Shown here piece after piece: positions 1 through 64,000 of a stretch of DNA of 64,000 nt; the first letter of the stretch is position 1, and each line of letters begins with the position of its first letter. Below the pieces are notes generated by a model, which saw only the letters and a program-made list of their open reading frames with translations, was not told the origin of the DNA and made no database searches. The stretch covers positions 64,384,320-64,448,319 of the forward strand of contig NC_083412.1 of assembly GCF_020745735.1 (NCBI RefSeq), read 5' to 3'. Made by a program: the position numbers and the translations under genes. This DNA comes from Hemiscyllium ocellatum (Eukaryota).

Positions 1-1149
1 CTTGTCCAATCATATACATCTATGTCACACAAAGATGGCACAAGGTAGCTGCACAGTTCCAAAGTATGCTGCACTTTACTCATGAAGGGTAGGTCTGGAG
101 TTTTATCCATGGGTACGATTATCATCAGCACTGGTGCTTCCATATCCCCTCTCTCCATTGAATCATGATAATCCTGAGGTTATAGCTTTCCAAAGTCCCA
201 TTTCAGGTGAATAGTCAATAACATTTCAGTTCACAATTAAGCCATTTTGGGTAAATATTTTTCGCTTTATCACCTACAAGCTATTTGCACAGCTTTCCAG
301 GTTTTAAATCTTTTTAGTCTGTTCACACAGTACCTCTAAGAACACCTAACCCTTTTACTTTCAAATAGAAAAATTGAGCTCTTTCTGAGTGTCCTTCCTC
401 TCCACACAGGAATTCACCGTGATTCTCTCTTTGTCTCTGCCTGTTTTCTATATGTGCTAGATGTTACAGTTGTCTGCTGGTATACTTGAAGGCTACTCTA
501 AGGCAGGAGGAGAATACCTCCTTTGCCCATCTAAGGTACTTCAAAACCCCAACCTAAGATTGCATCATCCTTCTTTAAACCAAACTCCCAACCCACATTC
601 TCTCATCCTCAGTTTCATGCAGTCTGCCAAGCTGGTCTGCCCAGATACTCAGAACTATCTGAGTCAGAAATTCATGGCAGTTATTTGGGATCTATCTGTA
701 GTCCATGTTGTTACCCAAATAGGGATAGACGTTCCACTCTAAAGCAACTAAGGTAGCCCCCAACGTCGCATCATTATTCAGGCAGCTGAGTTTTGGATTT
801 TATAGTTAACTTGATAAATATATTCCATTCCTCCATTAAATCCAGCCTAATGGATCACTTTCATTCTCCAGAATCTCTTCTTGTAGCTCTCTTTTGTGTT
901 TGCAGTCTTTCTTTGTTTTGTCAGTCAGAAGGCTTCTTACTTAACTTCCTTCATATTGGTACTGTTTCCAGGTCATGAGTTGCCAAGTTGCAATGGTAAT
1001 ATTTCTATTTGTCAAGAAAATCACAGTTCATCCCTTTACAATTAATGCAAACTCTTAAAATACCTTTTCAGTTCTTGAAACAAATTACAGATTTCATAGA
1101 TATTTGAAAAAAAAAGCCTATTTACCTTACTGTACTTTTATTCTGTTGA

Positions 1150-1490
1150 CATTTGTTGCCTATCCCAGTTGCCCCTGTACTAAGTGGCTTGCTGGGCCAT
1201 ATCAGAACATAGATAAGAGCCATCCACAAAGTTATGGGTCTGGAGTGACATGTAGACCAGACCAGTTAAACATGGCAGATTGCCTTTTCTAAAGGACGTT
1301 AATGAACAAGATAGGTTTTTCTGATAACTGACAATAATTTCATAGTAACCGTTACTTTGACTAGTTTCCAATTCTGAAATTATTAGCTTAGATTAGATTA
1401 CTTCTATTAATTGAAACTCAATTCTGTGAGCTGACATATGGACAAAGCATTAGCCTTGGACCTTGGAATTAGTTGTCCAATGACATTACC
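1150..1490 (-). mobile_element. Second shark SINE family, decayed
   Basis: Shares the core (AAAAACCCATCTGGTTCACTAATG...GTGACTCCAGACCCACAG) with 31100-31350 and 53100-53415. Confidence 0.65.
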
Positions 1491-3639
1491 AGGATGTCAC
1501 AATCTCTCCTTCTTGCAAGTCAGTTGTTAGAAAGCTTCTGGATCTTGTTACATAGTAATCATACAGAGGAGTAATTTTATATTTACAATGGAATAACAGA
1601 AAATATGATAAAAACTGAAGGGTGTATTTGGATCCTTGCATTGAGACATGGAGTGCTAAATAGATCCACTTCTAACATGGAGTTAACTCCAAGAAAGGAT
1701 TGATTTGATGGTTGAAGGATTTTAAAGAATGAATCTGAAATAGACAGTTTCTGCATTAAACTTCTCTTCTCCCAGAACAATACTCTATCAACAAAGAAGT
1801 TATTTCAGAAGCACTATACCACAACGGTCTTGAATAAATGTTTTATTGGATGAAGAGAAAACCATAGCTTGTTTTTCTTCCAGGCTCATGGGGTTTCATT
1901 GCCAAATTGTTACTTTTATCAGTATTTTATCTTATCAATGTTTTGCAGGACCAAGGAAATTTTGATCCAACAAAAAGGTTTGCAGCAATTACCTATGTTA
2001 CACAGAGGCTTAACTTTATATTTTCTATGTTGGTGTTGAAATCCTTCTTAAAGGATCTAAATCACATTCTTTTAACAAGGTCACTGAAAGAAAAAGATAT
2101 AATCTGTGTAGATATTACTTTGTTCAATTTGCCTGACATTTCTGACTTGAAAAGTTAAATTTAGCTGTATTAAGGATTGTGTGTACATGTTTCTCAACCT
2201 ATTTCTTTGACCAACGTTTTGGTCATTTATGCAAATAGCTTCTTATGTGACTTTGATTTCAAATGCCTCAGTTAAGTACTTTGGAATATTTTATTGTGTT
2301 AAATTGCTAAATAATGCAGTTATTGATTTGAGAGAAAAGGGGTTGACTCAGTGACCAAAGCAGAAAAACAGCTTTAGACTGAAAAGAAAAAGAGGAGTGA
2401 ATTTCTTTTAATATTATAATAACAAATTGGAAAGTGTCAAAGGGAGAACACAGACTGGGATTTTGCAGTCAGTGGCGAAAGAACAACAATTCTTATGGAC
2501 ATTAAAATAACCAAAGGTTTAGCTGTCTCTGGAAGACATGTTTGCTCCTTTCTGATGTTAGTCATGATTTGATGCCTTCTAAAGAGAGTCTGCAGTATCC
2601 AGCAATAGGGCAAGCAGCAGATAGATTGTTCAGATAATCATATTCAAGCATTCTCACAAATGACACTGCAGGAAGTAAAAAGGAATTTAAGTTATTTTAA
2701 AGGAGGCCAAATAAAGATACCTTCTTCAGTGCTTTGTCCAAAGGCAATCCACCCCACAGCACCATGGCCTCCATCGTGAGTGGGATAAGGTGGCAGTTTC
2801 TAAATCTAAAGCAACTGATTGAGGATCAAAATCTTTGCTTTTGGAACTAATCTGATCCACACCAGCCAAATGAGTCCATTGGCCCATTATGGATGCTATG
2901 GTCTGGGTCAGGATCTGAGTCACTCTTGACCCTAGCCACTGGCGCATGTTGGATGGATTTGAAAATTAATACTCACATGATGAATGTACCTTCCTTGGCT
3001 ATCAAAGCCCCAGCACAGGATTTTAAAATGGAGCTTCTGGTTCAGAGGCAGGGACACTACCCAGTGTGCCACAATATCTTCATTTGGGAAATGTACCTGA
3101 AATTAAAGAAGAAATCTAAAGACTAGAACAATAACATTCAAAATGAATTATTTAACTAGAAATCTCTAATTTTTATAAGCTGATCTGAAAGGCTGAAACT
3201 CAGTTGTAAAATTACTTTTCAGAACAAGAGAAGTTGTTCAGTATTCATAAATTACTGTCTGTTTTAAAATTCGGAGCTAGATTGTATGCTGTCCCATTGA
3301 TATATTCGAAGATGGGGACTATCTTGCTGCAACTTATCTGCCTGCCCTTGCCCTCAGCAATAATACTAATGGTGGGGGTGGCTGGGAGACCCAAGTCAAC
3401 CACCCAGCCCAGCAGGTTTCCCTGTGTAGCCTGGTCTTAGATGGAGCTCCCTTTTTAACAGAACCTCGCGCCAATCAGAGGGACACCTCTCCCCAAGATG
3501 GGACACATCTCCAGATTGTCCACTCCCATAGACTCTCAAATCCTAGTCCTTTGACTTTTAACCCCTCACCCCCCACCCCCCCCACCCCATCCAACCCCAC
3601 CCCCCATTCTTGGGTCTGCTAGCTTGACACCAAACAAGT

Positions 3640-3843
3640 CTGGAAGAAAGTGAGGGCTCCAGATGCTGGACAGTCAGAGTCGAAAAGGGTGGCTTTGGTA
3701 AAGCATAACAAGTCAGGCAGCATCCGAGGAGCAGGAAAACCACCAGGAATGAAGGGCTTATGCCCAAAACATTGGCTTTCCTGCTCCTTGGATGCTGCCT
3801 GGCCTGCTGTGCTGTTCCAGCGCCACACGTTTTGACCAAACAG
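3640..3843. mobile_element. Short palindromic PLE-derived element (family A)
   Basis: GGCAGCATCCGAGGAGCAGG and CCTGCTCCTTGGATGCTGCC inverted around a degenerate hammerhead core. Confidence 0.75.
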
Positions 3844-4299
3844 GGCTCCAAAATACATTGCTGCACTGCTCTTCAGTTCTGGACAGCTGCCAGTATTTAT
3901 TTAGTTGGCAGCTCTCCGAAACAGGATTTCCTGTCTCTGTTCTGGCACCTCATATAACGAGCCCTCATTGAGCAAGGCTAAAATTTATCATTACTCCTTA
4001 CAACAAGAATAATGTGTAAATAAATAATTAGCATGTCTAATGATTCCATCTGCAAACACTGCAACATCGTAACCTTTTAAAGAGCAGAGAGTAACCTCTA
4101 GATTTTCACATTAACCTGAGCATTAATACATTGATAATGGCGAGGGTTCACCATTTTCAGTGTCACAAGTTCTGTTGCATAAGCAATCCTCACTGCTGAC
4201 TATTGGATTATTTAAGGCAGTCTGCACCCTTGCTCTTCATGAGGTAGGATTCTGCCACAATCTGTTGCTTTGTGCATATATCCCAGGAAAGCAAGTATT

Positions 4300-5625
4300 C
4301 AGGATAGAAATAAGAGTCACGTGGAAAAAGATGGGTTGATTAGGACGAGTTGGCATGGATTTCTAAAGGGGAAATCCTGTTTAAACTAAGTTGCTGGAGT
4401 TTTTTGAAGGTGTAACAGAAGGCCTTGATGGGGGTAACATTATTGCTGTGGTATGCCTGGTTTCCAAAGGCAGGGCCAGGTGACAGACCTAAGAGGAAAG
4501 TTATAAGTCATGGAATAAAAGGGACAGTAGCAGCATGGATACAAAACTGGCTGAGTGGTAGGAAACAGAGAATAATGGTCAATAGATATTCTTCAGGCTG
4601 GAGGAAGGTTTGGAGTGGTGTTCCCCCCAGGGTCGGTACTGGGACACTTGCTTTTCCTGATCATATATCCATGATCTGGATATTTCTTTGTAGGGGACAA
4701 TTTCAAAGTTGACAGATGACATTAAACTTGGAAAAGTTGTGTGGAGTTCCAGATGGACATTAATACGTTGGTGGTGGAGGTGGAGATGTGGCAGCTGACG
4801 TAGGTCAGAAGAACATTGAAAGACAACATTAATTAGGGTTACAATTCTGTAGGAAGAGAGGGCCCTGGTTATATATGTGCACAGATCTTTGAAGGTGACA
4901 GGCTAGATGGAGTGCATAATGCGTAAATCATACAGTATTCACAGCTTTATTAATAGAGGCAAAGAATATAAGAGCAGGAAGGTTATGTTGAACTTGCACA
5001 TAGACTTGATGGACCTCAGCCCAACTATTGTGTACAGTTGGGACTGTCGCATTACAGGAAAGATTAGATTAGGTTAGACTTACAGTGTGGAAACAGGCCC
5101 TTCGGCCCAACAAGTCCACACCAACCCGCAACCCACCCATACCCCTACATTTACCCCTTACCTAACACTACGGGCAATTTAGCTTGGCCAATTCACCTGA
5201 CCCGCACATCTTTGGCCTGTGGGAGGAAACCGGAGCACCCGGAGGAAACCCACGCAGACACGGGGAGAACGTGCAAACTCCACACAGTCAGTCGCCTGAG
5301 TCGAGAATTGAACCCGGGTCTACAGGCGCTGTGAGGCAGCAGTGCTAACCACTGTGCCACCGTGCCGCCCACAATGATGTGGGCGGCACGGTGGCACAGT
5401 TGCACAAAGATGTGAAGGCATTGGAGAGTGCAAAAGTGATTTACAAGAATGGCTCCAGAATGAGAAATGTCAGCTCTGAGGATAGATTGAAAATGTTGTG
5501 ACTATTCTCCCTGGAGACAAAAATACTGAGAGAAGATTTGACAGAGGTTTTCAAAATCAAGACTTGGCTTGGACAGAATAGACAGCGAGAAGCTGTGCTT
5601 CTGTAAAAGCAAAAGGAATGAGAGG
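4300..5625 (+). mobile_element. CR1 LINE ORF2 fragment, decayed, interrupted by HE1 SINE
   Basis: RT-like peptide HGIKGTVAAWIQNWLSGRKQR...SGVP; the sequence resumes after the SINE at AAAGATGTGAAGGCATTGG. Confidence 0.85.
5062..5370 (-). mobile_element. HE1-type V-SINE, full length, young
   Basis: tRNA-like head (TGGCACAGTGG A box, GGTTCAATTC B box), V-domain GTGTGGAGTTTGCACGTTCTCCCCGTG, CR1-like 3' end and (TCTAA)n tail; inserted in a CR1. Confidence 0.9.
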
Positions 5626-6067
5626 GTATTAATACAAAGCAAAATACTTCAGATGTTGGAAATCTGAAATGAAAGCAATACATGCTGGACATCCCCAATA
5701 GGTCAGTCAGCATCAGTGGAGTAAAACAGAGTAAATGTTTCAAATCAAGGCATAAATTCATCTCAAATTGAGTATTTCAAGCATTTTTAAAATCTTTCTC
5801 TGAATAAATTTTGTACTGGACGAACCTACCTCTTCCTTGGTGAGAAACAGACCCTGAATTGTCCAATATGGCAAATATTCAGTCTGTGCCTGAAGGCTGC
5901 CATACACCATGTTTGTTATGGCATCATGAGGTTACTCAGGGGCTAGAATTTATCCATCCACTACTGCCCTTTTTAAGGCCAGGATGCATGCAACACTTAG
6001 AGGGTGCCCCACTCCAACATCCCCTATCTTAATCTGCCTAAAATTTAAAGATTTAAAACGGACATAA

Positions 6068-6596
6068 CCAGCAACTTTTTCATGCAGAGGGTGGTGTGTG
6101 TATGGAATGATCTGCCAGAGGAAGTGGTGGAGGCTGGTACAATTACAACATTTAAAAGGCATCTGGATGGGTCCAGGGGTTGGGGAGTTCCAGAACTAGA
6201 GGGCACAGGTTTAGGGTGGGAGGGGAAAAATATAAAAGAGACCTAAGGGGCAACCTTTTCATGCAGAGGGTGGTACATGTATGGAATGAGCTGCCAGAGG
6301 AAGTGGTAGAGGCTGGTACAATTACAACATTTCAGAAGCATTTGGATGGGTATATGAATAGGAAGGGTTTGGAGGGATATGGGCCGAGTGCTAGCAGGTG
6401 GGACTAGATTTGGTTGGGATATCTGGTCATCATGGACGGGATGGACCAAAGGGTCTGTTTGCATGCTGTACGTCTCTATGACTCTCTAGGAATAAGAAGG
6501 CTTTAGAGGGATACGAGGTTAATTTAGGATATCTGGTCAGGAGGATGAGTTGGACCGAAGGGTCTGTTTCTGTGCTGTACATCTCTATGACTCTAA
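6068..6596 (+). mobile_element. Three stacked CR1 (HER1-type) 3' ends
   Basis: QRVV.VWN.LPEEVVEAGTITTFK.HLD occurs twice (non-identical); two 3' UTRs with CTCTATGACTCT tails. Confidence 0.9.
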
Positions 6597-8377
6597 GATA
6601 TAGAGGCATTGGACAAACGTTGAAGGGGGCTTCACCTCACCACAGTATATAACTCATTGCCCTTTGGCTGCAAAGGCTGCAATCATGTAAAAGGTGAGAG
6701 AGTGCCTCTTCTCCAAGTTAATGACCTATTTAACTCACCCCTGTGTCCTCTTGAAAGTAAACCATTCCCCACCAACCTCACCCCCACTTATTCAGACCTG
6801 TGTTCCCAGCCTTAGCTGGGCTCCTCAGCCTGGCAGGTCTTCCCGTGTTCCCAACAGTGGTTACTCCCGAGTTGTTGGGAATCCAGCCTAGGGTTCCATC
6901 TGAAAGTCTAGCATTGGGCCCTTTGTCAATTAAAATTGCATTGTAACTTTTTCAAGTCTCTTTGTGAAATTGGTTCTCAAATGAATGCAGCATGGTCTAA
7001 ACATGTTGCAATTATGGTTGGTGAGTACACTGCAGCCAATGTGCTGATAAATTATTTGTACATACCTGAGGCAGGATTTTATAGACGGTGAAATTCCTGC
7101 CCCACCATCCAAAGACTCAATGGGCTTGCACCCTCCTATAGCACCACAGTTATTTAGCTGGTGATGCAAGTTTGTCCTTCATTTAGAATGAGGTCTTGCC
7201 TCAGAGAGCTGCTGGCCATTCTGCCCTAGTGACTGAGTCTGGGACTCCAAGCTGTCCTCAGATTCCACGTCCTTGAGCCCAGGACCACAGCAGGATAGGG
7301 GCTTCCGGTTTTGGGAGATGGAGAGAAGGGGCTGGGGGTCCAGTTCAAACAGCACACCATTGGGAAGGGAGAATGCCCCATGTGGAAAGGGGCAGTGAGG
7401 GAGCTCCTCACCTTACCAGCAAATCCCCAACTAGGGTGATCATCCTTCCAGCAGCTTCAAAATGAAAGGCAACCATAAAGCTGCTCTGAAATGCCAAACA
7501 TTTGGACACATAAGAACCTCAATTGGGGCAGGGGTGGGAGGACTGCCCAGAGCTTTTGCCACCCAAAATAAAATAGCAGACCTGTTGGTGGCAGGAGGGG
7601 GGAATGTGAAAAACCCAGAGAATTTCCCTGGCCTTCTCTCACCTATTGGCTAGAAACTGTAAAGTCCTGCCCCAACTATGGTGTCAAAAGGAGGAGTGGT
7701 GCAACTGGCTCCATGTTAAAACTAAGCCACTGCATGCATTTCTTTCTATGAGTGCATGCAGATTTAATTCAGGATTTCCACACTTTATTTCTATTTCACT
7801 TTTGGCTTCAGATTTGTTCTCCTGTAACACTTTGACTTAAATCTGGCCATTTTTCACAAACATAGGCAAAGATGAGAAATAAATGTGCACATACTATTGG
7901 AAATAATTAATGTTCAAGAGGTGAATTAAAGAAATCTTTTTAGATTAGAATGTACATATTGGCTTATAGTTGAACGATTCATTTATGTACAGACCTCAAC
8001 TGGCCTCAGTGATGCACACAGTCTTTGGTTCACTCAGGTGTCTGTTCTGGCTTTCCATCTTAATGTGAACATGTGATTGCAACGTTATTAGCATTAATCC
8101 CATGTGGACCAACAACGTGCTTTTGTAATATAAACAAAAACTGATGGACTTTGATCAAATTCAAGTGACTCATTCAATATTTGCAGTGGTACAGATTTTC
8201 AGTCAATTTGTTCTGATTTTAGCATTGTAGCAGAGCTGATGCAGTACTACAGTAATTTACAATATGTATTCTATATATAAATTAACCAGTGACATGAGAC
8301 TACCTTTGCGCTTTAACACATAGAACATAGAACATAGAACATCACTTCACATTGTTAACTGTTGGATTAAACATGAG

Positions 8378-9431
8378 AACGGTGGTCTGTTGTTTCGCCC
8401 TTAGGTCTCCAATGTAAAAGAGTTGACATTCTAACGGTTCTGTTCTCATAGTCCACATTTTATTAACATTTAGACATTAGTGCGTATAAATATATGCCTG
8501 TGTTTTACACATTCACACAAAACTCTGGGGGTATACCTGATCCCAAAGTAATGCATATAGAACCAATATGAGTAATAACACTAAACCTAATACCTCTAAA
8601 ATAAAATGAATGAAACCAGTACCGCTAAACAACAGCTAATCAAAATATTTAGATTAGATTAGACTTACAGTGTGGAAACAGGCCCTTCGGCCCAACAAGT
8701 CCACACCGACCCGCCGAAGCGCAACCCACCCATACCCCTACATTTACCCCTTACCTAACACTACGGGCAATTTAGCTTGGCCAATTCACCTGACCCGCAC
8801 ATCTTTGTGACTGTGGGAGGAAACCGGAGCACCCGGAGGAAACCCACGCAGACACGGGGAGAACGTGCAAACTCCACACAGTCAGTCGCCTGTAGACCCG
8901 GGTTCAATTCCCGACTCAGGCGACTGACTGTGTGGAGTTTGCACGTTCTCCCCGTGTCTGCGTGGGTTTCCTCCGGGTGCTCCGGTTTCCTCCCACAGTC
9001 ACAAAGATGTGCGAGTCAGGTGAATTGGCCAAGCTAAATTGCCCGTAGTGTTAGGTAAGGGGTAAATGTAGGGGTATGGGTGGGTTGCGCTTCGGCGGGT
9101 CGGTGTGGACTTGTTGGGCCGAAGGGCCTGTTTCCACACTGTAAGTCTAATCTAATCTAAATATTTTGATTAGCTGTTGTTTAGAGGTACTGGTTTCATT
9201 CATTTTATTTTAGAGGTATTAGGTTTAGTGTTATTACTCATATTGGTTCTATATGCATTACTTTGGGATCAGGTATACCCCCAGAGTTTTGTGTGAATGT
9301 GTAAAACACAGGCATATATTTATACGCACTAATGTCTAAATGTTAATAAAATGTGGACTATGAGAACAGAACCGTTAGAATGTCAACTCTTTTACATTGG
9401 AGACCTAAGGGCGAAACAACAGACCACCGTT
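8378..9431. repeat. 1,054-bp palindrome (515-bp inverted arms, 24-bp spacer)
   Basis: 8378-8892 is the reverse complement of 8917-9431 with 2 mismatches (9014, 9185). Each arm has about 245 bp of SINE plus about 270 bp of unique flank. Confidence 0.97.
8649..9160. mobile_element. Two head-to-head HE1 V-SINE copies forming the palindrome centre
   Basis: Minus copy about 8649-8892 and plus copy about 8887-9160; both lack the 5' about 40 nt. Confidence 0.9.
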
Positions 9432-9714
9432 AATATAATAAATATTTTTAATACCTGTGTTAGAGCATACCAAAGCAATAGCTCCATATTAAACCATTAC
9501 ATACAATAGGATTGCAGTATTTAACTAGTGACTCTTGGAGTTTTCTTGTGCCAACATGGTAAAGTAGATATATTTAACACCAAAACTAAGAGCAGGAGTA
9601 GGCCATTCAGCTCCTGTAGCCTACTGAGCCATTCAGTAAGATCAAACCTGATCTAATGGCGGCATTAACTCCACATTCCCACCTTTGCTGAAGAAAAAAT
9701 ATTCCAACGTTTTT

Positions 9715-10021
9715 TTAGATTAGATTACTTACAGTGTGGAAACATGTCCTTCAGCCCAACAAGTCCACACCGACCCTCTGAAGAGCAACCCACCCAGACC
9801 CATTCCCCTACATTTACCCCTTCACCTAACACTAAAGGCAATTTAGCATGGCCAATTCACCTAACCAGTTTTTTGGACTGTGGGAGGAAACCGGAACACC
9901 CGGAGAAAACCCATGCAGACACGGGGAGAATGACTGTGTGGAGTTTACACAATCACCTGAGGCAGGAATTGAACCCAGGTCTCTGGTGCTGTGAGGCAGC
10001 AGTGCTGACCACTGTGCTACC
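9715..10021 (-). mobile_element. HE1 V-SINE, older copy
   Basis: V-domain, tail and tRNA-like head with substitutions. Confidence 0.85.
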
Positions 10022-10519
10022 TACAAAAATTATTGGCTTAAATTGTAATCATAACTGATTCAATATTTATAACATTGCCATTTACCTTATTTCATGGATC
10101 AAAATTGGAATTAATACCATATTCAACACTGATCAGTATCAAGAAAATATTAATAGAATATTTATTAAGAACTCAAACAATTTTGTGCTTGTAAATGTGA
10201 CAGTATGGTCGTGTTTTAATGAATAAAAGACACATTATGTTTGCTTCAGTAGCAAAAGTAAAATATATTGGCCTTTTGCACACCATGTGCTTGCAACACA
10301 GTTTAGCTAGTGAAAAGTGCTATTATTGCTCTGCCCAATGTTTGAAAGGGATTCTAAAATGATATTTTTCAATTCCTTTCTATTTTGTCTATGATATCTA
10401 GATACAATATGTTAGTTTATTGGCATCATATGTTCAAAGTCTATTTTATTGCATAATTTAACGAGCGACTCTTGGGGTTTTCTAGTATCGGCTTCTAAAT
10501 GTTTTGCAGAATTCACATG

Positions 10520-11350
10520 TTATCCAGCTATCTGCATTCCGCAGAGGCCATTCCCTCTGCGACTCCCTCGTTAGATCCATGCCCCCCTACCAACCCACTT
10601 TCCACACCCAGCACTTTCCCTTGCCACTGCAAGAGGTGTAAAACCTGCACTCACACCTCCCCCCTCACCTCCATCCAAGGCCCCATTTACTGTGTCATTC
10701 CTCTCGATGTGGTCTCCTCTGCACTGGGGAGGCAAGATGCCAACGCTTGGAGCGTTTCAGGGAACATCTCTGAGATGCATAAACCAAACAATCCCACTGC
10801 CTTGTAGCTGATCAGTTCAATTCCCCCCTCTCACTCTGCCAAGGACATGCATGTCCTAGGCCTCCTCCACCACCAAGTCAAAACCACCCACCAACTGGAG
10901 AAAGAACATCTCATCTTCCACCTTGGGACCCTTCAACCACACGGCATCAACTTTACTAATTTCCAAATCTCCCCTCCTCCCACCACATCCCAGATCCAAC
11001 CCTCCAACTCAGCACCATTCTCTTGACCTGTCCATCTTCCTTCCCACCTATCTGCTCCACCCTCCTCACTGATCTCTCAGAATTACCCTCCCCGCTCCAC
11101 CCTCCTCACTGATCTCTCAGAATTACCCTCACCTGCATCTACCTATCACCTTTCCAGCTACCTTCACTCTCAGCCCCATCCCCTCCCACCTCCATATTTA
11201 TCTCTCAGCCCCCTTCACACACCCCCATTCCTGATGAAGGACTTATGCCCAAAACATCGACTGTCCTGCTCCTTGGATGCTGCCTGACCTGCTTTGCTTT
11301 TCCAGCAACACTTTTCAACTCTCACTCCCCAGCATCTGCAGTCCTCAATT
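10520..11350 (+). mobile_element. Penelope-like element 3' fragment, decayed
   Basis: FPCHCKRCKTCTHTSPLTSIQGP; internal deletion in the GIY-YIG region; same terminal repeat as 16540-16688. Confidence 0.85.
11054..11130 (+). repeat. 37-bp perfect tandem duplication inside the PLE fragment
   Basis: GCTCCACCCTCCTCACTGATCTCTCAGAATTACCCTC at 11054-11090 and 11094-11130. Confidence 0.95.
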
Positions 11351-12530
11351 TCTCTGAGGATTGTAATGGCTACTCCTTGAGTAGGCAAGTCCCTTTTCAC
11401 ATTGTTCATTTTCAGTAACAAGTCAGAAGGTTATTCTAAGATTAAAGCAATTAGCAGCATCGATGACTTTCAGGTTTGAAGTGATTTTATTTTTATTATT
11501 GTTAATTGAGTTGCATTGCGATTCTGATCAGAGGAGTGAGTTGGAAAGTAAATACCCATTTTCCAAAAGCTGCATTAAAAGTGTATCTTACTTAATGACC
11601 AAAATGGTCAACTATTTCTTTTTATTATTGAACAAAAGTGACTTTCATCAGGTTCCTTCAATAAACACAAAAATAACATTTCCTAGGGGCATAACGTATT
11701 CTCCTAAGTGGCACATCCAATATGTAGATTAAACTATATCCCCCTTTATCCAAGATGCAACTACATTCATATACAGACAGGACAAGATAGTACAATTCTG
11801 CAGAGGTATTATGGGTGGGAAAAGAATAGACAAAAAAACACTTCCCTACAGTTCAAAGTTCGAGTACAGACAATAGAATGGAGTGAATTCACGCAGCTCC
11901 TTGTGATTTCCTGTCCAATTGCTGGTGGTCACAGAGCAATGGAAGATCTCCAGATTAAATTTCAGATTCAGCTGGGAAGCCCGTTAGGAACGCTGATAGT
12001 TGAAATATCGGGAATCACAAATACTTCATTGAGAAAGTGAGATTGCTTCCTTGCAAACCTCTCCAGCAGCTTCCACATCTGGGTATGTGTTGGGAAAAAA
12101 AACCCAGCACCTCAGTCCAGGGGCTGTTGCTGAGCGCATCTCCCTCGGGGTCTATTTTCAAGCAATTAATGTAAGAAAAACCCACTTTAATCTCTCCCTT
12201 AAGAGCTTTGGCTTGTATTCTCCAGGAAACCAAATGACAGACAGTCCCCAGTTTTCTTTTGGCTTTTGAGTTCCAAGAAGTCACATGGTAAACTCTTTGT
12301 AGCCCAGGAAATGTCCAAATCTCCCATTTACCAATTCTCATGATCTATTAATATATATATCACTAGACGCTGCATGTTGCAAGAATCGTGGTTATTCTTC
12401 AGAATGTGGATTATGGGGAGAATTGTGAATATAATTTACAGAGTATTTGTGCGTGTTCTGCCTCTTTGTACATTAAAATTGCAAATGTGATTTGCATATT
12501 TAGTCAGCCTTCTGACTGTCTGGCTTAAAG

Positions 12531-12718
12531 TAGATTCCCTACAGTGTGAAAACAGGCCCTTTGGCCCAACCAGGCCACATCGAAGAGTAACCCACCCAGA
12601 CCCATTTCCCTCTGGCTAATACAGCTAACACAATGAGCCAATTCACCTGACTTACACATTTTTGGACTGTGGGAGGAAACCCACGCAGACATGGAGAGAC
12701 TGAGCTACCGTGCCGCCC
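12531..12718 (-). mobile_element. HE1 V-SINE, internally deleted
   Basis: Tail, partial V-domain and 5' end ACCGTGCCGCCC present. Confidence 0.75.
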
Positions 12719-14419
12719 TATTAATTTATTTGCTTAACAGTCAAATCAAGTGGGCCACATGAATACCCAAAGTGACCACCAGGTTTTCCCCTCCCAGAGC
12801 CACCCTCACTTCCCCGAAGAAATAGGCTTTGCACTCAATCACAATTTTTACATCTTGGGGATTCAAGTAGAAAAGAGCTATTTCCAAATTTAGGCCAAAT
12901 CATATTGCTCAATTGTACTTGACATACCGGTATTTGACTTTAACAAATATTACCGGAGCAAACTAAAATTATACATAAACTGGTGTGGCGCTTCAATGAA
13001 GAGATCAATTCACTTATCTTGATTTGAGAAGCAGCAGAGATGCTCTAATTACAAAAGGTCATGTGGAGCAGTGAGATGTTGTTTTAGATGTTTCTGCTCA
13101 TGAATTTGACCATAACCTAATTTTGAGTTAATTGTTTTGGCTAGATATAGTTTCATTATGTATTCTGCTGAAGGATATGCCATTGTTAGTATTTTGTTTT
13201 ATGAGCAGCACTACTTATAACTGAATTACAGTTGAGGCTTTTGAAATACTTGTTTTCTATCAGATAAACCACAAATAATACAACAACATGTTTGGAATTC
13301 AAAGATTGTACAATATCACATGATTATTTTCTGAGTGTCAAAACGTGATCATAATGCTTCACTTTCTTTGTTTCAGAGCAGCATAAATTAGATTTGGAAA
13401 AGCTACTATACAAATACACTGAAATAGCAATGCAAATATTTATTGAAAGCTAACGATTTGGTCAAAAATATTAAATATTTATTTAATTCAGTCGAGGCTC
13501 TTCTATTAAGATCATAATTTGAAGGAATATCAGTGTAACTCTGCTACTCAAACTATTTTCACGCATTCTTCAGCACAATACTCTCATTTCAATACATGGA
13601 CATCACAAAAACTGTCAAAAGCGCTTTTTGAACTATTTACTTAATTCTTTTTAAAATTGTGAAAAATCCTTATTTAGCAATTCGAGTAATGCACTAAAGA
13701 TTCCAAGCATATTCATTCATTTAAAATAGTTTTTGTTTTATTCAATGATGAGACGTGGGTATCGCTGGCTGGGCGAGTATTTATCGCTCGTCTCTAATTG
13801 CTGGGTGTTCAACATAATGTTTATTCTTTTCACACTAAGTTAGCAAATGAAGTATTTATCTAAACAGCATGCCCTTCAAAATGCAACAAAAGAAAAATAC
13901 ATAAACAATTTTGACTAAATTAAGGGCAAGGCATTTAAACGATTAAATGGACAGTATAAAAAAGTGTGATCTGTCAAAATGAGTTAAAAAGTAAACATAT
14001 TGAGGAACTTATGGGAACTTACGAGATTGAATTTGCACTCTTTCACACTAAAAAAAATATTGATTTTTTTGGATTATATTTTGAAATATAAAGCAAGGAT
14101 GTAGGGTTCTATTTCCAAGTTCTATTGGTTGGAGAGGACCTTACTGAAGTTTAAATGATATGTTACTTGGGGTTTAATTTGATTTTTTTTCCCGAAGCAG
14201 TTTTGGAAAGACAAATTCAATATTGGACTATTGAAGGAACACAGTAATTGGAGCCAGTAACTTTGGGAATCGTTCAAGCTTCCAGCAAAAATAGGCTCAA
14301 AATTCATTGGTTTGTTATAAATGTGACTCTCCATAGACACATGAAAGTGACGTGTAATAAAAAAAGCTTTCTCTTTGTTTAGACTTTAGAGCTGAAATAA
14401 TTTCCCTGGTATTATATTT

Positions 14420-14735
14420 GAACGATGTATTGTGCACGGGGCTGCTGCTGTTGGAGACTCACTCTCTTGACTGTCCTCGCTGCAGATTACACGAGACACT
14501 GCGCATTATGTGAACAAGCTTACACTCTGAGCTGTGCTCCCTCAGCAATGGACTTCGAAAGTAATTAGTGGAAACCGCAGAAGCATTGGTTCCCTTCGGT
14601 CTCGGTTTAGTTTTTGTGTTTTTTACCTGGCCAGTGTCAGTGCTTTCATGCCTTTAGTAGAAATAACATCGTTCCCAAGTTGCAGACACCAACTTTCAGA
14701 ATAGTTCATCAGGTGGATATTGAAAAGGACGCTGT
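14420..14735. promoter_or_regulatory. CpG-retaining putative regulatory region
   Basis: About 11 CpGs in roughly 320 bp of non-repeat DNA; minus-strand donor CCAG|GTAAAA at 14627. Confidence 0.25.
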
Positions 14736-15417
14736 GCAGTAGGTGCTCAGTCCAACCTGGTTTTAGATTGCCATTTAGGTACAAGTTCAAATGTACATCT
14801 ACATTACATATAGTAAATTTAAGTTGTAATACTCCAGTTTGTTTTGAAGACTGCTTCACTCCTACCTAATGCAGCCAGACTGGGAAAGAGAAAATCCTGA
14901 ATATCCAAGTAAATATAAGTACAATGATAAAAATAATACTGCAATCTGGGACTTTTTCACACGGCTTTTATATGGAAACCATAAAGGAAAGACCTTTATG
15001 TATGTGGGAGAACAGTTTTTGATTTCATTTGTTTCAAATAAGCATACATAGTATTCCAATCACATGCAGCCAGTAAAGAATATGTCCAGTAGAAGTTTCC
15101 TGCTACCTCCATCCCATCCTACGGATTTCCCAAAGTAATAGCGTCTTAAGTTTCAGTAATTACATCAATGTTCCGAACCCAAATTCAGTGCTTCATCTGC
15201 ATTAAGATGTTTCTTGCTTACTGTCTGTGTATCAGGTAAGCAACTCTGCATATAGCCACGGTTTTACTTTGTTCTTGGTTTGAAGGTAGGACGAAGAGGG
15301 TGGTGGTGGAGGGTTTTTTAAATCATACTGGCAGCCTGTGACCAGTCGCCCACAAGGAGAGGTACAGGGGACACGTTCTTTGTCATTTATATAAATTATT
15401 TGGATGAGAATGTAGGA

Positions 15418-16688
15418 CCCGAAAATGTGTCGCTGGAAAAGCGCAGCAGGTCAGGCAGCATCCAAGGAGCAGGTGAATCGACGTTTCGGGCATAAGCCCT
15501 TCTTCAGGAATGAGGAGAGTGTGCTAAGCAGGCTAAGATAAAAGGCAGGGAGGAGGGACTTGGGGGAGGGGTGTTGGAAATGCGATAGATGGAAGGAGGT
15601 TAAGGTGAGGGTGATAGGCCGGAGTGGGGGTGGGGGCGGAGAGGTCAGGAAGAAGATTGCAGGTTAGGGAGGTGGTGCTGAGTTCGAGGGTTGGGACTGA
15701 GACAGTGTAGGGGGAGGGGAAATGAGGAAACTGGAGAAATCTGAGTTCGTCCCTTGTGGTTGGAGGGTTCCTAAGTGGAAGATGAGGCGCTCTTCCTCTA
15801 GCCATCGTGTTGCTACAGTCTGGTGATGGAGGAGTCCAAGGACCTGCATGTCCTTGGTGGAGTGGGAGGGGGAGTTGAAGTGTTGAGCCATGGGGTGGTT
15901 GGGTTGATTGGGCTGGGTATCCCAGAGGTGTTCTCTGAAACGTTCCGCAAGTAGGTGGCCTGTCTCCCCAATATAGAGGAGGCCACATCGGGTGCAATGG
16001 ATGCAGTAAATGATGTGTGTGGAGGTGCAGGTGAATTTGTGGCGGATATGGAAGGATCCCTTGGGGCCTTGGAGGGAAGTAAGGGGGGAGGTGTGAGCAC
16101 AAGTTTTGCATTTCTTTCGGTTGCAGGGGAAGTTGTCAGGAATGGAGGTTGGGTTGGTGAGGGGTGTGGACCTGACAAGGGAGTCACGGAGGGAGTGGTC
16201 TTTTCGGAATGCTGATAGGGGAGGGAGGGAAATATATCCCTGGTGGTGGGGTCCGTTTGGAGGTGGCGGAAATGACGATGGATGATATGATGTATATGGA
16301 GGTTGGTGGGGTGGTAGGTGAGGACCAGTGGGGTTCTGTCCAGGACATTTCCCCTCCCCCCACCTTGTCTCAGTCCCAACCCTCGAACTCAGCACCACCT
16401 TCCTAACCTGCAATCTTCTTCCTGACCTCTCCGCCCCCACCCCCACTCCGGCCTATCACCCTCACCTTAACCTCCTTCCATCTATCGCATTTCCAACGCC
16501 CCTCCCCCAAGTCCCTCCTCCCTACCTTTTATCTCAGCCTGTTTGGCACACTCTCCTCATTCCTGAAGAAGGGCTCATGCCCGAAACGTCGATTCTCCTG
16601 CTCCTTGGATGCTGCCTGACCTGCTGTGCTTTTCCAGCGGCACATTTTCGGCTCTGGTCTCCAGCATTTGCAGTCCTCACTTTCTCCT
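15418..16688 (-). mobile_element. Penelope-like element: 5'-truncated GIY-YIG region (-) with inverted terminal copy (+), 14-bp TSD
   Basis: IIYCIHCTRCGLLYIGETG (GIY-YIG), CNRKKCKTC and RTPLVLTYHP (frameshifted). Inverted arms 15419-15725 and 16346-16651; ATGAGAATGTAGGA duplicated at 15404-15417 and 16689-16702. Confidence 0.92.
16563..16590 (+). ncRNA. Minimal hammerhead ribozyme-like motif in PLE terminal repeat
   Basis: CTGAAGA-A-GGGC(tcat)GCCC-GAAAC-GTC. Mirror copy at 15480-15507 (-); degenerate copies near 3750, 11230, 24973 and 51552. PLE termini are known to carry such motifs. Confidence 0.55.
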
Positions 16689-19015
16689 ATGAGAATGTAG
16701 GAGACATGATTAGCAAGTTTGTGGATGACACCAAAATTGGTGGTATAGTGGACAGAGAAGGAGTTGATCTAAGTTTACAAAAGGGCCTTGATCAATTAGG
16801 TCAATGTGCTGAAGAGTGGCAGATGGAGTTTAATTTAGTTAAATGTGAGGTATTGCATTTTGGTAAAACAAACAAGGGTAGGATTTAAACAGTTAGTGGT
16901 TAGGCCCTGGGCAATGTTGTAGAATTGGGAGACCTAGAGGTTCAGGTACTTAATTCTTTGAAACTTGCATCAGAGGTAGACAGGGTGGTTAAGAAGGCAC
17001 TTAGCAAGCTTGCCTTCATTGCTCAGACCATTGCTCAGGAATTGGAACATTATGTTGATGCTGTACAGGACATTGGTGAGGCCCCTTCTGGAGAGCTGTA
17101 TGCACTTCTGGCTCCCTAGTAATAGGAAGGATATTATTAAATTGGAGGGGGTTCAGAAAATATTTACCAGGATGTTGCCAGGAATGGAGGGTTTGAGTTA
17201 AAAAAGTAGGCTGGATAGGCTGGGACTTTTTTCATTGGTATGTTGGAGGTATGGGGTGGCCTTGTAGAGGTTTATAAAATTCTGAGGGGCATAGATAAGG
17301 TGAATAGCTCTTTCCTAGAGCGGGAGAGTTCAAAACTAGGGGTGTATTTTTAAGGAAAGAGGAGAAAGTTTTAAAAAGGACCTGTGTAGCAAATTCTTTA
17401 TCTAGAGAGTGGTTCGTCTATGGAATGAAATGCCAGCAGAAGTGGTGAATGGCGGTACAGTTATAACCTTTAAAAGACATTTGAATAGGTGCATGAATAA
17501 GAAAGGTTTGGGGGAAATGGGTGAAATGAAGGCAAGTTAGAATAGTTTAGTATGGTTGGGGCCGGCTGGTTGGACTGAAGGGTCTATTTCCATACTGTAT
17601 GACCATATGACTCTATGCTGTTTATTAAACATTGCTATATGATTTAACACTAAGAAAAGCATGTTAATTACTCTTCAAAGGCACAAATGCAGATGTTAAA
17701 AGTGTCTTTAAAAGTGAAAAAGTACTCGTTGCAAAGATGCAGCCATTCATTTCATACTACGGTTCCTAAGTTTATTAAACTTTCTTTTTCAAAGTTGTTG
17801 AATCCTATTGGAAATTTTAAATGCTTATTTTGCAAATGAACATAAATTGCTATCCTATTACTTGAATATTTGCTGTCCTGGTTTAAATTTAGTTTTATAA
17901 TCCAAAGTATATCAACTCACTGGCTCTCAGTGGTTTCTCAGACATTGTATTAAAATGAAATGTAAACCATTGTGTATAATTAGACTTTCTGAATCTTACA
18001 CACATTTCAGAAAATTTAGCCTTCTAGAAATTACAGAAGAAGAAATAAACTGAATAATTGAAACATAATGCAAGGAATAACTTTATGAACAAATAGTGGT
18101 CATTTTATAGGATTACACGGATTTTACTTGGGTGCTTTTCAGGTTTCCACATGTGTGCAATAGATAGCTGAACATTCTGAACCCAAAGATATCATTCAGT
18201 CTCATTTTAATTTACCATAGCACAGAGAAATCTTGGTTACAATATAATCTTTATAAAACCAAAAACAAAAGAAGTGATTAATTATTCAAAGTCTGTGGTT
18301 ATATAAAATATGACAAGTGAAACTAAACTTATCAATGGAGTAACCATTGATTTGCCTTGTATTGTATATTAGAAGACTCACTGTTCCAGTCACGCTTCCT
18401 TGCTTTCACACCACACTTGCAGACATAATTTTCTGCCAGTGTCTATGTTACACCACACTTCAGATGTGCCAAAAAAAAATCAAGTTATAGTATTCTATGA
18501 CACACTTTATGCTGTTTATGTTTTAGATTGTAGTGCAACACTGCTATCAGTTTCCATAATGGTTAACACTATATGTCCACTTTATTTTTTTAAACCTTTC
18601 TGATAATAACTTTGTGTTCAAAGTTTAATCGCAATTTCTGAACCAGATACATATTATAGCTTATTTGAATTATTGCTCTTACAATGTTGCTCTGACCAGG
18701 GTTTACAAGCACTTACGCTTAATCAGGTATCAACTGCATTCTATGTACATGATTGAAGACAAAACAATTATGTTTAAAATATCATGTTTGTTTTACAAGT
18801 CTATTTATACTCATTAGAACAAATATAAATTGAACTGAAGTTGACTAAATAACAAAACATGACAGCAAAGGACCGATACAACTATATTTTACAGCTTTAA
18901 ACTAAAAAAAAAGTTTTGGGGAAATACAGAGAGCTGATCAAAATCTAAAATGAGAAAAGAGTAAATGGTTCATCTAGAGAAAACCAAATCTCCACAATTT
19001 TCTGCACTTGATTTT

Positions 19016-19327
19016 ATTAGATTAGACTTACAGTGTGGAAACAGGCCCTTCGGCCCAACAAGTCCACACCGACCCGCCGAAGCGCAACCCACCCATACCC
19101 CTACATTTACCCCTTACCTAACACTATGGGCAATTTAGCTTGGCCAATTCACCTGACCAGCACATCTTTGTGACTGTGGGAGGAAACCGGAGCACCCGGA
19201 GGAAACCCACGCAGACACGGGGAGAACGTGCAAACTCCACACAGTCAGTCGCCTGAGTCGGGAATTGAACCCGGGTCTACAGGCGCTGTGAGGCAGCAGT
19301 GCTAACCACTGTGCCACCGTGCCGCCC
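19016..19327 (-). mobile_element. HE1 V-SINE, full length, young
   Basis: Nearly identical to the 5062-5370 copy. Confidence 0.9.
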
Positions 19328-19504
19328 ATCATTATGTCTAATGCTTGAAGCTTCAATTCATCTTTGATATTTCCAACAATACTGCAGTGTCACATTTGCA
19401 TTACATTAGGTTTTAAGTTGAGAAATATAAGATACTAAATGGCCAGTAAGGTCATGTGCATTTATTTGATCATAACGCAACTCGGTAGATAGATTGATCA
19501 ACAA

Positions 19505-19740
19505 ACAACTGCAGATACTGTAGGTCTGAAAAACCCAAGAACAGAAATTGATGAAGACACTTAGCAGGCCTGACAGTATCAGTGGAGAGAAAACAGAGTT
19601 AACATTTCGATCCCAATGAATCTTCTTCAGATTCATCTGAAGAAGGGTCACTGGACACAAAACATTAACTCTGTTTTCTCTTCACAGATGCTGCCATCTG
19701 ATTTTCTGATTTTCTTCAACAATTTCCCTTTTTGTATGTT
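19505..19740. mobile_element. Short palindromic PLE-like element (family B)
   Basis: Inverted arms centred on CTTCTTCAGA-TTCA-TCTGAAGAAG. Related arms at about 5640-5750, 26850-27000 and 37880-38000. Confidence 0.65.
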
Positions 19741-21829
19741 TCTAATTGACAGGTTGATCAGGTATTGAAATATTAGGTCAGATTGTCTATGACAAGTCAG
19801 TGAGAATTGTTTGTCTGAATATGTAAACTTGTTTGTAATAGGAAATATTAGAAATAATACAAGAAAATAATATGAACTACTTCTAAAAGTCATGAGATAT
19901 ATTTCAATTTTATACAAGCACTAGATATATTTTGTACTAAACTAACATGTCTATCAATTTATTTTCTTGCCATATTCATATACATATTTACCAAAGTAAC
20001 TCAGGAATATGTAACAACTTCATAATGATAAATTAACTAACTTTAAATTTTGCTTTAATGCAATTCCATCAAATAAGTTCTGAATTTTAAGCTAATTGCT
20101 AATTTTTTTTAAAAAAAAATTATTTCTCTGAATTTCCTTATTCTACATTACTTTATTCTTTCTGAAATTAAAGGTGTGGACTTCAGAAGCCGAAACAAAT
20201 CTTAAACATCATCTTTTTCTCATAAAATTTATCTCTTGCACTTGTTAAAGCTCGTGACATTTTATCAAAAACCAGCAGCTATTAAAATGATTCTAAAAGG
20301 GATTTATTGCATATTTGCTCATAACCTTTTGAAGTAACAATATGCAGAAGTATACAAAGTATAACTTGAGAGTTTTCTTTGTATAAAAATCTGCTGGTTA
20401 TCTTTGATATAATAGTTTACATTTTTCAGCAGAAAATTGAAGGTAATGAAATTGTTATATTTCCGATATCTACTTTTTAATTTCTACACTTTGTATCCAA
20501 ACTCTCTGATAATACTAAAATGCATAAACCACTGTACATGCGTGAACAGCACAATATATGATTTTTAAAATAACCTTCCTGCTAACAAAATAACCTTCAT
20601 GATTAAATCTTACATTTACTCCACTTACTATTCGTGCCAGTCTTTTCACTTGGATTCTGAACAGAAATTTTGTTTCCATAGTTGTAATTCTGAACAAACG
20701 TATACCATATTATTAACCACATTTAGAATAAGTATGTCAAACTAACTTGTGTAATTTTAGGAAAACTATGTATATTAAACTTGCATTAAGTTGTGTGATA
20801 ATTATGTCCTTAACCTACATTAAATGTGTTTATAATGTACTCTTAACTACGTATATAATGCAATGTATGTAAGCAATTTTAACATAAATGTTTCACCTAA
20901 TCAATTTCCGATGAGAAATTGTTTCAAATGTCTTATTGAAACTATTTCAAATAAAATGTCTGATGAGAATTTGTCAGAATTATATTAAATGATGTATATG
21001 TTCTGTTCACACAACAAAAATGATTTGCATATCTGTCGCTTTAAAGGCAAAAAGATAAAAATGACCAGACACAAGTAGGTGGTAGAGGAGCTAGCCAAAA
21101 GCATGATTGAAGTGTTTAATATAGCGAAGCATTTGAAAGAGTATGGACAAGAACTGAGATTTTTGGGAATTGAGTTTTTGAATGCTGGATTTATTGCATG
21201 CGTATTGTTAACAGGCTAGACTAAATTGAGAACCTGGAGCTTGAAGGGATCATCAGATTTAGAATGTTTTTCAAGGTTAAAATCCAGCTTCATGGTCATG
21301 GCTATCTTTGTTTATTTATTCATGTAAGGTGAGTGTTGTTGGCAACATCAGCATTTAGTACCGATGCCTGATTGGCCCTGAGAAGACCAAATGAAAACTC
21401 AATGAAGGTAATTTTGGACTGGAGCAATACTAATACCAAAGGAAGCAAGCATCAGGAGAGATATAGGATGGTATCTTCCGATTTCTTAACTAAATCCAGG
21501 TGCTGGAGAGATTGCCGATGCCTTGTCAAAATGTAAAGGCCTAATGGATCTTCCAGCAATCAAGCAGCTGATTGGTTTCTGGTGAGTTCTTCACTCATAT
21601 TAGAGCAGGATGACTGCCAAACATTTCCAGCCAATCAGAGACTGATGTTGTAAGCTGAATTCCCACCACAGCACACTATCACATGTGATCCAGCTGGTAG
21701 ATTTGCAGCCACTAATCTCTTTCCTGGACGGGATCTACAGAGTCTGCTTGATCTAGTGTAGTCAGGAAATCCAGCTGGTATTCTAACAAGCAGAGGCCGT
21801 TGTCTTAAATAAAGTGCAGTTTTAGACTG

Positions 21830-22028
21830 AAAAGAAAGTTTAGAGGAAAAGGTTTTTTACCCAGAGGGAGAGGTAATTTGGAATGCATTGTCAGGGAGGG
21901 TATTAGAGACACTTGAAATATCATAACATTCAAGATTATGAGCCAGGTGCTGGCAAGTGTGATTAGTATAGATAGTTTGGCATAGACTCAATGGGCTGAA
22001 GGGCCTCTTCTGTGCTGCATGACTCTAT
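21830..22028 (+). mobile_element. CR1 3' end, decayed
   Basis: TTTTACCCAGAGGG...TGGAATGCATTG; 3' UTR GGGCTGAAGGGCCT...ATGACTCTATG. Confidence 0.75.
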
Positions 22029-22099
22029 GTCGAGACCCATATGTGGGTCAGTGGAGAATGCAGCACCAGAGCAGTCAAACTCACAAGAGGTACACCCTG

Positions 22100-23700
22100 T
22101 GGACTGAGTTCCACCAGTAATCTGCTAAGTTGTAGTTTTGGAGCATTTCACTGCCAATGTTATTCCGTGAGCTTCAGCGAGTTTTCTCATGGTGTTCTCC
22201 ACAGCTCACCTCATTAGTTATGCAGCACACCTCTGTGGTGTTTTGCTCACACTATCCTCCCCTTCACCAGAGCCAGAAGTCCCTGCTGCTGCTAGAACCT
22301 GCCAGGATTCCTGACGCCTGTTCCATTATTAAAGCCCAGCCATGCTGCGGGTCAAGTGCTGCCAGCCTTCATCATCCACACAGTGGGAGGGGAGCCAAAA
22401 CAAAATGATTGTGAGAGCATGTAGGTGGCACAGCTTGCACTTCATTGCAAGTACAAGTTCAGTGTGGGAGCCTCACATTTACTGGAAACCTAAGAAATAG
22501 TTGAAGATGTTCACTTTTATTCAGTTTTGTGTGACACTGCAGTCCTCTATCATGGTGAAGGTGATGTGTCTCCTATTTATTGTCCTCCATCTTTCTCCTT
22601 GGAAGACTGCTAATTCTTTCCCAGCTCTTCAGCATCCATCACTACCCCTCTTTGTCTGCTCCAGTTGTACCTTTTTTCTTTTTTTTCTTTTTTTTTTGCC
22701 CCCACACTACCGCCTAACTGCGGAAGTGCTTATTTTTCCCCAGCACCCATGGTGCGTGTGTGTAGTTGTGAGACACAGTGAGAGACACAAAGTGCACAGA
22801 TTTTTATTTCTGCTCCAGTTGTATAGAGCACAATGTGCTAAAATTATTGGTAGACTCTGTCTAGACTAGATAGCAAGGCCCCTCAAGCCAGTCCAAGCAC
22901 TGAAACTTCACCTTCATCAGGCCTAGCATCCTCCCAATAATTAACTTACGTTGAAGAATGGATTACATTGTGTTCACACTCAGCCTCAGTCAGGAGGTTG
23001 TATAAAGGAGACACCAGCCATGATTACTTTGTAGGGAGCCCTTGTCTCCCAGTAACCATCCTTCTAAGGCATTCAGTCCTTGAAGCAAAGCAGGAACATG
23101 GGAGTTTGGAAGGATATGGGCATCATGGCATTCCTCTGGATACCTGGCACAAAGGTCTAAGAAGTAGTACCAATGATCACAGATGACTGGTCCATTGCTA
23201 CAATGGAATCCTTCAACAAAAAAAGATGCCTGTAGCATTCTAATATGACACTCTCATTGAAATGTGTGTCCAGTGTATTTCATCTTGGAGAAAGTCAGCC
23301 ATTGGAAAAGCCTATGCTTGGGCCACACTACAGTGAAGTGTGTGATCAGGTACTATGGAATTAGCCTTAATACATCTATGTGTTGGTGAATGTGAGATCC
23401 CACACAGGACCCCATTCGATCCTTGGAACCAACTAGGTGCAGGTTAATGTAACTCAGTTGTCACCTAGATGGCCTTCAGGCCTTCAGGTGACCCTTCAGG
23501 TGACAATCCCAGTGGAACCTCAGCTTGAATTTCTTCATGTGGAGGCTCCAGCAGCTGTGGGAGGTTACGGCTGGTCCTGGGCTTGCTGCTGCATCTGTCC
23601 CTCCTGAAGTTCTCTGTGCTTTTGTAGCACTGCAACCACAGAGACTATAACTCTTGCTGTGGCTGGATCCATTGCTTATAACCAAGGGGAGTGTCAGAAA
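22100..23700 (-). pseudogene. Fossil PIF/Harbinger (HARBI1-like DDE) transposase
   Basis: Minus-strand peptides FQGSNGVLCGISHSPTHRCIK, EGFHCSNGPVICDH...CARYPEECHDAHIL...GWLLGDKG, TEAECEHN..H, MLGLMKVKFQCLD and IILAHCALYN. They follow Harbinger transposase motif order (about 22810-23470) with stops and frameshifts; outer limits uncertain. Confidence 0.8.
22670..22808 (-). mobile_element. Ultra-short Tx1-type LINE 3' end (139 bp) with poly(A) and 15-bp TSD
   Basis: Matches the 3' UTR of 53807-54869; TCTGCTCCAGTTGTA duplicated at 22655-22669 and 22809-22823; inserted in the Harbinger fossil. Confidence 0.88.
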
Positions 23701-24310
23701 TAGAACAGGTCCTTTGTAATGTAAACCATCACATTCACATCACTGACAAATGACAGTTTAGCATAGCTGTCAATGCAGTGGGGCAAAGAGAATTACAACA
23801 AGAAGTGCCATTGAATGGACCTTTGACATATTAGACTTTATTCTAATGGATGCAAGACAAGGTATGCAACCGAAATGGAGTAATACAAGATTGTAAGTGC
23901 AATAGGGTTATCAAAACCTTGTTCCCCACACCATCCCTCCACATTAGCCATGAAGGGCAGTGTTGTGTCTAAAAACATAATGGCTAATGATTACTTTCCA
24001 AGGTGAAAGGGAATTAGTTCTGTGTCTTTGAACAGCCTATCAAAATTTGGATAGCTTTTGTAAATTACAGCTCACTGGTGACACCCTTAAGATTGCCTGT
24101 GATTATTTCAGCTTCACAGAGATGATTGTGATCAACCTGGAATGACCAGTGACCTGGTCGAAATTTGTTTGTGACAAGGATTTGTACCCCATGTAGTTTG
24201 ACACTGAATGCATTCCACATGCAGCAAGTTATGATTACTTGTGCAGTGAAAGAACCAGATTTAATGAAGATATCCTTCGAAGGACTTCACATCACTCACA
24301 AGTCACAAGA

Positions 24311-24646
24311 GTGGCATGATGGTGAGCACTGCTACCTCACAGCTCCAGGGACCCAGGTTTGATTCTACCCTCAGGCAACTGTCTGTGTGGAGTTTGCACA
24401 TTCTCCCCATGTATGCATGGGTTTCCTCTTGGTGCTCCAGTTTCCTCCTACAGTCCAAAGCTGTTCAGGGTGGGTGGATTGGCCATGCTAAATTGCCCAT
24501 AGTGTCCAAGGATGTGCAAGATTAGCTGTAAGAAATGTGGGGCGGTGGCTGTGTGTGACTGTGTGTGGCTGAGATGCTCCTCAGAGGGCCATGGTGGACT
24601 CAATGGGCTGAGTGGCCTGCTATCACGTCGTGGGGATTCGATGATT
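24311..24646 (+). mobile_element. HE1 V-SINE, old copy
   Basis: Degenerate A/B boxes, V-domain, GGCCATGCTAAATTGCCC motif, CR1-like tail. Confidence 0.8.
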
Positions 24647-24961
24647 CAAAGTTGAATCTGAGACCTCCAGTAGAAAAGAAACATGGACTCTGTGTACTCC
24701 AGATGTAATGTCAGTCCCTTTCCATTTCCATTGTGTATATACCTGACAGTTGAAGGTAGTGCAGATTGCACAGCAATGTGGTCTGCAAGCTCAGCCTAAT
24801 AATCAAGGTAGGCATCCTTGCAAGAGGATTCACATTAAAGTTAAGTTCTCTCCTCTCTCCACAAGAATCTCAGTGAGTCTCCCTCTCTCACTGCAACCCC
24901 CAGGTCAACTTCTCTGCCCTGAATCTCTTCAACCATGTACTGAACCACCCTGGAGACTCCC

Positions 24962-25062
24962 TGCCTTCATTCCTGATGAAGAACTTTTGCCCAAAACGTC
25001 AATTTTCCTGCTCCTCGGATGCTGCCTGACCTGCTGTGCTTTTCTAGCATCACTCTAATCTA
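24962..25062 (+). mobile_element. PLE terminal repeat fragment (family A)
   Basis: CCTGATGAAG...CCCAAAACGTC...GGATGCTGCCTGACCTGCTG. Confidence 0.75.
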
Positions 25063-25717
25063 CGCACCATACCTGTGGCCTACTCCGTAGACCCTGACCA
25101 CTGCAAGAGGCTAGCTGACTGTGTTCAAGCCCCTGGACTGAGATCAGGCACTACTATTGTCAGGGACCCCCCTGATTGAAGGCTGTCTCCCTTGACCTGA
25201 ATGAGGGCTACACCCCTTAGAATTTGAGACATGGCCGTTTGGTTGAGGCAATGTGCAGTGTGTTTGCTGGCACATGGTGTTAATATGGTGCCACACAAAA
25301 GCATGCCCCCTTTGATTGTTCACTCCTGACAGCCTTGTCAAGCTGCTTGGCATTGTCTGCACTGAAAGGCAAGGTTGTGTGCTGAGAGCCTGGAATTTCT
25401 GAATATGTAGTGGAAAATTGCAAAAAAGAGATACTGTGAACATCCCTGGAAACCACACTGGGTCCGTCATTCCGCCACCTGTTCTATTGTCAATCTCCTG
25501 CCTTTTCCCCTTATCTCTGCACACCAAATAATCTTCCAATTCATTCACTAGCAAGATTCTCATCACGCTTCCAAAGCTTAGTTGCAAAATTGGATATTTT
25601 ATTCCTGACGTTGAGAATCTCTTTCTTTTCTGAACTCACCTAACTCTCCCAAGCAACTTGCCATTGCTCACATTGTTCAGGAGCTGGGAAAATTCTGTGG
25701 ACCAATCAAATGAAGAA

Positions 25718-26365
25718 GAAATCATAGAAACCATAGAAATGGTACAGCACAGAAGGGGAACATTCAACCCATCTTGTCCATGCTGAGCCAAAGACATGCC
25801 GATGCCTTTTCTAATCCCATCTTCCTGTACACAGCCCATAGCCCTGCAGCTTATATCACTTAAGGTGCAGATCCAGATACATTTTAAAAACATTTAGGGT
25901 CTGTGCCTCCACCACCAACTCAGGCAGCAAATTCCACACACACACACCACACTCTGTGTAAAAATGTTTTTCCTCACATCCCCTCCAATCCTTCTGCCAC
26001 TCAGCTTGAATAGATGACCCCTGCTTTTGAACTCTCTACCAAGGGAAACAGATTCCTCCTGTCTACTCTATCCTTATCCTTCTAATTTTCAGACCTCATT
26101 CATGTCACCCATCCACCTTTTCAGTTCCATGGAAAACAACCCCAACCTCACCTATCTCTCCTTCTAGCTACAATTCCCCAGCCCTGGCAACATTCAAGAA
26201 GATCTTCTCTACACTCACTCCAGAGCAATTATGTCCTTCCTGTAATGTGGTGACCAGAACTGCACACAATACTCCAATTGTGGCTTCACCAGTGTCTTGT
26301 ACAGTTTTGTCATTATGTCCCTGTTTTTGTATTCTATACCTCTACCAAAGAAGGAGAACATTCTA
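25718..26365 (-). mobile_element. CR1 3' part, decayed
   Basis: CATAGAAACCATAGAA tail; reverse-complement LEYCVQFWSPH region (GACCAGAACTGCACACAATACTCC). Confidence 0.8.
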
Positions 26366-28655
26366 TATGCCTTATTTTTAAAAGGATGATAAAGATGTTG
26401 TCATGTATTTGATGTTGTGATAAAAGTCTACAGGGTGAAACTTCTTCTGAGTTTCATGCACATCACACACCCCTGCTTCAAATGCACCTGGAGTTTCTGT
26501 TGGGCCCATTTGTTTAGCAAATAGAGTGTAAACACATTAAGTGCACTAATAGTGGAATGCTGAGCTGAAATAGGAAACAATAATATATGTTGGTGACTCC
26601 CACAGTCCAATAATGAATTAAGGAATAATGGCTCCATCTCAAACTCAAATAGTTTATGTGATTTGGCATAGTAAATCAGGACTTAATTTGCAAAGAGAAA
26701 AAAAATACATTAATGTTATGATTTATCATATCTCTCAGAAATATCTCTCATATGAAGAATTGCTATGACTCCTATGTAGGCGAATGCAGCATCTGCCTTG
26801 CAATGACTGAGTGAGTAGTTAATTTGTTTTTAATTCCAAAACAAAATATGGTGAGGCTGGAGAACTCAAAGTTAAAGCTGAAAGTGCTGAATGTAAATGA
26901 GGTCTAGTTGCATCTGTGAAGAGAGATGTAGATGTTTCAGGTTGATGGCTTTTCAATCTGAAACCTTAACTCTTGTTTCTCTCCAGATGCTGTCAGACCT
27001 GTATAACCAGCCTAAACCCAAAGTAAGGCATGATTTAATTTTTGCTGATTAGGCACTTTACTAAAAGGTGCTGATAAATGGGAGGTGGAGGAGGATCAAG
27101 GCTACTTGGGCAATACTGTATCCCAATAAGGCTTCTTACAACAACACTGAATTTACCCGCATACCACATTAATTATGTGCCTTCCTATAAGGCTCTCACC
27201 CTTTGACTGTATCAGCAACAGAGGGCACTAGTGAGCACAGTGCTGGCATTCTTAGGAATTTCAGGGTCAATGTGTTGATATTTCAGGATAATATATTAAA
27301 TTGCATAACAAATGGAACTTGTTCATCTTGTCCGTTGTCAATTAATATCACAGTCAGCTGCTGATGCCAGTGACTAGAGACAGTCCCAACAAGCAAGCGG
27401 TTATAAACAGTTTCAGTACTTTCATTGTTGTGGCAAAAGCTACTATTGCTCCAAAAGCAGTCTGCATTAAGTTACTGCTAGTGTCAGATGTGGTACTGGG
27501 ATCTCGGTCCTCTGATGCTGTAACACCTGCAATGATAGCAGCAGCAGAAACCTCTTTACGTTGTTTGTCCCCAGAACGGTTACCAGCAGAAAAACCAGCA
27601 AAGTAGAACAACACACATAATTCTGTAAATTACCTTCTGAATTATTTACTTTTGTTGAGCATTTTTTGATGCTTGACATGCACAAACCATTTCTAATCAC
27701 AGCACACGAAAAGCATTAACCTGGACGATGATGCTCACACCGGCAGAAGTAAAGGCAGGTTTCCTTCCATATGTTTCAGCGCAGAAAAAAAATGTGTCAA
27801 TTGATTTAACATGAAAGGAAACATCTGTTTAGCTTCTAGATTCCTCCAGGGATTCCCCGGTCCAGCCCTCATAAATACATGGTCTTCTCAAGATCACTTT
27901 ATTAATCAGAAAGCTGAAGTGGCTTATCTGATGAGTGTGAATTTCCACACAGTGTATGTTTACAATATCTCTGTATTGACTCTTGAACAATGAGCTGTCA
28001 CCTACTTAGATCACATTGTTTCCATTCACTGTTTTGTTTGAACCCCCACATAAGATGCATACTGTAGATATGAAACACGGGAGAAAAGATTAAGCGCCCC
28101 GTTATGGAATGAACACATAGACAACAGTTTAACATAATAATCCAGTTTTTGAGACAATTGTCGATAACATTTTGCTTAGGTACTGTAGGACAAGCATAGA
28201 CCCCCCCACCCCCACCCCCACTGTAAATCTGTATAAGTGTGCTTCTTTTAGCCCTTTTGTACTGATACCATGAAGTTAATATAATTTATATGTACAGATT
28301 TGGTTTTTTTTTAAAGAAAATTGAGATGAGATGGGAATACTGGGAAATCTTTAACAAAGTTAGGTAACACAGCTTCTGATATTTTGTCCATTAGTGCAGG
28401 TATCCAGCGATCTATATTATCCACACCCTTTCAGCACCAATATGCTCTACTCCAACATTTACCCATCTGCTGAAGCTACTGTGGCAACTCACCAAGCAAC
28501 CTCAACCACCAAACAATACAAAAGCAGGAAATCTGTACGGACACTACCACATGCCTGTACCATCCTGGCCTGGACATATTGCTGTTCCTTTATTGTCACT
28601 GAGCTAGTTCTATAATTATAATAGTATGAGTTTCTTCAGAAGCACCATATTCACA

Positions 28656-28958
28656 TTAGATTAGATTATTTACAGTGTGCAAACAGGCCCTTCTGTCCAA
28701 CAAGTCCACACTGACCCGCCGAAGCACAACCCGCTCAGACCCCATTCCCCTACATTTACCTCTACACCTAACACTACGGGCAATTTAGCTTGGCCAGTTC
28801 ACCTGACCTGCACATTTTTGTACTGTGGGAGGAAACCGGAGCACCTGGAGGAAACCCACGCAGACATGGGGAGAATGTGCAAACTCCACACAGTCAGTCG
28901 CCTGAGGCGGGAATTGAACCCAGGTCTCAGTGCTAACCACTGTGCCACCGTGCCGCCC
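28656..28958 (-). mobile_element. HE1 V-SINE
   Basis: Head, V-domain and (TCTAA)n tail. Confidence 0.85.
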
Positions 28959-29904
28959 ACAAGGTCATGTTTTCAGTGATACTGCTCGGAAGTAGACATG
29001 TTGCAGTGATTGGCACCGTAATCTAAATGCTACCAATCGTATGCAAAGTCACATTGCTCTTAACTGGTGCCAACAAACACTTTTTCTGCAGAGAGATGAG
29101 CACACAGCTATGCCATCTGCTATTAAGGCATGTCTAATTACTAAACCACAGAGGACTATTACCATCATTGGTAGCCTGTTCACTACATCACTTGTGCATG
29201 TTTTGAGCCCCTCTATGGGAAATTGAAATGTTGATTTACTAGGACAGTGTTATGGAATAGCAAGGAGGGCACCTTTCCTACAGCTAGGTCACAAAATACA
29301 ATTGTGTGTTCTTGACTACAGATTTGAGACATCTGTTTCAGCCGTTTATTTGTGATTATGCAGCTATTAATTTTTAGAACCTCTTGTGATGGTGTGTTAT
29401 ATGACAAAGCTGTACAAACTCTAGAAAATCTTAACAAGGTTTCCATAGCTGATCTGCCAAATGTGACATCTGCTGAAGTAACTAGAAATCTAATGATTCA
29501 ATCAAAAGTTTAAAAATACTTAGTCATTACTCCACACGCAAAACTGTGTAAACATGGAACATATTGCTCATTAAACCCTTTAAGAATTAAAAGTCATTTT
29601 TCATTTTCTTGACACACAGATTAACTACCAGGTCAAAATTCTATAAGTCTCTACTTCTGATGAGTGCTAAATAGATTGACAAGTTGACAGATAGACATTT
29701 ATCTTTGTCATATATTTTAAAAACATTTGGGCAGTGAGATTTCTTGTATTGTCAGCAGAAGTCCAATGTTAGAACAGTACTCAGGGTTTTGATTTAACAT
29801 CATTAATCTATTTTCAAGAAGTTGTAATAACTTTGTTAAAATAATATACAGCAATTTAATATAATAAGCTTCTGCATTCACATAATGTCTTTGACATTTT
29901 CTGG

Positions 29905-30631
29905 ATGTAGCTATTATGAATGATTTTAAGATAAACAATTTCCTCTGGTAACCAACGGTCAGGGACTTCAAAAAGCGGCAACAGTTCGGGAGAAATGTAA
30001 AAAGGAATATTTTTCATGAGAAAAGCTGTTAAGATCTGGTTCACGGTGCTAAAGTAGAGGTTTTTATTTAATTGTACAGCATCAAACCTTCATCAACCGA
30101 TGAAAACAAAACATTCTAAATCACATTTAATTCAAATATTTTTAGTCGTCTTAAGCCAGTGTTCCTGATAAAATAATTTGGCAAGTATTGTAACAAAGTA
30201 GCTCACAAAACGTTTTGTTGTAGTGTATTGAGCATATTGTAGCATTGAATCATTTTCAAACTGGCTTCAGTTACAAGGTCAAAGGCATCTGAATGTAAAA
30301 TTAGCTGTTGAACCCTCAGCAAAGAAAGAGGCTATTCAGTATATCAGGCCTACATCAGCATTTTGAAAGGATTTTTCACCTTAGTCCCAAACTCAGCCAT
30401 TTTCCCTGTAACACTGCTAATGAATCATCTTCAATTACATGCTCCTTTGAATTATTCCACAAAAACTGATTCCATCACCCTTCCAGGCAGTGTGATCCAG
30501 ATCTTAACAACTTTTCTCATGAAAAATATTCCTTCTTACATTTCTCCCGAACTGTTGCCTCTTTTTGAAGTCCCTGACCGTTGGTTACCAGAGGAAATTG
30601 TTTATCTTAAAATCATTCATAATAGCTACAT
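29905..30631. repeat. Inverted duplication, 135-bp arms, 457-bp spacer
   Basis: 29905-30039 is the reverse complement of 30497-30631 with 3 mismatches; also visible as mirrored ORFs (ISPELLPLFEVPDRWLPEEIVYLKIIHNSYI). Confidence 0.95.
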
Positions 30632-30800
30632 TAGATTTCTACTTAATCTCCTCTGCTCCAAGTACTGCAAATCCCTCTTCCTCCAGTCTCTCTTAGAAAC
30701 AGAATATCATCATCATTTGTATTATCCTGGTTAGCTGCTTTTGTACCCTCTATAAAGCCTTGATATCCATTCTGAATTGGATTGTACACAATACTCCAGC
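30365..30800 (-). mobile_element. CR1 3' part, heavily decayed (donor of the 135-bp inverted copy)
   Basis: Reverse-complement CR1 C-terminal motifs. Confidence 0.65.
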
Positions 30801-31099
30801 TGAGGTTTGTACGGTTGAGAGAGTTTTAAGGAGGATTCCTTCTCTTGGAATGTGGCTAGTGTTTAGAATGCTCTCTTTTCGAGATCAGTGGAGGTTAGGT
30901 CATATTAAATTGAGAGTTGGTTTGATGCATGAGGGCATTAAGGGCTATGGAGAATATGCAGGAAAATGGAGTTATTGCCTGGCACGAGCAGGTTTGAGCA
31001 ACAGTCTGCTCCTGAACAATTTGTTACGTTGTATTCTTTTGTCATTCTCTCTTTGCATGTCTTCCACCCCTTTCAATGTTCCCCTGCACTTCCCCTACC

Positions 31100-31350
31100 A
31101 TCATGGCAGATGGTAGCATTTGAATTCAATAAAGAGCTGGAATTAAGAGTCTCAGGGGTGACCATGAATCCCTTGTCAATTGTTGGAAAAAAACCCATCT
31201 GGCTCACAAATGTTCTTTAGGGAAGGAAACTGCCAATGTACCTGGTCTGGCCCAGGATGTGACTGCAGACCCAGAGCAATGTAGTTAACTCTGAGAATTA
31301 GGGATGAACAATGAATGTTGGCCTAGCCAGTAATGTCCTCAACCCATGCA
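31100..31350 (+). mobile_element. Second shark SINE family
   Basis: Same core; 3' end GGGATG..AATG.TGGCCTAGCCAG. Confidence 0.7.
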
Positions 31351-32269
31351 TTCTGTAAAGAAAAAGGTCTATGTATTCTGCCTGGATTTGATTATACTCT
31401 CTGCCTGACGTTTGGCATAAGCCACCTTTCATGGTTGTGGTTCTCTTTCTCTGTCAAGACGAGAGTTCAAACTTTGGATGACCCATCTTCTTCCAGAAGT
31501 GAATGCTCCTGACTGAGACCCAAACTATCTCCTACTGTCATTCTCAATTACAGCTGAACTTCTTTTTGATTCAGGTTGTACTAGATTTATATGAAGTTAT
31601 TGAAACGGGCTTTGACTGGTTCGATATTTTGATTTGGTTTATCTTTTGATATTTTGATTTTGATTATCCTTTTCTGTAAGCACATTAAAGCTGATGATAT
31701 GTTGATCATTGTTACCATGTTTCAGTCTGGCTCATATAGCTTGCAATTGTCTGACTTCACTCCCGAAAGCTAGATTTCAGTTGGTCCGCTTTCTCATTGG
31801 ACTGGAAAATAACTGATTGAGAAAGTTCCTTTGTGTAGGTTTTAAGATTCCTTCATCCTCCTTGCATTTCTTTTTGAGTATTTTTTAAGTATACTGTTTA
31901 AGTATTTAATGTTTACCAGTTATACACGGTAAATTTGAGCTTTTAATTAGTTAAAAAATGTGTCACTGCCAGGGCCCGTTCTTAATATGTCATTTATAAC
32001 ATGATTATTAAGAATATTATATCGATTTTTTTTCAGTCAATTACTTCAGCATTTATGACGATACCAACAATAATTTATTTCCCTCCTCTTTCATCTCTCC
32101 ATACTACATTTGTCAGCAACTATCATGTCTATGTGAAATTTTTAAAAAGCGATGATTAGAAGTGAACAGGATGGCAAGGGTGTTAATGTTGACTAGATTT
32201 CACCACATTTGATTTTTGATAAAGGATTTTAATGGCAGATTGCATTTTTAAGTTTACTGAGTACGCTCA

Positions 32270-33075
32270 ACTGAATCAAGATCCCTGTAGATCGTAGAAC
32301 AGGTCAGTAAGGTGGTTAAGAAGGCTAACGGGATACTAGCTTTATTAGCTGAGGCAGGGAAGTTATGCAGGAGTTGTACGAAACACTGGTTCGCCCATGA
32401 CTGGAGTGTATATGTGCTCTGGTTATCACATTATAGGAAAGATTTTAAAGTGAGAGGAGAGAGATTTTAAAAAGATATAAGAGGCAAATTTGTCACACAG
32501 AGGGTAGTTCATGTGTGGAATGAACTTCCTGAGAAAGTAGTGGATGCAGGTACAATTACAATGTTTAAAAGACATTTCAATAGATACAGAAATAGGAAAG
32601 GTTTGGAGCGATATGGGCCAGGAGCAGGCAGATGGGATTAGTTTAGTTTGGGATTATGTTCGGCATGGACTGATTGGACCGAAGGGTCTGTTTTTGTGCT
32701 GTATGACTCTATGTGAGTGCGCTAGAGAATGTGTGGAGGAGATTTACACATTGCTGCTGGGGCTGGAGAGTCTGAGCTAAGAGGAGAGATTGGATAGGCT
32801 GGGGTTGTTTTCCCCAGAGCAACGGAGGTCGAGAGGAGACCCGATAGAGGTGTATGAGATTATGAGTGGCATAAGAAAGTGGTGGGAGTCTGGAATTCAC
32901 TGTCTGAAAGGGTAATTGAGTCAGAAACTGTCATATCATTTAAACTATATTTGGATAGTCACTTGCATTGCCATAGGCTCTGGGGACATAGACCAGAAAC
33001 TGGATAATGGAATTAGTATAGTCTGATCTTTGACTGGTACAGACAGGATGGAACGAATGGCCTTATTCTATGCTG
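32270..33075 (+). mobile_element. Cluster of CR1 fragments with two 3' ends
   Basis: QRVVHVWNELPEKVVDAG-type region; 3' UTR tails near 32710 and 33070. Confidence 0.8.
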
Positions 33076-33159
33076 TAAGTATCTGTGAATTGATTTCCAT
33101 TACTATTTGGCTTTGAATAAAATGTAAGTGGTAAAGAATATTTGGCCTTGTACAGTGCA

Positions 33160-33394
33160 ACGCTGATTCATATTTCAAAATTTTCATGAACCAAAAACGT
33201 AAGCAAATGGACGTCTTCACATAGAAAATAAGGGCAAGCAGAACTTCCGGGTCATACGGACGCCTCAATGCACACCTGCACCCCAACATATCCGAGTGCC
33301 ATTAACACAGATGCAGTACCAGCCGTGGTTTTTGTAAATGGCTTTATCCTTTTAAACATTTATTTGCGAAAAATTTGTGCTGAAGTATTAACAG
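33160..33394 (+). promoter_or_regulatory. Putative promoter/first exon (CpG-retaining, ETS/GABP motif)
   Basis: About 9 CpGs in 200 bp of AT-rich DNA; ACTTCCGG at 33243-33250; GACGTC just upstream; donor ACAG|GTATGT at 33394. Confidence 0.35.
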
Positions 33395-34447
33395 GTATGT
33401 TTGACAGGAAAATATTATATGTTATTCTGTTGAATGCTGTGCAAAATGTTTAAAATGGCAGTTACTTGGGTGCTGTAAAATGGTTTCGAAAGCGAAAATT
33501 AAAACGTGCAATTGTAATGTTTCTTGGAAACTTGTATTCCCAATGCTTATTACTATACCTTAAAATATGAAAGAAGTATATTTTTGTGTGCAAACAGATT
33601 ATAATACATGTTGTAGACGAAACAATGTAATTTAACAGGAATTTACGATACTCGACTAACAGGAAACAGCGCAGTGGGTGTTGACTGAAAATGGTTTAGG
33701 TTTTTTAGTTTCCACTCAGCTTAACAAAAATATTCACTGGTTGTCTATTGATTTCAAAAATGCTCATGAATAAGATGCAGACTCCATATGCTCTGTAACA
33801 ACTACTTTGAGCAATGGATTGTGAATAATTATGGTATTTCTAAATTTAAGATTGAAGGATTGTGCAGCCAAATTAAAGCTAGCAGTTGTTATATAGAAAA
33901 ATCTTGTAAAAGATATTGTTCAGTCTTCTCAGGTAAGTAATTTTTTTTTAAATTCTTCATCAACAAGTATTTGTTTTAGGACATGGTGACTTTACTGAAA
34001 TTATATCCCAAATGTAGAGTAGTTGAGGTATTGTGAATATCTTATGTGTTATAATTTATCAAGTTAGCCTTTTATCAAAAATGATACATCTTTAGAAAGA
34101 ATTCAGCTACAGGAAATATGTGAATGTAATTTCTTCTTTTTCAGAAAATTGACAAAATTTCAAATTAGCCCATGGGGAGCTCCTTGCTCTATAAAACAAA
34201 GACTGGGGTTCAAAGCCCAGTTCTGGATTTGTTTAAATTGATGAATTTAAGATGTCAACAATTTTTGTAAACCGTTGACAAAATCACTGAGGAAATGGAA
34301 AGGAGACCATATCAGAAAGAAGTAAATTCTAGTCAATTCCACTATCTCCAATTCACAACGATGCTCTGTTGATGCTGAGCATGGGATGGACAACATTAGG
34401 TTTTTAAATTATGTGAAATGAAGTATCCAGAAGTCACTTGAACATAT

Positions 34448-34830
34448 CAGCTGAGACTCAGTTGGTAGCGCTTTTGCAGAATGTCAGAATGTTGTGGATT
34501 CAAGTCCACCTCCACCCAAGACCACGAAAGTCAAGGCTGTTACTCTGCTTCAATACTGAGGAAGTTTAACTTTTTTAAAGGTGCCATGTTTTGACTGAGA
34601 TGTTAATCTTGTTTGCCTCTTGGGTGGATGCAAAGAATATTATGACACTCTTTTGAAAGAGAACAGGAAGTGTATCCTGGGTGTCCTAGCAAATATTAAC
34701 TCACAATCAATATCACAAATATCACCATCATGTGCTCAGCTTGATTATTGTGTTTCTTACATTCCAATAGTGACTGCATGCTTTAGGACGCCCTTGGTCG
34801 CTCATGAAATCACTACATACATACAGGTCA
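34448..34830 (+). mobile_element. SacSINE1-like Deu-domain SINE, decayed
   Basis: tRNA-like head and a segment resembling the recalled Deu-domain (GTGGACGTAAAAGATCCCATGGCAC...GGTGTCCTGGCCAATATT). Confidence 0.55.
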
Positions 34831-37740
34831 TTATTTCTATATCAAGAAATCCAGATAAAAAATGGAATTTTCTTTAGTGAATGCAATGTTTAAACTTGGA
34901 CCCGCAACATATTTATTTAAACCACCAATTACTTTTAACTTGACGACAAATTCAGAATTCTCATGCCAATTCTTTAGAAATGTGAGCAGACCTGGGCAGT
35001 GGTGGAGAAGTGCATGATATAAATCTAAAATAGACAAATATCCAGTGCTCAGAATTCTGCCACTGGTTGGGTAAAGGCAGAATTTGGTTGAATTTCTGGT
35101 GAGGGATCGTAATTTAGTTGCACTGAGTTTTCTCTCAATCCACTGGGTGGACAGTTCTGACAAGAGAGAATATGTTCTGTCTGCCCCACTCAACACCAAG
35201 TCAAGAAGAGTTGCAGCTCTCCCACTCTGGGCTTAGTGAAGGCACAAAGATCGCAAAGCTCAATGGTAATTGATGACTGGATTACCGAAAGGCCCTGAGA
35301 ATCCAGAGAATAAACACCAAAATATTTTGATTCTGTCCGTTCGGGTTCTGTGATTCTTCCTCTTGGGGCAACAGGGAACCACAGCATGCATCATAGTGAT
35401 GAATGACCCTAATAGACTCTATTCTTGGCATTGGAACTGGGGCACTGCAGAGCCATGGTGATGAACAGAATTTCTATTCTACTACACTTCTGGCAGTGTC
35501 ATTAGTCCAGGCTCCAGATTCCAGATCTTCTGTTTAAAAAGGTTTCCATAGGAAACCAAAGGACAGCGTCCCATTTGGGATGACTGCAGTTGAATTTGTG
35601 AAGATGAATCGGTTTTGTATATTCTTTTCACTGCAGACAGTGTTTTCCTGACAAGGACCTAACATAAGATGGTACAGAAACTCTTGATACCATATGATAG
35701 TCCCATTTTTTTGTGGGCTAATTGAAATGTTATCAATAGTGATGAAGTAAAATTGTTGATACAGCAACACAATCCATCCACCAAATTATTTATTTTCTAT
35801 CAGGCTGAATGCCGAGGTTCAAATTTGCTTTGAAAAGCTACGAATGTACATTTTAAGATACCAAGTGAAAAAAAATATTGTTCTTTACTTGCTGGTTATT
35901 TTAATATTGAGTGTTTTAATTTGATTGGGCATTGAGGATGCTGTTTTTGGGGTTTTTTTCTTGTCAGTTTTTCATAGTGTCTCAACTATAGTTGTATAAA
36001 TAAATATTCTATTTCCTCTGTGGAAAAAAACTGAGCAACAGATTATAAATTTAAAAATACAAGTCAAATTAATATATAGTCCTGTAATATCAATAGTTGT
36101 TTGCTTGATATAAAGACATTTTATTTGGCTTCAACTTATTCTCAACCCTGTAATACTGTTAAGAAAACAGTAAAATAGTAGCCTTTTTATGATTGTGTTT
36201 GCTGCAGTTTTCAATTATCTGCACCATGACTCTAAATGAGAGTCAAATTTGCAACCAAATATGAATTATGTCCATTTTTAAACTTGGTCACCACAACGCC
36301 ATTGTTGAGGGTCAAGATGTATGCACTGCTGTAAAAGCAGATGCGTGGAATGGTTGCTTTGCAAACTAGGTGGGTGCCTCAGTCTTTCAACCAGCTCTGC
36401 ACTTAGGTGGTAGATGAAACTATGATAAGATGCAGAGCACCATTACTGCACAGGAAATCCACAAGCTTAGAGGTAGTTCCACTCATATAAACTTGCCGCA
36501 ATGAGATGCTTTTGAAAGTTCTTTTAGACCACACTGAAAACATACTGCAAACGGTGAGCAATGCAGTATGCCACAAGGAAGATGAAGTTCACACAGTTTT
36601 GTGATAAAACTGAGTGAAATTCAGATGGAATAGGTGGTTATAGATATTGGAACTAGAATGTTGATAAGCTGGCTTTCTGATTCTGTTAAATTTGGATTGA
36701 AGGAAGGTAGAACTGAAAAGTATCTACCGTTATCTATCATTAACAACTCTTTAAGAATTGATTTTGTCTAAAAAAAAGTTAAATTCAGGTCAAATAATTA
36801 AAAGATTAGGCTGGAAACTAAATTAGACTTGGAGGAAATATTAGCAACGGGATGGGAGTTGACAAGATGCATGATTAAGAAAGTGGTTGATGACTGCAGT
36901 TTTCCCATAATCCACATTCATGCCCAAGTAAAGGGACACCAGTAACATTGCAATTAACATGGGACCAGGATGAGGAATTGAAGTGTCTCCAACTGAATGG
37001 GACCAGAACTAAGGGATTAAGGTGAGGAAGAGAGGGGAGATTGGGCCATTATAGACAGTGTGTCTGGCTGAATGGGAAGGATGGATTGTCAAAGTGAGAG
37101 AAGCGGCTACACAGTTGGAAGAAATCCAAAAGCATTTTAAACTTGATACTAGAGTTGACTTGGAAGAGTACAATGGAGGCTAAGGAATTTGAGAAGGTAG
37201 TAAGTCTTCAGTTTGCTCATGCCCTTGAAAAATGGCCGTGGAGTAGAGCAGAGGATTTTTGGAGATCAGTCCTTTCTAAAGCAGTTAGGATCTTCATGGT
37301 AACCTCAGCAAATGTGGGAAAGACTCCACTTTGTAACCTCGTCCCTATCCTGATATGTGGTGACTCTTAGGTTAAACCAATCTCTCTTGAATCAGAGATC
37401 AACCCTATGGTCCATTCGGAGTATGACTGGGCTGACTGTCACACAAAGAGCTACTCAAAGAACTTCCCGGTAATACATACTGAAACCAATATTTCAGGGG
37501 AGGATCCAAAAGCATTCTGGCAGATAATGAAGAAATTTACCACAGAAACAGCACAGGAAAAACCAAGGAACTGTGAATTTTCAATAATTGTACATTTGTT
37601 AAGTCTGAATGCAGTCAATAAAGCAACTAATCAACATCAAACTTGGGTTAAAAAGTTACAGTTAAGACCAACCAAAGGAAACTAAACTAAACTAAATTTT
37701 CTTTTAACTCTTTTTAAGATGGTCATTATTCCACTTTAAC

Positions 37741-37764
37741 TGTGTGTGTGTGTGTGTGTGTGTG
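37741..37764. repeat. (TG)12 microsatellite
   Basis: Direct reading. Confidence 0.95.
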
Positions 37765-38129
37765 AATTTAAACGCCATATACTTGGTGTTTTATTATTTT
37801 CCTTGAGTTTAACAGCTTAATTTGTTCTGTTTTATGACTGAAGAAACTGTTGTTCATTGGCTTCTAATGGTTTCCAGAAAATAAATAGTTCACAAAGAAA
37901 ACCAAAGAACTGTGGTGGGAAAGTTCAGCAGGTCAGGTCGCATCTGTGGAGAGAAAGCACAGTTAATGTTTTGGGTCCAGTGACCTTTCTTCAGAATCCA
38001 GTTAACGACGTTTTAGTTGGAGAGAGATATATTGTCTTCTAAAAAACAGCCTTTGTCGTGCCCAGTGGAAGAACTTGAACAAAAGGGAGCCAATTAACCC
38101 CTTCTCATGGTCATGGTACTTTCCAGACA

Positions 38130-39480
38130 TGGCAACTGCTGAATTCTAAAATGGCAAATGGAGCAATGTTGTTCAAGAAAGGATAGACAGAGAAACCTGA
38201 GAACTGCAGGCCTCTTAGCCTGATATCTATTATTGAGAAAATGCTGGAATCTTGTTGTTAAGGAAGTCTTCCTAATACACTTAAAAATATCAGACAAAAC
38301 CAACATGGTTTTATGAAGTGACTATCACCCTCTGCTTCCTGCCACTCCGCCAATTCTGGATTCAATATGCCACATTTATTTGGATCTCATTGGCTCCTAC
38401 CTTCACTATCAGACTCCCTTTCAGATTTTATCTAAAGTTTTGCTGAAGTCCAATTAGATTACATTGAAAGTATTAACCTCACCTGTATGCCATTTATTTT
38501 ATTTGTTACCTCTTTGAAGAACTCAAATCAAGTTGATCAGACAAAACCTCCCCTTAACAAAACCCTGCTGACCGTTCTTGACTAATCCCTGTGTCTCCAT
38601 TGCAGATTAATTTTGTCCCTTTGAATTGTTTCCATTGTTCCCCCACCACCAAAGTTAGACTGACTGGCCTATAGCCCTTGCTCCTTGCTAGAATAATTGC
38701 ACCATATAGTGTTTTTTGAGGATGGTATTAGTAGATATAATACATTTGGATAGCTAAAAAGTCACTTGATAAGATGTCACACAGAAAGGCAATATGCAAG
38801 ACAAGGCTGCTGGAGTTTGGGTGATAAATTAGTTTTGCAGAGAGGATTGGTTAATAGTCAAAAACAGAAGGAAGGGATAAATGAGGCCTTCACGTTGGCA
38901 GGCTGTAACAAGCGGATCAATGCTGGGGACTCAGTTATTCACATCCCACATTTATAACCCAGGCAAAGAGGCCAAGGTGATGTACCCAAGTTTGTTGATG
39001 ATACAAAATGAAGTGAGAATGCAAGCTGTGAGCAGGCCACAAAGAGTGAGGTGAGTGAACAGCAAGGAGACAAAGGGAAAAACTGTTGGAGTCTGAGTAA
39101 ATTGGCTCCATATTCTGTGGAGTTTAGAAGAACAAGAAGTGATGTCATTGGAACATAGAAGATCCTGAAAAGCTTTACAGGATAAACACAGGGTTACCCT
39201 TGCTGGGAAATCTAGAACCTGGGGGTACAATCTCGGGTTTCGTGAGTTATTTAGTTCAAAAGCATTAAACGCCAACATTGTTAGTGATAGCCATGTAGAC
39301 GAAAGACTAAATGAAAAGTAATTAAAGAAGATAGAGGCTTTTGATCTCTCAATAAATTGAGCGATATGAGGAACAGGCTGGAAAATGCAGCTGAGAGAAA
39401 CGATCAACATGATCGTGTTGAATGGTGGATAGTGTTGAGAAGGCACTAGGATTACTACAGTTTCTGATGTTCTTATATTC
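38130..39480. mobile_element. Decayed CR1 fragments in both orientations
   Basis: RT-start motifs (+, 38130-38330), a minus block (38420-38700), and KFVDDTK plus 3' region (+, 38720-39480). Confidence 0.7.
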
Positions 39481-40169
39481 AATCTAGCTTTCGTTTGACT
39501 TGCGTTATATCAGCATTATCAGCAATGTCATTTCTCGGGTGGATTTTTTTCAAAGCCACTAAATTTCTCAATATAATTGGCAGTTCCCATTATTTTACAA
39601 TTCTGTATATACTATTTTGGAGGAAGATATTTTCAGAGGCAATCTTCTTTCTGGATGTTAGTCTTTTTAAATGGTGAGGTGTCTCCATTTAGACAGTAGC
39701 TGGGATCATGCAAATGTTTTAAGGTTGAGTCATGTACAATCACATCATAGTCCTATCAATCTTCCATTACAACAAGCTTCAGGGAGGACTAATAGTGAAG
39801 CTTTGAATAGTTGTATTTGTCATTTCCTAAGTCTCTTGGTCAACATTTGCAACAGTAAGGCTGCAAAATTACTTAGATTGAGGTCTGAAGATTGAAGGTT
39901 ATAGAATTTTTAGAAAGGACATGAAGCTAGGAAAAAGTGGAAGGATGACTCTGTTAATTAATGATAATATTGGCACAATAGCCAGGGATAACCTAAATCC
40001 AGGAAACTGCGATTTGGGAATGGTTTGGCTACAACCACAGCAATATTATTGATTCTTAATTACCCTTGGGGTAATTAAGGAGAGGAATAAATGCAAGCCA
40101 AGGCAACAATACCCACATTCCATGAACAATTTACTAAAGAAAAGCAGAACGTGAGAAAATTGAAACCAT

Positions 40170-41960
40170 CCATTTTGAGAGGAGTGATAAAATGTGTTAC
40201 CTAGATGGTGAAAGATTATAAAGCTCTGGCATGCAGAGGCATCTGGTGTGCTTATGTATGAGTTGCAAAAGCTAATATACTAACAGGGCAAGTAAATAGG
40301 AAAGCCATTACAATGTTCTCAAACATTGCAAACTGAATTGAATAGAAAAGTAGGCGATTATACAGGTTACAGGTTTGACCATATCTGAAGTCTAGTGTGC
40401 AGTATTGGTCACCTTAGTTAAGGCAGGATTTAACTGCATTTGAATTAGTTGAAACAATGGAAAAGGACGATATAGGTATTGACATCAGCCTGGAGGACTG
40501 AGATATTAGAAAATAATAAATTAAAAAAGACACAAAGATAGAGAGAAAATACTAACAGGTTTAGCAGCCTTTAAAGTGACGAAATCCTCAGGTGAGATAT
40601 ATCCTAGGCTGTTGAGGCAAGAGATGTCAGGGACCCTTGCAGTAGTTTTCAAATCATCCCTAGTCACAGGTGAGGTGCTAGAGGAATGGAGGACTGCTAA
40701 TGTTGGCCCATTAATAAAATCAAGGAGGGGATTGACCAGGAACTTACAAGACAGTCAATCTGACCTTGGTGGTGGGGAAGTAATTAGAACTAAATCTGAC
40801 AGATGATATCTGCAGTTGAAAAGATGAGGATTAACCAAGGGTAGTCAGCATGGATTGTTATGAGGAGATTGTGTTTGGAAAATTTGTTTGAATTTTTTGA
40901 GGTGGTAAGTGGGAGCGTTGACAAGGATAATACATTTTACGTGATCCTCATGGGCCTTAGCAAAGCCTTTGATAAAGTTTCTCATGGCAGACCAGTCAAG
41001 AAATAAGAGCCCACAGGATCCAAGACAAACTGTCATGTTGGATGCTAAATTGGTTGAGGGGCAGGAAGCAGACAGTAATGAGAAAGAAATGTTTCTGTGA
41101 CTGGAAGTCTGTTAATAGTGGGTTTCTGCAGAGCTCAGTGCTAGACCCTAGCTCTTTGTGGTGTACTTTAATGGTCTGGACTTAAATATAGGGAGGATGG
41201 TCAAGACATTCTGACAGCAACTAAGGGGACCTCTTAGAGGTATATCAGACTGAGGGTTATAGACAGGGTGATCACAGAGGCATTCTTTCAGTTAATGGAG
41301 AGGTAAATAACCAATATGGCATAGCAAGTACTGGATAAGGCTAAGAGGAGAATGTTTTTTCACGGAGGGAGTGAAATTCACTTTTTGAAAGAGATGTTGA
41401 GTTAATATCTCTGATAACATTTAAGCAGTATTTATGTGTTCACTTGTCATAGTCTCCAGGGTTATGAGCCAAGAACTGGAAAATGACATTAGTGTAGTCA
41501 GATCTTTGCCAGATGTAGATATAATAGGCCGAATGGCCTCCTTCTGTGTCTATCAGTCAAAATTTTACCAGACCAGGACATGGAATGGATAGGATGAGCT
41601 CTTATCCGCTGGAGCATTAAACAGAAGCAATGACACTACTGAATCATGTAAGATCCTGAGGTATTGTGATGGGGTGGGTTTGGAGAGGATGTTTCCTCTT
41701 TGAGAGAACCTCGAATTAGGGCTTACTGTTTTAAAATGAGGAGTCATCTATTTGAATCAGACACTACTTTTTGGAACTCAAAATACAATGGAAGCAGAAA
41801 CTTTCAATTTTTTTTCACAGAGATGGATAAATTCTTGGGAAAACCGAGAGTGATGGATTATCAGGTTTAGATAGGAATGGGGAGTTGAGGTAAATAGCAG
41901 CCATAACCTTATTAAATAGCAAAGAGAGCAGTGAATGACCTACTTCTGTATGTTTGGATG
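40170..41960 (+). mobile_element. Composite decayed CR1 fragments
   Basis: SLVTGEVLEEWRTANV, AFDKVSHGR and several 3' UTR ends. Confidence 0.75.
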
Positions 41961-42192
41961 TAATGAAGTGTGAACATTATATATCTTTTTACTTCATCAG
42001 TTCTTGAACTGGGACATTATTACAAATAGAATCCACCAATCTACTTAGAACTTCACTTCCAAGGTCTGTTGGACACCCAATTTCAACTGATTGTCATATT
42101 TCTGCTGTTTTTGGTAAGTAATGCAGATTATGTTATGCGGATTCAATTGAAAACCTGACACAGGTTTATGTAACAGCTTAGACTACAACTCA

Positions 42193-42505
42193 GGGCAGCA
42201 CAGTGGCTCAGTAGTTAGCACTGTTGCCTCACAACGCCAGGGACCCGGGTTTGATTCCCACCTTGGGCGACTGTCTGTGTGGAGTTTGCACGGTCGCCCT
42301 GTGTCTGTGTGGGTTTACTTCTGGTGCTCCGGTTTCCTCCCACATTTCAAAAGATGTGCAGGCCAGATGAATTGGCCATGCTAAACTGCCTGTAGTGTTA
42401 GGCACACTTGTCAGGGGTAAGTGTAGGGAAATTAATCTGGGTGGTTACTCTTTGGAGGGTCAGTGTGGACTTGTTGGGCTGAAGGGTCTGTAGGTAATGT
42501 AATCT
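42193..42505 (+). mobile_element. HE1 V-SINE
   Basis: GGGCAGCACAGTGGCTCAGT head, V-domain, tail. Confidence 0.85.
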
Positions 42506-45129
42506 TGCCACGACTGATAATTTATACATCCACCTAGCATTCTTCTGCTGGACTGCATATAGCAGGTAGTTTCAACCTGATCCCTGGCTCATTAGCATAT
42601 TCAACTCTTAAAGTAACACACTTTGTAAAATCAATAAAACACATTGACCATTCTCAAAAATGGAGTGGTAAAATCCACACATTAGGGTCCATTCTTCCTG
42701 CAAAAGAATAGCAGAGTGAAATTCATATGTGACACCCCAATGGTTATTATCATGTCACTTTTTGGCCTACTCCCTCCTAGAACAGAAACTCCCCAGCTCA
42801 TTCAGTCATCCTTGATGGTTAACTGGTTCCTTTCTTAAGAAATTGTATTTCACTTCGTAATGGGTTAACTATAACCACCATATCTTTGAAGTAGTTTTTC
42901 TAATCTCTCTATATAACTGAAGACTCAAATACCTTAGGAATAGAATTATAACAGTGAAGCCCTGTATTCCTGAACCATATCACCTTCAAGCAAAACTCAG
43001 CATGGGGTTCATGGACTCATTGATTTTGCCCTGTACTTTGTAAAAACAGAAGGTGGAGTGAATAGGGCAGATACATTCCATTACTACCAATTTCAAGAAA
43101 TGTAATATCTGAACAAAATCTTTGTTACCAATTTGGCAGACAGATATTTTGGTGCAAAATTATTTAAGTACCTGATAATTCAATCTCGAAAACATTTTCC
43201 TTATGTACTTCAAAAGCAACTAAATTGACAGGGTATAAATTATTCAAAACCTGAAGGAATCACCATTTTAAAAGATTCTTGAGTGAAATTCGACTTCGAA
43301 GGCGATTTTAACGAAATAAATTCTGTGGTCCTCCTTTGAATTATATGCATGTAAGAATCGGAATGGAAGATTTATTTGGGCCATTAATGTCACTTTTCAC
43401 TTTGGATACTTTAAAGAAGGTCATCCAAATTCCATACATTTAAATTAGATGACAACAATTTTGATTTTCCCTCTCAGGAAAGTAGGGTTTACCTTTAATT
43501 CTTCAAACCAGTGCTTCCAATGGGACTCATCTCCTGAAACAAACACTCATCTCCTCAAACCAAGAATTCTGCCTGCCAAGAGTTAATAGTGGTGCTCAGT
43601 CACAATTGAAGTCATCCAAGTGAGCTGCAGAATATTCCCCAACACCAGAAAAGTTAAGGAATATGTGAAGAGCTTTCCAAATTTCTATTCCAAGAGAACA
43701 AAACCCTAAAGTGAAAAGATGCTCCAAGTACTGGCCTCTGGTCCAACAATCAGATCCTGTTCAGCTGCAAGATCTAACTTTGCATCATGGAGCAAGGGAT
43801 TAATGCACCTCAATACATTCCACCCTCAAACAATGAACCAAGGAATACAGCTCGAATATATGTGAACCAGATGGGTGGATTCATGTACACCAATGTGTAG
43901 CACTGTGAAGTTGAATACTGGCACTGATTCCCAGCAGACCTAGCACCAAGCCACTAGATTTAACTTTTCTTGAATACAAATGCCATCCCCTATCTCTTAC
44001 ATTGGTTTTTCCCAAACCCCCAACCCCATGTGCCCCCATTTTAATGTTTGAAACTTTGTGATCCTTCAGTGAGAACCTAGAGAATGGGTTGGGGGGCAGG
44101 GCCAGTGACTGGGTTATGACAGCTGTCTTAGAATTCTACATCAGCTATTCTGTCCAAGCGCTTAGAACCCCAACATTTCAGATTACCACCCCATTTGGGG
44201 TTCCACCCCGCTACTTTGGGGAACATTGTTTTACCCATTCTTTCTCTTCTTCGCAACCTCACTGTTTGGGAATCAAGACTCTTCAAAGATTGTCACACCC
44301 TACCCCAATTATTGATAGCACCCCAAAACTGCAGAACTTCACACCTTCCTAAGCCCCTTCATCCTATAGTGTTGGTTTTCTGAACTCATTAAAAGTTAAA
44401 TGTTACAAATTTCCAATTGTACAATGCAAAACACTGTAACCTATTTAAACATAATGGTAAGTAGCACAATAAACCCAAGATAACCCATTTTAGATATTAC
44501 TTGAAATATAAATGTTAGCTAAAGTAAGAAAATCTTCCTTCCTCAACAGACATTTGGGATGCTTTACAATCATCTGAGGTGAAAATCATGATCTCAGTTT
44601 AACACCTCATCTGGAAGACCCTCTCTGGTAGCATAACGTTCTCTCAGTATTTTGCTGAGGTGATTGCCTTAGTTATGTTCAATGAGTTCCTAATATTTAT
44701 ACTGCTCCATTTTACTTCAGAATTACAATGTTTTCTAGAATCATTCAATTTATTGGAAGAAGATTAACCCCTCACTCTGTCATTGAGAGCTATAAATGAG
44801 AAGGTAAATGTTTATGAATAGATAGTTTGGGAAATTATTTTAGGAAAAGGACAACTACTACAATGATAATGGAAAAGTCATGCAAACATGAATTTTTGGG
44901 GTATGTAAATTGACAGGATGGCTGCTTAAGAAAGAAGGGAGTGTGTAGACATGCTGAATTTTTGGCTGCTATCCAAGGGGACAAATGAAAATTGAGATAA
45001 ATAGATACAAATAATGCCATAGAATATACCAAGCAAGTTCTCTCACGCTGTAATAAACTGGAGCCACTTCCATTGATAACTAGACTTACTACTATCTTCC
45101 TGGAATAGAAACAATGGAAAAATCATTGA

Positions 45130-47260
45130 AAAACATTTCCATCAATGGAAAAACATGAGTTGATTTGCAAGGCAGCATGAATTTCTAAAAGGAAAATCAT
45201 GTTTGACAAACTTTCTGAAGCTTTTTGAAGAAGTAACAGAAAACGTCGATGAGGGTATCTTTGTTGACATTTTAAACATGAACTTTTAGAAGGCATTTGA
45301 CACATGACAGACTTATGAGAATAAGCTAGGCCATGGAATAAAAGGGACAATTGTAACCTGCATACAAATTTAACTGAAGGATAGGACACAGATAGAATTG
45401 GTCAATGGAGTTTGTCTAGGCTGGAGGAAGATTGGAGTGGAATTCTCCAGGGGTCAATATTGGGACCCTTGCTTTTCCTAATATATAGTAATAATCAGGA
45501 CATTTGTTTGCAGGGGACAATTTCAAAGTTTGTAGATGACACTAAACCTGGGAGAATTGTAAACTGTTAGGAGGACAGTGTGGAGCTTCAAAATACATTA
45601 AAGAATAAAATGGAGCCTTGATCAAATGGGCCAATTGGCCGAGGAGTGCCAGACAGACTTTAGTTTAAATAAATGTGAGATGTTGCATTTTGGAAAGGCA
45701 AAGCAGGGCAGGATTTATACATTTAATGGTAAGGCCCTGGGGAGGGTTGCTGAACAAAGACACTTTGGGATGCAGGTGTATGGTTCCTGGAACGTGGGGT
45801 CCCAGGTAGTCAAAGGTGGTGAAGAAGGCATTTGCCTTCACTGGTCAGTACATTGAGTGTATGAGTTGGGAAGTCAGGAAGCAAATGTACAGGGCATTAC
45901 TGTGACCACTTTTAGAATACTGCGTTCAATTCTGGTCTCCCTGTGAAAGGAAGAATTTTGTTAAACTTGAAAGGTTTCAGAATAAAAGATTTTTAAGGAT
46001 CCTGCCTGTATTGGAGGGTTTGACTTATAGAGAGAGGCTGGATAGTTTGGGGCCTTTCTTTCTTGGAGCATAGGAAGCTGAGAAGTGATAAAATCATGAG
46101 GGGCATGGGTAGGGTGAATAGCAATGTCTTTTTCCCAAGAAAAGGGTGGTTCAAAATGAGAGGGCATAGGTTTAAGGTGAGAGGGGAAGATTTAAAAGGG
46201 ATCTAAAGGGCAAGTGTTTCATGCAGATGGTGGTGCGTGTATGCAGTGAGCTGCCAGAGGGAGTGATGGAAGTGGGTACAATTACAACATTTAAAAGGCA
46301 TCTAGATGCATACATGAATAGGAAGGATTTCGAGAGATATGGGCCAAGTGCTGGCAAATGCTGACTAGATCAGTTTACAATATCTCATTGGCATGGACAA
46401 GTTGGACCGAATGTTCTGACTCCATTCTTTAAATTTCTATACCTCTGTAAGATATTGGAGTAAGTGGAGAGTTAGAGAGTGGACAGCAGCTGAGGTTCAG
46501 TGCAGTGAAGTGTGAGCTGATGCACTTTGGCAAGAAAAACATTAAACAACAATATAAAAATCCAAAGAGGGTGCAGGAGCAGAGGGGCCTTTGTCTATAA
46601 TTGCTCAGATCAGTGAAGGTAGCAGGGCAGGTGAAGAGCAGTGGATAAAACATGGTGGCTTTATTAATAACAGCATAGATTATAAGAGTAGGGAGATGAT
46701 GTTAAACAAGATACTCGTTAGACCTCAGCTGGAATGTTGTGGACAGTTGTCAGGGCTAGAATATGGGAAAGATTGAATACATTGGAGAGAGTGAGGAAGT
46801 GATTTCCAATAATGGTTCCAGGAATCAGGTCAGTTATGAGGATGAATTGAAGAAGTTCAGATTGTTTTCTTTAGTGAGAAGAAAGCTGAGGGGAGATTTG
46901 ATAAAGACTTTCCAAATCATGGGGAGTCTAAATAGAGTAGATAGGGAGAAAATGTCCCTGTTCATAAATGTATACCCTCAAATTCCATTTTTTCTTTTAA
47001 AGTGATATGTGAATGAAGCTAGCGTGATGAGGAAAAAGCTTTTTCACACAACGTACAGTTAGGGTATAGAATGCACTGCCTGGAAGTGTGATGGAGACAG
47101 GTTCAATGGAGACATTCAAAAGAGCATTGGATGATTATTGGGATGGAAATGATATGCAAGGAAATGGGGAAAAGGCAGGGGATTAGCATTGGGTAATAGA
47201 ACTGTTGTAGGCACGATGGGCCAAAGTTTCCTGTACCATAATCATTCTGTGATTCTGTAA
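45130..47260 (+). mobile_element. Three successive CR1 fragments
   Basis: RT fragment 45130-45600; 3' parts 45615-46430 and 46480-47260 (KCEMLHFG, LVRPQLECC). Confidence 0.8.
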
Positions 47261-47974
47261 TAGAGATGAGCAGAATGAAAATAGTTTAATGTGGGTGCAG
47301 TACCCCACTGGTCCTGGTGGCAGTGAAGTTAGGATAATCAAGATTGATGCCGAGAAATGACTGAAGGACCTGTTGCCTCACTTTTCTAATACCTTTGACA
47401 CCACCTTGTCAAAAACTAAAATGGGATTCAAACCAAATGAGATTCAACTGGGATTTTGATCTTTTTTGCCATAACTATTCCAATGTCTTCAGCCTTGACC
47501 AGGATAAAAGAAAAACAACATTGAGATGCTGAGTAGTATGTTCAATTATGACAGTTTGAGAAAATTAGGATTGTAATTAGCAATAGCTATAATCAGTGAA
47601 AATGGTGTGTGGTAGAACAGAAAAAAAATCAACTGTTTTGGGAAGATGATAAACTGGCGGAAGGCTTGTTTCACTGAACTGTAAAGGGATCCAATGCTGA
47701 TGGATTACATGCAAAAATTTGCTGATGAAATAGTAAAGGAACTTTGAGAGACCTTCAAAGAGCTGATCACGTGTGCACAAGTTAGATACAGTGCTATGAG
47801 GAGTTAAGGCAAGACATTGAAAGCTAGAACTCCTTGGACAATTAAGAAATTAAAATGAAACAAGAAAATAATGCTTGTGATAAATATCTAACGCATAACA
47901 AAATAGCAAATCAAGAAGAATGCAGCAAGTATAGATTTGTAGGGAGAATGAAAGGAAAAGGAAGATAAGTTACA

Positions 47975-48170
47975 GAATTTTCATGACCAAAGGATACCCC
48001 AAAGTGTTTTACAACCAATGAAGTATTTTTGAAGTATAATCACCATTATAATGCAGGAACTAATTTATGCACTGCATGCCTCCACGAACAGCAATGTGGT
48101 AATGATCAAGTTTGCTGTTTTTCTGATGTGCCTTGAGGAATAAATATTAGCTAAGTCTAACTTCCTTGTT
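47975..48170 (-). mobile_element. SacSINE1-like 3' part (L2-like tail)
   Basis: CAAAGTGTTTTACAACCAATGAAGTATTTTTGAAG is the reverse complement of the recalled tail; a related minus fragment lies at about 44500-44690. Confidence 0.55.
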
Positions 48171-48454
48171 CCTCCTCAGACTGACATCTTCTGCTGTTGG
48201 GGCTGCTGCAGGATAAGGGCAAGTTCAATTCCATCTGTGCTTGTTATGTAATTTGGACGGTTACCTGATACTGGTTCACATGTTGTACGTTGACTCAGCA
48301 TCATGGCTACTTTGTGATATCTTTATTCTCCTAATCCTTTCATGAGCTGCCTTCTCTCCCTGGAAAGACAGCAACAGCTCACCACCTGGCTGCCATTTGT
48401 ACTTCACATTTGGAGAAATTGTTTGCACTGGCAGGAAGGCTGGTAACTAAAGGT

Positions 48455-49997
48455 CACAGAGGTGGCTGAGGAAATAGCGGATGCATTGGTTGAGATCTTT
48501 CAAAAGTCACTGGAGTCAGGGAAAGTCCCGGATGATTGGAAGATCGCTGTTGTAACACCCTTGTTCAAGAAAGGATCAAGACAAAAGAAGGAAAATTATA
48601 GGCCAATTAGCCTAACCTCGGTTGTTGGTAAAATTCTAGAATCCATCATTAAGGATGAGGTTTCTAAATTCTTAGAAGAGCAGAGTCTGATTAGAACAAG
48701 TCAACGTGGATTTAGTAAGGGGAGGTCATGCCTGACAAACCTGTTGGAATTCTTTGAAGAGGTGACAAGTAGGTTAGACCAGGGAAATCCAGTGGATGTG
48801 GTCTATCTAGACTTCCAAAAGGCCTTTGACAAGGTGCCACACGGGAGGCTGCTGAGCAAGGTAAGGGCCCAGGGTGTTCAAGATGAGCTACTGGGATGGA
48901 TTGAGGATTGGCTGTCTTACAGAAGGCAGAGAGTTGGGATAAAAGGTTTTTTTTTGGAATGGCAGCCGGTGACGAGAGGTGTCCGCAGGGTTCAGTGTTG
49001 GGGCCACAGCTGTTTGCATTATATATTAATGATCTGGATGAAGGGACTGGGGGCATTCTAGCAAAGTTTGCAGGTGATACGAAGTTAGGTGGACAGGCAG
49101 GTAGTACTGAGGAAGTGGGCAGGCTACAGAAGGATTTGGACAGTTTGGGAGAGTGGTCCAGGAAATGTCTGATGGAATTCAACGTGAGCAAATGCAAGGT
49201 CTTGCACTTTGGCAAAAAGAATAAAAGCATAGACTACTTTCTAAATGGTGAGAAAATTTGTAAAGTCAAAGTACAAAGGGATCTGGGAGTGCTAGTCGAA
49301 GATTCTGTGAAGGCAAACATGCAGGTTGAGTCCGTGATTAAGAAAGCGAATGCAATGTTGTCACTTATCTCAAGAGGGTTGGAATATAAAAGCACCGTTG
49401 TGCTACTGAGACTTTATAAAGCTCTGGTTAGGCCCCATTTGGAATACTGTGTCCAGTTTTGGTCCTCACACCTCAGGAAGGACATGCTGGCACTGGAACG
49501 TGTCTAGCGGAGATTCACACAGATGATCCCTGGAATGGTACGTCTAACATATGAGGAACGGCTGAGGATCCTGCGATTGTATTCATTGGAGTTTAGAAGA
49601 TTAAGGGGAGACTTAATACAGACGTACAAGATAATACATGGCTTGGAAAGGGTGGACGCCAGGAAATTGTTTCCGTTAGGCGAGGTGACTAGGACCCGTG
49701 GACACAGCCTTAAAATTAGTGGGGGTCAATTCAGAACAGAAATGTGGAGACATTTCTTCAGCCAAAGAGTGGAGGGCCTGTGGAATTCATTGCTACAGAG
49801 TGCAGTGGAGGCCGGGACGCTAAATGTCTTCAAGGCAGAGATTGATAGATTCTTGTTGTCTCGAGGAATTAAGGGCTAGGGGGAGAATGCGGGTAAGTGG
49901 AGTTGAAATGCCCATCAGCCATGATTGAATGGCGGAGTGGACTCGATGGGCCGAATGGCCTTACTTCCACTCCTATGTCTTATGGTCTTATGGTCTT
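48455..49997 (+). mobile_element. Young 5'-truncated CR1 LINE, 1.5 kb, ORF2 RT domain to 3' end
   Basis: NYRPISLTSVVGKILE, YLDFQKAFDKVPH, KFAGDTKLGG, LVRPHLEYCVQFW; frameshifts near 48950-48990 and a stop near 49505. 3' hairpin GGAGTGGA..TCCACTCC and (ATGGTCTT)n tail. Confidence 0.95.
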
Positions 49998-51459
49998 ACA
50001 AACTTAAGGGATTGCCACAAGAACCAGAAGGAAGATTGTAAAGATTTTTTAATAATTAAATTACTATGCAAAGGGGAGGAATTTGCAGGGGTACAGAGAA
50101 AGCACAGACAAATGGGCTTAATTATACAGCAGTTCCAAAGGTACAATGAACCAAAAGACCCCTTTCTGGGCAGTATGATTTGGAGTAAAAACATGAGCAG
50201 ATGAAAGCAATGTCTAACATCATCTATATGTTGAAGAAAACAACATCAGTTAAACATATTGACGATGTATTACTAGGCGTTTTAGTGGACAGGTTTACAT
50301 AAAGGACCACAAATTAGAAAGACTAGCAGTGAGCAGCCAGAGATATAACACTTGTGTTTTGTAAAGGATGTGGTCGGTTGAGTCTGAAAAATAAATCCAT
50401 TGTTCAGATATCCGGAACAGCTTGAACAGCATTTGTTCTTTGTTCATACAGCCACTTGATATGTGTCTTTCTGCAATGTCAGTTACCCTATATTAACAGT
50501 GTACTTATTGAAAATGAATACATGTCACAGTTCTATATACAATAAATAGCTGACAGTTTTTAACACCTTATTTAATTAGGGGATTTCAATGATATAAACT
50601 GTAGGAGAGAAGCTCAATCCTATTCCGACATTAACTGGGTTACAGTTTTGGAACTTCAGCCTTTGCTTTAATAAGATGGTTCTGTTGAAGGTAAATGTGC
50701 TCAAACATCCATCTGGAAGAAGGCTGATGGGCAGGTTGGCTCAATTAAAGTAATAACAATGTTCTAAGAGAAGAGACAGGAGCTAGCAGTACAATGTTAC
50801 CCTACAACATTACATAAACATCAGTCAGCAAATTCAGCACTTCCATATACATTTGAAGCTAATTTAAATCTATTTCTTTCAAGTAGAAACATAGGAAATA
50901 TTATTTGGGGTACATTTGATGAAAACCGACAGTAAACATCTGTCCAGGCATATACTGTTCTCAAGTTTGGTCAGACAGAAATAAGGTTAGAGTGTCTCTG
51001 AAACACTTCCCTTAGAATATGTCCCAAAACATTAATGCATCCCAATATCTTATAGTCTTATCAAATTCTGCCTATCCTCCTCCTGATGCCTTTGTACATT
51101 CAGTTTGGTTCTTTCATATCTTTTCCCAGCTGATGCTATAGTAGGTTTCTGAACTCCTGGTTTGAGGAAGGGAAAATTGAGCAATATTCATCATAATATT
51201 TGGTGATTCCAGCTGGAATTCAAATGTGTGGCACACTTATTCTTCTCATGCTGCACTTCTTGTGAGTTTTACTTGCTCTAAGTCTGTAATGCATCGGCAG
51301 TTGAATAGTCACCACTGAGGTTTACATGTGAGTAGTGATCATTTCGTGACAGACAGAAGGATGACTGCTCAGAGTTGCCATCTGTTAAGAGAGGAGAAGA
51401 AAGATTAGCAGGAGAATAAGAAAATTTCAAGTGAACACCCTAATTGCAATAGTCATAAG

Positions 51460-51640
51460 TGGGTACTGCAGATGCTGGAGATTAAAGTCAAGATTAGAGT
51501 GGTGCTGGAAAAGCACAGCAGGTCAGGCAGCATCCAAGGAGCAGGAAAATTCCTGATGAAGAGCTTTTGCCCAAAATATAGATTTTTCCTGCTCCTCGGA
51601 TGCTGCCGGAACTGCTGTGCTTTTCCAGCACCACTCTAAT
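51460..51640. mobile_element. Short palindromic PLE-derived element (family A)
   Basis: About 58-bp inverted arms (ATTAGAGTGGTGCTGGAAAAGCACAGC / GCTGTGCTTTTCCAGCACCACTCTAAT) around CCTGATGAAG...CCCAAAA. Confidence 0.8.
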
Positions 51641-52113
51641 TGTACCGCTTGTTGACCAGTGCTTCTTAATCAGGTAGCTAATGAAGCACATGACAGACAG
51701 TGTGGTCACAGGCTGGAAGGATTGGAATTAACAATCTAAAAATAAATTGAATTTGAATAATGCCGATACTGCAGCAGTCTTTATCATTTGGTTTTAGCTC
51801 ACAATGAACCTCTGCTGTCAGTGGACACCCACATGATATTATAGTTTTAATGTAGATTCCACCACACATTTCCTCCCTTTCTGAGGTTCAAATGACCCAC
51901 TCACTCCTCTTCAGTGGTTCAGCCCCATGCTGTTCCATCTCTGCTGCACTTTTCTGATGACTCAAACTTTCAGTAGGTGTTCCACCTGTTTCTCTAATGG
52001 CTCCCATTTACATCCTTCACATTCCCACAATACCCAGGCAGCGAAGAGGAGTTAGAAATGGAGTTGGTTGACATGGATTCAGAAATAAACTATATTCCTG
52101 TAATCCCAACATA

Positions 52114-52402
52114 GGCTGGCACGGTGGCTGAGTGGTTAGTACTGCCACCTTACAGCGTCACCCACGGGATACTGCCTGTATGGAGTTTGCACATTCTCCC
52201 TGTGTTTGCATGGTTTTCTCCCACAATCCAAAGATGTGCAGGTTAGGTAATGTGGCCATGCTAAATTGCCCATAGTGACCAAGAATGCGTAGGTTAAATG
52301 GGTTAACCATGAGAAATGCAGGGATGGGTTTGGGTGGATGTTTTCAGAGGGTCAGTTTGGACACAATGGACCAAACGGTGTGCTTCCCACTGTAGGGATT
52401 CT
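52114..52402 (+). mobile_element. HE1 V-SINE, old copy
   Basis: Head, partial V-domain, tail. Confidence 0.8.
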
Positions 52403-53099
52403 GCTATATCAATTCATGCACAGTGATAGCAACACAGCTCTGCAGAAATACTTCGGGATGTGAAAGAAAAGGCAGAAATGAATAACATCTCTGTGGGTCA
52501 AGGGTCCAAAATGAGAAGACAGGATTTGTTGACTTCTCACAGTTCCTTCAATCCCCTGTCAACAAGATCTAATCATTGACAGTGGATGATGGAAGAGCTT
52601 CAGGCTAGATTTTAAATTCAGAGCAGAAACTATTTGGAACCATGGTATTTGAAACTTATATGTTTCACAAATACTTCAGTCTGGTAGTGTTACTGTGTCT
52701 GTTAGTGAGACAGAGAGAGCACTCTGGTTTCTGTGTGCAAGCCTCTTCAGCTGCCCATACCCAGGTCTGTGAAAACACACGGCAACTTCAGTCCGAGACT
52801 GTTGCTGGGCAACACACTGCACAGATCTTCATTTTTTTTCCAAGTTTGCACAGTGATTATTAGCCACAAAATCCACATCTTATCTCTTTTGAAAGTTTTA
52901 TGGACTCTTTTTGGAAAATGACTTCCTTTTCAAATAAACAACAAATAATCAATTATTACCTTCTAACCTCTTGGCTTTCCCCCACTCACCCAAGTAATCT
53001 CATGATAAACCCTCTTCAGCCCAGAAAAGACCAAATAGCTCCACACTCCACTCACTCATTGTCAATAAATATATATGTACAAATCTAGGGGAAGTGACA

Positions 53100-53415
53100 A
53101 CCTAGTAATGTTATCATTAGATTGTTAATCCAGGGATGCAGGTAATATTCTGGGGACTCAGGTTCAAATCCTGGGTGGAATTTGAATTTGAATTTAATAA
53201 AACATCTGGAATTAAATGTCTAATGGTGACCATGAATCCATTGTCAATTGTCAGAAAAACCCATCTGGTTCACTAATGTCCTTCAGAGACGGAAACTGTC
53301 ATCCTTACTTTGTCTGGTCTACACGTGACTCCAGACCCACAGTAATGTGGTTGACTCTTAACTGCTTTCTGGGCAAATAGGGATGAGTGGTAAATGCTGC
53401 CCTAGCCCATAAATG
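53100..53415 (+). mobile_element. Second shark SINE family
   Basis: B-box-like GGTTCAAATCC, shared core and 3' end. Confidence 0.7.
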
Positions 53416-53806
53416 AAGAAAACAAAATATATTGCTGTGAGGATATTGTGTGATCTGGAGGCGAACTTGGTAGTGATAGTGTTCTGAGGTATCTGCTGTT
53501 CCTCTCGGTTGTGAAATCATGGTTTAGGAAGTTGCTGTATTGCATCTTGTGGCTGCAATGCTGCCATCAGTGGTGGTTGTAATAAAAGGAGTCAGTGGTT
53601 AAGGAAGCAGGTACGGTGTGAATCAAGCAGCCTGCTTTGTCTTGGATGGTATTGATTTTCCTGAGTGTTACTGGATCTGTACTCCTCCAATGACTGGACA
53701 GTATTTCATCCCACTCCTGACGGGTGCCTTGTAGATAATAGATAGGAGTGGAGTTACTCGCTAAAGGATTCCCAGCCCATGACCTGCTCTTGCAACCACT
53801 GTGCTT

Positions 53807-54869
53807 TTTTTCTCAATCTGCGGTAGTGCTTATTTTTTCCCCAGCACCCATGGTGTGTGTGTGCAGTTGTGAGACACAGTGAGAGACACAAAGTGCACGA
53901 ATCTTTATTCAATTTCCACCACCAGGAAGAAAGGAAATACCCGAGTGGCCTGTGACAAGCAGTGCCCTTCACATCAAAGGGCAATGCTGTGTGATCAAAA
54001 CAGTGAAGGGGAGGACAGGGACTAAATCAAAATAGAGTTGGAGGGTGAAATGATGCACTCCACTCTCTGCGGCTCCCACCTCTCCCTGAACAACTCCAGG
54101 GCGTTGGTGGACACCGCATGCTCCCTCTCCAAGGACACCCGGGCTCTAACATAACCGTGGAAGAGGGGCAGGCAGTCGGCCCTCACGACCCCCTCCATGG
54201 CCCGCTGCCTGGACCTGTTTATGGCCAGTTTGGCCAGACCCAGGAGCAGACCCACGAGGAGGTCTTCAAACCTGCCCTCCCTCCTCCGTACCGGGTGCCC
54301 GAAGATCAGGAGCGTGGGACTGAAGAGCAACCAAAAGCAGAGGAGAAGTTTTTCAGAAAATCAAAGAGGGAGTGCAAACGCCCACACCCAATATACACAT
54401 GGTCCATGGACTCCACAGCACCACAGAACAAGCAGTTGGGCTGGGAGTCCGTGAACCACCGCAATCTACGGTTTCAGGGGACTGCTGCGTGCAGCACCCT
54501 CCACCCCAGATCCCCGAGAGAAAGGGGGAGGGCCCCGTGTAGAGAGCCCTCCACAGGGGATCCCCACCGCCCGGTGGCAAATGGGCATGCCAAGGCGTGT
54601 CCGGATGGTGGATGAGGGAGAAGAGGTGGACGGTGTGCAGCAGCAGTCTATACAGGGTCCGCTTTTTACGTCCTTGAAGGGGACAAAATTAAAATTTCGG
54701 AGGCGGCTCAGGTTGTGGGGCACTGGCTCCCGCGGGAAGTATGGGACCCTGGGGCCAATGTGAAATTCCGTCCGGGCTGGGGTGAGCGCGGACGGGATCC
54801 CACCGCACACCTGAGCGTCCTCTAACTTGTGCACCATGTTGGGTCCGAGCACCGCCGTTTTAAGGCGTG
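53807..54869 (-). mobile_element. Tx1-group (L1 clade) LINE, 5'-truncated, ORF2 C-terminus and 3' UTR
   Basis: Zinc knuckle CLFCGAVESMDHVYIGC (about 54384-54434), LLLGLAKLAINRSR...LELFRERW, AATAAA and poly(A). Probable TSD CCACTG(T/C)GCTT at 53796-53806 and 54870-54880. Confidence 0.85.
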
Positions 54870-55419
54870 CCACTGCGCTTATATAGCAGGTTCAGTTTCT
54901 GTTCATTGGATAGGTTAGGTTTCACTCCTCACTGAAGTTGACAGGAGTGACATTTTGATTGGTGGGAAAAGCAGGAATCAGGAGATGCAAGCCACTGGGG
55001 ATCTAAACAAAAAAAATTCTCATAATCTAGCTCACTGTCTGCCCTCCCAGATGGATGTAACATATCCCAAATCACTATTCATGGGGTTGCAGCAAGCTCT
55101 TCTCAAAATGTATTTTCTTTCTGCAGGTTTGAACTTGAGAACATTGATCATTGAGAAGATCAGCAAACACCTTTATGAACAAGCCATGGGCAGAATTTCA
55201 CATCCGCCCCATAGCAAGCTTTGTGCCAATAGGCATTTAATTTGGTAGAAGAATGCAGACTGGCACCTAACTGGACAGGCCTTCCACAGGAGACAACCCG
55301 GGGCTTTTTCCAGCTCGTCACAGCTGGCTGCCAAGAACCTATCACCTCAAGGAAATATTGGCCCATTGCAACAGTAATGTGCAATTTACACATAGGCACT
55401 TTAAATACAAAGTGTTTCA

Positions 55420-55720
55420 CAAAGTTGCTTCAACAGCATCTTTCCAGCCTTTAGCCATGACCATCTTGAAGGGCAAGGGCAGCAGATACATAAGAACAAC
55501 ACCACTTACAAGTTCCCCTCTCAGCCACTTATGATCCTGACTAGGAAACTCCTTCAGAGTCACTGGAACAAAATCCTGGAATTCTCTTCCAAACAGCCCT
55601 TGTGGGTGTACCTGCACCATGTGGAATGTAGTTCTCCTTAACTATGAAGGATAATTGGTGATGGGCAGTAAATACTGGTCCTGTCAGCAGCCTTCACATC
55701 CCAGAAATGATAAAATAATG
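55420..55720 (+). mobile_element. 3' end of a second CR1/L2-superfamily LINE
   Basis: 3' end resembles that of the second SINE family. Related pieces at about 28400-28620 (+) and 53430-53806 / 54870-54950 (-). Confidence 0.55.
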
Positions 55721-55789
55721 ATGCAATCATGAAAATGAACACCACACCAAAGGCGGAAACATGAAGCAAAGTAATGAAATGTGATATGA

Positions 55790-56330
55790 GCGCAGAGTGC
55801 CTTAGGGATTGAGTTGAAAGAATTGGGGAGGTCATGAGATTTTGGGAGTGAATCTCAGAAGACAGGACCAAGGTGGCTGAAGGCATGGCTGCCAATGTTG
55901 AGGTGAAGTGGGGAGGAAGCTGTGAGAATATTTGAACACTTTCAGATTTTCAGCATTGGCGGTTCTTTGTTTTTTAGAGGACATATGAGGACCGGATCTG
56001 AAGAATAGAGAATCCAGAGGAAGTGACAGAGTTAGGGAAGGGTAAGACCATGAATGGGTTTAAATAGGAAGATGAAACCTTTAAATATGAGGCTTTGGGG
56101 AACTGGGGTCTAGTGTCCATGGAGGATAGAATTAATGGGCCAGTGATTCCTGCATAATAGGATACAGGGGCATGAATGTACTGTAAATTTATAGGTAATA
56201 GGTGACATGATCTGGAGGTGATTTTAGCATGAACGAAGATTTCAGCAGCAGCTGGACTATTTCAAAGGCAAATGTGGATGAATTACAAAAATCCAAGGAC
56301 ATAAATACAGATTGTTCTGCTATCATGTGC
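55790..56330 (-). mobile_element. L2 LINE 3' region, decayed
   Basis: GGCTGAAGGCATGGCTGCCAATG...AGGCCATG-like L2 3' pattern (recalled). Confidence 0.5.
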
Positions 56331-56893
56331 ATTTCATTAATGCAAAGTCACTATAATGTGACTGATGAATTGGGGACAGTGTTTCTAAAGCGTGAACTTT
56401 CAAAACTATGGTGGCTGTAATGTGATTGTCTTGCCAACACTAATTGCTGTTTCTAAAGCATGATTTTTCTGTAATGCGGGCTTGCACAAACCACAACCAT
56501 CGTGTTATAGAAGAGCTACACTAATGTAAAAAAAAACAAGTAATAAGGGATTAACTGGTCCATCAGGCCTGACCCACATCATGATGAAGAACTTTTTCAG
56601 GTGCAATCCCATAACAAACACTTCTTCTTTTAACCTTAACTTAATCTATTTTGTATCTTATTACATACATTGTATTCCTCAAAGGTCACCAACACTATGA
56701 CTGTGACTAACATCTAATTAAATGAAGAATCATCACATTCACTAAATTAGCTTTAAACATTCAAGTAAAATGCACTGTATGCTTAAGAGAAAATACCTTG
56801 GAATATTTATTGAAGGATTCAGAAATAAGTTGATATTAGAAAAGACATTTGCAGCAGTGGCTGAGTAGGCTTTTTTGTTTGCCATTTTGACAG

Positions 56894-56997
56894 ATGCTGG
56901 CGTTATGAACCTGGATGACCCTAAGTTGTGTTATATTCTCGATGGAATTCTCTTTGTTTATGGGATTATAGTCACTGGTCTCTACCTTAAGCTGAGG
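56894..56997 (+). CDS. CD247: CD3 zeta chain, transmembrane exon (exon 2 equivalent): (D)[34 protein letters not shown]
   Basis: Acceptor ttttgacag| and donor |gtaagt; phase 1 to phase 0; 104 nt, the same length and phases as mammalian CD247 exon 2. About 20/34 residues match recalled human [34 protein letters not shown], including the dimer Cys and intramembrane Asp. FCER1G is the less likely alternative. Confidence 0.9.
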
Positions 56998-57842
56998 GTA
57001 AGTCATTTACTGTTATCTGCAATTGTTGAGCTTCAGAGGTACTATAAATTAAAGATTAGTTATAAATGAAGAACAGTACATAGGTCATTTTGTAGCATTA
57101 AATGTAATTTTTCTTAACATATAGATAATTAAGTAGCTGAACCTGTACAATCAATCAATATTATTCCAATGATACATGAACAGTTATAGTGGGCGCCACA
57201 ATGTAGACTTTGATGTATCAACATGCTGCAGCATTGAATGATACATTTCAGCATCCATGATTTCCCACTCCAGAAACTTCCTGATTTGGTTAAACAAAGG
57301 GGAACAGTCTTCAATTATTTTGCTAATGTTAAACGTGGTAATCTTACTTCAAATATTTTTACTATGGCTGTTTGCTTGAAGTGGAACAGTAAACTCCCCT
57401 GACCCCAACTCCTCCAATTGTATAGATATTTTAAACAATGTGGATGTGGCTGTAAACACATGAAGCATTATTGTTTTCATTAGATACATTTTTCATTTTC
57501 TGCTTTACTGCAGCTTGACTTAGTGGAGCTGACTTCTTTCTCCCCTGTGGGATCTGTGGCAATTATCAGCATAGAAAGCACATTTATTCAGATATTTCAG
57601 TGCTTCATCTCTTTTCCAAGCATTAAATTAATAAAGCCGCATAGAGGAAAATGACATTTTGTTTTCAAAAGAAAAAGTGAGACGGTTGTCCATTCATCTG
57701 CGGGAACATTTTGTTTCCTTCCTGATGCAGATCATAAAGTCAGACAAGCTCGCACAGCAGGAACATGTGATCAGTCAACAACAATTAGCATATTAATTTT
57801 ACCAGACTTCTGACTGAATTCTGCTACAGAACAGAAGTAGTA

Positions 57843-58233
57843 TCATAGAGTCATAGAGATGTACAGCATGGAAACAGACCCTTTGGTCCAACCTGTCCAC
57901 GCCGACCAGATATCCCAACCCAATCTAGTCCCACCTGCCAGCACCCGGCCCATATTCCTCCAAGCCCTTCCTATTCATATACCCATCCAAATGCCTCTTA
58001 AATGTTGCAATTGTACCAGCCTCCACCACATCCTCTGGCAGCTCATTCCATACACGTACCACCCTCTGCGTGAAAACGTTGCCCCTTAGGTCTCTTTTAT
58101 ATCTTTCCCCTCTCACCCTAAACCTATGCCCTCTAGGTCTGGACTCCCTGACCCCAGGTAAAAGACTTTGCTTATTTATCCTATCCATGCCCCTCATAAT
58201 TTTGTAAACCTCTATAAGGTCACCCCTCAGCCA
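57843..58233 (-). mobile_element. CR1 (HER1-type) 3' end in CD247 intron 2
   Basis: LRGDLIEVYKIMRG...VWNELPEDVVEAG; CATAGAGTCATAGAG tail. Confidence 0.92.
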
Positions 58234-58621
58234 GTTAAAGGAATATTTAGTCTTTCCTTCCAGATACATTTTCTTCCTTGTACATCTTAACATGGTATTT
58301 ATTTGCGATTTCTGCATTCACAAACAAATCGTTGGAGATTTTGGTCATTTTATGTTATATTTTTTCCACTGTACACAGCCTTGTGGGTGCAGGATATGTT
58401 GTGAATGGCCACTCCCTTTTCTTCTGCAGCCTTGATCTTATTGCTTTCAGGCCACTCCACTGGTCACATATGAATTGGTTTCTCATTACATAGCAAACAA
58501 ATTAGTTAGAAGTGTGAGAATGCTGCTGGTTATTTTAATGAGCAATATTAGGGAATGAAAGCAGGATTAATAAATTAAATTTATTTTGTGTAATATGTTC
58601 TTTATCATTTTGTTTTCAAAG

Positions 58622-58690
58622 CTGACCAAGGCAAAAGGTAAACATGAGGATATTCCTGCAAACCAACCAAATGTAGAAGACCAATATCAA
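58622..58690 (+). CDS. CD247: CD3 zeta chain exon 3 equivalent: LTKAKGKHEDIPANQPNVEDQYQ (ends in first half of ITAM1)
   Basis: Acceptor ttttgttttcaaag| and donor |gtaagt; 69 nt, phase 0/0, in frame with the TM exon. Ends Y-x like human exon 3 (..NQLYN|). Confidence 0.85.
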
Positions 58691-59519
58691 GTAAGTAATG
58701 GTTTACATTTCCTTGAAATTGGTTACTCTTTGTATATCGCAGTTGACAATAACATCCTGATTTGGGTCAGGTTAATAAAATAGGTAACACAGCAACAATT
58801 ATTGCAAGTGTAGTTTGTCACCGCTACTGAAGGTCATAAGGCCTAAGTGGACTGAAATTCGCACTTTGCACTGAGGCGGGTGAGTTAACCTGTCAGTGAC
58901 AAACCACTACTGTAAATTGTACTCACTACTTGAAATATAGCTGTAAGTGAAAGCAGGATAATACGTATTCACATGCATGATTTGTAATAGTTATTGCTGA
59001 AAATTAATTGGAAGAAAAGTAACACAAATGTTGACAAGTGCATATCCATATTCTTTGAACAAGCTTGAAATGGTTCAGGATTTGTTCTTATTTTCTGTTT
59101 CCCAATAAAGATTACTTCACCAATTCCCAACCATTGTTGTACAAACCTTTATTGTTTCAAAATGACTGAAGTGTTTTGTCAATGAACGAAGTAATAACAA
59201 AGCGAAACTGCCTTTTTCATCATGTGAGTTGTGTAATTGTTCACCACTATTCACAACTAGATGTTCAATACTGTAGAACATGTATCTAATATGATGGTTA
59301 TGGATCACTTGGGTCTATCTTTCATTTGCTGCTCCTGTGGTTTGACATGCAAGTCATTCTATGTTGTAGCTTCATCAGGTTGATAGCTCCTTTGTAGGTA
59401 TTCCCTGTGCTTCTCTTGGCATGCTGTCCTGGTTTGATCCTTTGGATCGTTGGTAGTGCTACAGTCTGTGACTGAATACAAGCTGCTGCTGTTAGTGACC
59501 CAAAATGCTTCATAGTTGC

Positions 59520-60570
59520 CTGATTTTGAGTTGCAACACCACTTTCAAGTTGACCCCATTTAGCATAAGATGATGGAAGGTATCCTCAATATGAAGACAG
59601 GACTGCATTTCCACAAGGAGCAATGATCACTCTTCCTGATATTGTCATGGACTGATATGTATACAACAGGTGAGGTCGCGATCAAGTATTTTTCCTCTTG
59701 TTGGTTCCCTCACCATCTACCACATACCCAGCCTAGCAGTTATGTCCTTTAGGAGTGGGCCAGCTTGTTCAGTATTGGTGCTACTAAGTTACTCTTGGTA
59801 ATGGACACTGAAGCCACCTACCCAGAGTATATTCTATGCCCTTGCCATCCTCAATGTTTCTTCCAAGTGTCGTTCAACACAGAGCTATACCAATTCATCA
59901 GCTGGGGAGTGAGGAGGTTATAGATGATGATCAACAGGAGGTTCCCTTTCCAATGTTTGACTTGATATCATACGATGTTATGAGATCTGAAATCAATGTT
60001 GAGGACATCCAGGACATCTCCCCTGTCACGGGATAAAACTGTCCTGCTGTTTGGACAACACACACCTAGGTAATGGTGTTGCCTAAGGAATATTTTGATA
60101 AGGTATAATTTCCTGATTATGACTGTCAGGCTGTTGCTTGACTAATCTATGGGACAGCTCTTTCAATATTGACACAAGTCCCTAAATGTTAGTTAGGAAC
60201 ACTTTGCCATTGTTATTTCCAGTATCTATATTGACACTGGATTGTCCTTCAGTTTAACTAATTTTAGACTTCATAGAGGTTTATTACAATGGAATGTCTC
60301 ATCAGGCCAATTCAGGATGAATTACTTGTTTAGAGATGTGATCACCATGGTACATCTTCCCCACGCAATAATATTGGAAAACCCCTAGGCAGATCAGAGA
60401 TGATCAAATGTCATGTGTTTGGAAGGAATTAAGTGCTATCAAGCACAACAACAATCTGCTCATTGACAGTCAGCTTGGATTCTGCCAGGACCATGCAGTT
60501 TGTAATATATCGCAAAGAGAGACAAAGGAGTTGAACTCCAGAAGGAATGCTAAGGCGACTGCCACAGACA
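59520..60570. mobile_element. Decayed LINE: endonuclease part (-) joined to RT-start part (+)
   Basis: Minus LKDITARLG..VREPTRGK-like; plus 60330-60570 AIKH..NNLL.D.Q.GF.QDH-like. Confidence 0.55.
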
Positions 60571-61149
60571 GCAATTAACTGTTGATTGACAAACATCTAA
60601 ATCTGTCCTTCTCAATTCACTATAACAGTAATCTTCATAGCTTTAAAACATTCTGTTGAATCTCCACCTCTCCAAAATGTGTTCTGATATAGGGGAGCAT
60701 CTTCCACACTTATGATGTACCTGTTTCCCACTGGAGCTGTTCTGAGTCATACAAGTATTAATCAGTGTTAACTGAAGTAATTCTGTGATTTGGACTTGTA
60801 TCCACTAAATGACTTGTGGCTGACCAAACTGATTTCACTTCCTTTTGGTTAGCTGGATGGCTGATGTAGGTTTCTGTATTATCACTTAATAGTGTCCAAG
60901 CCAATTTGTTGACAAGTTCATTCAGTTCTAACCTGTCATGGCGATCTGAATCACATTGGAGACAATCCAACCGTGAAGAGTCTCTGACCTGACTGTTAAC
61001 GTGGAAAGTAGTTACATAGTGGACAAGACGCTGCTAGATACGTAGGTTCTACTCTCAAGTGGCATCTTGAACAGTATCTTGAACAGTACCTTGTACATAT
61101 GGAGTGTGTCCATTCATCGGTTCATTGGCACAGAGCATTCCCATTGAAT

Positions 61150-61454
61150 GGGTGTCACGGTGGCACAGTGGTTAGCACTGCTGCCTCACAGCACCTGAGA
61201 CCCGGGTTCAATTCCCGACTCAGGCGACTGACTGTGTGGAGTTTGCACGTTCTCCCCGTGTCTGTGTGGGTTTCCTCCGGGTGCTCCGGTTTCCTCCCAC
61301 AGTCCAAAGATGTGCGGGTCAGGTGAATTGGCCATGCTAAATTGTCCATAGTGTTAGGTAAATGTAGGGGTATGGGTGGGTTGCGCTTCGGCGGGTCGGT
61401 GTGGACTTGTTGGGCCGAAGGGCCTGTTTCCACACTGTAAGTAATCTAATCTAA
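61150..61454 (+). mobile_element. HE1 V-SINE, full length
   Basis: Head, V-domain, TAATCTAATCTAA tail. Confidence 0.9.
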
Positions 61455-62250
61455 AAAAAAAGAATGCTGGTTCTGACAGGTAAATATCAGGAGCTGAGAT
61501 AGTAACTGAAATCTCTGTACAATCCCTCAGTATTTGAGCAAACATCTTCATTTTAAGCCCTGGGTAAAACCAGCCAGGAAGATTGTCTCAATCATCTGTG
61601 TTTCTGACATGTGCTGCATATTGGTAAATGAACACCAATAGATCAATTCTTTTGTAGCAGTTATACTCTAGGGTCTCTGTTCAGAATAGAGACTATGAAA
61701 TAAATGTTTCTTTTACCTTTCTTTATCATACAATATAACAGGATAGTTGGTGATCAGGAGATAAAATACTAAGGTAAAGCATTTTTTCGTATTACGCAAT
61801 AATCAACACATTTTATGCATACAGCACCTTTAAATAAGTAAAACATCCTGATGGTTCACAGGTGTGGGAATCCTATCATGGGCATTACATATTCAAAGTT
61901 TTAACGTTCGTGTCAGAGTGTTCTGCCTGATTAAAATTTACTTAGAGATAGTTTAAGTCTTTAAGGATTCTTCTATCACTGGGAAACAATGGGAATTTAA
62001 CCTCAAAACCTTGGGGATGTCAGGAGAGATCGCCTGTTGTATTCCTGCTGTGGAAGCGGGCTCTGGAAAGATATGGTTTCACCGTGGTTGGTACACAGGA
62101 GCTTGTCCCTCGCTGGTTGAGTCAGGAGGATTTTTACCATTCCCTGTCTGCCCACCTGGCACCTGTGTTGGAGCTTCAGAAACCACTTGTTGCTGTGGTG
62201 GCACTCTGCTGGGTACAGCTGGCGTTGTCATTCACATCAATTGTCAGCTC

Positions 62251-62952
62251 GGCCTTGGAGTGCAGGTTCATAGCTTCTTGAAAGTGGAGTTGCAGATAGA
62301 TAGGATAATGGAGAAGGTGTTTGGTACGCTTTCCTTTATTGGTCAGAGCTTTGAGGATAGGAGTTGGGAGGTCATGTTGCGGCTGTACACAACATTAGTT
62401 AGGCCACTTTTGGAATATTGCATGCAATTCTGGTCTCCTTCCTATCAGAAGGATGTTGTGAAACTTGAAAGGGTTCAGAAAAGATTTCCAAGGATGTTGC
62501 CAGGGTTGGAGGATTTGAGCTATAGGGAGAGGTTGAATAGACTGGGGCTGTTTTCCCTAGAGCATTGGAGGCTGAGGGGTGACCTTATAGAGGTTTATAA
62601 AATTATGAGGGACATGTAAATAAACAAAATCTTTTCTCTAGGGTGGGGGAGTCCAGAACTAGAGGGCATAGGTCTATGGTGAGAAGGGAAAGATATAAAA
62701 GAGACCTAAGGGGCAACTTTTTCATGCAGAAGGTAGTGCATGTATGGAAAGAACTGCCAGAGGAAGTGGTGGAGGCTGGTACAATTCCAACATTTAAAAG
62801 GCATCTGGATAGGTATATGAATAGGAAGGGGTTAGAGGGATTGGGGCCAAGTGCTGGAAAATGGGACTAGATTAGGTTGGGATATCTGGTCAGCATGGAC
62901 GAGTTGGACTAAAGGGTCTGTTTCCGTGCTGTACATCTCCATAACTCTATGA
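62251..62952 (+). mobile_element. CR1 (HER1-type) 3' 700 bp
   Basis: LVRPLLEYCMQFWSPSY...LRGDLIEVYKIM, 3' UTR and tail. Confidence 0.93.
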
Positions 62953-62974
62953 CTTAATGGTGCTGAGGACCTCT

Positions 62975-63675
62975 ATGTTTCTGTTAACCTCAACGGTGTT
63001 GAGGTGCAGATGGTCAAGAGCATCAAGCCTGTGGGAGAAATGATCACTGATAATCTGTCCTGGTCCACACAGGTTGATATGATGGTCAAGAAAGCACACT
63101 AACATCTCTGTAGCCTTAGGAGGCTAAGGAAATTCAGCATGTCTGGAAAAACTCTGATTAATGTTTATAGATGCACCATAGAAAGTATCCTACTCAGATG
63201 CATCATAGTGTGGTATGGCAGATACTCTACCCAAGACTGCAAGAAACCACAAGAGTTGTGAACACATCCCAGACCACCACGCAAAGCCACCTTCCATTCA
63301 CTGATTCCATCTGGAGTTCCTGCTGACTCAGGAAAGAAACCAACATAATCAAAGACTCCTCCCACCTTGGTTATACTACCTTCCTCTCTCTTCTGTTTGG
63401 CAAACGATATAAAAGTTTGAATACACCTATGAACAGATTCAAGAACAGTTTCTTCCCCACTGTTATCAGACTATTGAATATTAATAGTCTTAAATATTAA
63501 TTCTGATCTCTCGCTCTCTCTCTCTCTCTGTGTACCTTCATTGTGGCTGTAACACTGTAGTCTGCATTCTGTTTTGCTACACTGATGCACTTTGCATGGT
63601 ACGACCTGCCTGAATAGTACGCAAAACAACACGTTTCACTCTATCTCAGTACATGTGACAACACTAAATCAAACA
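62975..63675 (+). mobile_element. Rex1/Babar LINE 3' part, decayed
   Basis: LSWSTQVDMMVKKAH..L..LRRLRKF...YRCTIESIL..CIIVWYG. Confidence 0.8.
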
Positions 63676-63714
63676 TTTATTGATTTGAGCACCTTGCAGG
63701 CTATTTCCCCATAT

Positions 63715-63960
63715 TGCATGCCTTTGAGGATGTGGCCATCTTCCATTCTGCACATATGCCCAAGCTAGTGAAACCATCTTGATCAGTGCCAGTGTGTTTG
63801 GCAGGCTTGCCCTAGTTAGACTGCTTCATTGGTAATTTGTGTTTCTATGAGTGCCAGGATGTCATGTAGATATCAAAGTTGGAGAATATTGAGATTGTCC
63901 TTTTGATAGGTCTAGATTATCCAGGCTTTCCAGCTGCACACCAATGTGCTGAGGATATAG
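63715..63960 (-). mobile_element. RTE-clade LINE fragment
   Basis: Minus LTRASLPNTLALIK...LGHMCRMEDGHILK (frameshifted), like the RTE LRWLGHV.RM.D.RIPK motif. Confidence 0.65.
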
Positions 63961-64000
63961 GACTTGTAGTTAAATATCAGAATGTTCTCACGGGGGAGGG

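What the first reader, a model, noticed from the sequence alone, without database searches (positions are those of the whole stretch)
8378..9431. 1-kb near-perfect palindrome that turns around on a hairpin built into the young HE1 SINE
Seen: 515-bp arms with 2 mismatches, including about 270 bp of unique flank, so this is not two independent SINE insertions. The 24-nt spacer (tagacccgggttcaattcccgact, the tRNA T-arm) lies between CGCCTG and CAGGCG. These form a 6-bp inverted repeat in intact young copies (19016-19327; 5062-5370 has the same stem) but not in old copies (24311, 42193). The SINE 5' about 40 nt is gone. Inference: a strand folded back at this SINE-encoded stem and self-primed, copying the right flank in reverse. 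If so, this SINE subfamily could seed fold-back duplications genome-wide.
Basis: partly seen in the sequence, partly recalled or inferred. Interest (0 to 1): 0.72.

Follow-up and report, generated by a model that had tools for sequence, protein, structure and literature searches.

The report
SINE snap-back palindrome with copied flank
A 1-kb mirror-image repeat in this shark sequence is real and is most likely a known copying accident: as a short jumping element (SINE) inserted, its new DNA copy folded back on a small hairpin and copied itself plus 271 bases of neighbouring DNA.

Summary
The arms 8378-8892 and 8917-9431 (515 nt) differ by two substitutions and flank a 24-nt spacer. The innermost 6 bp of the left arm (CGCCTG) are native SINE sequence, so the turn sits on a pre-existing 6-bp inverted repeat. 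The right arm is the original: a SINE lacking its first 42 nt, its (TCTAA)3 tail and 271 bp of downstream DNA. The left arm is the backward copy.

This is the geometry expected from snap-back during target-primed reverse transcription. The cDNA stops at SINE nt 43, its last six bases pair with itself, and synthesis runs back along the cDNA into the target strand it is attached to. Three features fit: the missing SINE head, the copied flank lying on the tail side, and no substitutions shared by both arms.

A second young HE1 copy (5351-5400) carries a perfect 23-nt snap-back of its own 5' end. These two are the only perfect short-loop hairpins in the 64 kb. Snap-back junctions are published for R2 and L1.

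The idea that resident SINE copies seed fold-backs genome-wide is not supported.

An assembly artefact (about 10%) and a later repair or replication fold-back (about 20%) remain open.

The parts
8378..8648 (-). Left arm, outer part: inverted copy of the 271-bp downstream flank (9161-9431)
   Evidence: complementary to 9161-9431 with one mismatch (8624 versus 9185). No other copy in the window.
8649..8886 (-). Left arm, inner part: inverted copy of the SINE body and (TCTAA)3 tail (SINE nt 79 to the end)
   Evidence: 99.6% identity to the right-arm SINE. TTAGA x3 at 8649-8663 mirrors TCTAA x3 at 9146-9160.
8887..8892 (+). CGCCTG: native SINE nt 43-48, the 5' half of the 6-bp stem. This is the microhomology at the turn and the point where the SINE is 5'-truncated.
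   Evidence: the same 6-mer sits in the same place in the intact copies 19016-19327 and 5062-5373. Upstream of it the sequence stops matching the SINE.
8893..8916 (+). 24-nt spacer: native SINE nt 49-72 in sense orientation, containing the B-box-like GGTTCAATTCC with its own small stem
   Evidence: identical to copy 19016. On the cDNA strand the 36-mer folds as a two-tier hairpin at -9.2 kcal/mol, z -3.5.
8917..9160 (+). Right arm, inner part: the original 5'-truncated HE1-type SINE body (from CAGGCG, nt 73) with the (TCTAA)3 tail
   Evidence: 98.5% identity to copy 19016 and contiguous with the spacer in sense orientation. One private substitution at 9014.
9161..9431 (+). Right arm, outer part: the original downstream target DNA that served as template for 8378-8648
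   Evidence: continuous with unique sequence beyond 9431. Copying stopped at 9431.
8377..8378 (.). Left junction: the end of the backward copy joined to upstream DNA, with no microhomology
   Evidence: complementarity ends here, and the first outward base pair does not match.

Best explanation
This is an insertion-coupled snap-back.

Proposed sequence of events:
1. A LINE-encoded endonuclease/reverse transcriptase nicked the bottom strand at about 9160/9161 and reverse-transcribed an HE1-type SINE RNA from its (TCTAA)n tail.
2. Synthesis left the RNA at SINE nt 43, just after copying the extended B-box hairpin.
3. The last six cDNA bases (CAGGCG) paired with the CGCCTG the cDNA had made 24 nt earlier.
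4. That 3' end primed DNA-templated synthesis back along the cDNA, across the tail, and 271 nt into the bottom strand of the downstream target DNA to which the cDNA is covalently attached.
5. The new 3' end was then joined without microhomology to the upstream target end (8377). The opposite strand was filled in, fixing a 1,054-bp palindrome.

Shown by the sequence: the geometry, the 6-bp microhomology, which arm is the original, the 5' truncation at the turn, and the copied flank lying on the tail side.

Inferred: that the event happened during insertion, that nt 43 was the stopping point of reverse transcription, and which polymerase made the backward copy (the LINE enzyme or a host repair polymerase).
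For: 1. The geometry is exactly that predicted. The bottom strand reads as one continuous product: flank, cDNA, loop, sense copy of the SINE, sense copy of the flank.
2. The SINE lacks nt 1-42, and no orphan head exists nearby. A cDNA that never reached the 5' end explains this without a second event.
3. The copied host DNA lies on the SINE's 3'-tail side. That is the only side covalently joined to the cDNA.
4. There is a 6-bp native microhomology at the turn. The cDNA-strand hairpin is stable at -9.2 kcal/mol, z -3.5.
5. No substitutions are shared by both arms relative to the youngest subfamily. The one SINE mismatch is private to the right, original arm. The palindrome is therefore not detectably younger than the insertion.
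6. Another young HE1 copy carries a perfect 23-nt inverted copy of its own first bases with a 4-nt loop exactly at its 5' end (5351-5400). This and the 1-kb palindrome are the only perfect hairpin repeats (arm 12 nt or more, loop 30 nt or less) in 64 kb.
7. Published precedents:
- R2 insertions show snap-back synthesis from the cDNA 3' end. It is mostly templated by the cDNA and sometimes by nearby target DNA, and is followed by joining to upstream DNA (PMC11204384; PMC12222951).
- L1 insertions occur with local inverted duplications made by self-annealed 3' ends (bioRxiv 10.1101/2024.12.14.628481).
- L1 ORF2p extends primers as short as 5 nt and a hairpin with a 7-nt duplex, and it has DNA-templated activity (PMC10830420).
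8. Unchecked leads from this scan describe CR1 snap-back palindromes in the same genome, one with 128 bp of copied flank.
Against: - No empty-site or orthologous sequence was available, so it is not shown that 8377 and 9161 were neighbours before the event.
- No convincing target-site duplication is visible.
- The age test has little power. About 0.5 shared substitutions would be expected even if the palindrome formed halfway through the SINE's life.
- Copying 271 nt of duplex target DNA needs strand displacement or prior resection. Neither has been shown for the partner LINE enzyme.
- Earlier notes, unchecked, also report retroelement-independent fold-back duplications of similar size in this genome.
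Confidence: 0.6

Rival explanations
1. Post-insertion fold-back. A resident full-length SINE suffered a double-strand break or a stalled fork near nt 42. A 3' strand annealed at the 6-bp inverted repeat and primed 509 nt of backward synthesis. It was then rejoined to the left side with loss of the SINE head, and possibly of more DNA. This is closest to what the first reader proposed.
For: - The same 6-bp microhomology and arm geometry fit this model.
- Blunt joining at 8377/8378 is compatible with end joining.
- Fold-back inverted duplications from self-annealed 3' ends are an established repair outcome (cited).
- Earlier notes, unchecked, report an 817-bp retroelement-independent example in this genome.
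Against: - It needs an extra deletion of at least 42 bp that happens to remove exactly the SINE head.
- It gives no reason for the apex to lie in one of the youngest SINE copies, which make up roughly 1% of the window, or for the arms to lie on the tail side.
- A 6-bp stem with a 24-nt spacer is a weak structure in duplex or lagging-strand DNA compared with the 60-nt hairpins elsewhere in the window.
- The two other copies with the same stem are intact.
- No substitutions are shared by both arms.
Confidence: 0.2
2. Read or assembly artefact. An in-vitro fold-back at the same short inverted repeat during long-read library preparation produced a chimeric molecule whose overhang was built into the contig.
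For: - Short inverted repeats also guide in-vitro fold-back priming.
- If this is the epaulette shark reference (earlier notes only), the assembly is TrioCanu on about 50x continuous long reads with arrow and linked-read polishing, not HiFi (PMC10587355).
- No reads could be inspected.
Against: - The palindrome is internal. There are no N in the window and ordinary sequence continues for 8.3 kb on the left and 54 kb on the right.
- A fold-back read would be palindromic to its end, not for 515 nt.
- The centre is native SINE sequence, not an adapter.
- The arms are of equal length with two substitutions and no indels. That is unlike raw long-read error and unlike two strands of one molecule.
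- The true SINE head would still have to be missing.
Confidence: 0.1
3. Two cDNAs primed from both nicks (as proposed for Penelope-like head-to-head dimers) or twin priming produced the head-to-head SINE pair.
For: - Tail-out, head-to-head SINE halves fit this model.
- The 3' ends of two such cDNAs, stopping at nt 43 and nt 73, would be complementary over the same 6 bp.
Against: Neither process duplicates host DNA. The 271-bp inverted copy of the downstream flank (one mismatch) would require the target to have been a perfect palindrome hit exactly at its centre.
Confidence: 0.03

Closest known systems
Snap-back 5' junctions of R2 retrotransposon (PRINT) insertions in human cells (PMC11204384; PMC12222951)
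   Same: The cDNA 3' end primes extra synthesis before the 5' junction forms. The template is usually the cDNA itself and sometimes nearby target DNA. The product is then joined to upstream DNA.
   Different: Those are engineered, site-specific R2 events seen as junction reads. This one is an inherited genomic copy of a SINE mobilised in trans by a CR1-type LINE. Its backward copy is 509 nt long and runs 271 nt into host DNA.
L1 insertions with local inverted duplications or fold-backs (bioRxiv 10.1101/2024.12.14.628481)
   Same: [quoted passage not shown]
   Different: The published inverted duplications lie mostly on the reciprocal (non-cDNA) end with 2-bp microhomology, in cancer or cell-line genomes. 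Here the primary cDNA end itself folds, on a 6-bp stem encoded by the element.
Double-strand-break or replication fold-back inverted duplications at short inverted repeats
   Same: A short inverted repeat sits at the apex, and the arms are near-identical with a spacer equal to the loop.
   Different: Those events are independent of retroelements and usually give large or terminal duplications. Here the apex coincides with the 5'-truncation point of a young SINE, and the arms lie on its tail side.
L1 twin priming and Penelope-like head-to-head insertions
   Same: Inverted retroelement segments are made during a single insertion.
   Different: Those produce inverted or duplicated element sequence only, not an inverted copy of flanking host DNA.

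Membership tests
HE1-type V-SINE (tRNA-derived, partner LINE HER1; PMC3747384) | tRNA-like head with A-box and B-box | tested here: inconclusive
   Intact copies carry TGGCACAGTGG and GGTTCAATTCC at the expected spacing. ARAGORN and Rfam call nothing. The motif assignment rests on established pol III box consensus sequences.
HE1-type V-SINE (tRNA-derived, partner LINE HER1; PMC3747384) | Sequence match to published HE1 and a 3' tail shared with the HER1 LINE | not tested
No reference HE1 or HER1 sequence was available. About nine related copies with (TCTAA)n tails are in the window. No LINE with that tail was seen.
Snap-back by-product of target-primed reverse transcription | [quoted passage not shown] | tested here: met
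   The left arm begins at the SINE truncation point (nt 43-48) and is the reverse complement of SINE nt 73 to the end.
Snap-back by-product of target-primed reverse transcription | Any host DNA copied is the DNA attached to the cDNA, that is, downstream of the element's 3' tail | tested here: met
   The copied 271 bp directly follow the (TCTAA)3 tail.
Snap-back by-product of target-primed reverse transcription | Short terminal self-complementarity at the turn | tested here: met
   A 6-bp native inverted repeat. The cDNA-strand hairpin folds at -9.2 kcal/mol.
Snap-back by-product of target-primed reverse transcription | Formed in the same event as the insertion (the empty site joins upstream and downstream flanks directly) | not testable with these tools
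   No orthologous or allelic sequence was obtainable. The indirect age test is only compatible (0 shared substitutions and 1 private one in the SINE).
Break- or replication-driven fold-back inverted duplication | The element was intact before the event, and the rearrangement is independent of retrotransposition | tested here: inconclusive
   The SINE head nt 1-42 is absent with no remnant, so this model needs an added deletion. No pre-event state was available.
Long-read fold-back chimera or assembly artefact | Arms identical, palindrome reaching a read or contig end or a gap, or an adapter at the centre | tested here: not met
   Two substitutions between the arms, no N in the window, flanks continuing on both sides, and native SINE sequence at the centre.
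Long-read fold-back chimera or assembly artefact | No independent molecules span the junctions | not testable with these tools

The most novel reading that the evidence does not exclude
The extended B-box hairpin of the youngest HE1 subfamily is a recurrent snap-back hotspot. New insertions of this subfamily would then repeatedly create kilobase palindromes that include host DNA. These would be a SINE-specific source of inverted duplications and, if transcribed, of long hairpin RNAs against the SINE itself.
Probability: 0.1. Interest if true: 0.6.

Novelty: new member of a known kind. Interest (0 to 1): 0.35.

Why it matters
If confirmed by reads and an empty site, this is a clean inherited example of snap-back synthesis by a CR1-type LINE machinery acting on a SINE, and the backward copy runs 271 nt into host DNA.

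It would show that an accident so far documented mainly in engineered R2 and L1 systems and in cancer genomes also leaves fixed scars in a vertebrate germ line. It would also show that such an event can duplicate host sequence in inverted orientation.

Two practical cautions follow:
- Near-perfect palindromes at the 5' ends of retroelements should not be read as genome-instability hotspots without checking the insertion-coupled explanation.
- Such palindromes should not be dismissed as assembly artefacts without that check either.

No function is suggested.

Tried and rejected
- **Read support.** I did not send that stretch to any public-collection search, and I did not use read laying. Read support is therefore untested.
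- **RNA gene calls.** Rfam and ARAGORN gave no calls on the SINE heads.
- **Paralogous flanks.** I searched for paralogous copies of the flanks to reconstruct the pre-insertion site. The flanks are unique in the window.
- **Target-site duplication.** Only weak 5-7-nt resemblances appear at this and other copies. They are confounded by the (TCTAA)n tail.
- **Dating.** Two differences in 515 nt give about 2.8 million generations. This uses the published epaulette shark rate of 7e-10 and assumes that species identity. The Poisson range is tenfold and the result does not separate the models. With pi = 0.002, polishing across haplotypes could also explain a mismatch.
- **Assembly type.** I had recalled the assembly as HiFi-based. 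The paper shows continuous long reads with TrioCanu. I dropped the argument that consensus accuracy alone proves the mismatches real.
- **Twin or dual priming.** Rejected because host flank is duplicated.
- **Missed SMRTbell adapter.** Rejected because the centre is native SINE sequence.
- **Window context.** It holds only decayed retroelement ORFs: a reverse transcriptase at about 48.4-49.5 kb and a weak GIY-YIG match at about 16 kb.

Full report
**Observation**

The palindrome is in the sequence exactly as described. The arms 8378-8892 and 8917-9431 are 515 nt each and are separated by the 24-nt spacer at 8893-8916. A direct comparison finds two substitutions (8624/9185 and 8795/9014) and no indels. 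Complementarity ends abruptly at both outer edges.

Each arm consists of 244 nt of a SINE and 271 nt of DNA with no other copy in the window. Two independent SINE insertions are excluded. It is the only long palindrome in the 64 kb.

**Anatomy**

I aligned the centre with seven other copies of the SINE in the window. The spacer is native SINE sequence in sense orientation. It is contiguous on its right with the SINE body (8917-9160), which ends in (TCTAA)3, and then with unique DNA. The right arm is therefore the original and the left arm is the backward copy.

On the left of the spacer, native SINE sequence continues for exactly six bases (CGCCTG, SINE nt 43-48). After that the sequence follows the reverse complement of the right arm instead of the SINE. 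The intact young copies at 19016-19327 and 5062-5373 both carry CGCCTG-[24 nt]-CAGGCG. The turn therefore sits on a pre-existing 6-bp inverted repeat, a microhomology expected by chance at about 4^-6.

SINE nt 1-42 are missing, and no orphan head lies anywhere near.

The intermediate copy at 61155, however, has an equivalent 6-bp stem in a shifted register (CCTGAG/CTCAGG).

On the cDNA strand the 36-mer folds as a two-tier hairpin: the outer 6-bp stem plus the small stem around the B-box-like loop. Its energy is -9.2 kcal/mol with z -3.5. In the SINE RNA the same region is a stable extended hairpin. The element contains 11 perfect inverted repeats of 6 bp or more, and four of them have loops of 30 nt or less. 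This stem is therefore a good site for a turn but not a unique one.

**What it most likely is**

Read along the bottom strand, the structure is one continuous synthesis product:
- downstream target DNA;
- antisense SINE from the tail up to nt 43;
- the loop;
- sense SINE back to the tail;
- a sense copy of 271 nt of the downstream target.

This is what target-primed reverse transcription followed by snap-back would give. The cDNA is covalently attached to the bottom strand downstream of the element's tail. If its 3' end pairs with itself, extension copies the cDNA first and then the DNA the cDNA is attached to.

The model explains three features without extra events:
- the SINE head is absent because it was never reverse-transcribed;
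- the copied host DNA lies on the tail side;
- the apex coincides with the 5' truncation point.

Relative to the youngest subfamily, the two arms share no derived substitutions. The one SINE mismatch (9014) is private to the right arm, and the left arm keeps the consensus base. The palindrome is therefore not detectably younger than the insertion. The power of this test is low.

**A second case in the same window**

The young copy at 5062-5373 is full length. Immediately upstream of its first base it carries a perfect 23-nt inverted copy of its own 5' end with a 4-nt loop (5351-5400).

I exhaustively scanned the window for perfect hairpin repeats with arms of 12 nt or more, loops of 30 nt or less, and no low-complexity sequence. 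Only this one and the 1-kb palindrome were found. Both sit at the 5' end of one of the three youngest copies of the SINE.

A short inverted copy made from the element's own first bases, exactly at its boundary, is hard to explain except as cDNA self-priming at insertion. It shows that the machinery moving this SINE does snap back. It also shows that the turn is not tied to the B-box stem.

**Comparison with what is known**

- HE1 is listed as a tRNA-derived V-SINE of sharks and rays with the partner LINE HER1 (PMC3747384).
- For R2, whole-genome sequencing of insertions shows a "snap-back" class. In it the cDNA 3' end primes additional synthesis, mostly on the cDNA and sometimes on nearby target DNA, and is then joined to upstream DNA (PMC11204384). 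The same class was seen again with long reads (PMC12222951).
- For L1, insertions with local inverted duplications made by self-annealed, extended 3' ends are described in clones and in cancer genomes (bioRxiv 10.1101/2024.12.14.628481).
- Purified ORF2p extends primers as short as 5 nt and a hairpin with a 7-nt duplex, and it has DNA-templated activity (PMC10830420).
- Earlier notes of this scan are unchecked by me and serve as leads only. They describe CR1 snap-back palindromes in the same genome, one with 128 bp of copied flank said to be read-supported. They also describe head-to-head HE1 dimers with other spacers.
- The same notes report retroelement-independent fold-back duplications of similar size. 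This keeps the repair rival alive.

**Rivals**

*Later break- or replication-driven fold-back in a resident SINE (about 0.2).* It fits the microhomology. It needs an added deletion that removes exactly the SINE head. It offers no reason for the apex to lie in one of the youngest copies or for the arms to lie on the tail side. It also relies on a weak stem in a duplex context, and the two other copies with that stem are intact.

*Read or assembly artefact (about 0.1).* If the genome is the epaulette shark reference, as earlier notes say, the assembly is TrioCanu on continuous long reads with arrow and linked-read polishing (PMC10587355). My initial recollection of a HiFi assembly was wrong, and consensus accuracy alone cannot carry the argument. 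Several features still argue against a chimeric read:
- the palindrome is internal, with no N in the window and long ordinary flanks;
- the centre is native SINE sequence and not an adapter;
- the arms are of equal length, with substitutions but no indels;
- the true SINE head would still be missing.

*Dual or twin priming.* Rejected because host DNA is duplicated.

**What could not be done**

No read-level or orthologous evidence was obtained. No convincing target-site duplication could be defined.

**Verdict**

- The event is best placed during the SINE's insertion, as a snap-back of the nascent cDNA. This is a known kind of accident.
- The suggestion that resident copies of this subfamily seed fold-backs across the genome is not supported by what is in the window.
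- This is a new natural member of a known kind and of moderate interest. Its main value is as a clean germ-line example in which the backward copy runs well into host DNA.

Noticed in passing
window 5351-5400: A perfect 23-nt inverted repeat with a 4-nt loop lies exactly at the 5' end of the full-length young HE1 copy 5062-5373 (minus strand). It is a short snap-back copy of the SINE's own first bases. With the 1-kb palindrome it is the only perfect short-loop hairpin repeat in the 64 kb.
   Followed up: yes
window about 9930-9950, within the HE1 copy 9715-10025 (minus strand): This older SINE copy, 280 bp right of the palindrome, has a 21-nt segment just downstream of the B-box (consensus TGACTGTGTGGAGTTTGCACG) replaced in place by its reverse complement. 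This is a micro-inversion of unknown origin.
   Followed up: partly
window 8318-8342: An (ACATAGA)3.6 microsatellite lies 35 bp left of the palindrome junction. It is possibly the tail of another LINE-type insertion.
   Followed up: no
window 51493-51640, 3679-3836, 19571-19696: Three imperfect hairpin repeats have 60-64-nt arms (79-93% complementary) and 2-30-nt spacers. Earlier notes on this genome describe Penelope-like mini-palindromes of this size.
   Followed up: no
window 48462-49507 (+) and 15664-16446 (-): These are decayed retroelement ORFs. The first is a reverse transcriptase domain split over two frames (RVT_1, E 6e-17 and 4e-8). The second is a sub-threshold GIY-YIG match that may belong to a Penelope-like element.
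   Followed up: partly
window 61186-61227 versus 19250-19285: A single T insertion in the youngest SINE subfamily (TG-AGA to TGTAGA) shifts the 6-bp stem around the B-box from CCTGAG/CTCAGG to CGCCTG/CAGGCG. The stem is kept in a new register.
   Followed up: partly
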